Positions 1-50,880 of a stretch of DNA of 50,880 nt are shown here, in pieces. The notes under the pieces were generated by a model. That model was not told the DNA's origin and made no database searches. It worked only from the letters and a program-made list of their open reading frames with translations. Position 1 is the stretch's first letter; each line of letters begins with the position of its first letter. The position numbers and the translations under genes were made by a program. The DNA lies in the NCBI GenBank assembly GCA_039715015.1, contig JBDLIE010000018.1:1-50880 (forward strand), written 5' to 3'. Source of the DNA: Thermodesulfobacteriota bacterium. Its GTDB lineage: Bacteria; Desulfobacterota; Desulfobulbia; Desulfobulbales; SURF-16.

Positions 1-315
1 GTGAGCAAAGATGAAATTTTTCAGGTCAAAGTCTCTTTAGGGAAAGAAATTTCTCACCCAAACACCACCGAACACCATATTCGCTGGATTCAGCTATTCT
101 TCAAGCCGGAGGGGGACAAGTTCAGTTATCAAGTTGGAAACTTCGAATTTACCGCCCATGGAGAATCTGTTGATGGGCCGAATTTGGGGACCGTTTATAC
201 CCACCACTCGATCACTTCAGAATGCAAAATAAATAAGGCAGGCACACTTATAGCGACATCCCTATGCAACATTCACGGTCTTTGGCAGGGCACTAAAGAG
301 ATCAAGGCCAAATAA
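1..315 (+). CDS. Superoxide reductase (neelaredoxin/desulfoferrodoxin catalytic domain), probably 5'-truncated by the window edge
   Basis: SOR iron-site motifs HPNTTEHHIRWI and CNIHGLW. Confidence 0.88.
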   Translation: MSKDEIFQVKVSLGKEISHPNTTEHHIRWIQLFFKPEGDKFSYQVGNFEFTAHGESVDGPNLGTVYTHHSITSECKINKAGTLIATSLCNIHGLWQGTKEIKAK

Positions 316-541
316 AATTTGCAGCAATGCATTCTTCATAATTCTGCTGCCAAGGATACTATCCACACCCTCAAGATTATGAGGAAGCATAGAAAGAAGG
401 ATCGGATTTTAGGAATTCGTGCCCATTGCTCTTCTCATCTTTTTTACAGAGCTTTCAACATGCACTGATTATGAGATCCCTTGCGCAATTCTGGAAGGGG
501 CACAAGTCGCAATTAACTATCATGCAACGGGGAGGAACGAA

Positions 542-898
542 ATGGCTGAAATCGAATGTGCTGGTAAAAAAATCAAAATAGATGGTGACGGTTTCCTCTT
601 AGACTCTGACGTTTGGGACGAGGATATTGCCAGATCGTTAGCCGAAAAAGAAGGCGTTGAAGATTTTAACGATGAGAAGATGGAAATAGTTAAATTCATG
701 AGATCGTACTACAAGAAATTCCATGCATTCCCGATCCTGAACTACGTATGCAAAAACATCCATCAGCCTCGAGAATGCGTCACTGAAGAATTTATCAATC
801 CCGAGAAAGCATGGAAAATAGCGGGGCTTCCAAAGCTGTCCGACATTCATTTCGTTGCAGTTGATGGGAAGCATTACCGCCTTGAGGAGTGTTGCTAA
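542..898 (+). CDS. TusE/DsrC/DsvC-family sulfur relay-like protein
   Basis: GGAGG RBS before ATG 542 (preferred over GTG 419); DGDGFL..WDEDIARSLAEKEG, FMRSYY and KIAGLPK motifs; ends EECC. Confidence 0.82.
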   Translation: MAEIECAGKKIKIDGDGFLLDSDVWDEDIARSLAEKEGVEDFNDEKMEIVKFMRSYYKKFHAFPILNYVCKNIHQPRECVTEEFINPEKAWKIAGLPKLSDIHFVAVDGKHYRLEECC

Positions 899-940
899 GA
901 AAAGAGCACCCTCAAATATACGCACCTGGAGGACTATACC

Positions 941-1126
941 ATGTGGCAGGTTGAGGTCGACAAAGACAAATGTAATGGCGATGAAGAATGTGTGAATGCC
1001 TGTCCGGTAGATGTGTTTGAGATGGTTGATGGTAAATCAGACCCTATTAACATGGAAGAATGTCTTGGATGCGAGACATGTGTCGAGGTTTGTCCGGAGG
1101 ATGCGATTACGGTTACAGAAATATAG
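941..1126 (+). CDS. Dicluster ferredoxin, cluster I of CxxDxxC type
   Basis: CNGDEECVNACP and CLGCETCVEVCP; GGAGG RBS. Confidence 0.92.
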   Translation: MWQVEVDKDKCNGDEECVNACPVDVFEMVDGKSDPINMEECLGCETCVEVCPEDAITVTEI

Positions 1127-1150
1127 ATCATTAAAGATACTGGTGGAAAA

Positions 1151-1675
1151 ATGGTTACGGTATTTAGATGCAACATCTGCGGAGAAGCATGTCTTTTAGA
1201 TTATAAACCATCTCATTGTCCTTTTTGCGGGGCGCATGAACAATGGCTAGTTGACTCTCATGATTATGTAGAACCTGAAATTCCTGAGCTGACTGCAATA
1301 TCGAGAAAGAACCTTGAATTTACTTATGACCTTGAAATTAAGGCTTCTCAAACATATCACTGCATCAGAAAAAAAACTAACGATGAGTTTATAGTAGGAA
1401 TGTTCAAAACGATTTCAAAAGTTGAACTGGAGCATGCTGAGCTTGTCGGCAAACTAATTAACAGAGATCCGAGCTGCGAAATACCGTTTGATGACAAACT
1501 TTGCACAGAAGATAGAAACGAATCTTTAGAACAGACAAAGGCATTGGAAACTAATGCCATAATGCTTTACAAAAAATTCCTCAAACAAGCTACTGAACCG
1601 CGAGTTATTGAAATATTTCATGCTTTAATAAAAATAGAACAGGATCATTTAGAATTGGTAAATAAAAACATGTAG
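1151..1675 (+). CDS. Rubredoxin-like domain plus ferritin-like domain (reverse rubrerythrin type)
   Basis: N-terminal CNICG..CPFCGA; ExxH motifs ELEH and EQDH. Confidence 0.8.
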   Translation: MVTVFRCNICGEACLLDYKPSHCPFCGAHEQWLVDSHDYVEPEIPELTAISRKNLEFTYDLEIKASQTYHCIRKKTNDEFIVGMFKTISKVELEHAELVGKLINRDPSCEIPFDDKLCTEDRNESLEQTKALETNAIMLYKKFLKQATEPRVIEIFHALIKIEQDHLELVNKNM

Positions 1676-1778
1676 ATGTTCTCATATTGACGATGATTTT
1701 TATGACATAATAATATTTATTTTAAAATCTCATATAATCATATTGCTGTTGAACTATTCAAACTATAGGAGCACTAAC

Positions 1779-2276
1779 ATGAATATCTTTGGTTACGCCA
1801 TGCAGATGGAAAAAGATGGAGAAAATTATTACCGTAAACTTGCCAAAGAATGCAATAATGTTGGGCTTAGAGGGATATTTACCATGTTGGCTGACGAAGA
1901 AGTAAAACACTACAAGGTAGTTGAAAAGCTGACCAAAAAAGATAAAACACCCCAACTAGCAGAAACCAACATATTAGAAAATGTAAAAAATATTTTCATT
2001 GAAATGAAGGATGTGAAACAAGACCTGCACATCGACACTTCCGAAGAAGCGGATAATTACCGAAAAGCTCGCGACATTGAAGACATGAGTCAAAAATTTT
2101 ATTTGGAAAAAGCTGACCAGGTCGAAGGGGAGCAGGCGCGACAGATTTTTTTGCAATTGGCACATGAAGAAGAGAGGCATTTGCGAATAATGGAGAATAT
2201 TGTCGAGTTTGTTTCAAGAACAGAGCCTGGACATTGGCTCGAAAATGCAGAATGGACCCATTTGGACGAATATTGA
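1779..2276 (+). CDS. Ferritin-like / rubrerythrin-family protein without a rubredoxin domain
   Basis: AMQMEKDGENYY, LADEEVKH, LAHEEERH; AGGAG RBS before ATG 1779. Confidence 0.85.
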   Translation: MNIFGYAMQMEKDGENYYRKLAKECNNVGLRGIFTMLADEEVKHYKVVEKLTKKDKTPQLAETNILENVKNIFIEMKDVKQDLHIDTSEEADNYRKARDIEDMSQKFYLEKADQVEGEQARQIFLQLAHEEERHLRIMENIVEFVSRTEPGHWLENAEWTHLDEY

Positions 2277-2386
2277 TGTTTTAAATTCAACAAAAGTTGA
2301 GAGAAATTCAGCACAACATTTCAATTTAAACAGGCACCTAACTATTAGAACTCAGCGGGAAGGGTGGATCTGAGAGAGGTAGTACA

Positions 2387-2674
2387 ATGGAAATGAAAAT
2401 GCCCAGAATTATAGACTGTTCAATGATGGATTGTGCGTACAACACCGATAATATGTGCCATGCAATGGCCATAACGGTTGGAAGCCAAACACCTTTGTGC
2501 GACACATATATGAGACGAACACAAAAAGGAGGCGCGATGGATATGACCGGCAGTGTCGGGGCGTGCAGGCTGGAAAATTGCTCGTTCAATGAGTCTCTTG
2601 AATGTACGGCCGACGGCATTCATGTCGGGGTCCACTCCGGGGATCCCGAATGTGAGACCTTCACCGCTAGATAA
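2387..2674 (+). CDS. Cys-rich DUF1540-like protein with two repeats
   Basis: Twice C-x4-C-x2-N-x4-C-x-A-x2-I-x-V...C-[DE]-T-[YF]; GAGG RBS. Confidence 0.7.
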   Translation: MEMKMPRIIDCSMMDCAYNTDNMCHAMAITVGSQTPLCDTYMRRTQKGGAMDMTGSVGACRLENCSFNESLECTADGIHVGVHSGDPECETFTAR

Positions 2675-2967
2675 GATTGCTAATTATTGAAGCTGATTAA
2701 TCGGAGCACAAACATATACCCTTCCCGCTGCTCTAGATTATAGAGACTTGAAAATGAATCAATATGCATTGGTTCAGGTACGGAAAAATATTTCACGAAC
2801 TTACCGCTCTAAATTTTCAACCAACACGGCTTGGTGAGCTTTAGAGAAATGACGTAAAAGTTCGTTTTAAATAAAAAATGAGTGGCGTGGCCCAGATTTT
2901 TGCCTGCCTATGCCTGCAGAGACTTCTGACCACTCATATTCCTACAACTCTTGCAAGGAGATTCATT

Positions 2968-3204
2968 ATGAAAAATCTACTGTTAGTGACACTTACTACT
3001 GTAACTATGATGTTTACGTTGCTTCTGTCGTCCGGTTGCGTAAAAGAAAAACAAGTCATGGGGGCTGACTGGTACCGAGAAACGCCAAAGGCTGCACACG
3101 AGAAGCGCTTTCCAGCCGGACATGGCGATGCAGCAACGGATAAGAACTGCCATTTCGTAGAAAAAACAAATTCATACTTTTGCCAGTTTGACTGGTTCGA
3201 ATAG
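2968..3204 (+). CDS. Small putative lipoprotein
   Basis: AAGGAG RBS; MKN plus hydrophobic stretch plus LSSGC lipobox. Confidence 0.6.
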   Translation: MKNLLLVTLTTVTMMFTLLLSSGCVKEKQVMGADWYRETPKAAHEKRFPAGHGDAATDKNCHFVEKTNSYFCQFDWFE

Positions 3205-3223
3205 CTCCCCAACATAAAATAAG

Positions 3224-3260
3224 GGGCTGTCCTGGTTAATGAAAGTTATTTAGGGCAGCC
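3224..3260. terminator. Hairpin between convergent genes
   Basis: GGGCTGTCCT...AGGGCAGCCC inverted repeat. Confidence 0.45.
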
Positions 3261-3309
3261 CGATAATAATGCCCTAACAAAGGATTTTTGTTTCTCCTAA
3301 ATTCCTTTG

Positions 3310-3570
3310 CTAACAAAACATCTCCGCCCCTTTTTTTGTGAGCTTGTACGATGGGCTTCTTCCTCCTACATATTCGATGATCCCCTCTGTTATCATTTCG
3401 CTTATAATCTCCTCACAGGCCATTACCTCTTTAGCGCTCAAAGTTGGCATATAGACTTTGTTCAACCATTCCGGAGACAGCATATCTCCTTCCCCAGCTT
3501 TTGCGGCTTTGAACTTACCAAGCAATTCATCTTTAATTGCTAATTTGATTGCCTCCTTGTGCTTGCCCAT
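3310..3570 (-). CDS. Small hypothetical protein, winged-helix-like C-terminus
   Basis: AAGGAG RBS before ATG 3570; EMITEGIIEY...YKLTKKG. Confidence 0.6.
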   Translation of the reverse strand: MGKHKEAIKLAIKDELLGKFKAAKAGEGDMLSPEWLNKVYMPTLSAKEVMACEEIISEMITEGIIEYVGGRSPSYKLTKKGAEMFC

Positions 3571-3646
3571 ATGATTTCTCCTTCTTTTTGAAGGAAAGAG
3601 TTGACCTCTTTTCAAGGCATAATCAGCTCTTCCCCAACAATACGAT

Positions 3647-4180
3647 TTATTCTTCCAGATCAACCTCGATATCCAGATCAATCCAGATATCCTTGCCGAC
3701 CATCACCCCTCCATCATCCATGGGCACATTCCAGGCCATGCCGTACTCTTCGCGGTTCACCGCGGTTGTTGCTGTGATGCCGAGGGTGGTCTCGCCGCCG
3801 AAGTCCTCAGGGCTGATCACGGGTCCTGAAAAAGATACCTCAAGGGTGACCGGCTTAGTGACCCCATGGATGGTCAAATCACCGGCCAGTCTGCCGCCGT
3901 CTGCCGCCGCCGCAAAGTTGCTGCTTTTGAAGATTATGGCCGGGAAGGTTCCCACGTCGAAGAAGTCGGGACTGGCAAGATGCTCGTCCCGCTGGGCGAT
4001 ACCTGTATAGAGACCGGTGACGGCCACCGCAACTTCCAGGGAGAAAGAGGAGGGATCTTCCGGATCGAACTGGGCCGAACCGCTTAATTTATTGAACTGA
4101 CCGCGGACATGGGCGACCATCATGTGCCGGACCTTGAATGCTGCCACCGAATGATCGGGATCAATATTCCATTTCGCCAT
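3647..4180 (-). CDS. YceI-family protein, no signal peptide
   Basis: WNIDPDHS..FKVRHMM..VRGQF; RDEHLASPDFFD; GDLTIHGVTKPV. Confidence 0.93.
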   Translation of the reverse strand: MAKWNIDPDHSVAAFKVRHMMVAHVRGQFNKLSGSAQFDPEDPSSFSLEVAVAVTGLYTGIAQRDEHLASPDFFDVGTFPAIIFKSSNFAAAADGGRLAGDLTIHGVTKPVTLEVSFSGPVISPEDFGGETTLGITATTAVNREEYGMAWNVPMDDGGVMVGKDIWIDLDIEVDLEE

Positions 4181-4202
4181 GGGTCTTCTCCATTGTCATT
4201 GC

Positions 4203-5252
4203 TTAAGAGCAGTTGATAAAACACTGGGGGTCTTCGGCCAGGATATCCCCCTTGCCCCTGCAAAGTGAATGGGCGTAGGCGATGGCCCGGCAGCCCCGGC
4301 AATGCGCCCACCTGGAGCAGCTACCGCACCTACCCTTGTAGCGGCCACGATCTCGGAGTTGCTCTAGAGTCTTGGAATTGGCCCAGATCTCCCGCAAGCA
4401 ATCTTCCCGAACATTGCCGATGGGAACCGCCAACCGCCGACAGGGAGTGACAGTGCCATCGGCCAGGAGCGTCAGGCCAGAAACTCCGGCAGCGCAGCCG
4501 CCGGCGGCAATCGAGCCGCAATCATCCACTCCAGCCCCGTTTCTCATCTGCGAGGCCACCGGATCGCCGGTGACGATCTCAAGGCCATTGACAGGAAGGG
4601 CAAAAATCGCCTTATATATTTCCCTGACCTTGTCCCTGCCGAGCATTTGATCGACCAAACCAAGGCCCTGGCCGGAAGGCACCAACCGCGAAAACCCCAG
4701 GCGCTGCACTCCGAGAGAGGAGGCAATCTCAACCAAGTCCTTAAATTTATCGGCATTGATCTCCGACAGGGTGGCATTCAGGGTCACCTTATGCCCAGCG
4801 GCAAGGAGAAGGCCAATACCTTGGCAGGAAGCGCTGAAACTGCCCTGCCCCCTTATCTGGTCATGAATATCTTCCGGCCCCTCGATACTTACCTGGACAC
4901 CTTTAACGCCAACCTCGGCCAACATTGCCGCCTTTTGGTCATCAATCAGGGTACCATTAGTAAGCAGATAGATGGCGAACCCCCGGGAGCCCATCTCGCC
5001 GAGGACCTCAAAAAGGTCTTCTCTCAGGAAGGGCTCGCCGCCGGTAACGTTAAGGCTTGGGGAAAACTCTAGATGATAGGCCTCTTCCCAGACTTCGAGC
5101 ATGCCGGTTATTTCATTAAGCACCTCACGGATTTCGGCCAAGGAAAGCTCTGTAAAACTCTCACCTGCCTGGTAACAATGCGTGCAGCGCAGATTGCACC
5201 TTTCGGTGAGGTGCCACTGAACAAAAAACTCCTGAAGGCTGCTTATAGGCAT
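4203..5252 (-). CDS. Radical SAM/SPASM protein resembling the SbtM catalytic core; candidate peptide maturase
   Basis: QWHLTERCNLRCTHCY, TGGEP; SPASM GGCAAG..PCRR..CGSC...CRGCRA..DPQC. Confidence 0.9.
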   Translation of the reverse strand: MPISSLQEFFVQWHLTERCNLRCTHCYQAGESFTELSLAEIREVLNEITGMLEVWEEAYHLEFSPSLNVTGGEPFLREDLFEVLGEMGSRGFAIYLLTNGTLIDDQKAAMLAEVGVKGVQVSIEGPEDIHDQIRGQGSFSASCQGIGLLLAAGHKVTLNATLSEINADKFKDLVEIASSLGVQRLGFSRLVPSGQGLGLVDQMLGRDKVREIYKAIFALPVNGLEIVTGDPVASQMRNGAGVDDCGSIAAGGCAAGVSGLTLLADGTVTPCRRLAVPIGNVREDCLREIWANSKTLEQLRDRGRYKGRCGSCSRWAHCRGCRAIAYAHSLCRGKGDILAEDPQCFINCS

Positions 5253-5302
5253 CGGCTGTTTGACCTCGGTAAGGGTAAGGTGATATTCTCCAGGTAATAC
5301 AA

Positions 5303-5336
5303 CTAATTGGCAGGTGCAATCACACCTGCCAATTAG
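5303..5336 (-). terminator. Perfect 14-bp hairpin between the peptide gene and the radical SAM gene (terminator or stabiliser)
   Basis: Minus strand CTAATTGGCAGGTG-TGATTG-CACCTGCCAATTAG followed by TTGTATT. Confidence 0.6.
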
Positions 5337-5341
5337 GCTTT

Positions 5342-5358
5342 GTTGCCGACCGGCAACC
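5342..5358 (-). promoter_or_regulatory. SECIS-like hairpin
   Basis: GGUUGCC-GGUC-GGCAAC begins 11 nt after UGA 5372-5370; closely resembles the E. coli fdhF upper hairpin GGUUGCAGGUCUGCACC. Confidence 0.7.
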
Positions 5359-5483
5359 TATTCAGACTTTCAACCCTTTCACTTGTGGCAAAGCCGGCCG
5401 GGATTCTCCTTAACAGCTTTGCTCATCTTTGCCCAAAAGGCGGCTTCTTTCACCAAGGCTTCTTTGCTAAGATTCTTCTTCAT
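5358..5483 (-). CDS. Putative selenopeptide RiPP precursor, 41 aa: MKKNLSKEALVKEAAFWAKMSKAVKENPGRLCHKUKGUKSE
   Basis: GGAGGTG RBS; ATG 5483; in-frame TGA at 5381-5379 and 5372-5370; TAG 5360-5358; SECIS-like hairpin; upstream of the radical SAM/SPASM gene. Absent from the ORF track. Confidence 0.68.
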
Positions 5484-5775
5484 ACCAATCCACCTCCATT
5501 ATTGTGACACGGCGACATGCCGTAAGCCTATCAAATAGGATCGGCCACCTACTAAAGTTTTGTCAAATGGAAAAAACGAAAGTTGTCAAATCAAGCCTAC
5601 GCCTCTGGCAATGAGCAATACAATAGTGAGGAAAACACAGAGTTTACGTGAGCAATATCTTCCCAGCAGCAAACGCCTTGATCCTTTAACAATTATGTTG
5701 AAACGTTAAAATTCTCTGGAGATGAACGAATTTTTCTGTCATCTTAGGAGGCCAATATGAAATCAGGAGCCATGC

Positions 5776-6660
5776 ATGAAGTTAAAAAGCAATGAAGAGA
5801 AACTGGTCTGCCAATCGGTAATCGGTGAGATCACCTCACCGCTTGGTGGTATTAATCCCTATAGGATCAACCCGGAAGGTCATTCGGATATTTATCCTGG
5901 AGTGGGTGGCATTACTTATAATGTCAGGATTGGAGACAAGGCCTGCGGCCTGTTTGCCGACCATGTTGAACCCGGGGTCTCCATCTCCAACTTCACCCAG
6001 TTCGCCGGCCAAGCCGGCCCCAATCGGGCCTTGAACCTCTTTTCCTGCGTGGGCAATGTGGCAACAGTTGTTTCAGGCGAGGCCAAGGGAGCAACAGGCA
6101 GGGTCACAGGCAAACACGGCGGTATCGACCATGTGCTTGTTGATTTTGCAACTAAAGACATGGAGAAGCTGGTTATTGGCGACAAGATCCAGGTCAAGGC
6201 TGTTGGCTGCGGCTTGGGCCTCGCCGATCATCCAGGAGTCAAGCTCCTTAACATGGATCCGGCCCTTTTCAAGGCCTTAGGGGTTAAGGCCCGTAAAAAT
6301 GGCCGTCTTGAGGTTCCGGTCACCCATACAATTCCAGCCAAAATCATGGGCTCTGGTATCGGCCACACCCACTCAAACTCCGGGGATTACGACATTCAGC
6401 TCTTTGACAAACCAACTGTGGACGAGTATGGTCTTCAGGACTTACGCCTGGGTGATTTTGTCGCGATTATGGATGCCGACGCCACCTATGGCAGGATCTA
6501 CAAGACAGGTGGCGTGGTCATCGGAATCATAGTTCATTCCGACTGCGTTCTGGCCGGACACGGACCAGGCGCCATGGTGGCCATGGCCTCCAAGGATGGC
6601 CTGATTATCCCCAAAATTGACGCCAAGGCCAACCTAACCAGATACTTCAAAAAACTTTAA
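5776..6660 (+). CDS. DUF4438-family protein
   Basis: PGVGGITYNVRIGD..ADHVEPGVS, GKHGGIDHV, MGSGIG, GDYDI, GHGPG. Confidence 0.8.
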   Translation: MKLKSNEEKLVCQSVIGEITSPLGGINPYRINPEGHSDIYPGVGGITYNVRIGDKACGLFADHVEPGVSISNFTQFAGQAGPNRALNLFSCVGNVATVVSGEAKGATGRVTGKHGGIDHVLVDFATKDMEKLVIGDKIQVKAVGCGLGLADHPGVKLLNMDPALFKALGVKARKNGRLEVPVTHTIPAKIMGSGIGHTHSNSGDYDIQLFDKPTVDEYGLQDLRLGDFVAIMDADATYGRIYKTGGVVIGIIVHSDCVLAGHGPGAMVAMASKDGLIIPKIDAKANLTRYFKKL

Positions 6661-6683
6661 ATTATCCTCAGAGAAAAACCATT

Positions 6684-7241
6684 ATGAACGACAGACAGCG
6701 CTTAAAGGAAATACTCCTTGAAAAATCATACCGCCAGGGCACCTTTACCCTTTCTTCCGGTCGGGAATCTGATTTCTATATTGATGTCAAGCAGACCAGC
6801 CTTGACGCCGAAGGAGCTCTTCTCTGCGGCAAGTTGATTTTTGAGTTAATCAGCAAGCATCCTGAGACCATAGGCGCTGTGGGTGGTATGACCTTAGGGG
6901 CAGATCCTCTGGTAACAGCGGCCTCCATTGCCAGTTTCCTGGACGGAAGCAATGCCATCCCTGCCTTCATCGTCAGAAAGGAGGCCAAGGGCCATGGTAC
7001 TGAACAATTTCTTGAAGGCCAGAAAAATATGCCTGAAGGATGCAAAGTAACCCTTCTTGAAGATGTGGTTACCACCGGCGGCACCCTTCTCCAGGTTATT
7101 GACAGGGTTGAAGCCCAAGGCTTTAAGGTGGCCCAGATCATCACCGTGGTTGATCGTGAAGAGGGAGGAGCCGAGACTCTGAATGAGCGCGGTTTTACCC
7201 TTGATGCCATTTTCACCCGCAGCCAACTGCTGGCAGACTAA
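6684..7241 (+). CDS. pyrE: Orotate phosphoribosyltransferase
   Basis: FTLSSGRESDFYID, VRKEAKGHG, PRPP loop LLEDVVTTGG. Confidence 0.95.
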   Translation: MNDRQRLKEILLEKSYRQGTFTLSSGRESDFYIDVKQTSLDAEGALLCGKLIFELISKHPETIGAVGGMTLGADPLVTAASIASFLDGSNAIPAFIVRKEAKGHGTEQFLEGQKNMPEGCKVTLLEDVVTTGGTLLQVIDRVEAQGFKVAQIITVVDREEGGAETLNERGFTLDAIFTRSQLLAD

Positions 7242-7253
7242 GGTAGTCCTGTA

Positions 7254-7424
7254 ATGAAGTGTCGGGAATGTGGCGAAGATTTAGAGGTGGCTCGCGCCTG
7301 CCGTCGGGTGCGGATGCGCTGTATCTCTTGTGGCAAGGAGTACCAAATCCACGAGGTGGCTGCTGATCTTGATGATAAGACCGTCGCAATCCTTGAGCGT
7401 TACACCGCCATCATCTACGACTAA
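7254..7424 (+). CDS. Small dual-CXXC protein, 56 aa (MKCRECGEDLEVARACRRVRMRCISCGKEY...)
   Basis: ATG 7254 to TAA 7424, 12 nt after pyrE; CREC and CISC plus a central Cys; shorter than any ORF in the track. Confidence 0.72.
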   Translation: MKCRECGEDLEVARACRRVRMRCISCGKEYQIHEVAADLDDKTVAILERYTAIIYD

Positions 7425-7449
7425 CGGTTTATCTTTCAGCTAAAATTTA

Positions 7450-7767
7450 TCAGGATGGCCCGAGGTTGCGGAGAGTCGCCAAGGCATCCTTGATATTCTC
7501 CCAGCGCTCCACAGAGTAAGAAGCTGACGACACTCTAGAAAAAGGCTCATAGCGCTCTAAAAGGTAGTCGTGAGCCTTATCTATCTTGCCCTCATCAGCA
7601 AGGTAGAGAGTAAGAGCCCGGACTCCCTCCTTCTCACTCACCTGAAAATAGGGCCCGGACTTTTTGATATAGGACGGCAGGTCCGCGAACTTGCTATAAA
7701 TCTGGGCCATCTGCTTGACATCCTTTATCTGGCAGGATAGCTGACCTATGAGAACCATAATCTTCAA
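7450..7767 (-). CDS. Hypothetical protein
   Basis: Only ORF filling the gap; no motif recognised; start uncertain. Confidence 0.5.
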   Translation of the reverse strand: MKIMVLIGQLSCQIKDVKQMAQIYSKFADLPSYIKKSGPYFQVSEKEGVRALTLYLADEGKIDKAHDYLLERYEPFSRVSSASYSVERWENIKDALATLRNLGPS

Positions 7768-7860
7768 TGGAAAGGGTTAATATCTAACACAAGCGCTCTT
7801 CTTATGGTCTATAACAATGACCAGACCGCCGTCAAGACCAGAAAGCTATCACCCTTTTTT

Positions 7861-9846
7861 CTACCACTCCAAACGAAAATTATTATCCAGGGCACTGACC
7901 TTAGCTAACTTCACCCGGACCGTATCCCCAAGCTCAACGTGGTCCACCTGACTCAGGGGAAGATCGCCCTCCAGAAGAATATCAGAGAGCACCACCTGCA
8001 CCCGCCGGTCCTTGATATCAAGAACCAGGGCATTCATGGCATTGCCCACCCTCACGCACTCCTCAAGATAACGAAGCAGCCAGTAACGATGACGCTGACT
8101 GCGCACCCGATTAGCCCGGCCCACTCCATGGAGAATATTGCCGACAAAGCCCTTGCAATCCTTTTCGCTAAAGGGTGTGCCTTGGCGGCTGATGATACCG
8201 CTTAGCTGATGCTGCATGACCAGATCCAAAAAACGACGTATGGGTGAGGTCACCGTGGTATAACAATCAGCCCCCACACCGCTGTGGGACTTGGCCGTGG
8301 TGAGGAGATGACCGCGAGACAGACAGCGGCGTTGGCGAAAGTTGAGAAAAAGGTCACGTTGCAACCCTTCAAAAAGGCGCTGGCGGGGTGGATCCTGGCT
8401 GCGGTAAAGTCCCGGCTCCATCCGACTTGAGACATATTGGGCTCCGAGAACATTGGCCAAAACCATAAACTCCGCCACCAGGGTCCGGGACAGACTATCT
8501 GAATCAGCCAGGCGCACCTCAATCTTATCTCTCACCCGAATATTGACATCAGGAACAGGCATCACCACAGCGCCAGCTGCCACCCGTCTCGCCAGGAGCT
8601 TCTGGCCAAGATCGGTGAGAATAGCAACCTCCTCATCGCTCTTCTGATCCGCCATATCCAAGGCCTCGTCATAGCTCAAGCGCCGCTTGACATTGACCAC
8701 ACTGCGAACAATACGGGAATGGACCACCTCGCCCCCAGGGGTCAACTCCACCAGGGTCGAGATAGCAGGCCGGTCAGTTCCGGCAATAAGGCTGCAGCCA
8801 TTTTCAGACAGGCTGTGGGGCAGCATGGCGATTTGACGATCCGCCATATAGATCGATGTTGCCCGCTCCCGGGCCGTATCAAAAAGCAGATCGCCGGGCC
8901 GGACATAATGACTGACATCGGCGACATGGATGCCCACCAGATAATTATCCCCCTTTTTTTCAAGGTGGAGGGCGTCGTCAAGGTCGCGGGTGGAAATCGC
9001 GTCAATGGTGAGCAGGGGTTTATCGCGAAGATCAAGGCGTCCCTCATCAAAAAAATCACGGCGTTTATCTTGAACGGTAAGGGCTTCCGCCTCTTCCATC
9101 TCTGAAAAATCAGTGGGAAGATCAGATTTCAACAGGGGGATATTCTCATCTTTATGCCAGATGCCGGCTCTCACCAGAATGTTGAAAGGATCATGGAGCC
9201 GCCCCAGGTTTGCCTTCTTCAAAAGTTCACGGGTGGTTGCCGCCTCGTGGGCATCATTACCCTGCAGGTAGAAGGCCCCTACCATCTCTAAACAGAGTTG
9301 ACGCTCTGGCCATTGAAAGGAACCATCCCCATCATAAATTGTTCGCAGACCATGGGCACCATCTTCCAAAAGTTCCTCTTTTTCCTGCTCTTTCCGGGCC
9401 ATGATCCGCAGCTGTTCCACCACCTCTTGGGAGTGGACCTGGACCTTGCCCTCCTTGTATTTGAAGTAGAATTTATCGGCAAAAACGCAGCGCAGAAAGG
9501 CGGCCACATGATCATCCGTGGCACCTTCGGCAAAGGCAAGTTCGGTGAAAAACCGGGCCGGGAAGGCGGCTTGCTCCTCACTGACGGCAAGCTCCCAAAT
9601 CTCCTCAAGGTTGATTGGTTCCATCATGTCCTGACGCCGAGCCGCGGTGCCCTGGAGCAAGGCCATGGCATCCTCACGGCTGGCAGCACTGTAATTCTTG
9701 GCTGAAATATGAACAACGCGGCCTTGGGGCAGCTTCATTTCCCGGCCATTTTGGTTCATGACCCGCAAACGCTTGCCCTCTTCACCTTGAACCAGGGCGC
9801 AGACAAATCTACCCTGATCGACATATTCAACAATTTTTCCCAGCAC
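7861..9846 (-). CDS. RNB-domain exoribonuclease (RNase II/R family)
   Basis: TIDAISTRDLDDALH, IHVADV, TSPIRRFLDL. Confidence 0.92.
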   Translation of the reverse strand: MLGKIVEYVDQGRFVCALVQGEEGKRLRVMNQNGREMKLPQGRVVHISAKNYSAASREDAMALLQGTAARRQDMMEPINLEEIWELAVSEEQAAFPARFFTELAFAEGATDDHVAAFLRCVFADKFYFKYKEGKVQVHSQEVVEQLRIMARKEQEKEELLEDGAHGLRTIYDGDGSFQWPERQLCLEMVGAFYLQGNDAHEAATTRELLKKANLGRLHDPFNILVRAGIWHKDENIPLLKSDLPTDFSEMEEAEALTVQDKRRDFFDEGRLDLRDKPLLTIDAISTRDLDDALHLEKKGDNYLVGIHVADVSHYVRPGDLLFDTARERATSIYMADRQIAMLPHSLSENGCSLIAGTDRPAISTLVELTPGGEVVHSRIVRSVVNVKRRLSYDEALDMADQKSDEEVAILTDLGQKLLARRVAAGAVVMPVPDVNIRVRDKIEVRLADSDSLSRTLVAEFMVLANVLGAQYVSSRMEPGLYRSQDPPRQRLFEGLQRDLFLNFRQRRCLSRGHLLTTAKSHSGVGADCYTTVTSPIRRFLDLVMQHQLSGIISRQGTPFSEKDCKGFVGNILHGVGRANRVRSQRHRYWLLRYLEECVRVGNAMNALVLDIKDRRVQVVLSDILLEGDLPLSQVDHVELGDTVRVKLAKVSALDNNFRLEW

Positions 9847-9993
9847 GTTCTTTCTGCTCGCGAGTTTATTTTGATTTCGTCATTGTAAAACAGAACTCTC
9901 CGCAGCTTGCGGGAGATGGTGACAAATGGTAATTTGGCTTAAAGAAATCAGGATGTACCAGCTATCTCCCCCTTTGTCACTGTGAATCCACCC

Positions 9994-10887
9994 ATGAATA
10001 TCACTGAAGAAAATATTAAAACAGGCGTGGTTGCCCTGGTGGGCCCGCCCAATGTCGGCAAATCCACCTTACTCAACACCCTGTTGGGGCAAAAGATATC
10101 CATTGTCTCTCCCAAGGCCCAGACCACCCGCAATCGGATCATGGGCATTGTTAATGGCGAAGGGTACCAGATTCTCCTTCTTGACACGCCCGGCATTCAC
10201 CAGGCTGACTCCCCTCTCAACAAAGAGATGGTGAAGATAGCTCTGGACTCTCTTCATGATGTGGAAATCATCGTCTTTATGATCGATGTCACCTACCCGT
10301 TACCGGAACGACTCACCAACGCCAAGCAGGTCCTTGAAAAAACGGGAAAACCTGTCATCCTGCTCATCAACAAAATCGACATGATTGACAAGGAGGCGCT
10401 CTTTCCTATTCTTGAGGCCTATGATGCCCTGTTTCCCTTTCAGGCCATGCTGCCCATCTCAGCCTTAAAGGCAGACGGCTGCGATCAGGTCATCAACGAG
10501 CTTCTGGATCTTCTGCCCCTCAGGCCTCGGAGCTATCCCGATGATATCCCCACCGATGTCACAGAGCGTTTCATTGTCAGCGAACTTGTCAGGGAAAAGA
10601 TTTTCCATCTCACCCATCAAGAGATCCCCTACTCCACAGCAGTGGTCATTGAGAGTTTCGAGGAACAAAAAGACAGAGTGGTGATCCACGCCACCATTCA
10701 GCTTGAACGAAAATCCCAGAAAGGGATTGTTATCGGTAAACAGGGGAAGATGCTGGCCCGCATCGGTCGCGAGGCCAGGAAGGATATCGAGGAGCTGCTT
10801 GGCACCAAGGTGGTACTCAAGCTTTGGGTGAAGGTGGTAAAGGACTGGTCAAGGAGCATGCGCTCCCTGCGCGATCTTGGCTTTTAG
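9994..10887 (+). CDS. era: GTPase Era
   Basis: GPPNVGKSTL, QTTR, DTPG, NKID, KH motif VIGKQG. Confidence 0.96.
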   Translation: MNITEENIKTGVVALVGPPNVGKSTLLNTLLGQKISIVSPKAQTTRNRIMGIVNGEGYQILLLDTPGIHQADSPLNKEMVKIALDSLHDVEIIVFMIDVTYPLPERLTNAKQVLEKTGKPVILLINKIDMIDKEALFPILEAYDALFPFQAMLPISALKADGCDQVINELLDLLPLRPRSYPDDIPTDVTERFIVSELVREKIFHLTHQEIPYSTAVVIESFEEQKDRVVIHATIQLERKSQKGIVIGKQGKMLARIGREARKDIEELLGTKVVLKLWVKVVKDWSRSMRSLRDLGF

Positions 10888-10930
10888 CCGCCCTTGTTCC
10901 AAACCGGGAAGTGCTTGGCATCAAAAACTT

Positions 10931-11305
10931 TTATAATTTTGCTCGCGCCTTTACAAGCCGCTGGATCTTCTCCTGATCATCCTCAAGCATATTGTGAAAC
11001 TGGCAACCTGCTGAAACAATATCGAGAAACTTCTCATCAATCACCCAGCGCACCTCCATGTGGACCTCTTCGATACCCTTCAGCTCAGCCAGGCCATTTA
11101 AGGCCATCAGGGTCACATGGTCTCCGGGCTGCACGGCAAAAGCGCCTTGGCGTTTCTGACTAAACTGCAAACCGCCGGAACTGATATTAAGCACATCAAC
11201 ATAAAAAGGCTCGCCTGCGGTGCCGTTAATGGAGGCGGCAATCTTTTCTCCGTTATTGAAATAGGTGCGCGGCGTACTTCTTTTTTCTTCAAACGATGTT
11301 CCCAT
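10931..11305 (-). CDS. PilZ-domain protein
   Basis: RxxxR (EKRSTPR) and NISSGG motifs; AAGGAG RBS before ATG 11305. Confidence 0.82.
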   Translation of the reverse strand: MGTSFEEKRSTPRTYFNNGEKIAASINGTAGEPFYVDVLNISSGGLQFSQKRQGAFAVQPGDHVTLMALNGLAELKGIEEVHMEVRWVIDEKFLDIVSAGCQFHNMLEDDQEKIQRLVKARAKL

Positions 11306-11426
11306 CAATCTCTCCTTGCTGAATGTCACAACCTTTAAATTTTATCAAAAAAGAAAGTCCCCTGGCAAGCAGATAGTTTGCAGGGGGTAAAGGGGAGAGA
11401 GCACTCTTGGCCTATACATAGTCCAC

Positions 11427-11461
11427 AAAAAAAGCCCCGCCAAGAACTGGCAGGGCTTTTT
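11427..11461. terminator. Intrinsic terminator downstream of the 11771-11466 gene
   Basis: A-tract, GCCCCGCCA/TGGCAGGGC stem, T-tract. Confidence 0.7.
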
Positions 11462-11465
11462 AAGC

Positions 11466-11771
11466 TTAGACGATGGTATCGATTCTTTGCTGGGGCCGGT
11501 CAGGGGGTTGTTCGGGAGGCGCTTCGGAGCGATCTGTGCTTGATGCGTTGCGGTTCTGGTCCGCGCTTTGTGAGGTCTCGGCCGCAGCGCGGGAGGTCTC
11601 AAGGGCGGTGGCTGAAAATTCGGCAACAACTGCCGGGCCGGAGTCGCTGACTTGACCAGCCCGGTTTAATTCATTCTCCCGGGTGGGGGTCTTAATGCGT
11701 GTGCCGCTATCTAAATTTTGGGGCCTATTATTGTCTTGGACAGTGGTAACACTTGCGCCATCAATAGCCAT
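11466..11771 (-). CDS. Hypothetical low-complexity protein
   Basis: AAGGAGG RBS and a terminator immediately after the stop. Confidence 0.65.
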   Translation of the reverse strand: MAIDGASVTTVQDNNRPQNLDSGTRIKTPTRENELNRAGQVSDSGPAVVAEFSATALETSRAAAETSQSADQNRNASSTDRSEAPPEQPPDRPQQRIDTIV

Positions 11772-12103
11772 AACTCTCCTCCTTACTAATTAAAATCCAG
11801 GTCACCCGCGCATATATTTTAAGACTCTTTCGTATATTTAGCCAGCTCTGCCTTCGATTTTTTTGGTTTCCCTTTGATTAGCAAATTGTTGGGATATTTT
11901 TTATATTTTGCGAGATCCCCCTTTAGGTTAGCGGCGCAACCTCAACGTCACCTGGAAATGTTCTCTTCTTTTTTCAGAAAACAGCGTTCTTTCATTGTAT
12001 TTTGGTGCCAAACTATTTATGACAAAAAACACAAAACATTACTCCCAAGGTCAACCTCTCCCATGGCGCCAGGTTGATTCCAGAATTATATAAGGACAAC
12101 ATC

Positions 12104-13588
12104 ATGGCTAACGAAGTTAGACTCCGCTTTCCCCCCAGCCCCACCGGCTATCTCCACATCGGCGGAGCACGCACCGCTATCTTGAACTGGCTCTATGCCA
12201 GAAAGCATAACGGCAAGCTTATCCTTCGTATTGAAGATACCGATGCCGAACGTTCCACCGAGGAGTCTATCCAAGGCATTATCGACGGCATGAACTGGCT
12301 TGGTATTGATTGGGACGAAGGTCCCTATTTCCAGACCGACTTCACCGAAGACCATAAGGCCGCCGCCCAGAAACTGCTGGATACCGGCAAGGCGTATAAA
12401 TGCTTCTGCACCAAGGAGACCCTTGACGCTAAACGGGAGGCGGCCCTGGCTGCCAAACAGGAGGTCAGGTATGATGGTACCTGCTCCAAGCTGAGTCCTG
12501 AAGAGGTTGCGAAAAAAGAAGCGGCCGGCATCCCGGCTGTGGTTCGTTTCAAGGTACCTGAGCGCGACGGCTCCGTGGGTTATGACGACAAGGTCTTAGG
12601 ACGCATTGAACAGCAATACAACGAGATTTCCGACTTTGTCATTGTCCGTTCCAACGGCAAACCCCTTTACCTGCTCTGTAACGTGGTGGACGATATCCGC
12701 GACCGCATATCCCATGTTATTCGCGGCCAGGACCACAAGGACAACACCAACCGCCAAATTCTCCTTTACGAGGCCCTGGAGGCGCCGGTTCCGGTTTTTG
12801 CCCACATGCCGTTGACCTTAGACACCAAGAAGGCCAAGATCTCCAAGCGGAGTCATGGTGAGATTGTTGCTGTCCAATGGTACCGCGATAATGGCTTTTT
12901 GCCTTGGGCCATGGTGAATTTCCTCTGTCTTCTGGGCTGGTCTGCCGGTGATGACCGGGAAATATTCTCCCAGGATGAGTTGCTTGAAGCCTTCACCCTG
13001 GAGCGGATCAACAAATCAAACGCCATCTTTAACTATCAAAAGAACGATCCGAAATTCATCACCGACCCCAAACTCCTCAACATCAACGCCCATTACCTGC
13101 GGACCATGGACCTTGAAGAGCTGGCCATCCTGGTCAAGAAAGAACTGGAGACAGCCGGCATTTGGGATGCGGCCTATGAGAGCGAGCGTAAAGAGTGGTT
13201 TTTAAAGACCCTGGACATGTCCCGGGAGCGATTTTACACCCTGAAAGACTTTGTTACCCAAGGCCGGGCCTGGTTTGCCGATGACTTTGACATGTGTCCC
13301 AAGGCCCTGAAAAAAAATGTCCGCAAACATGGGCAGCTCAAAGAGTGGTTGCCGGAGCTGGCCGAAAAAATGGCCGCCATTGACACCTTCAATGCTGAAG
13401 AGGCGGAAAGAGTAGCCCGGGATTTTGCTACAGAAAAGAATATCAAGCCCGGTATTCCCATTAACGCCTCCCGCGCCGTTTTGACCGGCCAGATCAAAGG
13501 CCCCTCCATGTTTGAGGTCTTTGCCCACCTGGGTAAAGAAACCGTAGTCCGCCGCCTGCAAGAGGCGGGTAAATGGTTTGAAGAATAG
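12104..13588 (+). CDS. gltX: Glutamate--tRNA ligase
   Basis: RFPPSPTGYLHIGG, LRIEDTD, KISKR; AAGGA RBS before ATG 12104. Confidence 0.96.
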   Translation: MANEVRLRFPPSPTGYLHIGGARTAILNWLYARKHNGKLILRIEDTDAERSTEESIQGIIDGMNWLGIDWDEGPYFQTDFTEDHKAAAQKLLDTGKAYKCFCTKETLDAKREAALAAKQEVRYDGTCSKLSPEEVAKKEAAGIPAVVRFKVPERDGSVGYDDKVLGRIEQQYNEISDFVIVRSNGKPLYLLCNVVDDIRDRISHVIRGQDHKDNTNRQILLYEALEAPVPVFAHMPLTLDTKKAKISKRSHGEIVAVQWYRDNGFLPWAMVNFLCLLGWSAGDDREIFSQDELLEAFTLERINKSNAIFNYQKNDPKFITDPKLLNINAHYLRTMDLEELAILVKKELETAGIWDAAYESERKEWFLKTLDMSRERFYTLKDFVTQGRAWFADDFDMCPKALKKNVRKHGQLKEWLPELAEKMAAIDTFNAEEAERVARDFATEKNIKPGIPINASRAVLTGQIKGPSMFEVFAHLGKETVVRRLQEAGKWFEE

Positions 13589-13643
13589 CTTGGCGCTCCT
13601 GGTCCCTTAACAACTGACAACTAAAAAAGCCGAAGACGTCACC

Positions 13644-15329
13644 ATGTCCGAAATTGATACAAGCAAACTTGATTTTATCCGTACCATTGTCGCCCAAGAT
13701 CTAGCGGCCAACAAGAATGATGGCCGCCTGGTGACCCGCTTTCCGCCCGAGCCCAACGGCTATCTCCATATCGGTCATGCCAAGTCCATCTGTCTTAACT
13801 TCGGCCTGGCCAAGGAGTACCCCCAGGGTGTCTGTCATATGCGTTTTGACGACACCAACCCAGAAAAAGAAGACGTGGAGTACACCGAGTCTATCATGAC
13901 AGATGTCAAATGGCTGGGCTTTGACTGGGGGGACAACCTCTTTTACGCCTCCGATTATTTTGGGCAGCTCTACGATTATGCCGTCCAGCTCATCAAGATG
14001 GGCAAGGCCTATGTCTGCAGTCTTAGCGCCGAAGAGATGCGCACCTACCGTGGCACCCTGAAAGAACCGGGCAAAAACAGCCCTTTCCGGGACCGGAGTG
14101 TAGAGGAGAATCTTGACCTTTTTGAAGGCATGAAAAACGGTGAATTTGCCGAAGGTGAGCATCTGCTCCGGGCAAAAATCGACATGGCTTCGCCCAACAT
14201 CAACATGCGCGACCCGGCCATCTACCGTATCCGCAAGGTTGCCCATCATCGCACCGGTGATACGTGGTCTATCTACCCCATGTATGATTTCACCCACTGC
14301 CTTTCCGATGCCATTGAAAAGATCACCCACTCCCTTTGCACCCTGGAGTTTGAAGACCACCGGCCCTTGTACGATTGGGTTTTGGACACCTTAGAGACCC
14401 CCTGTCACCCCCAGCAGATTGAGTTTGCCCGCCTGAACCTCAACTTCACGGTGATGAGTAAACGTAAACTCATGCAGCTGGTAAGCGAAGGCCTGGTCAA
14501 TGGCTGGGACGACCCCCGTATGCTGACCGTTTCCGGCCTCAGGCGCCGGGGCTATACACCCGCCTCCATCCGTAATTTCTGCGCCGAAATCGGACTTGCC
14601 AAGCGAGAGAGCCGTATTGATATGGGCGTCCTGGAAAATGCCGTCCGCAATGACCTTAACGACATTGCCCCCCGGCGCCTGGCTGTGCTGAACCCTTTAA
14701 AGGTGGTGATTACCAACTACCCGGAAGACAAGGAAGAGGAACTGGAGATTGCCAACCATCCTAAGAATCCAGCGCTGGGTACTCGGATGATTCCCTTTAG
14801 CCGAGAAATCTATATCGAACGCGACGATTTCATGGAGGAAGCGGCCAAGAAGTTCTTCCGCCTTGCCCCCGGCCGGGAGGTACGTCTGCGGGCTGCCTAT
14901 TTCATCACCTGTGATGAGGTGGTAAAGGACGACAATGGCGAGATTGTTGAACTGCGCTGCAGCTATGATCCAGCCAGCCGCGGTGGTTCATCGCCGGATG
15001 GCCGCAAGGTCAAGGGAACCCTGCACTGGGTCTCCGCCCGCCATGCCGTGGATGGTGACATCCGTCTCTATGACCGCCTCTTTAACAAGGAAAACCCGGA
15101 AGATGACCCCGATATTGATTTCAAAGAAAACCTGAACCCCGGCTCCCTCAATATTCTTACCGAATGTAAGCTTGAGCCATCTCTTCTTGCCGCCACATCA
15201 AACGATCATTTTCAATTTGAAAGGGTGGGTTTCTTCTGCCTGGACAGCAAAGAAAGCTCAGCGGAAAAGCTCGTCATCAACCGCACTGTCACCCTGCGTG
15301 ACACGTGGGCCAAAATGGCGAAAAGGTAG
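13644..15329 (+). CDS. glnS: Glutamine--tRNA ligase
   Basis: [34 protein letters not shown]. Confidence 0.97.
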
Positions 15330-15346
15330 TCAGGTTTTCAGTGATC

Positions 15347-16426
15347 CTAGTCAAAATCTTTCTCTTTTGAGATGCGTTCAGAATAGGGAATAGATGTTGG
15401 CTCTTCAGAAAGTGGGCGGCCTAAAAATTCTTCTGCCTCATCTACATCAAGCTTACTGCCGATGATGAGAGGCACCCGCTGATGAAGATCCTCTGGTTCG
15501 ATATCAAGAATATTCCGGCCGTCATCGGTAATGGCCCGCCCACCAGCCTGTTCAATGAGCATGGCCAGGGGAGAAGCCTCATAGAGCAGACGTAATTTAC
15601 CATAGGGTTTACTGGTATCCTTAGTATCGCGAGGGTAGGCAAAAAGACCACCAGTAATCAGATTACGATGAAAATCAGCCACCAGGGAGCCGATATATCT
15701 GGAGCTGTAAGGCCGCCCCTTGCTCTTGTCCGGCTGGTTTATCATCTCAAAAAACTCTTTAACGTTTTCCTGCCAGAAGGGCTGGTTGTAAGTGTTGACG
15801 CTGACATACTTGGCCCGTTCAGCGGTCCTGATATCTGCATGGGACAGATAAAACTCTCCAACACTGGGATCAAGCGTAAAACCATGGACACCATGGCCTG
15901 TGGTAAAGACCAGCATAGTCGATGAACCATAGAGGATGTAACCTGCAGCCACCTGCTCACGGCCAGGCTGGAGCAGATCATCTATATCTCCCTGCCGCCC
16001 CTCTTCTGAAAGACGGCGATGCACGGAAAAGATGGTGCCAATACTGACGTTGACATCGATATTGGAAGAGCCGTCCAAAGGATCAAAGGCCAGGGTGTAT
16101 TTGCCCTCATAGCCTTCCTCCACGGGAATGATGCTATCCTCCTCCTCAGAGGTCATCACACAAAGATAGCCGGACCGGGCCATGCGCTTAACAATGGTAC
16201 GATTGGCGAACTCATCAAGCTTCTGAACTTCTTCACCCTGGATATTCGTCTTGCCGGACATACCGAGAATATCGGCAAGCCCGGCCATGTTCACCTCAGC
16301 GGAAATAGTCTTTCCAGCAACAATCAGTTCATTGAGCAGCCCGGAGAGATCACCTGTGGCCTCCGGATGCAGACGCTGACTATCAACAATATGCCTATGA
16401 ACAGTTACTCCCAGTGGTCTTCTCAT
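15347..16426 (-). CDS. fbp: Fructose-1,6-bisphosphatase class 1
   Basis: DPLDGSSNIDVN, RYIGSLVADFHR, GKLRLLYE. Confidence 0.96.
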   Translation of the reverse strand: MRRPLGVTVHRHIVDSQRLHPEATGDLSGLLNELIVAGKTISAEVNMAGLADILGMSGKTNIQGEEVQKLDEFANRTIVKRMARSGYLCVMTSEEEDSIIPVEEGYEGKYTLAFDPLDGSSNIDVNVSIGTIFSVHRRLSEEGRQGDIDDLLQPGREQVAAGYILYGSSTMLVFTTGHGVHGFTLDPSVGEFYLSHADIRTAERAKYVSVNTYNQPFWQENVKEFFEMINQPDKSKGRPYSSRYIGSLVADFHRNLITGGLFAYPRDTKDTSKPYGKLRLLYEASPLAMLIEQAGGRAITDDGRNILDIEPEDLHQRVPLIIGSKLDVDEAEEFLGRPLSEEPTSIPYSERISKEKDFD

Positions 16427-16636
16427 ATAATCCTAAGCTCCAGCTTCTTATAGAAACAGATTCTCACCCCCTCTTGGTTTTACCTTGCTGGCAGCAGCTC
16501 TGAGGCATGGCGAAAATCTTTATCATTTACCTTTGACACCCTATTGAAATCACTAAAAGTTCCCTGTGCAACTACTTTTTTTCTTTTACTCTTTTTCAAA
16601 GAAGCAACAAAGCTGTAGAATGACAGACAGCCCATC

Positions 16637-17941
16637 ATGACCAAAGAGACAGCGTCCAAAAAAAAATCAACAAAACACCTTTCCACCGGTGATGTACGCA
16701 GCTATTTCAGGCTGCTGCACCACAATCCTCACTTTACCCGCCTCTGGCTTGCCGGGGTCATCAGCCATATCGGCAACTGGTTTAACTATATTGGTATTTT
16801 TGTTCTCCTAAATGAGTTTACCGGTTCAGGGCAGGCCGTGAGCTGGTTTCTCATTGCCAAGTTCATGCCCTCCTTTTTATGGGGACCAATGGCCGGCGTT
16901 ATTGCTGACCGCTTGCCGCGCAAGCTGATTATGATTACCGGTGATATCCTCCGGGCCATCATTGTTCTTGGCTTTCTCCTTGTTGATGATGTCCAGTATA
17001 TCTGGCTCATCTATGTCCTGGCCCTGACCCAGGAAACAGTATGGACCTTCACGGATCCGGCCCGCCGCGCCTCTGTTCCCAATCTTTGCGCCAAAGAAGA
17101 GCTCAAGCTTGCCAATAGCCTTAATGGTGCGACCTGGTCTGTCATGCTGGCAGTGGGAGCGGCCCTGGGAGGTTATGTATCAGCCCGTTTTGGCTGGCGA
17201 ACCGCAATTATTGTCGATGCATCAACATTTCTTGTCTCGGCAGCCCTGTTGACAGCGCTGCCCTTACCTCACCGCACAAAGGAAAAACAACCTCACAAGA
17301 CATGGGCAACCCTCTTGGGCTTCACCGACCTTAAAGAGGGCTGGATCTACGTTATCCAGCATAAAGAGGCCGCCCGCCTCATGTTGGTCAAAAGCGGCTG
17401 GGCCATGGCAGGTGGTTTTCTTGTCATGCTCACCATTTTCGGTGAACAGATTTTTGGCGGAGAGAGTGGCGGCAAAAGTGGCGTATTTTACTCAGCCCGT
17501 GGCATTGGGGCCGCCCTTGGGCCTATAGTGGTCTGGAATTTATTTGGTGAAGAGAAAGAGGACATGACCCGGGCCATTGGCTTTGGTTTCTTTGTGGCTG
17601 CCTTCTCCTATCTCTGCTTCAGCCAGTCCACCTCTCTCTGGCTGGCTGCATTTTTTGTCTTCTTTGCCCATCTTGGCGGTTCCGTGCAATGGGTCTTCTC
17701 AACAACGCTGCTTCAAGAGATGGTGGAGGATGATTTTCGGGGCCGTGTTTTTGCTGCTGAGATGGCCCTCCTCACCCTGGTACTTTCCATCTCCACCTGG
17801 CTCACCGGTTTTGTTCTTGATTTGGGAATGGCACCAAGGCTGGTCACCGCCTGCCTGTCTGGTTGCTTCCTTATACCTGGGCTGGCCTGGAGCCTGACTG
17901 AACCTAATCCGCAAAGGGTAGATCAGTCAAAAAAACAATAG
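16637..17941 (+). CDS. MFS transporter
   Basis: Many hydrophobic segments; motif A GVIADRLPRK; RGRVFA. Confidence 0.9.
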   Translation: MTKETASKKKSTKHLSTGDVRSYFRLLHHNPHFTRLWLAGVISHIGNWFNYIGIFVLLNEFTGSGQAVSWFLIAKFMPSFLWGPMAGVIADRLPRKLIMITGDILRAIIVLGFLLVDDVQYIWLIYVLALTQETVWTFTDPARRASVPNLCAKEELKLANSLNGATWSVMLAVGAALGGYVSARFGWRTAIIVDASTFLVSAALLTALPLPHRTKEKQPHKTWATLLGFTDLKEGWIYVIQHKEAARLMLVKSGWAMAGGFLVMLTIFGEQIFGGESGGKSGVFYSARGIGAALGPIVVWNLFGEEKEDMTRAIGFGFFVAAFSYLCFSQSTSLWLAAFFVFFAHLGGSVQWVFSTTLLQEMVEDDFRGRVFAAEMALLTLVLSISTWLTGFVLDLGMAPRLVTACLSGCFLIPGLAWSLTEPNPQRVDQSKKQ

Positions 17942-19479
17942 GGATCTTTTTCAGTAAAGATATCTAAGCCCATACCGTGGGTCACGGCAAGGCAACCGCC
18001 ACAGGCGCTGCGTATCTTGCAGCCACTGCAGGCCTCGGAGCCGGCCCGGTATCGTCTGGCAGCCTCGTTATGGTAGATCTCCGACAGGCTGTTGACCTGA
18101 ATATTGCCGATATGGGAAGGAAACTTGCGGCAGGCATGCACCTCACCGTCGGCAAGGAGTGACAGAAAATTAAAGGCCGCCCCGCAACCATAGCCCGTAC
18201 AGCCCCCAAACGACGACCTGCCATCTTTTACAAACAAGGTGTTTAGGTGATTGTCCTTAAGGCCCATACAGGGATTGGCTAAGGATGCCTCGTAATAACG
18301 ACGCAGAAAATCCTCGTAGCCTTCGGTGGGGGCAGAGAGGAGCTGTGCCCCTTCGCCCACCATGGCCAGCCTGTTAAAATTAAAGAGATCAACCTTATCC
18401 CTCAAGAGTTCGGCCAGGGGCAGTACCTGATCCTGATTCTCCCTGGTTAGGGTCAACATGACCATGGAATAGACACCCAGCTCTTTAAGAATCTCTAGAA
18501 ATTCAATAATCCGCTCAAAATGCCCGGCTCCGCGGATATGATCATTATGCTCCTGAAGGCCCTCCAGACTGACCTGAAAAAACTCTAAGGGTTGAATGGC
18601 CTGCAGTTCCTCAACAACCTCTCTCGCCGCAGGGTTGCCGAGAATAGCCAGCTGAAAGCCCCGGTCAGCAGCAGCCTGATACAGCTCGTTAAAGCGTGGA
18701 TAGAGCAAAGGATTGCCACCGGTAAAGGTCACCTGGCCATAGACATGATGTTCCCGGCAGAAAGCGCGAAAATCATCAAGGATGACGAGGGCCTGCCCAT
18801 AATCAACGGCTGTGCGGCTTGTCCGGTCATAACAATGTTTACAGTGGAGATCACAGGCCTGGGTGATATGCCATTGCAGGGTAAAGGCCCCCGAGGACAG
18901 ATATCTTTCAGGGACAAAATCATTTGTCTTAAAAAGAGTGGTATCGCGGCGGATAGTTGTTTCAGGGACCAGGAGATACTCTTCATTTTCGGCCCGTTCC
19001 ATAATACGATCAAGATAGGCCAGAGTCACCTTATGCTCGCTGGCTGCCTGGGCCAGGTCAATACCCTCTTCGACAAGTTTTAAGGCAAGAAGGTCCTGGG
19101 GACCGGCATTCTTGTAACGTACCGCACCACCGGTCAGCTGCCAGACAAGGACCAGCTGTTCGCCTGGCTGGCCCTCTTCATCACGCCCGGCCAGGATAGG
19201 GGCCAAATTCTGCCAGGGGAACTGGGCAATGCGAAGGGTGGGATTAACAACAACCTTTTCGGCAGGAGGAGCTAAGTCTGCATCTAAGCGCTCCACTTCC
19301 GCCACCAGCTGCTCAAGGCGGGCTAGATCAGGGAGAAAGGAAGGCAGATGGAGATCATCAATATGGTGAGCCAACCAGTCAGATAACTCCAGGGATGACT
19401 CTTGGTCATTGGCCTGGAGAGATTGGGCAAGAATTGCCAAAGAACGAGGATAATCGGAAAGCATCTCTCTGCCTGTCAC
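17923..19479 (-). CDS. sbtM: Selenobiotic / thio(seleno)oxazole radical SAM maturase, SbtM family
   Basis: About 190-aa N-terminal extension (DLARLE..VNPTL), FTLQWHITQACDLHCKHCYDR, SPASM GGCTGYGCGAA..CGGC..DPYC; downstream of the SS-U/C-G precursor. Confidence 0.88.
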   Translation of the reverse strand: MTGREMLSDYPRSLAILAQSLQANDQESSLELSDWLAHHIDDLHLPSFLPDLARLEQLVAEVERLDADLAPPAEKVVVNPTLRIAQFPWQNLAPILAGRDEEGQPGEQLVLVWQLTGGAVRYKNAGPQDLLALKLVEEGIDLAQAASEHKVTLAYLDRIMERAENEEYLLVPETTIRRDTTLFKTNDFVPERYLSSGAFTLQWHITQACDLHCKHCYDRTSRTAVDYGQALVILDDFRAFCREHHVYGQVTFTGGNPLLYPRFNELYQAAADRGFQLAILGNPAAREVVEELQAIQPLEFFQVSLEGLQEHNDHIRGAGHFERIIEFLEILKELGVYSMVMLTLTRENQDQVLPLAELLRDKVDLFNFNRLAMVGEGAQLLSAPTEGYEDFLRRYYEASLANPCMGLKDNHLNTLFVKDGRSSFGGCTGYGCGAAFNFLSLLADGEVHACRKFPSHIGNIQVNSLSEIYHNEAARRYRAGSEACSGCKIRSACGGCLAVTHGMGLDIFTEKDPYCFFD

Positions 19480-19504
19480 CTGTTTATGAGATTAGAACAG
19501 CGAT

Positions 19505-19542
19505 AAAAAAATCGGATTTACCACCAACGGCAGTAAACCCGA
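19505..19542 (-). terminator. Intrinsic terminator between precursor and maturase
   Basis: Minus strand TCGGGTTTACTGCC-GTT-GGTGGTAAATCCGA followed by T7. Confidence 0.75.
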
Positions 19543-19612
19543 CGCAAATCTTGAAAGTGCAACCTGCATTCTGAGGCAGAAACCTTGTCGGCAGTAGATG
19601 CCGGAAAGATTC

Positions 19613-20071
19613 CTACTTCCTTTGACCACCACAGCTGGAGCCTGCACCATCCTTCTTCTGACCACTACAGCTGGAGCCTGTACCATCCTTCATCTGGCCA
19701 CTACAGCTGGAGCCTGCACCATCCTTCTTCTTTTCGACACCTCCGGTGTCGCCTTTTTTACCGCCTCAGCTGGAGCCGGCTGGATCAGCCTTCTTGTCAT
19801 CAGCGCTCACGGCGCTGCCTTTTTTACCGCCTCAGCTAGAGCCGGCTGGATCAGCCTTCTTATCATCAGCGCTCACGGCGCTGCCTTTTTTACCACCTCA
19901 GCTGGATCCTGTCTGATGCTGCTCCTCCTCGCCAGCGCCACCTGCGCCGGTTTTACCAGGGCCTCAACTACTGCTGGCAATTCCTGTTCCGGGAACAGCG
20001 ACTCCTGCTCCAGCAATCAGTCCGGCGAGACCGAACTGTGCCAGAGTCTTCTTGAGCTCCTTTATTTCCAC
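19613..20071 (-). CDS. sbtA: SbtA-family selenobiotic RiPP precursor, 152 aa, 4 Sec and 3 Cys core motifs
   Basis: GAGGAGG RBS, GTG 20071, leader MEIKELKKTLAQFGLAGLIAGAG; in-frame TGA at codons 36, 58, 80, 102 in SS-U-G; TGT at codons 123, 135, 147 in SS-C-[SG]; TAG 19615-19613. Confidence 0.88.
19624..19910 (-). repeat. Coding tandem repeats within the precursor: 66-nt Sec units and 36-nt Cys units
   Basis: GSSUGGKKGSAVSADDKKADPA twice, nearly identical; KDG[AT]GSSC[SG]GQ three times. Confidence 0.9.
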
Positions 20072-20216
20072 GTCATTCCTCCTCAGCAAAGGATTTAGTG
20101 AGACACAAAGATGGCTGGGAGCAATCTTTGCCCTTCTTGGTAAAATTCAGTATGTCATAACAGATTAGTTTTTTCCACCTACTTTTATTATTAGATAGGT
20201 TTTTCTGATTAGCTGT

Positions 20217-21077
20217 TTACTGGCCTGCAAAGCCTTGCCACTTTTTGACTTTTTCATTGTAGATCATGGCCTCCTCAGCTCGGCCATGCTTTAAGCAGCC
20301 CTTCTCGTAAATTTTTGCTTTTTTAACAATTTCATGGGCAAGAGTAAGACGATGGTGCGGCGTACACCTTTCCAGGTTAGCCACCTTTTCCATGGAGCGG
20401 ATACGAAACCGATCCATCCCCACCCGAAACAGGGATGAAACCTGATCTTCCCGCCCCCCCTGTTTATAGGTAAGTGGCTCATCAATCTTAAGAAAAGGCA
20501 GGGAGGTGCTGGCCCGTAACCAGAGTTCGTAATCTTCGCAACAGGGAAAGGACTCATCAAAAATTCCAACCTGGTTAAAAAAATCTCGCCGGGCCATGAC
20601 CGTTGACATCCCCACGCAGCATAGGGGCAGACATTGTTTAAAGATATGGCCGTGGGGGCGGGCATGTATCTTTTTTTGGTTCAAAAACACACCCCGTCTA
20701 TACCACACCTCATCGGTGTGGCTAATCAGGTAGTCAGGATTCTCAGCCATGGCCCGGGCCTGGATTACCAGCTTTTTCTTGTCCCACCAGTCATCGGAAT
20801 CGAGAAAAGCAAGAAGACCGTGAGAGGCCTCTCTGATCCCCAGATTACGGGCAGCGGCAGGGCCTTTGTTTTCTTGATGGAGGCTGCGAACATTGTCGCC
20901 ATAAGAGTTCAACACTTTCTGGGTTTCATCAGTGGAGCCATCATCGACCACCAGCACCTCAAAGTCCACATCAACCTGGACCAGCACAGAATCTATAGCC
21001 TTTTCAAGCAAGCCTCCGGCCCGGTTATAGGTGGGGATTATGACAGATACCGACTCCAGTTCAGCCATGACCATCAA
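20217..21077 (-). CDS. Glycosyltransferase family 2
   Basis: SVIIPTYNR, VVDDGSTD, AFLDSDD, EDYELWLR. Confidence 0.92.
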   Translation of the reverse strand: MMVMAELESVSVIIPTYNRAGGLLEKAIDSVLVQVDVDFEVLVVDDGSTDETQKVLNSYGDNVRSLHQENKGPAAARNLGIREASHGLLAFLDSDDWWDKKKLVIQARAMAENPDYLISHTDEVWYRRGVFLNQKKIHARPHGHIFKQCLPLCCVGMSTVMARRDFFNQVGIFDESFPCCEDYELWLRASTSLPFLKIDEPLTYKQGGREDQVSSLFRVGMDRFRIRSMEKVANLERCTPHHRLTLAHEIVKKAKIYEKGCLKHGRAEEAMIYNEKVKKWQGFAGQ

Positions 21078-21976
21078 CCATGATAGATGATCTCACCGCC
21101 GTGCTCCACAACCTCAACATCATCTTCAAGATGGTGCAGAACTATACCACCGTCATCATTGATGGCCTTCACTTTGGCAGCGTACTGAGGGTTGTCTTGG
21201 GCATTGAAACCAAAGGAAACCAGGCGCCCGCAACTGGTGCACAGCCCCCTATAGGAATTCATGAAAATGTGATGATCACCTTCAAGCCCTTCCTCCTCAT
21301 AGGTAAGAAGACCAATATTCCAGCGTAGCTTGGCAAGAAGGTCCACAGCCACCAAACCAAGATCAAAATCATGACCAGCGCAGGTCTTCATACTGGCAGC
21401 AAGGGGGGCCAGTTCTTCTGGAAACTGTGAATTATTGACATTGAGCCCGATGCCCACCAGAATAAATTCTTCGGACGACTCCGGACAGATAAAGGTTTCG
21501 CAGAGGATCCCACAAACCTTCTTCCCTTCAACCAGGACATCATTAACCCATTTCAGCTCGGCATCAAGACCAAAATGGCGCGCCGTCTCACAGGCACTCA
21601 GACCGGCAGCCAGGGGCAAAAGTTGGGTGGTTTGTGGTAGCCATTGATTAAAAAGAGCCGTTACCATCCAGATCCCGCCGGCCGGGGCATGCCAGGGCCT
21701 CTTAAAACGCCCTTGACCATCTGTCAGGGCTTCAGCAAACAGTGTCGAACCGCTGGCAAAGCTGCGCTTTTCTTGTGATGCCGCCCGGATCTGCTGGCGG
21801 ACTTCATCCATGGCACGGGGCAAAGACCTATAGGGCTGGATATGTGAGCCAACAATGGCTCCGTAACGAAAAATATCGGCGGCGGGTAAAGAAGAACCGG
21901 CAGAACGCCGGTCCATTTCTTCCTGGGCTATATAAGAGGCAAGGAGATCAGGAGAAGGGAAAGGAGTTACTCCCAT
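21074..21976 (-). CDS. birA: Biotin--protein ligase (no HTH domain evident)
   Basis: GQGRFKRPW, LKWVNDVLVEGKKVCGILCE, VGIGLNVN. Confidence 0.88.
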   Translation of the reverse strand: MGVTPFPSPDLLASYIAQEEMDRRSAGSSLPAADIFRYGAIVGSHIQPYRSLPRAMDEVRQQIRAASQEKRSFASGSTLFAEALTDGQGRFKRPWHAPAGGIWMVTALFNQWLPQTTQLLPLAAGLSACETARHFGLDAELKWVNDVLVEGKKVCGILCETFICPESSEEFILVGIGLNVNNSQFPEELAPLAASMKTCAGHDFDLGLVAVDLLAKLRWNIGLLTYEEEGLEGDHHIFMNSYRGLCTSCGRLVSFGFNAQDNPQYAAKVKAINDDGGIVLHHLEDDVEVVEHGGEIIYHG

Positions 21977-22614
21977 TCCGCCTTGACCCGGGTGATGATT
22001 TTTTCAACCAGAGGAAGAATCTCTGGGGGGCAAATTCCCATTAATGGTTCGCCCTGTTCCACACTCTGACCTGGGGAAAAATAGACCGAATGAATAATCC
22101 CGGCCTCGCCTTCGTAGTAGACGGGAGTATCACGTTTCATTAACGACATGGTGAAGATCTCGTCACCGCTTTTCACCTTCACCGAACGCTGACCAAATTT
22201 ATCGATTCGGTTCTGGATGTCCATGGCAAAATAATATTTGGCCTTTTCCGGTGCCTTAAAGGGCTTAAGAACCTTACGGAGGATTTGCTCGATAATCTCC
22301 TTCTTTTTCAAGGGATGGCGGATGGTCATAATTTTCTCACCCGCCTCAACAAATTTTCCCTCAAGCTCAGAGCGGAGGAAAGAGACCTCGCCCTTGGTCA
22401 CCGAATGGATCGGTTTCTTGTTACGCTCTCGTGTTAGTTCACAGAGCAGGGTCCCCTTGATATGACGAAACTCTCCAGATGCTCCCTCAACCTTGGCACC
22501 GTCCCGGACATGGAAACGGACCTGGCCGGTGTGTCTGGTGTGGATATCTTCATAGGCAAAAGGGTCTTGCCTGTACTGACTTAATACTGAATCGTAATCT
22601 ATTTCATTTTGCAT
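21967..22614 (-). CDS. Biotin carboxyl carrier-like protein with tandem biotinyl/lipoyl-type folds
   Basis: VKSGDEIFTMSLMKR and GQSVEQGEPL; between carboxyltransferase and birA. Confidence 0.72.
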   Translation of the reverse strand: MQNEIDYDSVLSQYRQDPFAYEDIHTRHTGQVRFHVRDGAKVEGASGEFRHIKGTLLCELTRERNKKPIHSVTKGEVSFLRSELEGKFVEAGEKIMTIRHPLKKKEIIEQILRKVLKPFKAPEKAKYYFAMDIQNRIDKFGQRSVKVKSGDEIFTMSLMKRDTPVYYEGEAGIIHSVYFSPGQSVEQGEPLMGICPPEILPLVEKIITRVKAEWE

Positions 22615-22640
22615 GGATATATCCTACAAAAACAGCCTGG

Positions 22641-24887
22641 TTAACGGTAATACAGGCTATTGCCGCCCATTGTCATTAATGACTTGTACAGATTATGACG
22701 GAACTCCCGCCGGTCCCAGATGCCGTGGATATGGCCTCTTTTCAGGGCGTTGCGGGCATTATGATAATCAGGTGGAATTTCCTCGCCGGTTGTGTCACGG
22801 ATAACCCTAGGGCCGGCAAAACCGATCCGACTGGAACGGATGGCAAATTGGTAAAATGAACATCCCAGGAAACTGGCCACGGGTCCGGCATAGGAGTTAT
22901 TGTCATGCACAACGATATACAGACCGCCGGCATCAATATACTCCCGAACAGCCATGGTACATTTCGGCATCTGGGTAACGCCCAGAGTACCTTCCTGTAT
23001 GCGGATACCGCCGGTTGTGTGGACATAGGAAAGCAGAGGACGCCGCATCATCCGGGCCCGTTCAGCAGCCTGGACAAACTTCTCGCCCTCAGCAGAACCC
23101 ACCGTACCATTCCGGAAATTGGAATAGAGCATGGCAACAACCACCTCAACACCGAGAACCCGGGCATCAAAGGTAATCATCGAGCTTTTGCGCCCTGTTT
23201 TCTTCTTGGCATCCTCTAGACGCTCACCAAAACCGGAGGCCTTTAAGGGGTTTCCTGCGGCGATATCTTCATTGAACTCGCGAATGGAATCACGGTCAAA
23301 AAGATGCTTGAGATACCACTCATACTCCAGGGGAAAATGATGGCCGCATGTTTCACAGACGCCACCAAACTCACCATAGAGATCAGGGACCCAGAGATCC
23401 TTGCAGCCATAGCGCTCCGAATTTGGGCAGGTTACGGTGCGATCCTCGTTAGCCAGAGGGCTGGTATAGGTATCGTCGTAAAGTTCTTCGGCACCTGCCG
23501 GAGCGGATAGAGCCGTGGCATTCTTGGAGTCTGCCTTACGGTTAAAGAGATCAAATACACCGGCAAAGGGAGCTGCCACCTGCTTGATGACCGCTGAACT
23601 CTCACCGGTGACATCGCGCATCACCTGTTTCACCTGTTTCTTTTGGCTGTGGAGCAAGTCGTAACGGAAATTATAGAAATACTTACTGGTCTTCCGGCGC
23701 ATACGCTGGGCCAAAGCGCCGAGAAGGGTCCCTTTTTTACAGAGACCATCACAGGCCATATCGCGATATTTTTTGGACCTCAGCTCCAGCAAACGCCTAA
23801 CCTCTTCACGGTTAAGCTCCCAAGACACGTCAATATGCGGGTCTTCAGGGTGCTCTTCTTCAGAGCGTTTCACCTTGAGTTCATAGGCCCGGAAGGCTCG
23901 CAGACTTTTTGTCTTTAGAACAACCTCATCTGTCGCGCGGATCATCTCAAACTTAACACGTTTGAAAAAACTAAAATCGTCACGTTTACCGCCAAGGAGC
24001 GGCTCGTCAATGACCCTGTCAATGGTCCGGAGACGAAGATTATCCTGAGCTGTGATTTTCAGGCGCTCGGCGCATCTTTCCACCATTTCCGGCGGCACCT
24101 TTTCACCTTCACGGATCTTGCCTTCAATGGCCGCAGCACCTTCCGGGGAGATAACAGAGTAATAGCCGTGGGAAAACATCATCCGGTAATCGGAAAGGCC
24201 AATGGCCTCGGCACCGCCGGAGCCACCTTCAGAGATCAGGGAGATAATCGGCACCCTGAGTTTAGTCATGGCAAAAATATTACGGGCAATCTGTTGACCG
24301 GCGCCGGGATAATCCTCAATGGGAAAAGAACCGGGGGTGAAAATATAGGAATGAATGGGGATGCCTTCGATCTGGGCCACCTTCATGAAACGCAGGGCCT
24401 TTTCATTTCCCCAGGGCTTACTGGAGCCGCCGTTACGGTACTCCTCACCATGGCCTTTCTCATGACCAATGACCATGACCCGCTGGGTCACGGTTTTGCC
24501 CTTCACGGTGGCTGAAATAGTGGCCTTGGCACAGACCATGGATGCGTCAATGGAGGCCTCTTCTTCACCACCAAGCTCAGTGTAATCGTCATAGACGTTT
24601 TCCAGAATATCCTTTAACGAAAAACGCAACGGACTCCGGACAATACGGACCCGGTCCATACTGGTCAGGCTTTCTTCGCCCCGTTCCTCAAGGAACTTGA
24701 TCTCATCCTCAAGACCACTGATCTTGGCTAACAGAGAATCAGCACTCAGGTCAAAAATAGCATCACGCAGGGCGCTGAAACGCTCCTGCAGGCTATCTAC
24801 ATTGCCCCATTCCGAAGAACCTTTTACCTGAATGAGGTAATTAATCCTCTCATCTATTTTTTGAAGTCGCTTTCGTATTTCTTGCAT
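22641..24887 (-). CDS. accA/accD: Acetyl-CoA carboxylase carboxyltransferase, fused alpha (N-terminal) and beta (C-terminal) subunits
   Basis: AccA motifs SEGGSGGA and YYSVISPEGAAAI; AccD Zn-finger CPN..C..CETC, GTVGSAEGEK, GGIRIQEG, IGFAGPRVI. Confidence 0.9.
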   Translation of the reverse strand: MQEIRKRLQKIDERINYLIQVKGSSEWGNVDSLQERFSALRDAIFDLSADSLLAKISGLEDEIKFLEERGEESLTSMDRVRIVRSPLRFSLKDILENVYDDYTELGGEEEASIDASMVCAKATISATVKGKTVTQRVMVIGHEKGHGEEYRNGGSSKPWGNEKALRFMKVAQIEGIPIHSYIFTPGSFPIEDYPGAGQQIARNIFAMTKLRVPIISLISEGGSGGAEAIGLSDYRMMFSHGYYSVISPEGAAAIEGKIREGEKVPPEMVERCAERLKITAQDNLRLRTIDRVIDEPLLGGKRDDFSFFKRVKFEMIRATDEVVLKTKSLRAFRAYELKVKRSEEEHPEDPHIDVSWELNREEVRRLLELRSKKYRDMACDGLCKKGTLLGALAQRMRRKTSKYFYNFRYDLLHSQKKQVKQVMRDVTGESSAVIKQVAAPFAGVFDLFNRKADSKNATALSAPAGAEELYDDTYTSPLANEDRTVTCPNSERYGCKDLWVPDLYGEFGGVCETCGHHFPLEYEWYLKHLFDRDSIREFNEDIAAGNPLKASGFGERLEDAKKKTGRKSSMITFDARVLGVEVVVAMLYSNFRNGTVGSAEGEKFVQAAERARMMRRPLLSYVHTTGGIRIQEGTLGVTQMPKCTMAVREYIDAGGLYIVVHDNNSYAGPVASFLGCSFYQFAIRSSRIGFAGPRVIRDTTGEEIPPDYHNARNALKRGHIHGIWDRREFRHNLYKSLMTMGGNSLYYR

Positions 24888-24908
24888 AAGATAAAACAGG
24901 TGATTTTT

Positions 24909-26315
24909 TTAAAAGGTTAACAACCTGTCAATATTTTCCTTAAGGTACTCAAGGTTGGTCATCATGGCTTCGCCACTACTGGTCTCACCTTCGATGGCTA
25001 CCTGGTTTAGAAAAGCTAACCCCCGCTCTTTGGCCTCGGCAATGGACTTACCCCAGACCAGAGCCAGGGCCAGATTGGGATCAAAATCACTGGGAATAGC
25101 ATAGGAGCGATCCGCAGGGACCTGGGTATAAACGGCTGACCAGTCATGCTCAGGGAATTTAAAGGTGTTAATAGTTCCAATCCAGGGAGCAAAATCACGA
25201 CTGGTGTCCTCGGCAACGATACGAAACTCAATACAGGCGCCCTGAAATTTGATTCGGCGCTGGCTGTAGCCGATCTTGTCGCCAAGAGCTACCCGGATCT
25301 GTTCCCGAATCAGATTAGGCTGCTTTTTCTTATAAAAGGAAATTCGAGCCGAGACATCATTTTCAACCTGAATACGAGTATTTACCTCAAGAAGATACGG
25401 TTGGCCGTTACGGGCAACAATCCACTCCCAGGTGCCAACATTGTCATAACGAACATGGCTGGCGAGCTTGAGGGAATAGTCAACAACCTGCTCAAGAACC
25501 TTTTCTGCATCAAAATCGTAATTAAAGCAACTCTTATCAAAGCCAGGAGCGGCCTCCAGCCTTTTCTGGCGGCCTGTTGACTGGATGGTACAATTTCTGG
25601 TGCCGAAATGGATCCGCTCCCCATGCTGGGAGCAGAGCAGTTGGACCTCAAGATGATTATAATCACGGAGGCATTGCTCTATGAGAACACCGCCATCGCC
25701 AAACTGGCGCTTGGCGTAATTCTTAACCTCCCGGTAGGTTCGCCGAAACTGCTCAATACGGTTCACCTCTTCAATACCCATACCACCGCCGCCTGCAGCC
25801 GCCTTAACCAGGATGGAAGGATTTTCAATGCCCTCCTCAAGCTGATCATTGAGAAGCTTGGCAGCAACGGCCTCTGCCTCCATTTCATTATAAATAGGAG
25901 CATCAGTGCCGGGGATGGTGGGAATACCAAGGCCATTGGCGACCTTCTTGGTATTGATCTTGTCACCAAGGTCCTTGATCACCTCCCACTTGGGGCCGAT
26001 AAATATCAGGGGCCGATTGCGCATGGTGACCCGACGGGCAAATCGAAAATCCTCCGAGAAGAAACCATAGCCTGGATGGATGGCCGTACAATGAGTGTGG
26101 TCGGCAATGGAGAGTATTTCGTTTGGGTCGGTATAGCTTGAGATACGCCAGACCTTTTGATTGGCACCACTGCCTTCGGCATAGCGACGGACATGCTCGG
26201 AGTCCTTGTCCGGATCCGTATATACCATCACAAAATCAAGACCAAGATCTTCACAGGCTTTAGCAATCCTGATAGCGATCTCACCTCTATTTGCAATCAA
26301 TACCTTAGCTTTCAA
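24909..26315 (-). CDS. accC: Biotin carboxylase
   Basis: KVLIANRGEIAIRI, IHPGYGF, KAAAGGGGMG, EVNTRIQVE. Confidence 0.93.
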   Translation of the reverse strand: MKAKVLIANRGEIAIRIAKACEDLGLDFVMVYTDPDKDSEHVRRYAEGSGANQKVWRISSYTDPNEILSIADHTHCTAIHPGYGFFSEDFRFARRVTMRNRPLIFIGPKWEVIKDLGDKINTKKVANGLGIPTIPGTDAPIYNEMEAEAVAAKLLNDQLEEGIENPSILVKAAAGGGGMGIEEVNRIEQFRRTYREVKNYAKRQFGDGGVLIEQCLRDYNHLEVQLLCSQHGERIHFGTRNCTIQSTGRQKRLEAAPGFDKSCFNYDFDAEKVLEQVVDYSLKLASHVRYDNVGTWEWIVARNGQPYLLEVNTRIQVENDVSARISFYKKKQPNLIREQIRVALGDKIGYSQRRIKFQGACIEFRIVAEDTSRDFAPWIGTINTFKFPEHDWSAVYTQVPADRSYAIPSDFDPNLALALVWGKSIAEAKERGLAFLNQVAIEGETSSGEAMMTNLEYLKENIDRLLTF

Positions 26316-26841
26316 AATAAACCTCGGGTAAAGTAGGGTATGCCAGAGATGGCATCATTAAAAATATAAAAGTTTGGGAAAGTAACAGTGAGGTCAAAAA
26401 AATCTTGTAAATAATTTTTTTTAACATTGAACATCTGCCTGACACCTAAGCCATTTAAAGCAAAAGGCAGTTTTCTTTGTATGGAGTGAACTCTTATCCA
26501 GAGTCAAAATTATCACTTCCTGCTAGAAAAAAGAAACCTTTACTACCAGGAAACGAAGCTGGTTTATACCTTTTTCCCGAGCACTGGTCAATTTTTTTGT
26601 AAATTAGCTGGCTTTTTAACTATGCTCTTCTTATATTTTTTCAACTAAAGAGATCTTCCCTGTAAAGAGAAGTCAACATCTTATTTTTATTAACAATACC
26701 GTATTTTCAGCCATTTCGTCGGCTCCACGACAGAGACGGATTGCAGTTGTATTAATGGGTACCTTGAAAATTCGACTTTCTGTTCAAGGGCAAAGCAATT
26801 TTCAAGGTGTTCTCTTGCCAGAGGTAACTATACCAACTCTA

Positions 26842-27696
26842 ATGTCAGACAATCCCACTCCCACCTCCCCCTCCCTTTTTAGAAAAATCCTCCATTATTT
26901 TGGGTTAGCAGGCAGTCCCGACCCTGCCGAAGATCTGAGCAACGAACTACAGGAGCTCATTGAGGAAGGAGAGGAACATGGCCTGATCAGTACCCTCGAA
27001 GGCGAGATGCTGACATCCATCTTTGATTTCAGGGATACACAGGTCAAAGAGATCATGACTCCGGCCACGGAAATCATCTCCTCCCCTCTTTCGTCTTCTC
27101 CCTGCGACATCATTAAACTTATTAATGAACACGGCTTCTCCCGCATTCCGATCTACGATGATTCACCAGACAGAATCGAAGGCTTTATCCATGCCAAGGA
27201 TCTCCTCAGCTGCTCTGATACGTCACCGGTCACCCATATTGGCCCACTGCTCACTCCCATGATTTTTGTTAATGAAAATGATAAAGTCATGGCCTTGCTT
27301 CAAGACTTCCAGGCCAATAACACCCATCTGGCTATTGTCGCCGATGAGTTTGGCGCCACCCGTGGCCTTGTTACCCTTGAAGACATCCTCGAAGAAATTG
27401 TCGGGGAGATTGCCGACGAATCTGACAAACAGGAAAACCTATGGCGGGTCATTGATGACAATACCGTGGTCACCGATGCCAAGATCGATCTTGACGCTGT
27501 TGAGGCTTTTTTCAACACGAAATTCCCTGAAGGCCCCTATGAGTCCATTGGCGGTTTTATAATTGACCAGCATGGCCGGATCCCTGAGCGTGGCGCCACA
27601 GTTTCCTACCCCCCCCTCACCCTCACCGTCCTGAAGGCGGATCAGCGGCGTATTAAGATGGTGAAAATCCAGATTGAATCAGAAAAAGAATCCTAA
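26842..27696 (+). CDS. CorC/HlyC-family CBS-domain protein
   Basis: GFSRIPIY, AIVADEFGATRGLVTLEDILEEIVGEI; abuts lnt; start uncertain (26755 or 26842). Confidence 0.9.
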   Translation: MSDNPTPTSPSLFRKILHYFGLAGSPDPAEDLSNELQELIEEGEEHGLISTLEGEMLTSIFDFRDTQVKEIMTPATEIISSPLSSSPCDIIKLINEHGFSRIPIYDDSPDRIEGFIHAKDLLSCSDTSPVTHIGPLLTPMIFVNENDKVMALLQDFQANNTHLAIVADEFGATRGLVTLEDILEEIVGEIADESDKQENLWRVIDDNTVVTDAKIDLDAVEAFFNTKFPEGPYESIGGFIIDQHGRIPERGATVSYPPLTLTVLKADQRRIKMVKIQIESEKES

Positions 27697-29214
27697 ATGC
27701 CTGCCGCCCTTTTACCCTTCCTCTCCGTTCTTCTTCTCTACCTCGCCTCTCCAGGTCCTGGTTTTTCTTTTCTGGCTTGGGGCGCCCTTGTCCCCCTGTT
27801 TCTGTTCTGCAAAAAGAGTTCGCCGGGCAGGAGTGCCTTATGGGGTTTAGCTGCCGGCACCCTGTACCATCTTCTTCTCGTCTACTGGGTAACCATCTCC
27901 ATGGAGACCTATGGTGGCTTGCAGCCTCTAGTTTCATGGCCGGCTCTTCTCCTGCTTGCCCTGTATATGGCCCTCTACTTTTCCCTTTTTTGTTTCCTGA
28001 TAAGCAAAACAAAAAGCCGCCTGCCCCTCCTCTGGTTTGGCCCCTTGCTCTGGGTAAGTCTCGACTATATCCGCGGTTTTCTTCTCACCGGCTTTCCCTG
28101 GATGGATCTGGGCTACACTCAGTATAAATCCCCCCTGCTGATCCAAACCGCTGACCTTCTCGGCCATCATGGCATCACCTTTATCCTGATTTTAGTCAAC
28201 ACCTTGCTGGCCCAAATCTTCGTAGACAGAAAGTGGTTTCGAAAAAACATCAAGCAGGCTTGCACTGCCCTGCTGCTTCTTTCCATAGCACTGGGCTATT
28301 CCGGGATCCGGCCTTATCACGTTCGACAAGATCTGCAGTCGAGCCCGACACTACAAGTGGCTGTGATCCAGGCCAATATCGACCAGGCCCTGAAATGGCA
28401 ACAGGATCACAAAAAAACAAGCCTGGATCGTCACCTGCAACTCACTCGCCAGGCCCGAAAGGAAAATAAGGCGACCCTGGTTATCTGGCCGGAAACAGCT
28501 TTGGCCTTCTACCCCAGCCACGATCCTCTGATGCCCTATGTGGAAAAGGAGACCGTGCAGAGTGACTCCTTTCACCTGCTTACCGGTGCCCCCTATGTCT
28601 TACACCGGGATACAAAGTATGATTATTACAACAGCGCCTTACTTTTAAAGCCGGACGGCGACCCCGAAATCTATTTCAAACAGCACCTTGTTCCCTTTGG
28701 CGAGTATATCCCCCTGCGCTCCATCCTGCCCATTCCCAAACCCATTGTCGAAAGCCTTGGTGATTTCTCAGCAGGCACCTCAGGAAGGCCCCTCAATGCT
28801 GGCGTCGCAAAAATCGGCACCCTTATCTGCATTGAGGCCATCTATCCAAATCTGGCCCGTCATGAAACAGCTTTGGGGGCAAATATTCTCGCCAATATCA
28901 CCAACGATGCCTGGTTTGGAGCCTCAAGTGCACCTGTTCAACACCTGGCCATGGCCATTTTCCGCACCGTTGAAAACAGACGCAGCATGGCGCGGGCCGC
29001 CAACACCGGCATTTCCGCCCTTATCCTGCCCACCGGAGAGATTCTGCGCCAGACAGGTCTCTTTGAACAAGGCTTTCTCAGCGCCGAGCTGCCCCTTTTA
29101 AACACCACAACATTTTTCACCAAGGCAGGCTTTCTCTTTCCTCTTTTCTCCCTTGCGGCTACCCTGCTCTTGTTGGGGATTTTTTTGAAAAAGAAGGCAC
29201 GCCAAGTAAAATAA
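27697..29214 (+). CDS. lnt: Apolipoprotein N-acyltransferase
   Basis: GFPW, WPETA, KQHLVPFGEY, ICIE, NITNDAWF, RAANTGIS. Confidence 0.96.
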   Translation: MPAALLPFLSVLLLYLASPGPGFSFLAWGALVPLFLFCKKSSPGRSALWGLAAGTLYHLLLVYWVTISMETYGGLQPLVSWPALLLLALYMALYFSLFCFLISKTKSRLPLLWFGPLLWVSLDYIRGFLLTGFPWMDLGYTQYKSPLLIQTADLLGHHGITFILILVNTLLAQIFVDRKWFRKNIKQACTALLLLSIALGYSGIRPYHVRQDLQSSPTLQVAVIQANIDQALKWQQDHKKTSLDRHLQLTRQARKENKATLVIWPETALAFYPSHDPLMPYVEKETVQSDSFHLLTGAPYVLHRDTKYDYYNSALLLKPDGDPEIYFKQHLVPFGEYIPLRSILPIPKPIVESLGDFSAGTSGRPLNAGVAKIGTLICIEAIYPNLARHETALGANILANITNDAWFGASSAPVQHLAMAIFRTVENRRSMARAANTGISALILPTGEILRQTGLFEQGFLSAELPLLNTTTFFTKAGFLFPLFSLAATLLLLGIFLKKKARQVK

Positions 29215-29338
29215 TTGACGGCCCAAGAACCTTTTGGGTATAGATGCACTCATCATTTGCAGAGATATTTCACCTAATTCTTCTCTCCATTGCACTCACA
29301 GGCTGGGCCGGGAGCCTTGCCTGCAGGTATAAAAAGAC

Positions 29339-30440
29339 ATGTCAGCAGAACTTCAACAAAAACTTCAAGGCTATAAAGACCGCCTTCTCACCTTAAAGGT
29401 GCATCTTTGACTTAGCCGGTAAGCAAGAACAACTCGCCGAGCTTGAACACCAGACCATGAACCCGGATTTTTGGAATGATCCGGACAAGGCCCGCCAAAC
29501 CCAGATTGCCATTGGCCGCCTTCAGGATCCCATTGACGGCTGGCAGGGTTGCTATGACATTGTCGAGGATACTGAGGTGCTTCTTGAGCTGGCCCGTGAG
29601 GAAGAGGACGCCGACACCGAGCAAGAAGCCATTGAGGCCATTGACTCGCTTAATCTACGCCTGGAAGATTTCGAACTGGAATGTATGTTCAGCGGCGAGC
29701 ATGACAACAGCAATGCCATGCTCGCCATCCATGCCGGAGCTGGCGGCACCGAGGCTCAGGATTGGACTGATATGTTGCTGCGCATGTTCCTGCGTTGGTG
29801 TGAGAAAAAGAAGTTCAAAACCGACATCCTTGACCTGCAACCAGGTGACGAGGCCGGGGTCAAAAGCGTCACCCTGATGATCAAGGGTAAATATGTTTAC
29901 GGATACCTGCGCTCAGAGGTGGGCATCCACCGTCTGGTTCGCATTTCTCCCTTTGACACCAGTGGCCGCCGTCACACCTCTTTTGCCTCGGCCTTTGTTT
30001 TTCCTGAACTTGATGACGATATTGAGGTGGAGATCAACGAGAAGGATCTACGCATCGACACCTACCGGGCCAGCGGTGCCGGTGGCCAGCATGTCAATAA
30101 GACAAGCTCGGCAATCCGCATCACCCATATCCCCACGAATATTGTTGTCCAATGTCAGAACGAACGTTCCCAGCATCGCAACAAAGATATGGCCATGAAG
30201 ATGCTCAAAGCCCGCCTCTACGAAAGGGAGCAGGAGCTGCAAAAAGAGCAGCACGAAGAAATCGGCGGTGAAAAAAAAGAGATTGCCTGGGGCAGCCAGA
30301 TCCGCTCCTATGTCATGCAGCCCTATCGCCTGGTCAAAGATCACCGCACCAACCAGGAAAGCGGTAATGTCGATGCAGTTTTAGATGGTGATCTCGATCC
30401 CTTTATCAAGGCCTTCCTCCTATGGCAGGGCAACAAGTAG
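29339..30440 (+). CDS. prfB: Peptide chain release factor 2 with programmed +1 frameshift
   Basis: ATG 29339, 23 codons to CTT-TGA-C (29405-29411) with AGGTG internal SD 3 nt upstream; the +1 frame carries SPF and GGQ. Confidence 0.96.
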
Positions 30441-31609
30441 ACACAAAAAAATGTGCTAAATGCGGGGCCTGTACCCCGGTCTGTCCAGTGTATCAATCTA
30501 CAGGCCGAGAATCGCACACTGCCCGCGGCAAACTGCATCTCTTTAAGAAAGGCAGCTCATTCGACTCCGCTTATTTTAACGACCTGCTGTCCAAATGCAT
30601 TCAATGCGGGGCCTGCGACGATGCCTGCCCCCGCAATTTGACGCCCAGTGGCGATATCCGCACCTGGCGGGGCCATCAGCCCTTTGGTCGCGACCCGCAC
30701 GGTTTTATAAAATTCCTAACTAAAAAGGTTCTGGCCAGCCCTCTGCTCCAAGAGGGTGGTTGCCATACCCTGCGCGCCCTTTTTGACAGCCTCCCTCCAG
30801 CAAGCGGTCTGCGAAAACGCCTAGACCTCCTGATTCCAGGTCTTGCACCTCAACAACCCCTGCCCCTTCCACTAAAGAAGGATAATCCAACCACTCTTAC
30901 CTATTTCCCTGGCTGCCTGGCTGATCATCTCTATAAGAACATTAAAGAAGCAACAGCAATTCTTGCCGGCCACTGCGGCTATGAACTCCACAGCCCTGCA
31001 GCGCTCACATGCTGCGGCCTGGCCTCACATACCTCCGGCAATATGGAAGAGGCCCGGGCTCTGGCCAAGGAAAATATCCAGGCTTTTATTAAGACAGACG
31101 GCCCCATCCTCACCTCCTGCGCCTCCTGCACCAGCCATCTGAGCAGTTACCCGGACCTTTTCACTGACGACCAGGGAATGCGTGCAAAGGCACAGAATTT
31201 TACCAGCCGTATCCAGGAATTTTCAACTTTTTTCAGCGACCAGGCAGGCCTGCAGGGAGTCGGCCCTCAAGAGACGGCTTTTTATCATGACCCCTGCCAT
31301 CTTCGCTTTGGCCCCTGCCAGGTCTCCAAGGAACCGCGCCAACTCCTTGCAGAGATGAACGGCTGTCCGCCGCTCTCTCTGCCTTCACAGTGCTGCGGCC
31401 AGGGTGGTCTTTTTCACCTGACCAACCCTGGCCTTTCTCAGGACATATTCAACCGGGCCCTCCAACCCCTTACGGAACTTTCCCAGGGCACCATAGTCAC
31501 CACCTGTAGCGGCTGCCTACTCCAATGGCAACAGGAACTGGCCCGTGACAAGGGCCCCTTTACAGCGGAGCATCTTGCCGTTTTCCTTGCCAAATTGTGT
31601 AAGGATTGA
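30422..31609 (+). CDS. GlcF-like Fe-S protein (two ferredoxin motifs plus two CCG domains)
   Basis: CAKCGACTPVCP, CIQCGACDDACP, CCG twice, YHDPCH. Confidence 0.88.
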   Translation: MAGQQVDTKKCAKCGACTPVCPVYQSTGRESHTARGKLHLFKKGSSFDSAYFNDLLSKCIQCGACDDACPRNLTPSGDIRTWRGHQPFGRDPHGFIKFLTKKVLASPLLQEGGCHTLRALFDSLPPASGLRKRLDLLIPGLAPQQPLPLPLKKDNPTTLTYFPGCLADHLYKNIKEATAILAGHCGYELHSPAALTCCGLASHTSGNMEEARALAKENIQAFIKTDGPILTSCASCTSHLSSYPDLFTDDQGMRAKAQNFTSRIQEFSTFFSDQAGLQGVGPQETAFYHDPCHLRFGPCQVSKEPRQLLAEMNGCPPLSLPSQCCGQGGLFHLTNPGLSQDIFNRALQPLTELSQGTIVTTCSGCLLQWQQELARDKGPFTAEHLAVFLAKLCKD

Positions 31610-31646
31610 TAATTTGAAATTCTATTTTCTAATAAAAGGAGAGTGT

Positions 31647-32498
31647 ATGAAACTACGAAAGTATATCCTTGTCATCCTAGCTGTTTTTTTCCTGTCTGAC
31701 CCGGCTCTTGCCACAGTTGATTGGTCGATTGACAAAACCATTGAGACCAAGGCAGCCATAAAGGACATCGCAACTTCATTTGACGGCAAAAATCTTTTTG
31801 TTCTCACAGAGAAAAATGAGCTTGTCATGTACGATGGCTCAGGGAAAACCCAGGGCAGCATGAAGGTTGATCCTGGCATGGACAAAATTCTGCTGAGCGG
31901 ATTTCAAAAGGCCGGCGTTCCCGAGCAGGTTTTTGTCAGCAACTCGACCACCGGTCAAATCAAGAAACTCTCATTCAGCCTGGTGGCCAAGATCAACACA
32001 ACCGGCAGCCCGTTTCTAGGCAACCCAGACGCGCCGGTGGCCCTGGTTGTCTTTAGCGATTTTCAATGACCCCACTGCGCCAAAGCAGGGGCGCTACTCG
32101 AGCAGGTGCTCGAGCAAAATCCAGATACCGTAAAAATCGTTTTCAAACATTTCCCCTTAGGCTTTCATAAGCAGGCCCAACCCGCAGCCCAGGCCGCTAT
32201 TGCCGCCCACAAACAGGGCAAGTTTTGGCAATACCACGACAAGCTTTATGAAAACCATAAGACCCTGAGCGCTCAGAGTTATGAGGCATTTGCCACCGAG
32301 CTTGGCCTTGATCTGGCCGCCTTTAACCGCGACCGTAAAAGCCCACAGGCCCGCCAGCAAATGGCAGCTGACATTAATATTGGCAAGCAGTCGGGCGTCA
32401 GCGGTACGCCAGCCATTTTCGTTAACGGGCACCGGGTGAAGCAACGGAGTCCGCAAGTCATCCAGTCAATGATTGATGCGGAACTCAAGAAACGCTGA
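31647..32498 (+). CDS. Exported DsbA-like oxidoreductase, selenoprotein (UxxC)
   Basis: AAGGAG RBS, signal peptide; FSDFQ-TGA(32067-32069)-PHC continues in frame into FKHFPL..GVSGTP; split into two ORFs by the track. Confidence 0.85.
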
Positions 32499-32558
32499 TG
32501 GCATGAGGGGGCCCTTTGACACGCCCAGGGTGCCGGTATTGATTAAAGAGGTGGCGAA

Positions 32559-33536
32559 ATAAAAAAAGAGCTTTCCTTTACCAATAACGACATCGTTCGG
32601 CTTCTTTATGGCGACCTTAACCGCAATCTCCATGAACTGGAAAAAGGTATTGGCGTCAAGGTGAAGGCCCGCGGCACCTCTCTCACTGTGAGCGGCGCTG
32701 AGCATGATGTTGAGCTTGCGGCCCAGACCCTGGAGCAGCTCTACATGCTCATTGAGGCAGGTTATCCGGTGTATCCCCAGGATGTGGCCTACGCCATCCA
32801 CATCCTGGAAAAATCAGCGCGGGCCGACCTCAAAGAGATCTTTCTCGACCAAGTTTACATTACCTCCAGGCAGCGTGTTGTTTCCCCAAAGAGCCTCAAC
32901 CAGAAGAGCTATATCGAGGGGATCCGCAATCATGACATTGCCTTTGGCATCGGTCCGGCCGGTACAGGCAAGACATATTTGGCAGTGGCCATGGCCATTG
33001 CCGCTTATACCAGTCATCAGGTGAACTCCATTATTCTGACCAGACCGGCGGTGGAGGCCGGTGAACGTCTGGGTTTTCTGCCCGGTGACATGGCGGAAAA
33101 AATAAACCCCTATCTCCGCCCCCTTCTTGATGCTCTCAATGACATGCTGGGCAAGGAAAAGGCCGGAGAGCTTCTTGAACTGGGCGAGATAGAAATCGCC
33201 CCCCTGGCCTTTATGCGCGGTCGCACCCTTAACAATGCCTTTGTCATTCTAGATGAGGCACAGAATACCACCTACGAACAGATGAAAATGTTCCTCACCC
33301 GGCTGGGCTTTAACTCCAAGGCCATTGTCACTGGCGACATCACCCAGGTGGACCTGCCCTACAGCCAACAGTCAGGGCTGATGGCTGCCTCTCGTATTCT
33401 CAAAAAGACCCCTGGGATCAGCTTCACCACTTTCACGGATACCGATGTGGTGCGCCACCCCCTTGTTCAGAAAATTATCAAGGCCTATGAGGCCTCAGAA
33501 AAAAAGCGTCCGGCCAAGAAAAAAAAGAGCCCCTGA
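32559..33536 (+). CDS. phoH: PhoH-like ATPase (YbeZ/PhoL); probable non-canonical ATA start
   Basis: GPAGTGKTYLA, RPAVEAGERLGFLPGD, MRGRTL, DEAQN; frame open from 32547 with GAGGTG SD 5 nt before ATA 32559. Confidence 0.9.
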   Translation: MKKELSFTNNDIVRLLYGDLNRNLHELEKGIGVKVKARGTSLTVSGAEHDVELAAQTLEQLYMLIEAGYPVYPQDVAYAIHILEKSARADLKEIFLDQVYITSRQRVVSPKSLNQKSYIEGIRNHDIAFGIGPAGTGKTYLAVAMAIAAYTSHQVNSIILTRPAVEAGERLGFLPGDMAEKINPYLRPLLDALNDMLGKEKAGELLELGEIEIAPLAFMRGRTLNNAFVILDEAQNTTYEQMKMFLTRLGFNSKAIVTGDITQVDLPYSQQSGLMAASRILKKTPGISFTTFTDTDVVRHPLVQKIIKAYEASEKKRPAKKKKSP

Positions 33537-33545
33537 TTATCGACT

Positions 33546-34709
33546 ATGTCTGTGCTGCTGAGCAATAATTACAGAGGGTCCTGGCCAGTCTGCGTTGATC
33601 TTTTAACTAAACAGGCTGAAGCGCTTCTTGATCTGGCAGGGCTGGCACGTCACGAATTATCCCTGCTGCTCCTTGATGACCCGGCCATGCAGAAGGTTAA
33701 TAAACAGTGGCGCCAAAAGGATAAAGCCACCAATGTCCTTTCCTTCCCCCAGGGCGATGATGATCTTGACCAGCACCCCATGCTTGGCGACATCATCATT
33801 TCCATTGACACGGCCCAGAGGGAGGCAATAGATAAAGAGATATCTCTTCATCAGCATCTAACCACCCTGCTGGTCCACGGTTTTGTCCACCTTCTTGGTT
33901 ACGACCATGAGCGTTCGGACCAGGACGCCGAGGAGATGTTTGCCCTTGAGTACCATTATTTACAAGCACTTCGAACAAGGAGAATGAAAATGGTTAAACT
34001 CGCCATTAATGTTGACCATGTGGCCACCCTGCGTCAGGCCCGTGGCATTACAGAGCCGGACCCTGTTACAGCTGCAGCCATTGCCGAGCTTGCCGGGGCA
34101 GTGGGTATTGTTGTTCATCTCCGGGAAGACAGGCGCCATATGCAGGACCGCGATATTGAGATTCTGCGTAAAACAGTGCAGACCAAGCTCAACCTGGAAA
34201 TGGGTGCCACTGAAGAGATCATTGAGATCGCCCTGGACCTGCTTCCGGACATGGTCACCCTGGTTCCGGAAAAACGTGAAGAGTTAACCACCGAAGGCGG
34301 TCTTGATGTGGCCGGCCAGGTGGAAAAGCTCAAAGATGTTATTGCCAGGATGACTGAAAAGGATATCCCGGTGAGCCTCTTTATTGATCCCGATTCATCC
34401 CAGATTCAGGCCTCCAAAGAGGTGGGTGCCACCTTTGTTGAAATCCACACCGGTCGTTATGCTGATGCCACCAGCGAAGAGGAGGAAGATAAGGAATTTG
34501 AGTTGATTGCTGCAGCGGCTGAAGAGGCCTATGAGGCGGGCCTGCGTGTCAATGCCGGCCACGGTCTGAACTATGTAAACACAGCGAGAGTTGCTGCCCT
34601 GCCCACCATCGAAGAACTTTCCATCGGTCATGCCGTCATGGCCCGGGCAATTTTTGTCGGTCTTGATCAGGCTGTCCGGGAGATGATCGATATTTGCCGA
34701 TACGCCTAA
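33546..34709 (+). CDS. ybeY-pdxJ: In-frame fusion of rRNA maturation RNase YbeY and pyridoxine 5'-phosphate synthase
   Basis: [24 protein letters not shown], then [26 protein letters not shown], with no stop between. Confidence 0.92.
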
Positions 34710-34880
34710 AGTATCCAGAAAGTACATAACAAGGTTCTGCACGGATTACCGTGGGAAGGTCTGTTGCTTGTCTTGTTTTTTTTGCTTCGCATATCGTTTT
34801 GTTCCTTTTCGCCGCTGCGCTGCTGCGTGCCCAAAAAAGGAACGCAGCCAGTGAAACGGGCGACAAGGGCTCCCCGAACA

Positions 34881-35030
34881 GCCCTGGCCTTCGGCACCAC
34901 TCGCCTTCCGCTGTGCAGTGGGCATTGCCCTTCGACAGGCTCAGGGACCGGCGGCTCCTAGTAGGGTATCGGAGAAGGAGAGTTCCCTGAGCTTGTCGAA
35001 GGGTGCCCGTTCAGGGCTGAATGGGGAAAA
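34881..35030. repeat. Dispersed non-coding element (second copy inverted at 46198-46254) interrupted by a REP-like inverted repeat at 34928-35003
   Basis: GCCCTGGCCTTCGGCACC[A/G]CTCGCCTTCCGCTG (32/33 identical) and AGGGCTGAATGGGG(G)AAAA shared; inner CCCTTCGACAGGCTCAGGGA...TCCCTGAGCTTGTCGAAGGG. Confidence 0.75.
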
Positions 35031-35082
35031 GGCAAAACCAAAACATTTAAAACCTAAGGTTCCACGGTACTCCGTGATGAAC

Positions 35083-35129
35083 CATAAAAAAGCCCTGTTA
35101 ACCATTATGGTCAACAGGGCTTTTTTATG
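35083..35129. terminator. Bidirectional intrinsic terminator
   Basis: CATAAAAAAGCCCTGTTAACCAT-T-ATGGTCAACAGGGCTTTTTTATG between convergent pdxJ and fapA. Confidence 0.85.
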
Positions 35130-35154
35130 CCTGTGTCGTTAAAAACAGGGTGTG

Positions 35155-36603
35155 CTAACCGGGATCGGCAGCATCACGTTCTTCCGGCGTCATCCCCCGC
35201 ACATGAATGAGCCGCTTCTCCTTGTCAAACTCAACAACCACCCCTTCTTCGGGGCTGTTCAGGACCCGGCAGGCCTTGCCAATGGTTACCTGCACACCAG
35301 GATGAAGCTTACCGTACACATAAACACATTGGGTGGCTGACTCCTCAATTTCTTCATCAAGTTTTTCTTCAAGCTCCGTGAGATGGTTATTAGCCTCCAT
35401 TACCTTGGGAAGAAGACCATTTAATTTTCGGAGCTTTTCCGCGTTCTCTGCGGAAAAATCCTTACCCTCTTTTTTCATCATTATAGAAAGGGCACTGATG
35501 TCCTTTAACATCTCATTAAGCCGTGGCGGCCAGATCTCTTTAGCTGCCTCAATCTTTTTTTTCTTAAGTTCAAGGGCGGGATTACGGCCGACAATCACCT
35601 CGGTATTAACCTCGGCATCAGAGCCTAGCTCCAAGGCATGCAGGGAGCCACCCAAAACATATTTTCCACCAATGAGCGCTCCTTTGCCGCCCAAGGCCTT
35701 CAGGTCTTTTTCAACCCGAAGATATCCCTGAACGACAAAATCATCGATGATCATGTTGCCCCTGGTCTCAATAGGGCCGGTATTTTCGCAAAAATCTACC
35801 TGCATATCGCCCCAAACACGCACCGAGCACTCTTCGCCAATGAGACCGCCTTTGATCTTTAGGTCAGATCCAGCTATAACCTCAGCGTTATTAACTCCTT
35901 GGTTTATCTCAATGCTTCCCATGCATTTGACTTTAAATCCGGGAAGAACCTGCCCCGTAATATGGAGATGCTTGCCACTAAAGGTGATATTGCCGACAGT
36001 CATGTCAACATCTGAACCGACAGTATGCTCCTCATAGACAGCAGGCTTGCCCGCTGACATGAGAAACTTGCCCTTGACTGTTGATGTGACCTTCAGGCCA
36101 TCTTCACTCAGGCTGACTCCAGGACCACAACGAATGGTCACATCTTTGCCATCCGTTGCTGATATTTCTTCCCCAAGCACATTACGGCCGGCAACACCCT
36201 GGCTCGCAGGTACCTTCTCAAGCAGCAGCTGGTCCTCCGGAACATTAACAATGTTCCCTTGTTCTCGAAAATCAACACGTTCAGAGCGGGAATCTTTATT
36301 CTCCTTGGTCTGGATGACCGCTGGCCGAACAAGGGGTTTTATTTTCGCGTTCTCACCATCCTGGGGAGGGGTTCCTGTAGCGATTACAGCCTTCCCGCCT
36401 TCAAGGGAAGGCTGATCTTCATTAAAGCCGTGATTTATGCCGACAGCCATGGCCGTGGCTATGACATCTTTCCAGTCGCTTGGCTCGAATTCTGCGGCAG
36501 TATGAAGAGCAAGTATGAGTTGGAGCTTATCCTTTGAGAGCTGTAACGTATACTTCTCGTCACAGATTTTCAGCGGCTGTGCCCCAAGCTTGAGTTCAGA
36601 CAT
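35155..36603 (-). CDS. fapA: FapA / DUF342-family protein
   Basis: IATGTPPQDGENA, VDFREQG, GRNVLGE, DVDMTVGNI, GKLHPGVQVTIG. Confidence 0.85.
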   Translation of the reverse strand: MSELKLGAQPLKICDEKYTLQLSKDKLQLILALHTAAEFEPSDWKDVIATAMAVGINHGFNEDQPSLEGGKAVIATGTPPQDGENAKIKPLVRPAVIQTKENKDSRSERVDFREQGNIVNVPEDQLLLEKVPASQGVAGRNVLGEEISATDGKDVTIRCGPGVSLSEDGLKVTSTVKGKFLMSAGKPAVYEEHTVGSDVDMTVGNITFSGKHLHITGQVLPGFKVKCMGSIEINQGVNNAEVIAGSDLKIKGGLIGEECSVRVWGDMQVDFCENTGPIETRGNMIIDDFVVQGYLRVEKDLKALGGKGALIGGKYVLGGSLHALELGSDAEVNTEVIVGRNPALELKKKKIEAAKEIWPPRLNEMLKDISALSIMMKKEGKDFSAENAEKLRKLNGLLPKVMEANNHLTELEEKLDEEIEESATQCVYVYGKLHPGVQVTIGKACRVLNSPEEGVVVEFDKEKRLIHVRGMTPEERDAADPG

Positions 36604-36681
36604 TAACTCATCCTAAATCTTAAACTTTTTCAGGTAACATCTTCAGGGGCCACCTAGCCCCTTTATCCTTCTCATTCCTAT

Positions 36682-36708
36682 GTGTCGGCATAATTGATAA
36701 TAAATTGA
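36682..36708 (-). promoter_or_regulatory. Putative sigma-28 (FliA) promoter of fapA
   Basis: Minus strand TCAA-N15-GCCGACAC versus consensus TAAA-N15-GCCGATAA. Confidence 0.5.
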
Positions 36709-36933
36709 GTATTTTTCACCGATATAGAGGGGTATCCACCGTCATTTTCCCCAAAGGGCCGTGCAATGACGCATGAAAACGGAAATGTATTGTAAGTTTA
36801 TTATAAAGTAAGTGAATTTAGCAAGTTACTTGCAAGAATGGCTCATGTGCCCGCCAGGTTACCCGTAGACAGGTTCTGGTTGGGCAGCAGGGGAATAAAA
36901 TTCTAAAAGGGAAAAATCCGTAAAATTAGAATG

Positions 36934-37932
36934 TTAGCGGGGAAGCATACTCTTTTTCAGAGCCTTGATCTGCTCAACCTCTCCCAAGACAACCAGGGTA
37001 TCTCCCTCCTCAATGGAGGTGCCGGGGGTGGGATTAAAAATGGAATTACCTCCCTTTCGCTTGATAACAACGACAATGATGTTGAAATTTTTACGGATCT
37101 CTGAATCCATCAGGGTTTTATCCACCAGGGAGGTGGCACTGCCTGTAACCACAAGCTCTTCAAGACGCAGGCCAAGATCTCTGCCACTTACTGCCAAGTC
37201 GATAAAATCAGTAACTGTGGGCCGTAAAATAAGATTAGCCATCCGGAATGCCCCAATATAATAGGGAGATATCACCCGGTCAGCCCCGGCCCGCTTCAGT
37301 TTTTCCTTGGCACGCCTATCGCCGCTTGAACGGGCAACGATATAAAGCTCGGGATTCAACTCCCGGGCCGACAGGGAAATATAGACATTGTCGGCATCAG
37401 AGGAAACAACCCCTACCAAACCTTTGGCCCGCGCCACTCCAGCCTGAATGAGCATTTCATCATCTGAGGCATCCCCCTTCAGTGACATATAGCCCAGTTC
37501 AGCGATCTGTTCTATCTCCGAATCCTTTTTTTCTATGACCACAAACTTCTTGTCATGCTCATGGAGGAGTTTGCAAATAACCTGACCAATGCGACCAAAG
37601 CCGCAAACCACATAGTGATCTTTCATTTTTCCGAGCTTCTTTGACATATTTCTTTTCCCCAGAGCGGACCTGATCCCCCCCTCAACAACACTTTCTGTAA
37701 TCTCCCGAAAAACAACCATCACATAGCCAACCCCGACAAGGATAAGAATCATGGTGAAATGGCGTCCGGCCGGGCTGAGATCAACCATCTCTCCATAGCC
37801 CACAGTGGTAACGGTAATCATGGTCATATAGAGACCATCATCAAAGGATGCATCCTCAAGGACCATGTAGCCCATAGAGCCGAAGCTCAAGATGAGAATC
37901 AGAGCAATGATTGATAAGGTAGTTTTTTTCAT
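36934..37932 (-). CDS. Potassium channel protein with TrkA-N/TrkA-C (RCK) domains
   Basis: TTVGYG selectivity filter, VVCGFGRIG, GADRVISP; start uncertain (37932 or 38004). Confidence 0.93.
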   Translation of the reverse strand: MKKTTLSIIALILILSFGSMGYMVLEDASFDDGLYMTMITVTTVGYGEMVDLSPAGRHFTMILILVGVGYVMVVFREITESVVEGGIRSALGKRNMSKKLGKMKDHYVVCGFGRIGQVICKLLHEHDKKFVVIEKKDSEIEQIAELGYMSLKGDASDDEMLIQAGVARAKGLVGVVSSDADNVYISLSARELNPELYIVARSSGDRRAKEKLKRAGADRVISPYYIGAFRMANLILRPTVTDFIDLAVSGRDLGLRLEELVVTGSATSLVDKTLMDSEIRKNFNIIVVVIKRKGGNSIFNPTPGTSIEEGDTLVVLGEVEQIKALKKSMLPR

Positions 37933-38269
37933 ACGCCTACGATAATTTTTCTTTACGACTCCGAGACTCTCCACCGGCAAAAAGGGGAGACGATTCCTTG
38001 GCATTTAGCACTCAAAGCTGCCTGTGACATTTTTCCGGAAAAGAGAATTCGTCCTCATTTCCAGAAAGAACAGTCGCTGCATTTGTTCGGAAAAGAGGAC
38101 TAATGTGGCGACCACGGCAACAAACCAACATCAAGCCAGCCGCCCCATGACCATAAGATATTGTAATATTAACACATTTTCAGACCAAGGCTTCTCGCGG
38201 CCTGAATATTGCTTTACAACAATATCAGCATTGATCGTTCTCCCGTCATCACAAACCAGGAGGTGGGTC

Positions 38270-38383
38270 ATGACTACAAAGGATGTTATCAAACTGCTGA
38301 TGTTAAGCCCTTTCTATTTTCGCCTTTCTCTGCGCGAACGACAACAGCTTTTCGAGGAATTTTGCCGCCATCATAAGGTCTAG
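38270..38383 (+). CDS. Small hypothetical protein, 37 aa (MTTKDVIKLLMLSPFYFRLSLRERQQLFEEFCRHHKV)
   Basis: Strong AGGAGGT RBS just before ATG 38270. Confidence 0.55.
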   Translation: MTTKDVIKLLMLSPFYFRLSLRERQQLFEEFCRHHKV

Positions 38384-38660
38384 CAAACAATTGAAAAGAA
38401 ACTTGTCGGCAGAGAAACTCTCCCGCTGATTGCCAAAGCCTCTCGGCTCTCTCAGCATATCCCTCTTTTTACCAGGCCATTATATTTTCGGTGGCACTCC
38501 CGGGCATCTTACGATATATTTCATAAATTTTTTAAATAGCAAATGATTTTAGCTGCTTTTTAAAGATTGTGCCTGTATTTAGCGGCACTTACCCGGTAAA
38601 GAAAACATTATTTCATGCTGAGATAATGGAAATCAATACATAATGAGAGAGGAGTATATC

Positions 38661-39344
38661 ATGAACATCCTTATGTTTGGCCCCAATGGCAGCGGTAAGG
38701 GCACCCAAGGTGCAATCATCCAGGAAAAAGAGGGTAACATCGCCCATATCGAGTCCGGCGCTATTTTCCGCAAGAACATCGGCGGCGGCACCGAGCTTGG
38801 CATGAAGGCCAAAGAGTATATCGACCGTGGCGATCTTGTTCCTGATGACATCACCATCCCCATGATTCTCGATCGTCTTAAGGAAGATGACTGCAAAGGC
38901 GGTTGGATCCTGGACGGCTTCCCCCGTAACAAGGTGCAGGCCGAGACCCTGGCCAAGGCCCTGAAAACTGAGGGTATCAAGCTTGACTATGTGGTAGAGA
39001 TCGTTCTGCCCCGCGAGGTTGCCAAGCTGCGCATCACCGGTCGCCGTCTCTGCGAGAACGACAACAACCATCCTAACCACATCGCCTTTGACGCCATTAA
39101 GCCTGTGGAGAAAGACGGCGAGCTGGTCTGCCGTGTTTGCGGTGGCGCCCTTTCCGCCCGCGCTGATGACCAGGATGATACCGCCATTGATAAGCGTCAT
39201 GACATCTACTATGACGACAACACCGGCACCATGGCCGCTGTTAACGTCTTTAAAGCAATGACCGCCGACACCACAGTTGTTTCCGTGGATGGTCAGCCTT
39301 CCATCAAGGAAGTTACTGAGACCATGCTGGCCGGCCTGAAATAA
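38661..39344 (+). CDS. adk: Adenylate kinase
   Basis: FGPNGSGKGTQ, GDLVPD, LDGFPRN, LID region; GGAG RBS before ATG 38661. Confidence 0.96.
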   Translation: MNILMFGPNGSGKGTQGAIIQEKEGNIAHIESGAIFRKNIGGGTELGMKAKEYIDRGDLVPDDITIPMILDRLKEDDCKGGWILDGFPRNKVQAETLAKALKTEGIKLDYVVEIVLPREVAKLRITGRRLCENDNNHPNHIAFDAIKPVEKDGELVCRVCGGALSARADDQDDTAIDKRHDIYYDDNTGTMAAVNVFKAMTADTTVVSVDGQPSIKEVTETMLAGLK

Positions 39345-39371
39345 TTTCAGACGAGCTGCAAAATTTCTTAT

Positions 39372-39408
39372 AAAAAAAGGCCAGGGAGAAACTCCCTGGC
39401 CTTTTTTT
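39372..39408. terminator. Bidirectional intrinsic terminator
   Basis: A7-GGCCAGGGAG-AAA-CTCCCTGGCC-T7. Confidence 0.9.
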
Positions 39409-39551
39409 ATGGCCTTTTTTTGCTGAATAATTAAATATGCTGCTCCCTGGAATTCCCGGCAAAGCATAAACCGGCTTTAGGCGTTTTTATTTTTATTTCA
39501 ACAAGATCGCCTGGCCAGACCCCAGCCCACTAAATTTCCATGGCCGGCTTG

Positions 39552-39743
39552 TTACTGTTTAGATATACACTCCACAGGACATGAAGCGATGGCTTCATCG
39601 ACACACCCCACATCCTGATCAGAGCCCTCGATCACGAAAGCCTTTTCTTCATCTTCATCAAACCTGAACACCTCAGGACAGGTTTCCACGCATGCTTCGC
39701 ATCCGATACATTCTTCTTGGTCAATTTGAACTTTCTCTGCCAT
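39552..39743 (-). CDS. Single-cluster [4Fe-4S] ferredoxin
   Basis: CIGCEACVETCPEVF...CPVECI; AGGAGG RBS. Confidence 0.93.
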   Translation of the reverse strand: MAEKVQIDQEECIGCEACVETCPEVFRFDEDEEKAFVIEGSDQDVGCVDEAIASCPVECISKQ

Positions 39744-39826
39744 GATGTATCCTCCTTTGAAATCAAAGTAGATTCCCTGCGGCCATCCGCCGTAGGTTTT
39801 TCTTAATATCTCACCGCTGCCGGCGA

Positions 39827-40147
39827 TTAAATAGGTGGGACGATGGTGACCAAAATTCGCATCTTCGTTTTTGCCCGGACGCCATGGGGCTCCCGAATCT
39901 GCGAAATCAAGATATCTCCCTCTTTGGCTGGTATCTCGGCATCTCCTTCGCCGAGAAAGACCCCCTCTCCTTCGATTACCTGGATCGATAGTTCTCCATC
40001 GAGATCATGGGAGTGAACTGGAAAGGTGACCTCTGCCTCAAGGTTAAAATTAATGATTTTAAAAAACTCGGAATCTTCCACAAGAAAGAAGCGTTTCATG
40101 GCGCCAGGCGTGAACTCTCTCGTCTCATCAAGCTTTATGACTTTCAT
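39827..40147 (-). CDS. Cupin-domain protein
   Basis: PVHSH...VIEGEG...EPHGV. Confidence 0.85.
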   Translation of the reverse strand: MKVIKLDETREFTPGAMKRFFLVEDSEFFKIINFNLEAEVTFPVHSHDLDGELSIQVIEGEGVFLGEGDAEIPAKEGDILISQIREPHGVRAKTKMRILVTIVPPI

Positions 40148-40309
40148 AATTTCCTCCGTTTTCCAGATTCTTGACGGTTAAAGCAGAAGGGGAGAAATTC
40201 GCGTGAAAGAAGCTGCAGTAAGGTCTGGCGTCGTTGTGCTTGTCCCGAACACTCAAGAGTCAATTCAGAGGCCCTGCCAGCCTTTCCCATGTTCACCCGT
40301 TTTCACATT

Positions 40310-41326
40310 TCATTCTTTAGCTACAATAAGACAGTTGGGATGCAAAACAAGTGTTGCATAGGAACCATATTTTTCCTGAGCGGCTAAACAGTTTTCAGAG
40401 TAGGCAGGACAGTTGAAGTCGGGATTAACCTCTTTTACCCGTGATGCTACTTTTTCTTCGATTACCGGGTCTTCGTAGCTATTACAGTTATTGCCTTCGT
40501 CCCAAGCGCCATCAAGGTAATCCGCCAAATCAAACGGGGTGTTGTTTTCCCAGGCCTTAACTATTTTCCTGTTTTTGAGAGAAGTAATAATTTGAATTTC
40601 ACAGGTGATGTATGGCCTGTTAAAGAAATTAGCAATCACGCCTTTTAGAGGGTCATTTTCTTTGAGCAAGACCTTATTCCAAAAGCGCCAGCCATTGAAG
40701 TTGGCGACAAGATCGGCAAAGGAAAAAATGCCAGTAGTTGTATAACCAAATTTTCCAGCTTCTTGTTCCTTGCCCCACTCAAGAGCCTGGGCGATATTGT
40801 CTTCCCGGTAATCGGTTAATTCAAAATAGTGCCAGCCCTCAGCAAAGAAATGGCCCACCTTATCCAGGCCGACAAAATGACCATTAAGACTAACGACATC
40901 ACTAAGCTCCTTCAGGTTTAAGGAGAAACCTTCCAGGTAATTTATGTCTCGATAAATAGAGTCGTTTAACAATAAGGAGTAACTTTGCCTGGCAAGTAAA
41001 GTGCGTAATTGTTTATCGAGGCCGTACCCTTTGAGTCCCCAGGATGCGGTGAAGGATTGAAAAATGGCTTTTCTCAGTTCTGTATACAGGACTTCTTCAT
41101 CACAGAATTCATCTTTTTCTATATCTTCAACATCATCTTGTTTTGCATTGGCTTTCCGGATCCCCTCATGGATACGTTTGTTAAAAATTTCGTTAATACT
41201 CTTTAGGCTATTATCGAGTTCAAGTTCTCTTGGGGTCACGCTGTCAATTTCAGCCGCAAAACTCACTTGAAAAACAAAAGCAGGTATTAACCCGAATAAA
41301 ACATATATCTTTTGGCGGTCATTCAT
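40310..41326 (-). CDS. Hypothetical exported protein
   Basis: 338-aa ORF with a signal-like N-terminus; GLDKVGHFF and SFADLVANFNG motifs, function unknown to me. Confidence 0.7.
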   Translation of the reverse strand: MNDRQKIYVLFGLIPAFVFQVSFAAEIDSVTPRELELDNSLKSINEIFNKRIHEGIRKANAKQDDVEDIEKDEFCDEEVLYTELRKAIFQSFTASWGLKGYGLDKQLRTLLARQSYSLLLNDSIYRDINYLEGFSLNLKELSDVVSLNGHFVGLDKVGHFFAEGWHYFELTDYREDNIAQALEWGKEQEAGKFGYTTTGIFSFADLVANFNGWRFWNKVLLKENDPLKGVIANFFNRPYITCEIQIITSLKNRKIVKAWENNTPFDLADYLDGAWDEGNNCNSYEDPVIEEKVASRVKEVNPDFNCPAYSENCLAAQEKYGSYATLVLHPNCLIVAKE

Positions 41327-41401
41327 AAATATTCACCAACTCTGAACCATCAATTCTTTATCTGGTTACTACTCATCTTCAGCCATTTCGAAGCGCCATG
41401 C

Positions 41402-41462
41402 GCAGGAGCCTCCCCCATGAGTGAAAGATCACCTCCTATCGCCCGGAGGGCCGGGCTCCTAC
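41402..41462. repeat. GTAG-type REP-like palindromic doublet, degenerate
   Basis: GCAGGAGCC...ATCGCCCGGAGGGCCGGGCTCCTAC; related copy at 45878-45960. Confidence 0.6.
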
Positions 41463-41600
41463 AAACCAAGCCGTTCATGCAGCCATATGTCATGGTGACT
41501 AATCATTGGCTGGTCGATGGTAAACAGAATTCTTTGCACAATTCCACACCAAAAACTGTGGTCTGAGATACACCCCACCTTGACGAACAAAACAGACTGC

Positions 41601-42833
41601 TCAGATGGTGTTCATGGCTCGCAGTCTTTGCAAAAGAGGGGGATGGGAGTAGTGGAAAAACACATAGGCCGGGTGCGGGGTCAGGTTACTAAGGTTGTTG
41701 ATGGAAAGCTTTTTCAAGGCCGAACCCAGGGCAGCAGCGTTAAAATGGTGGGCGGCAAAACGGTCAGCCTCATATTCATTCTTTCTAGAGAAGCCGTTCA
41801 TACCAAGCCCCATGACAGTGGAGAGCGGCGAGTAGAGGATAACAAAGCTGATCAGGGCCAGATGGAAGCTATGGATATCGGCACCCAAGGCCTCGGAGAG
41901 CAAGGGGCTTCCAATAAACAACGACAGGATATAGAGCATGATGCCGGTTTGGCAGAGGGCGGCGATAATACCCTTGGTGGTGTGTTTTTTCTTATAATGA
42001 CCAATCTCATGGGCCAGCACCGCCACCAGTTCATCCACCTCCAGGTCGTTGATCAGGGTGTCATAGAGGACGATGCGCTTTTTGGCGCCCAGGCCGGAAA
42101 AATAGGCATTGGCCTTGGTGGAGCGCCGGGAGCCGTCAATGACAAAGACATTGTCAAGCTGAAAGCCGGCCTTGGTACTGAAGGCCTCGATTCCATCCCG
42201 CAGCGCACCCTGCTCCAGGGGGGTCTGCTTATTAAAGAGGGGCACGATCAGGGTGGAGTAGAACATGGTCATAAAGACCATGAATCCACCCATTAACAGC
42301 CAGGCATAGATCCAGAAATTGTCCTGGGTGGCCTGGTAAAACCAGATCACCGCAGCCAGCAGGGGGCCGCCCAGGAGGAAGGTGAGCAGCCAGCCCTTGA
42401 GCTTGTCGGTGATAAAGGTGGCAATGGTGGTCTTGTTAAAGGCAAAGCGCTCCTCAAGGACAAAGGTGTGATAGAGGTCAAAGGGCAGAGAGAGGATTTC
42501 TGAGGCCATGAAGAGCAGGGCAAAAAAGAGCAGGGAGACCAGCAACTCAGCCTGCACCATGCCCCGGGCTACATCGTCGATAAAGGCAAAGCCGCCAACC
42601 ATGAGCAGGGCCAGGAGGATGACAACCTTTAGGCTGGCGGTGACCAGATCAAAGCGGCAGTTTGCCCTCTTATACTCCTGGGACTGTTGATACTTTTCAT
42701 CGCTGTAGATGCCCTTCACCTCATCAGGGAGATGGGTGGTGATATTTCGGCAGTTGAGAGCGCTGAGCCCCCTTTCCAGGAGATAATCAGCAATAACGAT
42801 GGCAATAATGACAAAAAGGATGGTGGCGCTCAT
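41601..42833 (-). CDS. M48 (Ste24/CAAX-type) zinc metallopeptidase
   Basis: TM segments, ANAYFSG, RIVLYDTL, AHEIGH, EYEAD, SHPP. Confidence 0.94.
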   Translation of the reverse strand: MSATILFVIIAIVIADYLLERGLSALNCRNITTHLPDEVKGIYSDEKYQQSQEYKRANCRFDLVTASLKVVILLALLMVGGFAFIDDVARGMVQAELLVSLLFFALLFMASEILSLPFDLYHTFVLEERFAFNKTTIATFITDKLKGWLLTFLLGGPLLAAVIWFYQATQDNFWIYAWLLMGGFMVFMTMFYSTLIVPLFNKQTPLEQGALRDGIEAFSTKAGFQLDNVFVIDGSRRSTKANAYFSGLGAKKRIVLYDTLINDLEVDELVAVLAHEIGHYKKKHTTKGIIAALCQTGIMLYILSLFIGSPLLSEALGADIHSFHLALISFVILYSPLSTVMGLGMNGFSRKNEYEADRFAAHHFNAAALGSALKKLSINNLSNLTPHPAYVFFHYSHPPLLQRLRAMNTI

Positions 42834-43114
42834 GGCTTCAATGTCTCTTTAGGGGTTATGGGTTCGTTTTCCTGGGAATGCTGGCTAGGTCTTTATGATT
42901 TGAGGGGCAGAAGATAAGCAGGGGACTGATTTTTTTTTCGCTGCTGTTGGCGAAAATCATTCTCTCTCCCGGCTCAAAGGCCAAGAAGGCCAAGAAGGCC
43001 AAACCATAGCATGGTGTCACAAGACTCCTTCTAGCAATAAAATTGCCTCAATAATTAAGGATGGCGTCCTCCGAATTGTGGCAGCGGCCTTGGCAAGGGG
43101 GGCTGGCGCCATTT

Positions 43115-43309
43115 CATACACCGTCCCATAACGTCCTTGCTGGCGGAAGATATTGTGGTCGGTGTAATGCCATGCTTCTTGTTATGGGCCTCCTGGATGG
43201 CGCACCTTCACTTGGTCTCATCAATGGTATACCCCATGGAGCCGATTATCGCATCACCATTGAGGATGAACTTGCCGTAGGCATTCCGGGCAGCGCGGCC
43301 GCAGGTCTG
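43115..43309 (-). pseudogene. uvrB: Degenerate fragment of the uvrB C-terminal region
   Basis: Minus frame reads [52 protein letters not shown], matching UvrB motif VI (QxxGRAAR) and following residues; stop at 43210-43208. Confidence 0.8.
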
Positions 43310-43334
43310 CAATTCAGGGGAGATCCAGGAACTC

Positions 43335-43648
43335 CATGTGGTTGCAATATCAGCATGGACGGACGCGGAGCCTGGATGGATAATGTATCCACTGAGCCCC
43401 TATGAAAGTCGGTGAAAAAGGAGCGTGTGTATTTACCTGCTTATGATGCGGTTACCAAAGCCAGGAGATCGATCATGTAATATATGGACTGGTACAAACA
43501 ACCCAGGCCGCATTCGACCCTGGCCAAGAAAACACCTGATGAGGCTGATTCCGTGATGCTGCCGACGGTCAAACAGGCAGCGTAAGAATCTGCAGATAAT
43601 CCACTTAAAAAAAATGGCTGCCATTCAAACGAAGGGAGCCATCTCTAA
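43335..43648 (+). mobile_element. IS3-family transposase 3' remnant with probable right end
   Basis: ISMDGRGAWMDNV..E.L*KSVKKERVYL.AY....AR..I.*Y..WY...RPHSTL...TPDE with two internal stops, ending at 43585. Confidence 0.82.
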
Positions 43649-43766
43649 GTGCGGCGTCTCGTTTAAGCAGGGCAGCGAGACGAATTCGTGAGCGAGTCGC
43701 AGCGGATTTTGAATTGGCCGATGATATTATAGCTACCAGTAAAAAGCTTTCTTAAATATCAAAATA

Positions 43767-45041
43767 TCAAGCCTGTCCCAGACATAGGTGTGCCGCTTCC
43801 GCTAACGGATAATCTGGCCGGGACACAGTTCCCGGCTCCCATACGGCATCCCGCCATCCTTTCTGCATGCCCACATCCAAAAGATCCCCGTGTTTCTCGA
43901 AGTCTTCCAGTATCTGGGTGGCAGCGGATAGCTCCTGCTGGGCGGTGCGCGCTTTCTCGACCCAGCTGTCTCGCTCAGGTGTATCGGACCAATACTCAGG
44001 AATCGACTCTAATCTCGCTGCCGCACGTTTCACCCAAATTTGCGCCGTACCCCAAATCTGCAGTTTGGTAAATTCGCAGTGAAACGTGGTGCGATCATTG
44101 GGATTACCGGTTGCCTCCCAGTTGTTGGCTTCGCAGCTTTGGCAGGCCGCACGAAAATTACAAAAGCGGCAGCGGCTTTGTTCAGGGGAGAGCGATTGGT
44201 CGAACAGAACCTGATCAAACGACATGGAAAAATATCTGCTACAGGGAAAGGTGTCGCCTTTACTGGTGTGAGCCATCATCGCTCTGCCCGCGCCGCACCA
44301 GGGGCGATCCTGATATTGCACCAAATTTACTACGCCGATGGCTAAGTCGATCAACCTCGGTGGTGGCAATTCAAGATGTTGGCCGAAGAGATCCACCAGC
44401 AGCTCGATCTGTCGGCGAAACTCATCCACTACTTGGGCCTTTTCTGCAGGGGAGCCCCAAATATCCTCCATGGGAACGTTGGCCGAGACAAGCAGACCCT
44501 GACGCATGATATGGACAATACCTTCAAATATCATGGGCACCGTTTGGGGGCTGATCGTCATTTTTATTGGTTGGTCCGGCCAGGTTTCAGCGAAGAACGA
44601 GAGATGTTCTTTTATCTGGGCATAGCTGTTCGACCGATTGAGGTCATGAGCCTCAGGTGAACCATCGAGACTGAGCCCCATAATCACATGATGACGACGC
44701 TCAGCCACCCATGCTTTAATCTCTGGAGTGAGCAGGGTACCGTTGGTATCGATAAAAAAGAGATAGCGTTTTTTCCACTCGGCGCGGCGCTCATCGGCCC
44801 ACTTCACCAGATCCCGAATCATCGGCCAAGCAAGCAGCGGTTCACCGCCGAACAGGTCGAAGACCACCTCCTCGAAATTATCCTCTGCGCTGAGATGGTG
44901 CTGCACCACCGAAGTCGCCACATCCAAAGTCATCGGGGTGGCGCGCTTGTTCCGCCCTTCTTTTTGGTAACAGTAGATACAATTGAGGTTACAGCGCTCC
45001 GTCACCGACAAGGTGACTGTTTTTCGCCTAATTTTATTCAT
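43767..45041 (-). CDS. Radical SAM/SPASM peptide maturase, Cxxx-repeat target type
   Basis: SVTERCNLNCIYCYQ, FGGEPLL, SLDG; WCGAG..FPC..CRFC...CQSC..HC; start overlaps the precursor stop (ATGA). Confidence 0.88.
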   Translation of the reverse strand: MNKIRRKTVTLSVTERCNLNCIYCYQKEGRNKRATPMTLDVATSVVQHHLSAEDNFEEVVFDLFGGEPLLAWPMIRDLVKWADERRAEWKKRYLFFIDTNGTLLTPEIKAWVAERRHHVIMGLSLDGSPEAHDLNRSNSYAQIKEHLSFFAETWPDQPIKMTISPQTVPMIFEGIVHIMRQGLLVSANVPMEDIWGSPAEKAQVVDEFRRQIELLVDLFGQHLELPPPRLIDLAIGVVNLVQYQDRPWCGAGRAMMAHTSKGDTFPCSRYFSMSFDQVLFDQSLSPEQSRCRFCNFRAACQSCEANNWEATGNPNDRTTFHCEFTKLQIWGTAQIWVKRAAARLESIPEYWSDTPERDSWVEKARTAQQELSAATQILEDFEKHGDLLDVGMQKGWRDAVWEPGTVSRPDYPLAEAAHLCLGQA

Positions 45042-45397
45042 GGGCGTGGCAATGTGGCGCGGTGTTGAAGGGCAATATCCAGCAACTCCATTACCAAGGG
45101 GTCACGCAGCACATCAAAGCGTGAGCCTAGTTCAATGCCCGTTTGTTTACTCCCACCTTTACAGCCACCCCCGCAACCGCCTTCACAACCCTGGCAGCCA
45201 CCTTCGCAGCTGACCGCGCACCCACCAGAACAGGTCCCCTCGCAGCCATTGGCATTCCCAACCACGGGAACATCAACGGATAAATCAGACACACCGCCCG
45301 CCCGAAGCAAAGACGCAACCTGCTCTAACAGTTTTTGAGCCTGCGCCGCGCCTATTGGCTCGCCAACCACTTGAGTTTCTTTAACGTCATTTCCCAT
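45038..45397 (-). CDS. Cys/Gly-rich Cxxx-repeat RiPP precursor, 119 aa, 8 Cys
   Basis: AGGAGG RBS; core CEGTCSGGCAVSCEGGCQGCEGGCGGGCKGG; coupled to the radical SAM gene. Confidence 0.8.
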   Translation of the reverse strand: MGNDVKETQVVGEPIGAAQAQKLLEQVASLLRAGGVSDLSVDVPVVGNANGCEGTCSGGCAVSCEGGCQGCEGGCGGGCKGGSKQTGIELGSRFDVLRDPLVMELLDIALQHRATLPRP

Positions 45398-45877
45398 CTC
45401 AACCTCCTGTTGTTAAGAATTGTGATGGTGAGAGGACAATCGCCTTTTGGAGCGCGCTTCGCACGCAGCCTAAAACAGCTTCTTTTGTCCTAACACATCT
45501 CTCTCGTGGTGAGATATTTCCGGTATTATTTTGTAATTCAGGGGACATCCATGATGGATAGCCAGAAACAGGATAACAACACATAAGCCAAATCCCACCT
45601 GTGCTTGTCAGCCGGTATAGGTGTCCCTATTTTCCCTTATGGTTTAAGCAAAAAATATACCAGACGCCTGACTACGCTATCGAAACCCGCAAACATTGGG
45701 GCTTCATGCATCCGTGGCCATAGTAAAGCAATAAGAACAGGGGGATTTCATTCGGAATTCCGGAATTACAGAAAAATTGCATACAAAAATGCCCTTTCCC
45801 GGATTTTCAACCCATGAGTTTTACAAATAGTTTTATGTGATTACCACTAATCTTCAGCTATTTTGAGGCACGATTTC

Positions 45878-45960
45878 GCAGGAGCCTGCCCCTGCAGGCG
45901 ATAGAGGGGCTATTTCATCATCACGCCTTGCCCACATCGCCCGCAGGGGCGGGCTCCTAC
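45878..45960. repeat. GTAG-type REP-like palindromic doublet
   Basis: GCAGGAGCCTGCCCCTGCAGGCGAT...ATCGCCCGCAGGGGCGGGCTCCTAC, imperfect 25-bp inverted repeat. Confidence 0.7.
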
Positions 45961-46197
45961 AATTCAAACCTTACGAGTGTTTAGCCGCCATAATAATCAA
46001 GATTGGCTGAAGTTCGCTGGTAATCACATAGTTTTATGGCAAACGAAGCAGAGAGGCTGCCAACTTAATCGTAGGAATTTTGGTGTCGCGGGAGAACATC
46101 AAGTGGAGGGGGGAATTTGGTTACCTGAAACAGGATCAGGTTTGCTGAACTCGCAGGTTAGCACAATGAAGCGCATAGTTCGTCGGAATCATCCTCT

Positions 46198-46254
46198 CTT
46201 TTCCCCCATTCAGCCCTTTTCCAGCGGAAGGCGAGCGGTGCCGAAGGCCAGGGC
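46198..46254. repeat. Second, compact copy of the 34881-35030 element (inverted)
   Basis: Reverse complement matches both flanks of the 34.9-kb copy. Confidence 0.7.
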
Positions 46255-46414
46255 AGATATACACGAAATTAAATAACAGGGAACAACAGACGTGCTTGGG
46301 GTCTGCGTTGTTTTCTTATGCGGCGATTTTTGCCGTTTTTTTCATTGAGGGGAGAAATTAAATAATTCCGTCTCTCTTTTTTATGCTTTTTTACCCTATT
46401 GATCCCTTGCATCA

Positions 46415-46999
46415 TTACTTGTCCCGCAATAACTCCAGGGTGACGAGGATATCGACATCTTTACTGACCACCCCCATCTTGGAGAACTTTCCATCCCCCA
46501 CCCGATATGCCAGACGATCTATGCTCAGGGTGGTATCAAACCCAGATACAACCTCACCTGGCTTTAACGGATTTATTTTCTGGCCGTGATAGTTGAACAC
46601 AAGGGACAGATCTTTGGTGACATTCTTGATGGTCAGCTTGCCGTCGACAATATATTTATTATCGCCTGCCTTTGTAACCCGGGTGGACCTGAAGGTAATT
46701 TCTGGATATTTTTTTGCGTCAAAGAACTCAGGTGTTCTGAGGTGCGTATCCCGCTTTCCTATTCTGGTATCAACGCTATCGACCTTGATGGTGAAATCGA
46801 ATCTGCTTTTTTCCGGACTGGCCGGGTCAAAGATCACATCCCCGGAAAAGGCCCCGAACTGGCCTCGAACTGCTGCATAAGTGTGCCTTACCTCAAAGAA
46901 AAAATTGCTATGTGCCGTGTCCAGCCGCCATTTTTCTGCCATTGCTTGGCCAGGTGCCATCAGGCTTAGGAACAGAAGAAAATAGAGTGTTTTTTTCAT
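46415..46999 (-). CDS. YceI-family protein with signal peptide
   Basis: WRLDTAHS..FEVRH..VRGQF, RDTHLRTPEFFD, GKLTIKNVTK. Confidence 0.92.
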   Translation of the reverse strand: MKKTLYFLLFLSLMAPGQAMAEKWRLDTAHSNFFFEVRHTYAAVRGQFGAFSGDVIFDPASPEKSRFDFTIKVDSVDTRIGKRDTHLRTPEFFDAKKYPEITFRSTRVTKAGDNKYIVDGKLTIKNVTKDLSLVFNYHGQKINPLKPGEVVSGFDTTLSIDRLAYRVGDGKFSKMGVVSKDVDILVTLELLRDK

Positions 47000-47132
47000 G
47001 AGTATGCTCCTCTTTTAATTGTTTGCAAATGCCCCTTTTCGTTAGCAGGATAATTAATACTCAAACAATATGGCTAAAACACTTCTCTGTAAACTGGGCG
47101 GTCGTAAAGTTTGTTGTGGTAATTCTTTCGCC

Positions 47133-47780
47133 TTATGACAAAATACGACGCAGCCAGATGCGGAGAAGCAAGAGCAAATTGAGGCCGAAAATCCCTAGGG
47201 CTGCGTTACGCGGCAGACCTCCTTTGAATGTATCGCTCACCCAGAGAACATGGAGCGGCAAGATAAGCAAAATCATGGTCGCCCCAATGCGGTGCAAGAC
47301 CAGCCACTTGCCATAGTAGGTGCCGAGACGTTCCCTGAAAAAGGCCAGGATGGCAACAGTCAGGATAACGAGCATGAGGCCGATGCCGACAAACTCGGGA
47401 TAATATTTGCTCTCAAACATATAGGCAGTGAAATTTTCAGAAGCCTTGTTCAGGACGGGATGCACCAGCACAAGTAAGGCAACGAGAAAACCATTAAAGC
47501 GGTGCAAGGCGAGCAGGCGTTTCTGGATAAAAATCTGTTCCATGAACTTGAGGTGTGATACCAGCAGAATCTGGTAAAACAGCAGCACCGCAACGGTGAT
47601 GCCGACTATCTTGCCGCTTCGCAGCAATACTTTTTGAATGCCGAACTTGTATAAAATGGAAGATGATTCGAACTGGAAAGGTACTGTCCAACCGGCTACC
47701 AGCAAGAGCATGGCAAGGATTACCAGAACCAAACCAAGGACCAGCCGTTTTGCAGGGGAAAAATATTTTATAGAATCCAT
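47133..47780 (-). CDS. Ferric-reductase-like transmembrane (heme b) domain protein
   Basis: TM segments with paired His: LHRFNG..LVHP and LHRIG..LHVLW. Confidence 0.8.
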   Translation of the reverse strand: MDSIKYFSPAKRLVLGLVLVILAMLLLVAGWTVPFQFESSSILYKFGIQKVLLRSGKIVGITVAVLLFYQILLVSHLKFMEQIFIQKRLLALHRFNGFLVALLVLVHPVLNKASENFTAYMFESKYYPEFVGIGLMLVILTVAILAFFRERLGTYYGKWLVLHRIGATMILLILPLHVLWVSDTFKGGLPRNAALGIFGLNLLLLLRIWLRRILS

Positions 47781-47889
47781 GTTTTCAGCTCTTAAAAACT
47801 TGATATATGCATGGAAATCGTGGGGCGGGGCCCAGTCACACCATTGTGAAAAACTAAAGACTTGCCCCTTATAATGGAATTTTTTCTTC

Positions 47890-47986
47890 CCATAACTTTA
47901 CGATAAACGGCGCTTAACAACGGCCGACCGGTTCGACAGCGAAGAAAGGGCGCGGTCAAGCGTTCGGGTTTATCGCTTTGTTATGC
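47890..47986 (-). mobile_element. Integron attC-like recombination site
   Basis: 4 nt after the NUDIX stop: GCATAAC-aaag-CGATAAAC..CGCTTGAC...GTTAAGCG..GTTTATCG-taaa-GTTATGG, a 97-bp imperfect palindrome with AAC/GTT ends. Confidence 0.72.
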
Positions 47987-47990
47987 GCAT

Positions 47991-48590
47991 TTATTGAAAC
48001 CATCCCAAGTTTATCGCACTTTGTATATCTCGAGGAAGTAGTTTGTGGATTCGAATAGATCTACTTTCCCTGTCTATAACCTTCTGGTCAGTCGATTTCC
48101 TGATCTGTTCAATGTCGACCCAGGCAAGGTCTATGGTCTCCCGCATCGGATCCCATTGCTTTTCATTGCCTTCAGGAATGCGGATGCGGCGGACCTCATC
48201 AAGATCAAAAATACGTACCTTAGCTAGAAATAGGACAAATCCGCCATCATGGATTTGCCTTATTGGCTGCGAGGCATTAATAAGCTGCTGCCTTCCGAGG
48301 TAACCACGCGTTTCTTCAACAGTTTCCCTAAGTGCGGTTTCGTAATCAGATTCTTTTACACGTTTTGGATCAAGCAAGCTGCCAGCTTTTTCATTTTGCC
48401 CGGCAGGCAACTCAAAATGCTTGTCGTGCCGGTCTCTAATGAGGAGCACGTAATTTATCTGATTTTCTTCGGCTATTAGAAGCATTCCGGAAGCTGCACA
48501 TACAGCTGATGATGACATGGTGAATATGCTCAACCAGGTAAAACAGAATAATGTCCGGAAATTTATGCTTGGATGTCCATGTCCTGCCAT
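47991..48590 (-). CDS. NUDIX-family hydrolase, probable gene cassette
   Basis: FELPAG...E...ETALRETVEETRG NUDIX box with an insertion; hydrophobic N-terminus. Confidence 0.75.
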   Translation of the reverse strand: MAGHGHPSINFRTLFCFTWLSIFTMSSSAVCAASGMLLIAEENQINYVLLIRDRHDKHFELPAGQNEKAGSLLDPKRVKESDYETALRETVEETRGYLGRQQLINASQPIRQIHDGGFVLFLAKVRIFDLDEVRRIRIPEGNEKQWDPMRETIDLAWVDIEQIRKSTDQKVIDRESRSIRIHKLLPRDIQSAINLGWFQ

Positions 48591-48882
48591 CTTTGCTCTC
48601 CATTTCCGACTCAGACTTAAAGAAGCTAGGAGGTTAACGTTTGAGATAAGCTAAGACGAATTCCGGAATCCCAACGACAACAGACTAACAGGTGCAGATA
48701 TCTGGATAGAATCGCCCCGATAGCCGGCAGGAGAGCAGCTGTCCTAATCCTACAATTACCGCAGTCCTGGGCAGAATAAACAAGGGGGGCGGATTTGTTT
48801 TTTCTGGATAAAACAAGCCTGCCCCCTCTCTTGACAAAATGGAATGCGGATGACGATTTTTCATTCAGCCCCCACCGTCTTG

Positions 48883-49137
48883 CTAGTATTGCTTTCCTTC
48901 GATGTTTTTTTTCAGCTGGGCGATTTCAAGGCCCAAAGAAACACATTCTTTGCCATCCATACAGTTGTCAGCCTCTGGCACATCAAGAAAATGTTTTAAT
49001 TCGTGCTCGTCTTTTTTGAGATCCACTACCCATGCCTTTTTTTCATCATCATAGCAGACATCAATATCAATGCCGCAGATGCCGATATCTGGATAGATTG
49101 CAGTGATCTTTTCACATAATTCATTGGCGTCATACAT
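48883..49137 (-). CDS. Small hypothetical protein
   Basis: GGAGG RBS; acidic 84-aa ORF with several Cys. Confidence 0.7.
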   Translation of the reverse strand: MYDANELCEKITAIYPDIGICGIDIDVCYDDEKKAWVVDLKKDEHELKHFLDVPEADNCMDGKECVSLGLEIAQLKKNIEGKQY

Positions 49138-49274
49138 GATTAGTCCTCCCTTGGATGGGTTATGTTGCTGGTGATCATCCTGAATTCACCTCCGGTTGTT
49201 TAATGACCGGCACATGCTTCTCTTTGCGGCCTTCAACGTGTTTTTCCCATTCTGGTTCATATACGGCTGGCAAA

Positions 49275-49844
49275 TTACTCAATAAGCCGGTAGGGATAAG
49301 CCCGCCTTGTCCATTGACTTGCCGGATATTTATCCTGTAGATATTCATAGGCTTCTTTGAGCGGTTTAGGATCGTTTGTGCTTTTGTAAAGACTGACTCC
49401 TTTCTGAAAAATGGCTTCAGGGGCTGAGTCACTTCCTGAGTAATCAGCCATAATTTTTTCGTAACAGCTGAGCGCTTTGTTGAAATCATTGCCATTAAAA
49501 AATGAATTGCCAATCCCGAGCAATAGAGAAGGAATCAGCTCTTCAGGACTCATGAAACCAACGGTTCGATGATGTTCATGACCTTCTTGGTCAAGGATGA
49601 GGAGAGAAGGTGTCCACTTAATATTGAATTCCGTGGCTAACGGGTGGTCGGCTGTGACGCGCAAAGGGATGACGTTCTGGTTTATGAATTCAATCACCGT
49701 TTCGTTTGGATACGTAACTGCACCCATCTGTTGGCAACCAATTCATTGATGATTAAGGAAATCCAGAAAAATCGGTTTGTTTTCGGCTTTTGACCGACTC
49801 CTTGCTTGGTCTAATTCTTCTTCCCATTGAATTTGCATTCCCAT
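49275..49844 (-). CDS. Thioredoxin-fold plus TPR protein, selenoprotein (UxxC)
   Basis: GAGGAGG RBS, ATG 49844, KPIFLDFLNHQ-TGA(49745-49743)-IGCQQM in frame with the track ORF 49727-49275; WTP cis-Pro loop; TPR-like helices. Confidence 0.85.
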
Positions 49845-50430
49845 GGCTTAACCTCCTCTTTGATTTTTTAATTTCATAAAAGAGCCAGCATTGATGGCAT
49901 GGCCAGCATGAAACCTCAAGAGTCACACCTTTCCGGCTAATGTTCCCGTAAACAATCTTGAAAGACAAAAAATGGCGGTGGGTAGAGTTGGTCAAAAAAA
50001 TACCCTCAGCACACTCAAAGTGTGGCTATCCGACCTTACTTTGAAGATGCCGAAGAACCCTTGCGCGTGATTTCAAACTCCCCTATCTATGAATAGGTTC
50101 GCACGACGGGTTGAAAATTGTCAAATTATGATTTGCAGATGATAGATTAAGGTAGGAAGTTGGGAGTAAAAATTTGTGATGTTTCTTGATGTGGGGGGTT
50201 GAGCAACCTTTGATTTTCCTGTTAACGATTGCTTACAGGCCGGCTTGTTTATCCACAAGATCCACTGGCGCTGACACCGGGAGCCGTTCTGCACCAGACA
50301 CCTCCTTGAGGATATTACTCTTATCTTGGTGTCCGTGAAACTGGGAGGGGGGGGCTGACCAGCAGGGAATTACGGTGACATCCATGCTTAATCATTCAAT
50401 CTATTTTTCCCGGAGAGTTTTTTGGAAAAA

Positions 50431-50880
50431 TCAGGGTGTTTCCCGAAAATCTTTTTTTTGGGCCCCACAAATTGGGCAAGACTCTGGTGGTTTGTCGATG
50501 TGTAAATATCCGCAGAACTTACAAAGGAAATATTTTTGCTTTTTTTTGACCTTAACACCTTTTTTTTCTTTTGAATAAAAGGACATTATCCGTCTTTCAG
50601 CAGCCTGAAGTTGCGACAAGGCTTGGATCATCGCTTTGTTTTCTTCTTGTTGGGCGTCACGTAAACATTCGGAATACTCTTCAATAATTTCTTCTAGTTC
50701 TTTTTCAAAAATTGTCGAAATATACTGGTCTGAAATATCAATTTGACCTCTGAGAGAGTTGAATAAACGACGTGCCTGAACTGCCTCAGATTCAGCTATA
50801 GCCCTTAATAAATGACTGACTTCTTGTCGGCCTTCTTGTCTTGCTTTTTGTGAATATATTTTTTTCCTGGCCGCTGCCTT
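50431..50880 (-). CDS. Rubrerythrin-like protein, 5'-truncated by the window edge
   Basis: Frame open from 50880: KARQEG..HLLRAIAESEAVQARR; C-terminal CKFCGY..CPICGA rubredoxin domain. Confidence 0.85.
   Translation of the reverse strand, partial: KAAARKKIYSQKARQEGRQEVSHLLRAIAESEAVQARRLFNSLRGQIDISDQYISTIFEKELEEIIEEYSECLRDAQQEENKAMIQALSQLQAAERRIMSFYSKEKKGVKVKKKQKYFLCKFCGYLHIDKPPESCPICGAQKKDFRETP

Follow-up and report, generated by a model that had tools for sequence, protein, structure and literature searches.

A candidate two-gene selenopeptide maturation system related to, but outside, SbtA/SbtM

Described peptide and radical SAM systems and the present locus

SCIFF peptides and their radical SAM/SPASM maturases (ranthipeptides) form a two-gene unit with a short, conserved, Cys-rich peptide. 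The system is found in a wide range of anaerobes, comes with neither a protease nor an exporter of its own, and has no known role. In PqqA/PqqE and MftA/MftC, a small conserved precursor with C-terminal reactive residues also adjoins a radical SAM/SPASM enzyme. Among characterised systems that act on Sec, SbtA/SbtM is the nearest relative; in it, a ribosomal peptide with UGA-encoded Sec and a SECIS is paired with a radical SAM/SPASM enzyme. In the accessible portions of the two sources, the Sec of SbtA is set in a Gly-rich motif, GGUG or SGUG (PMC9204691; PMC13188914), and SbtM makes a thio(seleno)oxazole, acting on the Sec residue itself (PMC9204691). The system appears as 'Selenobacteriocin' in the accessible text of the selenoproteome review (PMC13188914), and it is the only family of Sec peptide plus radical SAM enzyme in the available part of PMC9204691 and in the family table of PMC13188914.

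We analysed a window of 50,880 nucleotides (the whole stretch of DNA under study), in which a short peptide gene and a radical SAM/SPASM gene lie on the minus strand. The locus has the following features:

3647..4180, minus strand: gene for a YceI-like protein, 22 nt beyond the stop codon of the enzyme gene (Pfam YceI, 155 bits)
4203..5252, minus strand: radical SAM/SPASM enzyme gene, presumed maturase, 349 aa (Pfam Radical_SAM and SPASM)
5293..5336, minus strand: terminator-like hairpin and U-rich tail, in the gap that separates the peptide and enzyme genes
5342..5357, minus strand: SECIS-type hairpin, GGUC loop on a 6-bp stem (GUUGCC/GGCAAC), immediately 3' of the TAG
5358..5483, minus strand: peptide gene, 41 codons plus TAG (5360-5358), with the ATG at 5483
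5491..5497, minus strand: ribosome-binding site GGAGGTG, 7-nt spacer to the ATG, read from the sequence
5509..5523, minus strand: small 5'-UTR hairpin ACGGC-N5-GCCGT, directly 5' of the ribosome-binding site
5561..5566, minus strand: candidate -35-like hexamer TTGACA after a T-run, tentatively a promoter element of the peptide gene

In outline, this unit of a peptide and a radical SAM/SPASM enzyme resembles SCIFF. There is no sequence relation, however: the enzyme scored 74 bits on the PapB-family ranthipeptide maturase model (cut-off 340). In addition, Sec would replace Cys, and the core comprises only nine or ten residues. The locus also shares with PqqA/PqqE and MftA/MftC the small conserved precursor, the C-terminal reactive residues and the adjoining enzyme. 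In contrast to these systems, the enzyme scored 133 bits on the MftC model (cut-off 265) and 86 bits on the PqqE model (cut-off 381), and no PqqD-type chaperone or further pathway genes were conserved nearby.

Both the SbtA/SbtM system and the C-x-x-U-x-x-U system occur in the same window. The true SbtM is encoded by the ORF at 17923-19479 on the minus strand (TIGR04082, 683.7 bits, cut-off 350), and the true SbtA scored 35.8 bits on TIGR04081 (cut-off 30.5). The 349-aa enzyme reached 134.1 bits on TIGR04082, below the cut-off of 350, with a match covering model positions 199-506 of 516. Its residues 9-347 aligned only to residues 199-518 of SbtM (29% identity, E 1e-33), and the N-terminal extension of SbtM, some 198 residues, is missing from it. 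An earlier reading made without database searches (the sequence-only reading) had described exactly this, a resemblance to the SbtM at 17.9 kb without its N-terminal extension, and had also proposed that the precursor was distinct from SbtA. The latter proposal held as well, as five variants of the peptide gave no TIGR04081 match at E <= 10 and no meaningful match in Pfam and NCBIfam at the same threshold, where a chance match to SkfF (E 0.26) was the only one. The leader of SbtA is hydrophobic, whereas the leader here is charged and contains KEAAFW; the Sec flanks are G-U-G in a Gly/Ser-rich setting in SbtA, whereas they would be K-U-K and G/S/E-U-K in the C-x-x-U-x-x-U triad. The distribution also extends well beyond the 'Geobacter and Desulfobacteria' of SbtA/SbtM and includes a second phylum. 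The lack of a TIGR04081 match, together with an enzyme score of 134 bits where the SbtM model requires 350, indicates at the sequence level that the pair is distinct from both families.

A full-text literature search found no description of a C-x-x-U-x-x-U peptide. In the accessible part of the 2026 selenoproteome review (PMC13188914), no 'xxUxxU' motif appears and the sole peptide-type entry is Selenobacteriocin. We consider it quite likely that the two genes constitute a selenopeptide maturation system related to SbtA/SbtM and outside it, and the locus, which has counterparts in many anaerobic bacteria, probably belongs to a second family of modified peptides with selenium that is missing from the catalogues. 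If this is true, the second family is widespread and differs in its peptide, in the reduced form of its enzyme and in having two Sec residues apparently inserted by one hairpin, and it would widen the known biological uses of selenium.

The peptide gene, its two UGA codons and the SECIS-type hairpin

With UGA read as Sec, the translation of the peptide gene is MKKNLSKEALVKEAAFWAKMSKAVKENPGRLCHKUKGUKSE. The TGA codons lie at 5381-5379 (UGA-1) and 5372-5370 (UGA-2) of the minus strand. The 41-residue peptide would consist of a helical-looking, Lys-rich leader with the KEAAFW motif and a short C-terminal core, C32-H-K-U35-K-G-U38-K-S-E. In the window's genome the peptide gene was single-copy (64 bits, two TGA codons inside the match) when searched with an HMM built from 45 peptides. 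A search of positions 5200-5600 against Rfam returned one chance match, to a snoRNA family (21 bits, gathering score 43).

Under table 11 the same ORF yields 34 aa (5379..5483, minus strand), and this exact product was absent from a collection of 15 billion proteins. Among the matches in the representative library, 116 of 118 ended at or before profile position 34, and the named database copies listed were all 34-aa 'hypothetical protein' stumps. The sequence-only reading had predicted that gene callers would truncate the gene at 34 aa or miss it, and it had described the 41-codon minus-strand ORF itself, with its strong GGAGGTG site, its Cys and its two UGAs; all of these were recovered. If the family is real, such stumps would expose a blind spot in gene calling.

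The start codon is preceded by a GGAGGTGA-type site in most homologous loci, and the arms of the 5'-UTR hairpin (ACGGC...GCCGT) recur in most of 13 near relatives. The small gene may be transcribed from its own promoter. The sole evidence for the TTGACA element is the alignment of these 13 near relatives, in which T-T-G-x-C-A is invariant with a T-run upstream, and a consensus promoter scan upstream of the peptide found neither a -10 hexamer nor any promoter on the minus strand.

We compared the codons of 72 peptide genes. The first UGA site was TGA in 71 genes and TGC in one, with no TAA or TAG, and the second was TGA in 71 genes and TAA in one. The second TGA lay exactly 9 nt 3' of the first in 71 of the 72. 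The core Cys was encoded by TGC in 56 genes and TGT in 16, and the Lys 3' of each UGA by both AAG and AAA. For the Ser 3' of UGA-2, 45 genes had an AGY codon and nine a TCN codon. The K-x-U-K-S/T pattern was kept past the first UGA and was followed by the true stop at a fixed place. At the amino-acid level, both leader and core were conserved across phyla, the core being nearly invariant, and every sampled genome holding the peptide gene had a TGA inside the match. Conservation beyond the first UGA, on which the sequence-only reading had made its case depend, is evident in this pattern, in the AAG/AAA and AGY/TCN variation, in the fixed stop and in the single TGC.

These results leave very little probability for an alternative in which both UGAs are plain stops, the product is a 34-residue peptide ending in C-H-K, and the hairpins only stabilise or terminate the transcript. 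The 34-aa products of gene callers and the 116 library matches ending by position 34 would fit such a product, and no RNA sequencing run is listed as containing the stretch (two DNA rows from one study contain it). However, a plain stop at the first site would not account for 0 of 72 genes with TAA or TAG and one with TGC, for in-frame codons kept after the first UGA with synonymous variation that includes both types of Ser codon, for a second TGA 9 nt on in 71 of 72 genes before a fixed true stop, or for the TGA found in every sampled carrier genome. A covarying SECIS-type hairpin with a GG-first loop at a fixed distance also speaks against it. An all-Cys form was found neither among the 72 genes nor in the 702 sampled genomes or the 118 library matches, which suggests that selenium itself, and not merely a better thiol, is needed for the function of the peptide.

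The hairpin GTTGCC-GGTC-GGCAAC at 5357-5342, which the sequence-only reading had called SECIS-like, covaries across relatives. In an alignment of 60 loci, 98.3% of cells were paired, and compensatory changes occurred in four of the six pairs (44 cells), compared with at most five cells in slid controls. A script detected the hairpin in 71 of 72 genes, with a loop starting GG in 65 of the 71 and GGTC in 52. In the window, the distance to the start of the loop is 21 nt from the U of UGA-2 and 30 nt from UGA-1; in 56 of the 71 genes it lies 19-21 nt after UGA-2, and therefore 28-30 nt after UGA-1. Bacterial SECIS elements have G in the first loop positions and a loop 16-37 nt after the UGA, as given in the accessible part of the review (PMC13188914). 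The hairpin here has a small G-first loop, distances to both UGAs within 16-37 nt, and covariation. The centroid fold contained both this hairpin and the terminator-like one (z = -3.19 relative to 200 shuffled sequences). Judged by its loop, distances and covariation, the element is a putative SECIS, and the single GGUC-loop hairpin just 3' of the stop is predicted to recruit SelB; both UGAs would then be read as Sec.

We take the hairpin loop to resemble that of E. coli fdhF. The short stem and the small apical loop beginning GG(U) are shared with the fdhF-type bacterial SECIS, whereas the hairpin here lies wholly in the 3' untranslated region and apparently serves two UGAs. If it does, the gene offers a compact natural test case of one bacterial SECIS serving two nearby UGAs. 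A single hairpin is present for two UGAs that are 9 nt apart, and UGA-1 is at the far side of the usual distance. The codon after K-S was also TGA in 15 of the 72 genes, with TAG immediately next in two loci. A third Sec at this position was rejected because the loop is only 10-12 nt away, below the 16-nt bound.

The window's genome contains selA, selB, selD and tRNA-Sec, the machinery that the sequence-only reading had presupposed, and its selD has an in-frame TGA of its own. In four of five other carrier genomes, selB scored above its cut-off.

Partnership of the peptide and enzyme genes across genomes

To judge conservation of the pair, 80 homologous loci were taken (enzyme identity 44-83%), three of which had too little upstream DNA to be assessed. 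The peptide adjoined the enzyme in 66 of the remaining 77, in line with the upstream peptide that the sequence-only reading had expected at homologous loci. The loci came from MAGs labelled Desulfobulbaceae, Nitrospirae/Thermodesulfovibrionales, Desulfobaccales, Syntrophorhabdaceae, Geobacter and Deferribacteres. Dozens of distant genomes share the peptide with its two UGAs and the hairpin, which indicates more than chance.

The two genes also occurred together at the level of whole genomes. Among 401 genomes of the window's phylum, the enzyme (orthologue threshold E <= 1e-96) was present in 27 and the peptide in all 27 (25 by HMM, two by eye), and no genome had the peptide alone. Among 301 genomes of the second phylum, 56 had both genes and two had the enzyme only, one of them with a broken enzyme gene; the peptide-only genomes were one strong match and one weak. 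The peptide is therefore carried by 57 or 58 of these 301 genomes, about one in five. Pooled over the 702 genomes, 83 had both genes, two the enzyme only and one or two the peptide only, although related genomes are not independent and such counts overstate the number of independent events. No peptide was found in the enzyme-bearing MAGs G066 and G070, nor in G494, which has an intact enzyme, while G652 showed the peptide without the enzyme; these genomes may be incomplete. The locus has a precursor gene that is co-localised and co-occurs with an enzyme of the modifying type, as expected of a RiPP. The peptide has a conserved N-terminal region and a C-terminal core, which may correspond to a leader and core, and no conserved protease or exporter lies within 3 kb.

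Where an enzyme locus had no adjoining peptide, one peptide gene with two TGAs was found elsewhere in eight of ten genomes tested. These stand-alone genes keep the hairpin, lie far from the enzyme and have unrelated neighbours.

Between the two genes of the window, the strong stem-loop noted in the sequence-only reading was found as a 15-bp stem at 5336-5303, followed by TTGTATTACC. In 46 of 63 adjacent loci, the same place was occupied by a hairpin with 7 or more base pairs, followed by five or more T in the next 8 nt; seven adjacent loci had no room for a terminator. The intergenic hairpin is a probable partial terminator. With its U-tail it would stop most transcripts, so the peptide message would outnumber the enzyme message. 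The order of the elements (a two-UGA ORF, a SECIS, a terminator-like hairpin and the enzyme) resembles that of attenuation leaders, and one could suppose that the small ORF is a cis-acting sensor of selenium or Sec-tRNA, in which passage of the ribosome over the UGAs sets the terminator and controls the enzyme gene. We regard this as the least probable of the explanations considered, and hardly credible: the peptide and its hairpin lie far from the enzyme in eight of ten tested genomes, seven adjacent loci leave no space for a terminator, and leader and core are conserved in amino acids across phyla, which a sensing ORF does not need. The existence of stand-alone peptide genes led us to reject a cis-regulatory leader.

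The enzyme and its proposed product

The 349-aa radical SAM/SPASM gene follows the hairpins at 4203-5252 on the minus strand, as the sequence-only reading had stated. Its CX3CX2C motif is formed by C19, C23 and C26, and seven Cys are invariant in the SPASM region. One SAM cluster plus these seven SPASM Cys would be enough for two auxiliary clusters, possibly with one open iron site. Pfam recognised only Radical_SAM and SPASM in the enzyme, with no leader-recognition domain (RRE/PqqD-like) and no N-terminal extension. As no separate leader-recognition domain is present, the enzyme may bind the peptide directly.

None of the NCBIfam models shown reached its cut-off with the enzyme. The top scores were 183.1 bits for AhbD and 162.8 bits for NirJ2, and the cut-offs of these tetrapyrrole enzymes (500 bits) were not attained. 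A separate paralogue with about 33% identity lies at G000:C53, and most relatives have a similar one. The predicted model of the enzyme (pLDDT 81) had its best fold matches among peptide- and protein-modifying enzymes, namely anSME, PqqE, SuiB, SkfB and ChlB. According to this model, anSME (PDB 4k37-4k39) is the best full-length match (TM 0.68/0.65, E 6e-15) and PqqE the second best. anSME is similar in size, also lacks a leader-recognition domain, and acts on Cys (or Ser) of a bound peptide. In contrast, identity to anSME is 17-18%, its substrates are sulfatases with another motif, and there is no sulfatase context here.

These data also bear on whether the peptide is the substrate of the enzyme. 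The peptide could instead be a real mini-selenoprotein with two Sec residues that accompanies the enzyme, whether as its partner in redox reactions, as a carrier of selenium or a metal, or as a small subunit, while the enzyme acts on a tetrapyrrole or another small molecule. In favour of this, the best family scores belong to AhbD and NirJ2, the enzyme has no leader-recognition domain, its surroundings contain no conserved protease or exporter, eight genomes have the peptide gene on its own, and a core that is near-invariant across phyla suggests a functional site more than the core of a natural product. We nevertheless find such an arrangement improbable, as the tetrapyrrole cut-off was missed by a wide gap (183 vs 500 bits), the genome has the separate paralogue at about 33% identity, a small gene followed by a partial terminator and an enzyme is the usual layout of precursor and maturase, and the nearest folds are peptide- or protein-modifying enzymes. 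SbtM, moreover, modifies Sec itself, as the accessible text of PMC9204691 describes.

If the peptide is instead the substrate, as we favour, the 5'-deoxyadenosyl radical of the enzyme would modify the Cys/Sec triad. The outcome could be a thio(seleno)oxazole like that of SbtM, or links from S or Se to carbon of the kind known from sacti- and ranthipeptides, and such a modification, if true, would add to the radical SAM reactions on Sec. At the homologous loci, the 3 kb around the enzyme contained no conserved protease or exporter. Together with the near-invariant core and the single-copy gene, this suggests that the product would be intracellular, and it may be a selenium-dependent redox or metal-binding peptide rather than an antibiotic. 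More tentatively, and less likely than not as a whole scheme, it could be a cofactor or metal-binding agent that anaerobes derive from the peptide and that depends obligately on selenium. Such a product would receive two Sec residues from one SECIS and Se-C cross-links or selenooxazoles from an RRE-less enzyme, and would have a housekeeping role, with conservation like that of the PQQ and mycofactocin precursors.

Among the genes downstream of the enzyme, a PEMT/ICMT-like methyltransferase was seen at 13-15 loci and a Redoxin at six, none of them being universal. The YceI-like gene of the window is probably co-transcribed with the enzyme. Of 81 loci, 18 had a YceI-like gene beside the enzyme, in most cases immediately downstream and in the same orientation; this gene is an accessory that varies between loci rather than a core part of the system.

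Layout and conservation of the locus

The elements of the locus were as follows.

5566-5561, minus strand: candidate promoter element (T-run and TTGACA), common to 13 near relatives
5523-5509, minus strand: small hairpin ACGGC-N5-GCCGT, common to most of 13 near relatives
5497-5491, minus strand: ribosome-binding site GGAGGTG, 5' of the ATG at 5483
5483-5358, minus strand: peptide gene, ATG 5483 to TAG 5360-5358, with TGA codons at 5381-5379 and 5372-5370
5357-5342, minus strand: first hairpin GTTGCC-GGTC-GGCAAC, directly 3' of the peptide TAG
5336-5303, minus strand: second hairpin, a 15-bp stem-loop with a U-rich tail, between the putative SECIS and the enzyme gene
4203-5252, minus strand: enzyme gene (Radical_SAM and SPASM, 349 aa), the next gene after the second hairpin

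Translation of the peptide gene with TGA as selenocysteine (Sec, U) gave MKKNLSKEALVKEAAFWAKMSKAVKENPGRLCHKUKGUKSE, and translation with table 11 stopped after 34 residues. Read 5' to 3', the unit runs TTGACA, small hairpin, ribosome-binding site, peptide gene, putative SECIS, terminator-like hairpin and enzyme gene, and the centroid fold contains both hairpins (z = -3.19). Every feature of the sequence-only reading was present, including the 349-aa Radical_SAM and SPASM gene that it had placed downstream of the peptide and both hairpins.

All of the 120 clusters of enzyme relatives listed were at least 64% identical to the enzyme, and where these clusters were named, the name was either an unspecific radical SAM one or 'AdoMet-dependent heme synthase'. 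With an alignment of 32 enzyme relatives, we collected 80 loci (44-83% identity) from a species-level genome collection, with MAG labels including Desulfobulbaceae, Nitrospirae/Thermodesulfovibrionales, Desulfobaccales, Syntrophorhabdaceae, Geobacter, Deferribacteres and Chloroflexota, and translated the DNA upstream of the enzyme with TGA as Sec. The results showed that the UGA-containing peptide sought upstream of enzyme homologues was conserved: a peptide of the same design preceded the enzyme in 66 of the 80 loci (62 by pattern search; L082, L084, L107 and L113 by eye), the upstream DNA was too short to judge in 3, and no adjacent peptide was found in 11 assessable loci. The consensus was M-K-K-x-L-S-K-x-A-L-x-K-E-A-A-F-W-...-N-P-G-K-V-C-H-K-U-K-x-U-K-S, with E13, A14, the Cys, both Sec positions and K39 invariant in 45 aligned peptides. 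A set of 60 genomes related to that of the window contained a single enzyme orthologue (G005, 68% identity), which was accompanied by the same peptide and a first hairpin identical to the window's. In locus L076 the peptide gene was present twice (932 and 2736), and the enzyme gene had a second, incomplete copy.

A comparable terminator-like hairpin was present in 46 of 63 adjacent loci under a strict rule (a hairpin of at least 7 bp with at least 5 T in the next 8 nt); the spacer was shorter than 70 nt in 7 of the 63, and another 10 had no such hairpin by this rule. The stems often had GCAGATATGGC...GCCATATCTGC in common across MAGs labelled as different phyla (many loci, e.g. L080, L081, L093 and L100; 5336-5303 in the window), with sequence kept and not structure alone; horizontal transfer of the cassette is one possible explanation, an additional function another. 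Downstream of the enzyme, 18 of 81 loci had a YceI-like gene, including the window (22 nt past the enzyme stop), and 6 had a Redoxin gene. The YceI-like family binds isoprenoid-type lipids. A PEMT/ICMT-like membrane methyltransferase followed in 13-15 of the 81 loci, mostly Nitrospirae-labelled (e.g. L051, L057, L058, L060, L061, L079 and L114), and overlapped the enzyme stop in several. No recurring protease or exporter was found within 3 kb of the enzyme among the 81 loci.

Probable decoding of the two UGA codons

Codon usage at the 3' end of the peptide gene (72 genes)
First UGA site: TGA 71, TGC 1 (L120)
Second UGA site: TGA 71, TAA 1 (L087)
Cys codon: TGC 56, TGT 16
Lys after the first UGA: AAG 56, AAA 7
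Lys after the second UGA: AAG 54, AAA 17
Residue after that second Lys: Ser AGY 45, Ser TCN 9, Thr ACN 10
Tenth core codon: TAA 23, TGA 15, TAG 10

If the first UGA were an ordinary stop, the codons 3' of it should drift freely and the site itself should vary among the three stops. Neither was observed: the downstream Lys and Ser codons were kept with synonymous variation, and the stop type did not vary at the first site, which makes it very unlikely that the UGAs are stop codons. That the peptide ORF is a selenium-sensing leader was considered more improbable still. The predicted alignment of a UGA with a Cys codon was seen once (1/72, TGC at the first site of L120). A third TGA, after K-S, was taken as a stop because the SECIS loop would be just 10-12 nt away. 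In L087 (2848-2874) the second Sec codon is TAA, and in L084 (2858-2900) the K-S codons are absent and the hairpin begins right after the second TGA; both are probably single-Sec variants.

The proposed SECIS-like character of the first hairpin was borne out in 60 loci, where 98.3% of cells were paired and 4 of 6 pairs had compensatory changes (44 cells), against at most 5 cells when the partner was slid by 1-3 columns. A scripted search located the hairpin in all but one of the 72 genes. In these 71 its loop started with GGTC in 52 and GG in 65, and lay 19-21 nt past the U of the second UGA in 56, hence 28-30 nt after the first. A 2026 review (PMC13188914) describes the bacterial consensus as a small loop located 16-37 nt past the UGA and bearing G at its first two positions. 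Judged from these sequence features, the hairpin behaves as a SECIS.

The Sec machinery expected in the window's genome was found in full: selA (618 bits), selB (373 bits), tRNA-Sec (70 bits) and, outside the window, selD (G000:C51:11990-12904), which is itself a selenoprotein gene given its one in-frame TGA. selB was above cut-off in 4 of 5 other carrier genomes.

Partnership of peptide and enzyme

Of the 11 loci that lacked a neighbouring peptide gene, 10 were followed up by a genome-wide profile search. In eight of these genomes there was exactly one peptide gene with two TGA codons, located elsewhere, and the search found none in the other two. The unlinked gene stood alone among unrelated genes in all three loci whose neighbours were viewed.

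Co-occurrence of the two genes (related genomes are not independent; the 301-genome sample is of unstated completeness)
401 genomes, window's phylum: both 27, enzyme only 0, peptide only 0
301 genomes, phylum of a Nitrospirae-labelled carrier: both 56, enzyme only 2, peptide only 1 strong (G652) and 1 weak (G498)

Orthologues were taken at E <= 1e-96 in the larger sample, followed by a gap down to 3e-82, and at E <= 4e-154 in the smaller, followed by a gap down to 8e-84. Profile search gave 25 of the 27 peptides of the larger sample; two divergent ones, directly upstream of the enzyme in G464 and G197, were recognized by eye. In the enzyme-only genome G601, the enzyme gene (L168, G601:C3:8800-11000) is interrupted by a stop codon within its CX3CX2C cluster motif, and no peptide was found in 800 nt upstream or by genome profile search; the locus resembles a degenerate remnant of the system. 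In the other, G494, the enzyme was intact and 700 nt upstream held no peptide. In neither sample was there a full-length peptide match that lacked TGA or had an all-Cys form.

The enzyme model (pLDDT 81.3, pTM 0.82) best matched anSME (full length), PqqE, SuiB, SkfB and ChlB, all peptide- or protein-modifying enzymes, and the nearest solved structures by sequence were SkfB, PqqE, anSME, MoaA and CteB. No extra leader-binding domain was found in it. The 32-sequence alignment showed invariant C19, C23 and C26 and, in the SPASM region, seven more (C253, C271, C309, C312, C318, C321 and C344). This seven-Cys SPASM region could leave one iron site open. We consider it probable that translation places two Sec in the peptide and that the peptide serves as the enzyme's substrate; a role as the enzyme's partner and not its substrate appears unlikely. 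For a substrate, the target would most likely be the Cys/Sec triad. Candidate outcomes are a cross-link of the thioether or selenoether type, a thio(seleno)oxazole, or another modification; sequence does not distinguish among them.

Relation to catalogued families

The peptide had been unrecognised as a described family, and it remained so: no Pfam or NCBIfam model matched at E <= 10, and full-text literature searches gave no description of a C-x-x-U-x-x-U peptide. The table of 119 selenoprotein families, in the available part of PMC13188914, has no xxUxxU motif, its sole peptide-type entry being Selenobacteriocin. In a library of 1.84 billion representatives, 118 proteins matched the peptide profile and 116 of them ended at or before position 34, the residue preceding the first UGA, in line with the predicted gene-caller truncation at 34 aa. 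P0121 extended further as a gene call with TGA read as W, and P0188, of the L120 type, stopped ahead of the second UGA. Where such stumps were named, as in 3 of 18 listed members, the name was 'hypothetical protein'. The cluster of P0122 (34-aa stumps) has two 827-aa members, P0241 and P0243, which may be read-through gene calls under another genetic code.

None of the NCBIfam models shown reached its cut-off with the enzyme (score/cut-off: AhbD 183/500, NirJ2 163/500, ACGX 158/400, GeoRSP 156/400, SbtM 134/350, MftC 133/265). The ORF at 17923-19479 (minus strand) is a true SbtM (683.7 bits). The enzyme aligned with SbtM residues 199-518 only, at 29% identity, consistent with the noted likeness to SbtM without its N-terminal extension. 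Upstream of this SbtM lies a long SbtA-type precursor (19613-20158, minus strand), with TIGR04081 on its hydrophobic leader (19991-20062; 35.8 bits, cut-off 30.5). Past the leader come repeated G-S-S-U-G units that contain four TGA codons in frame, and then three units with Cys in place of U.
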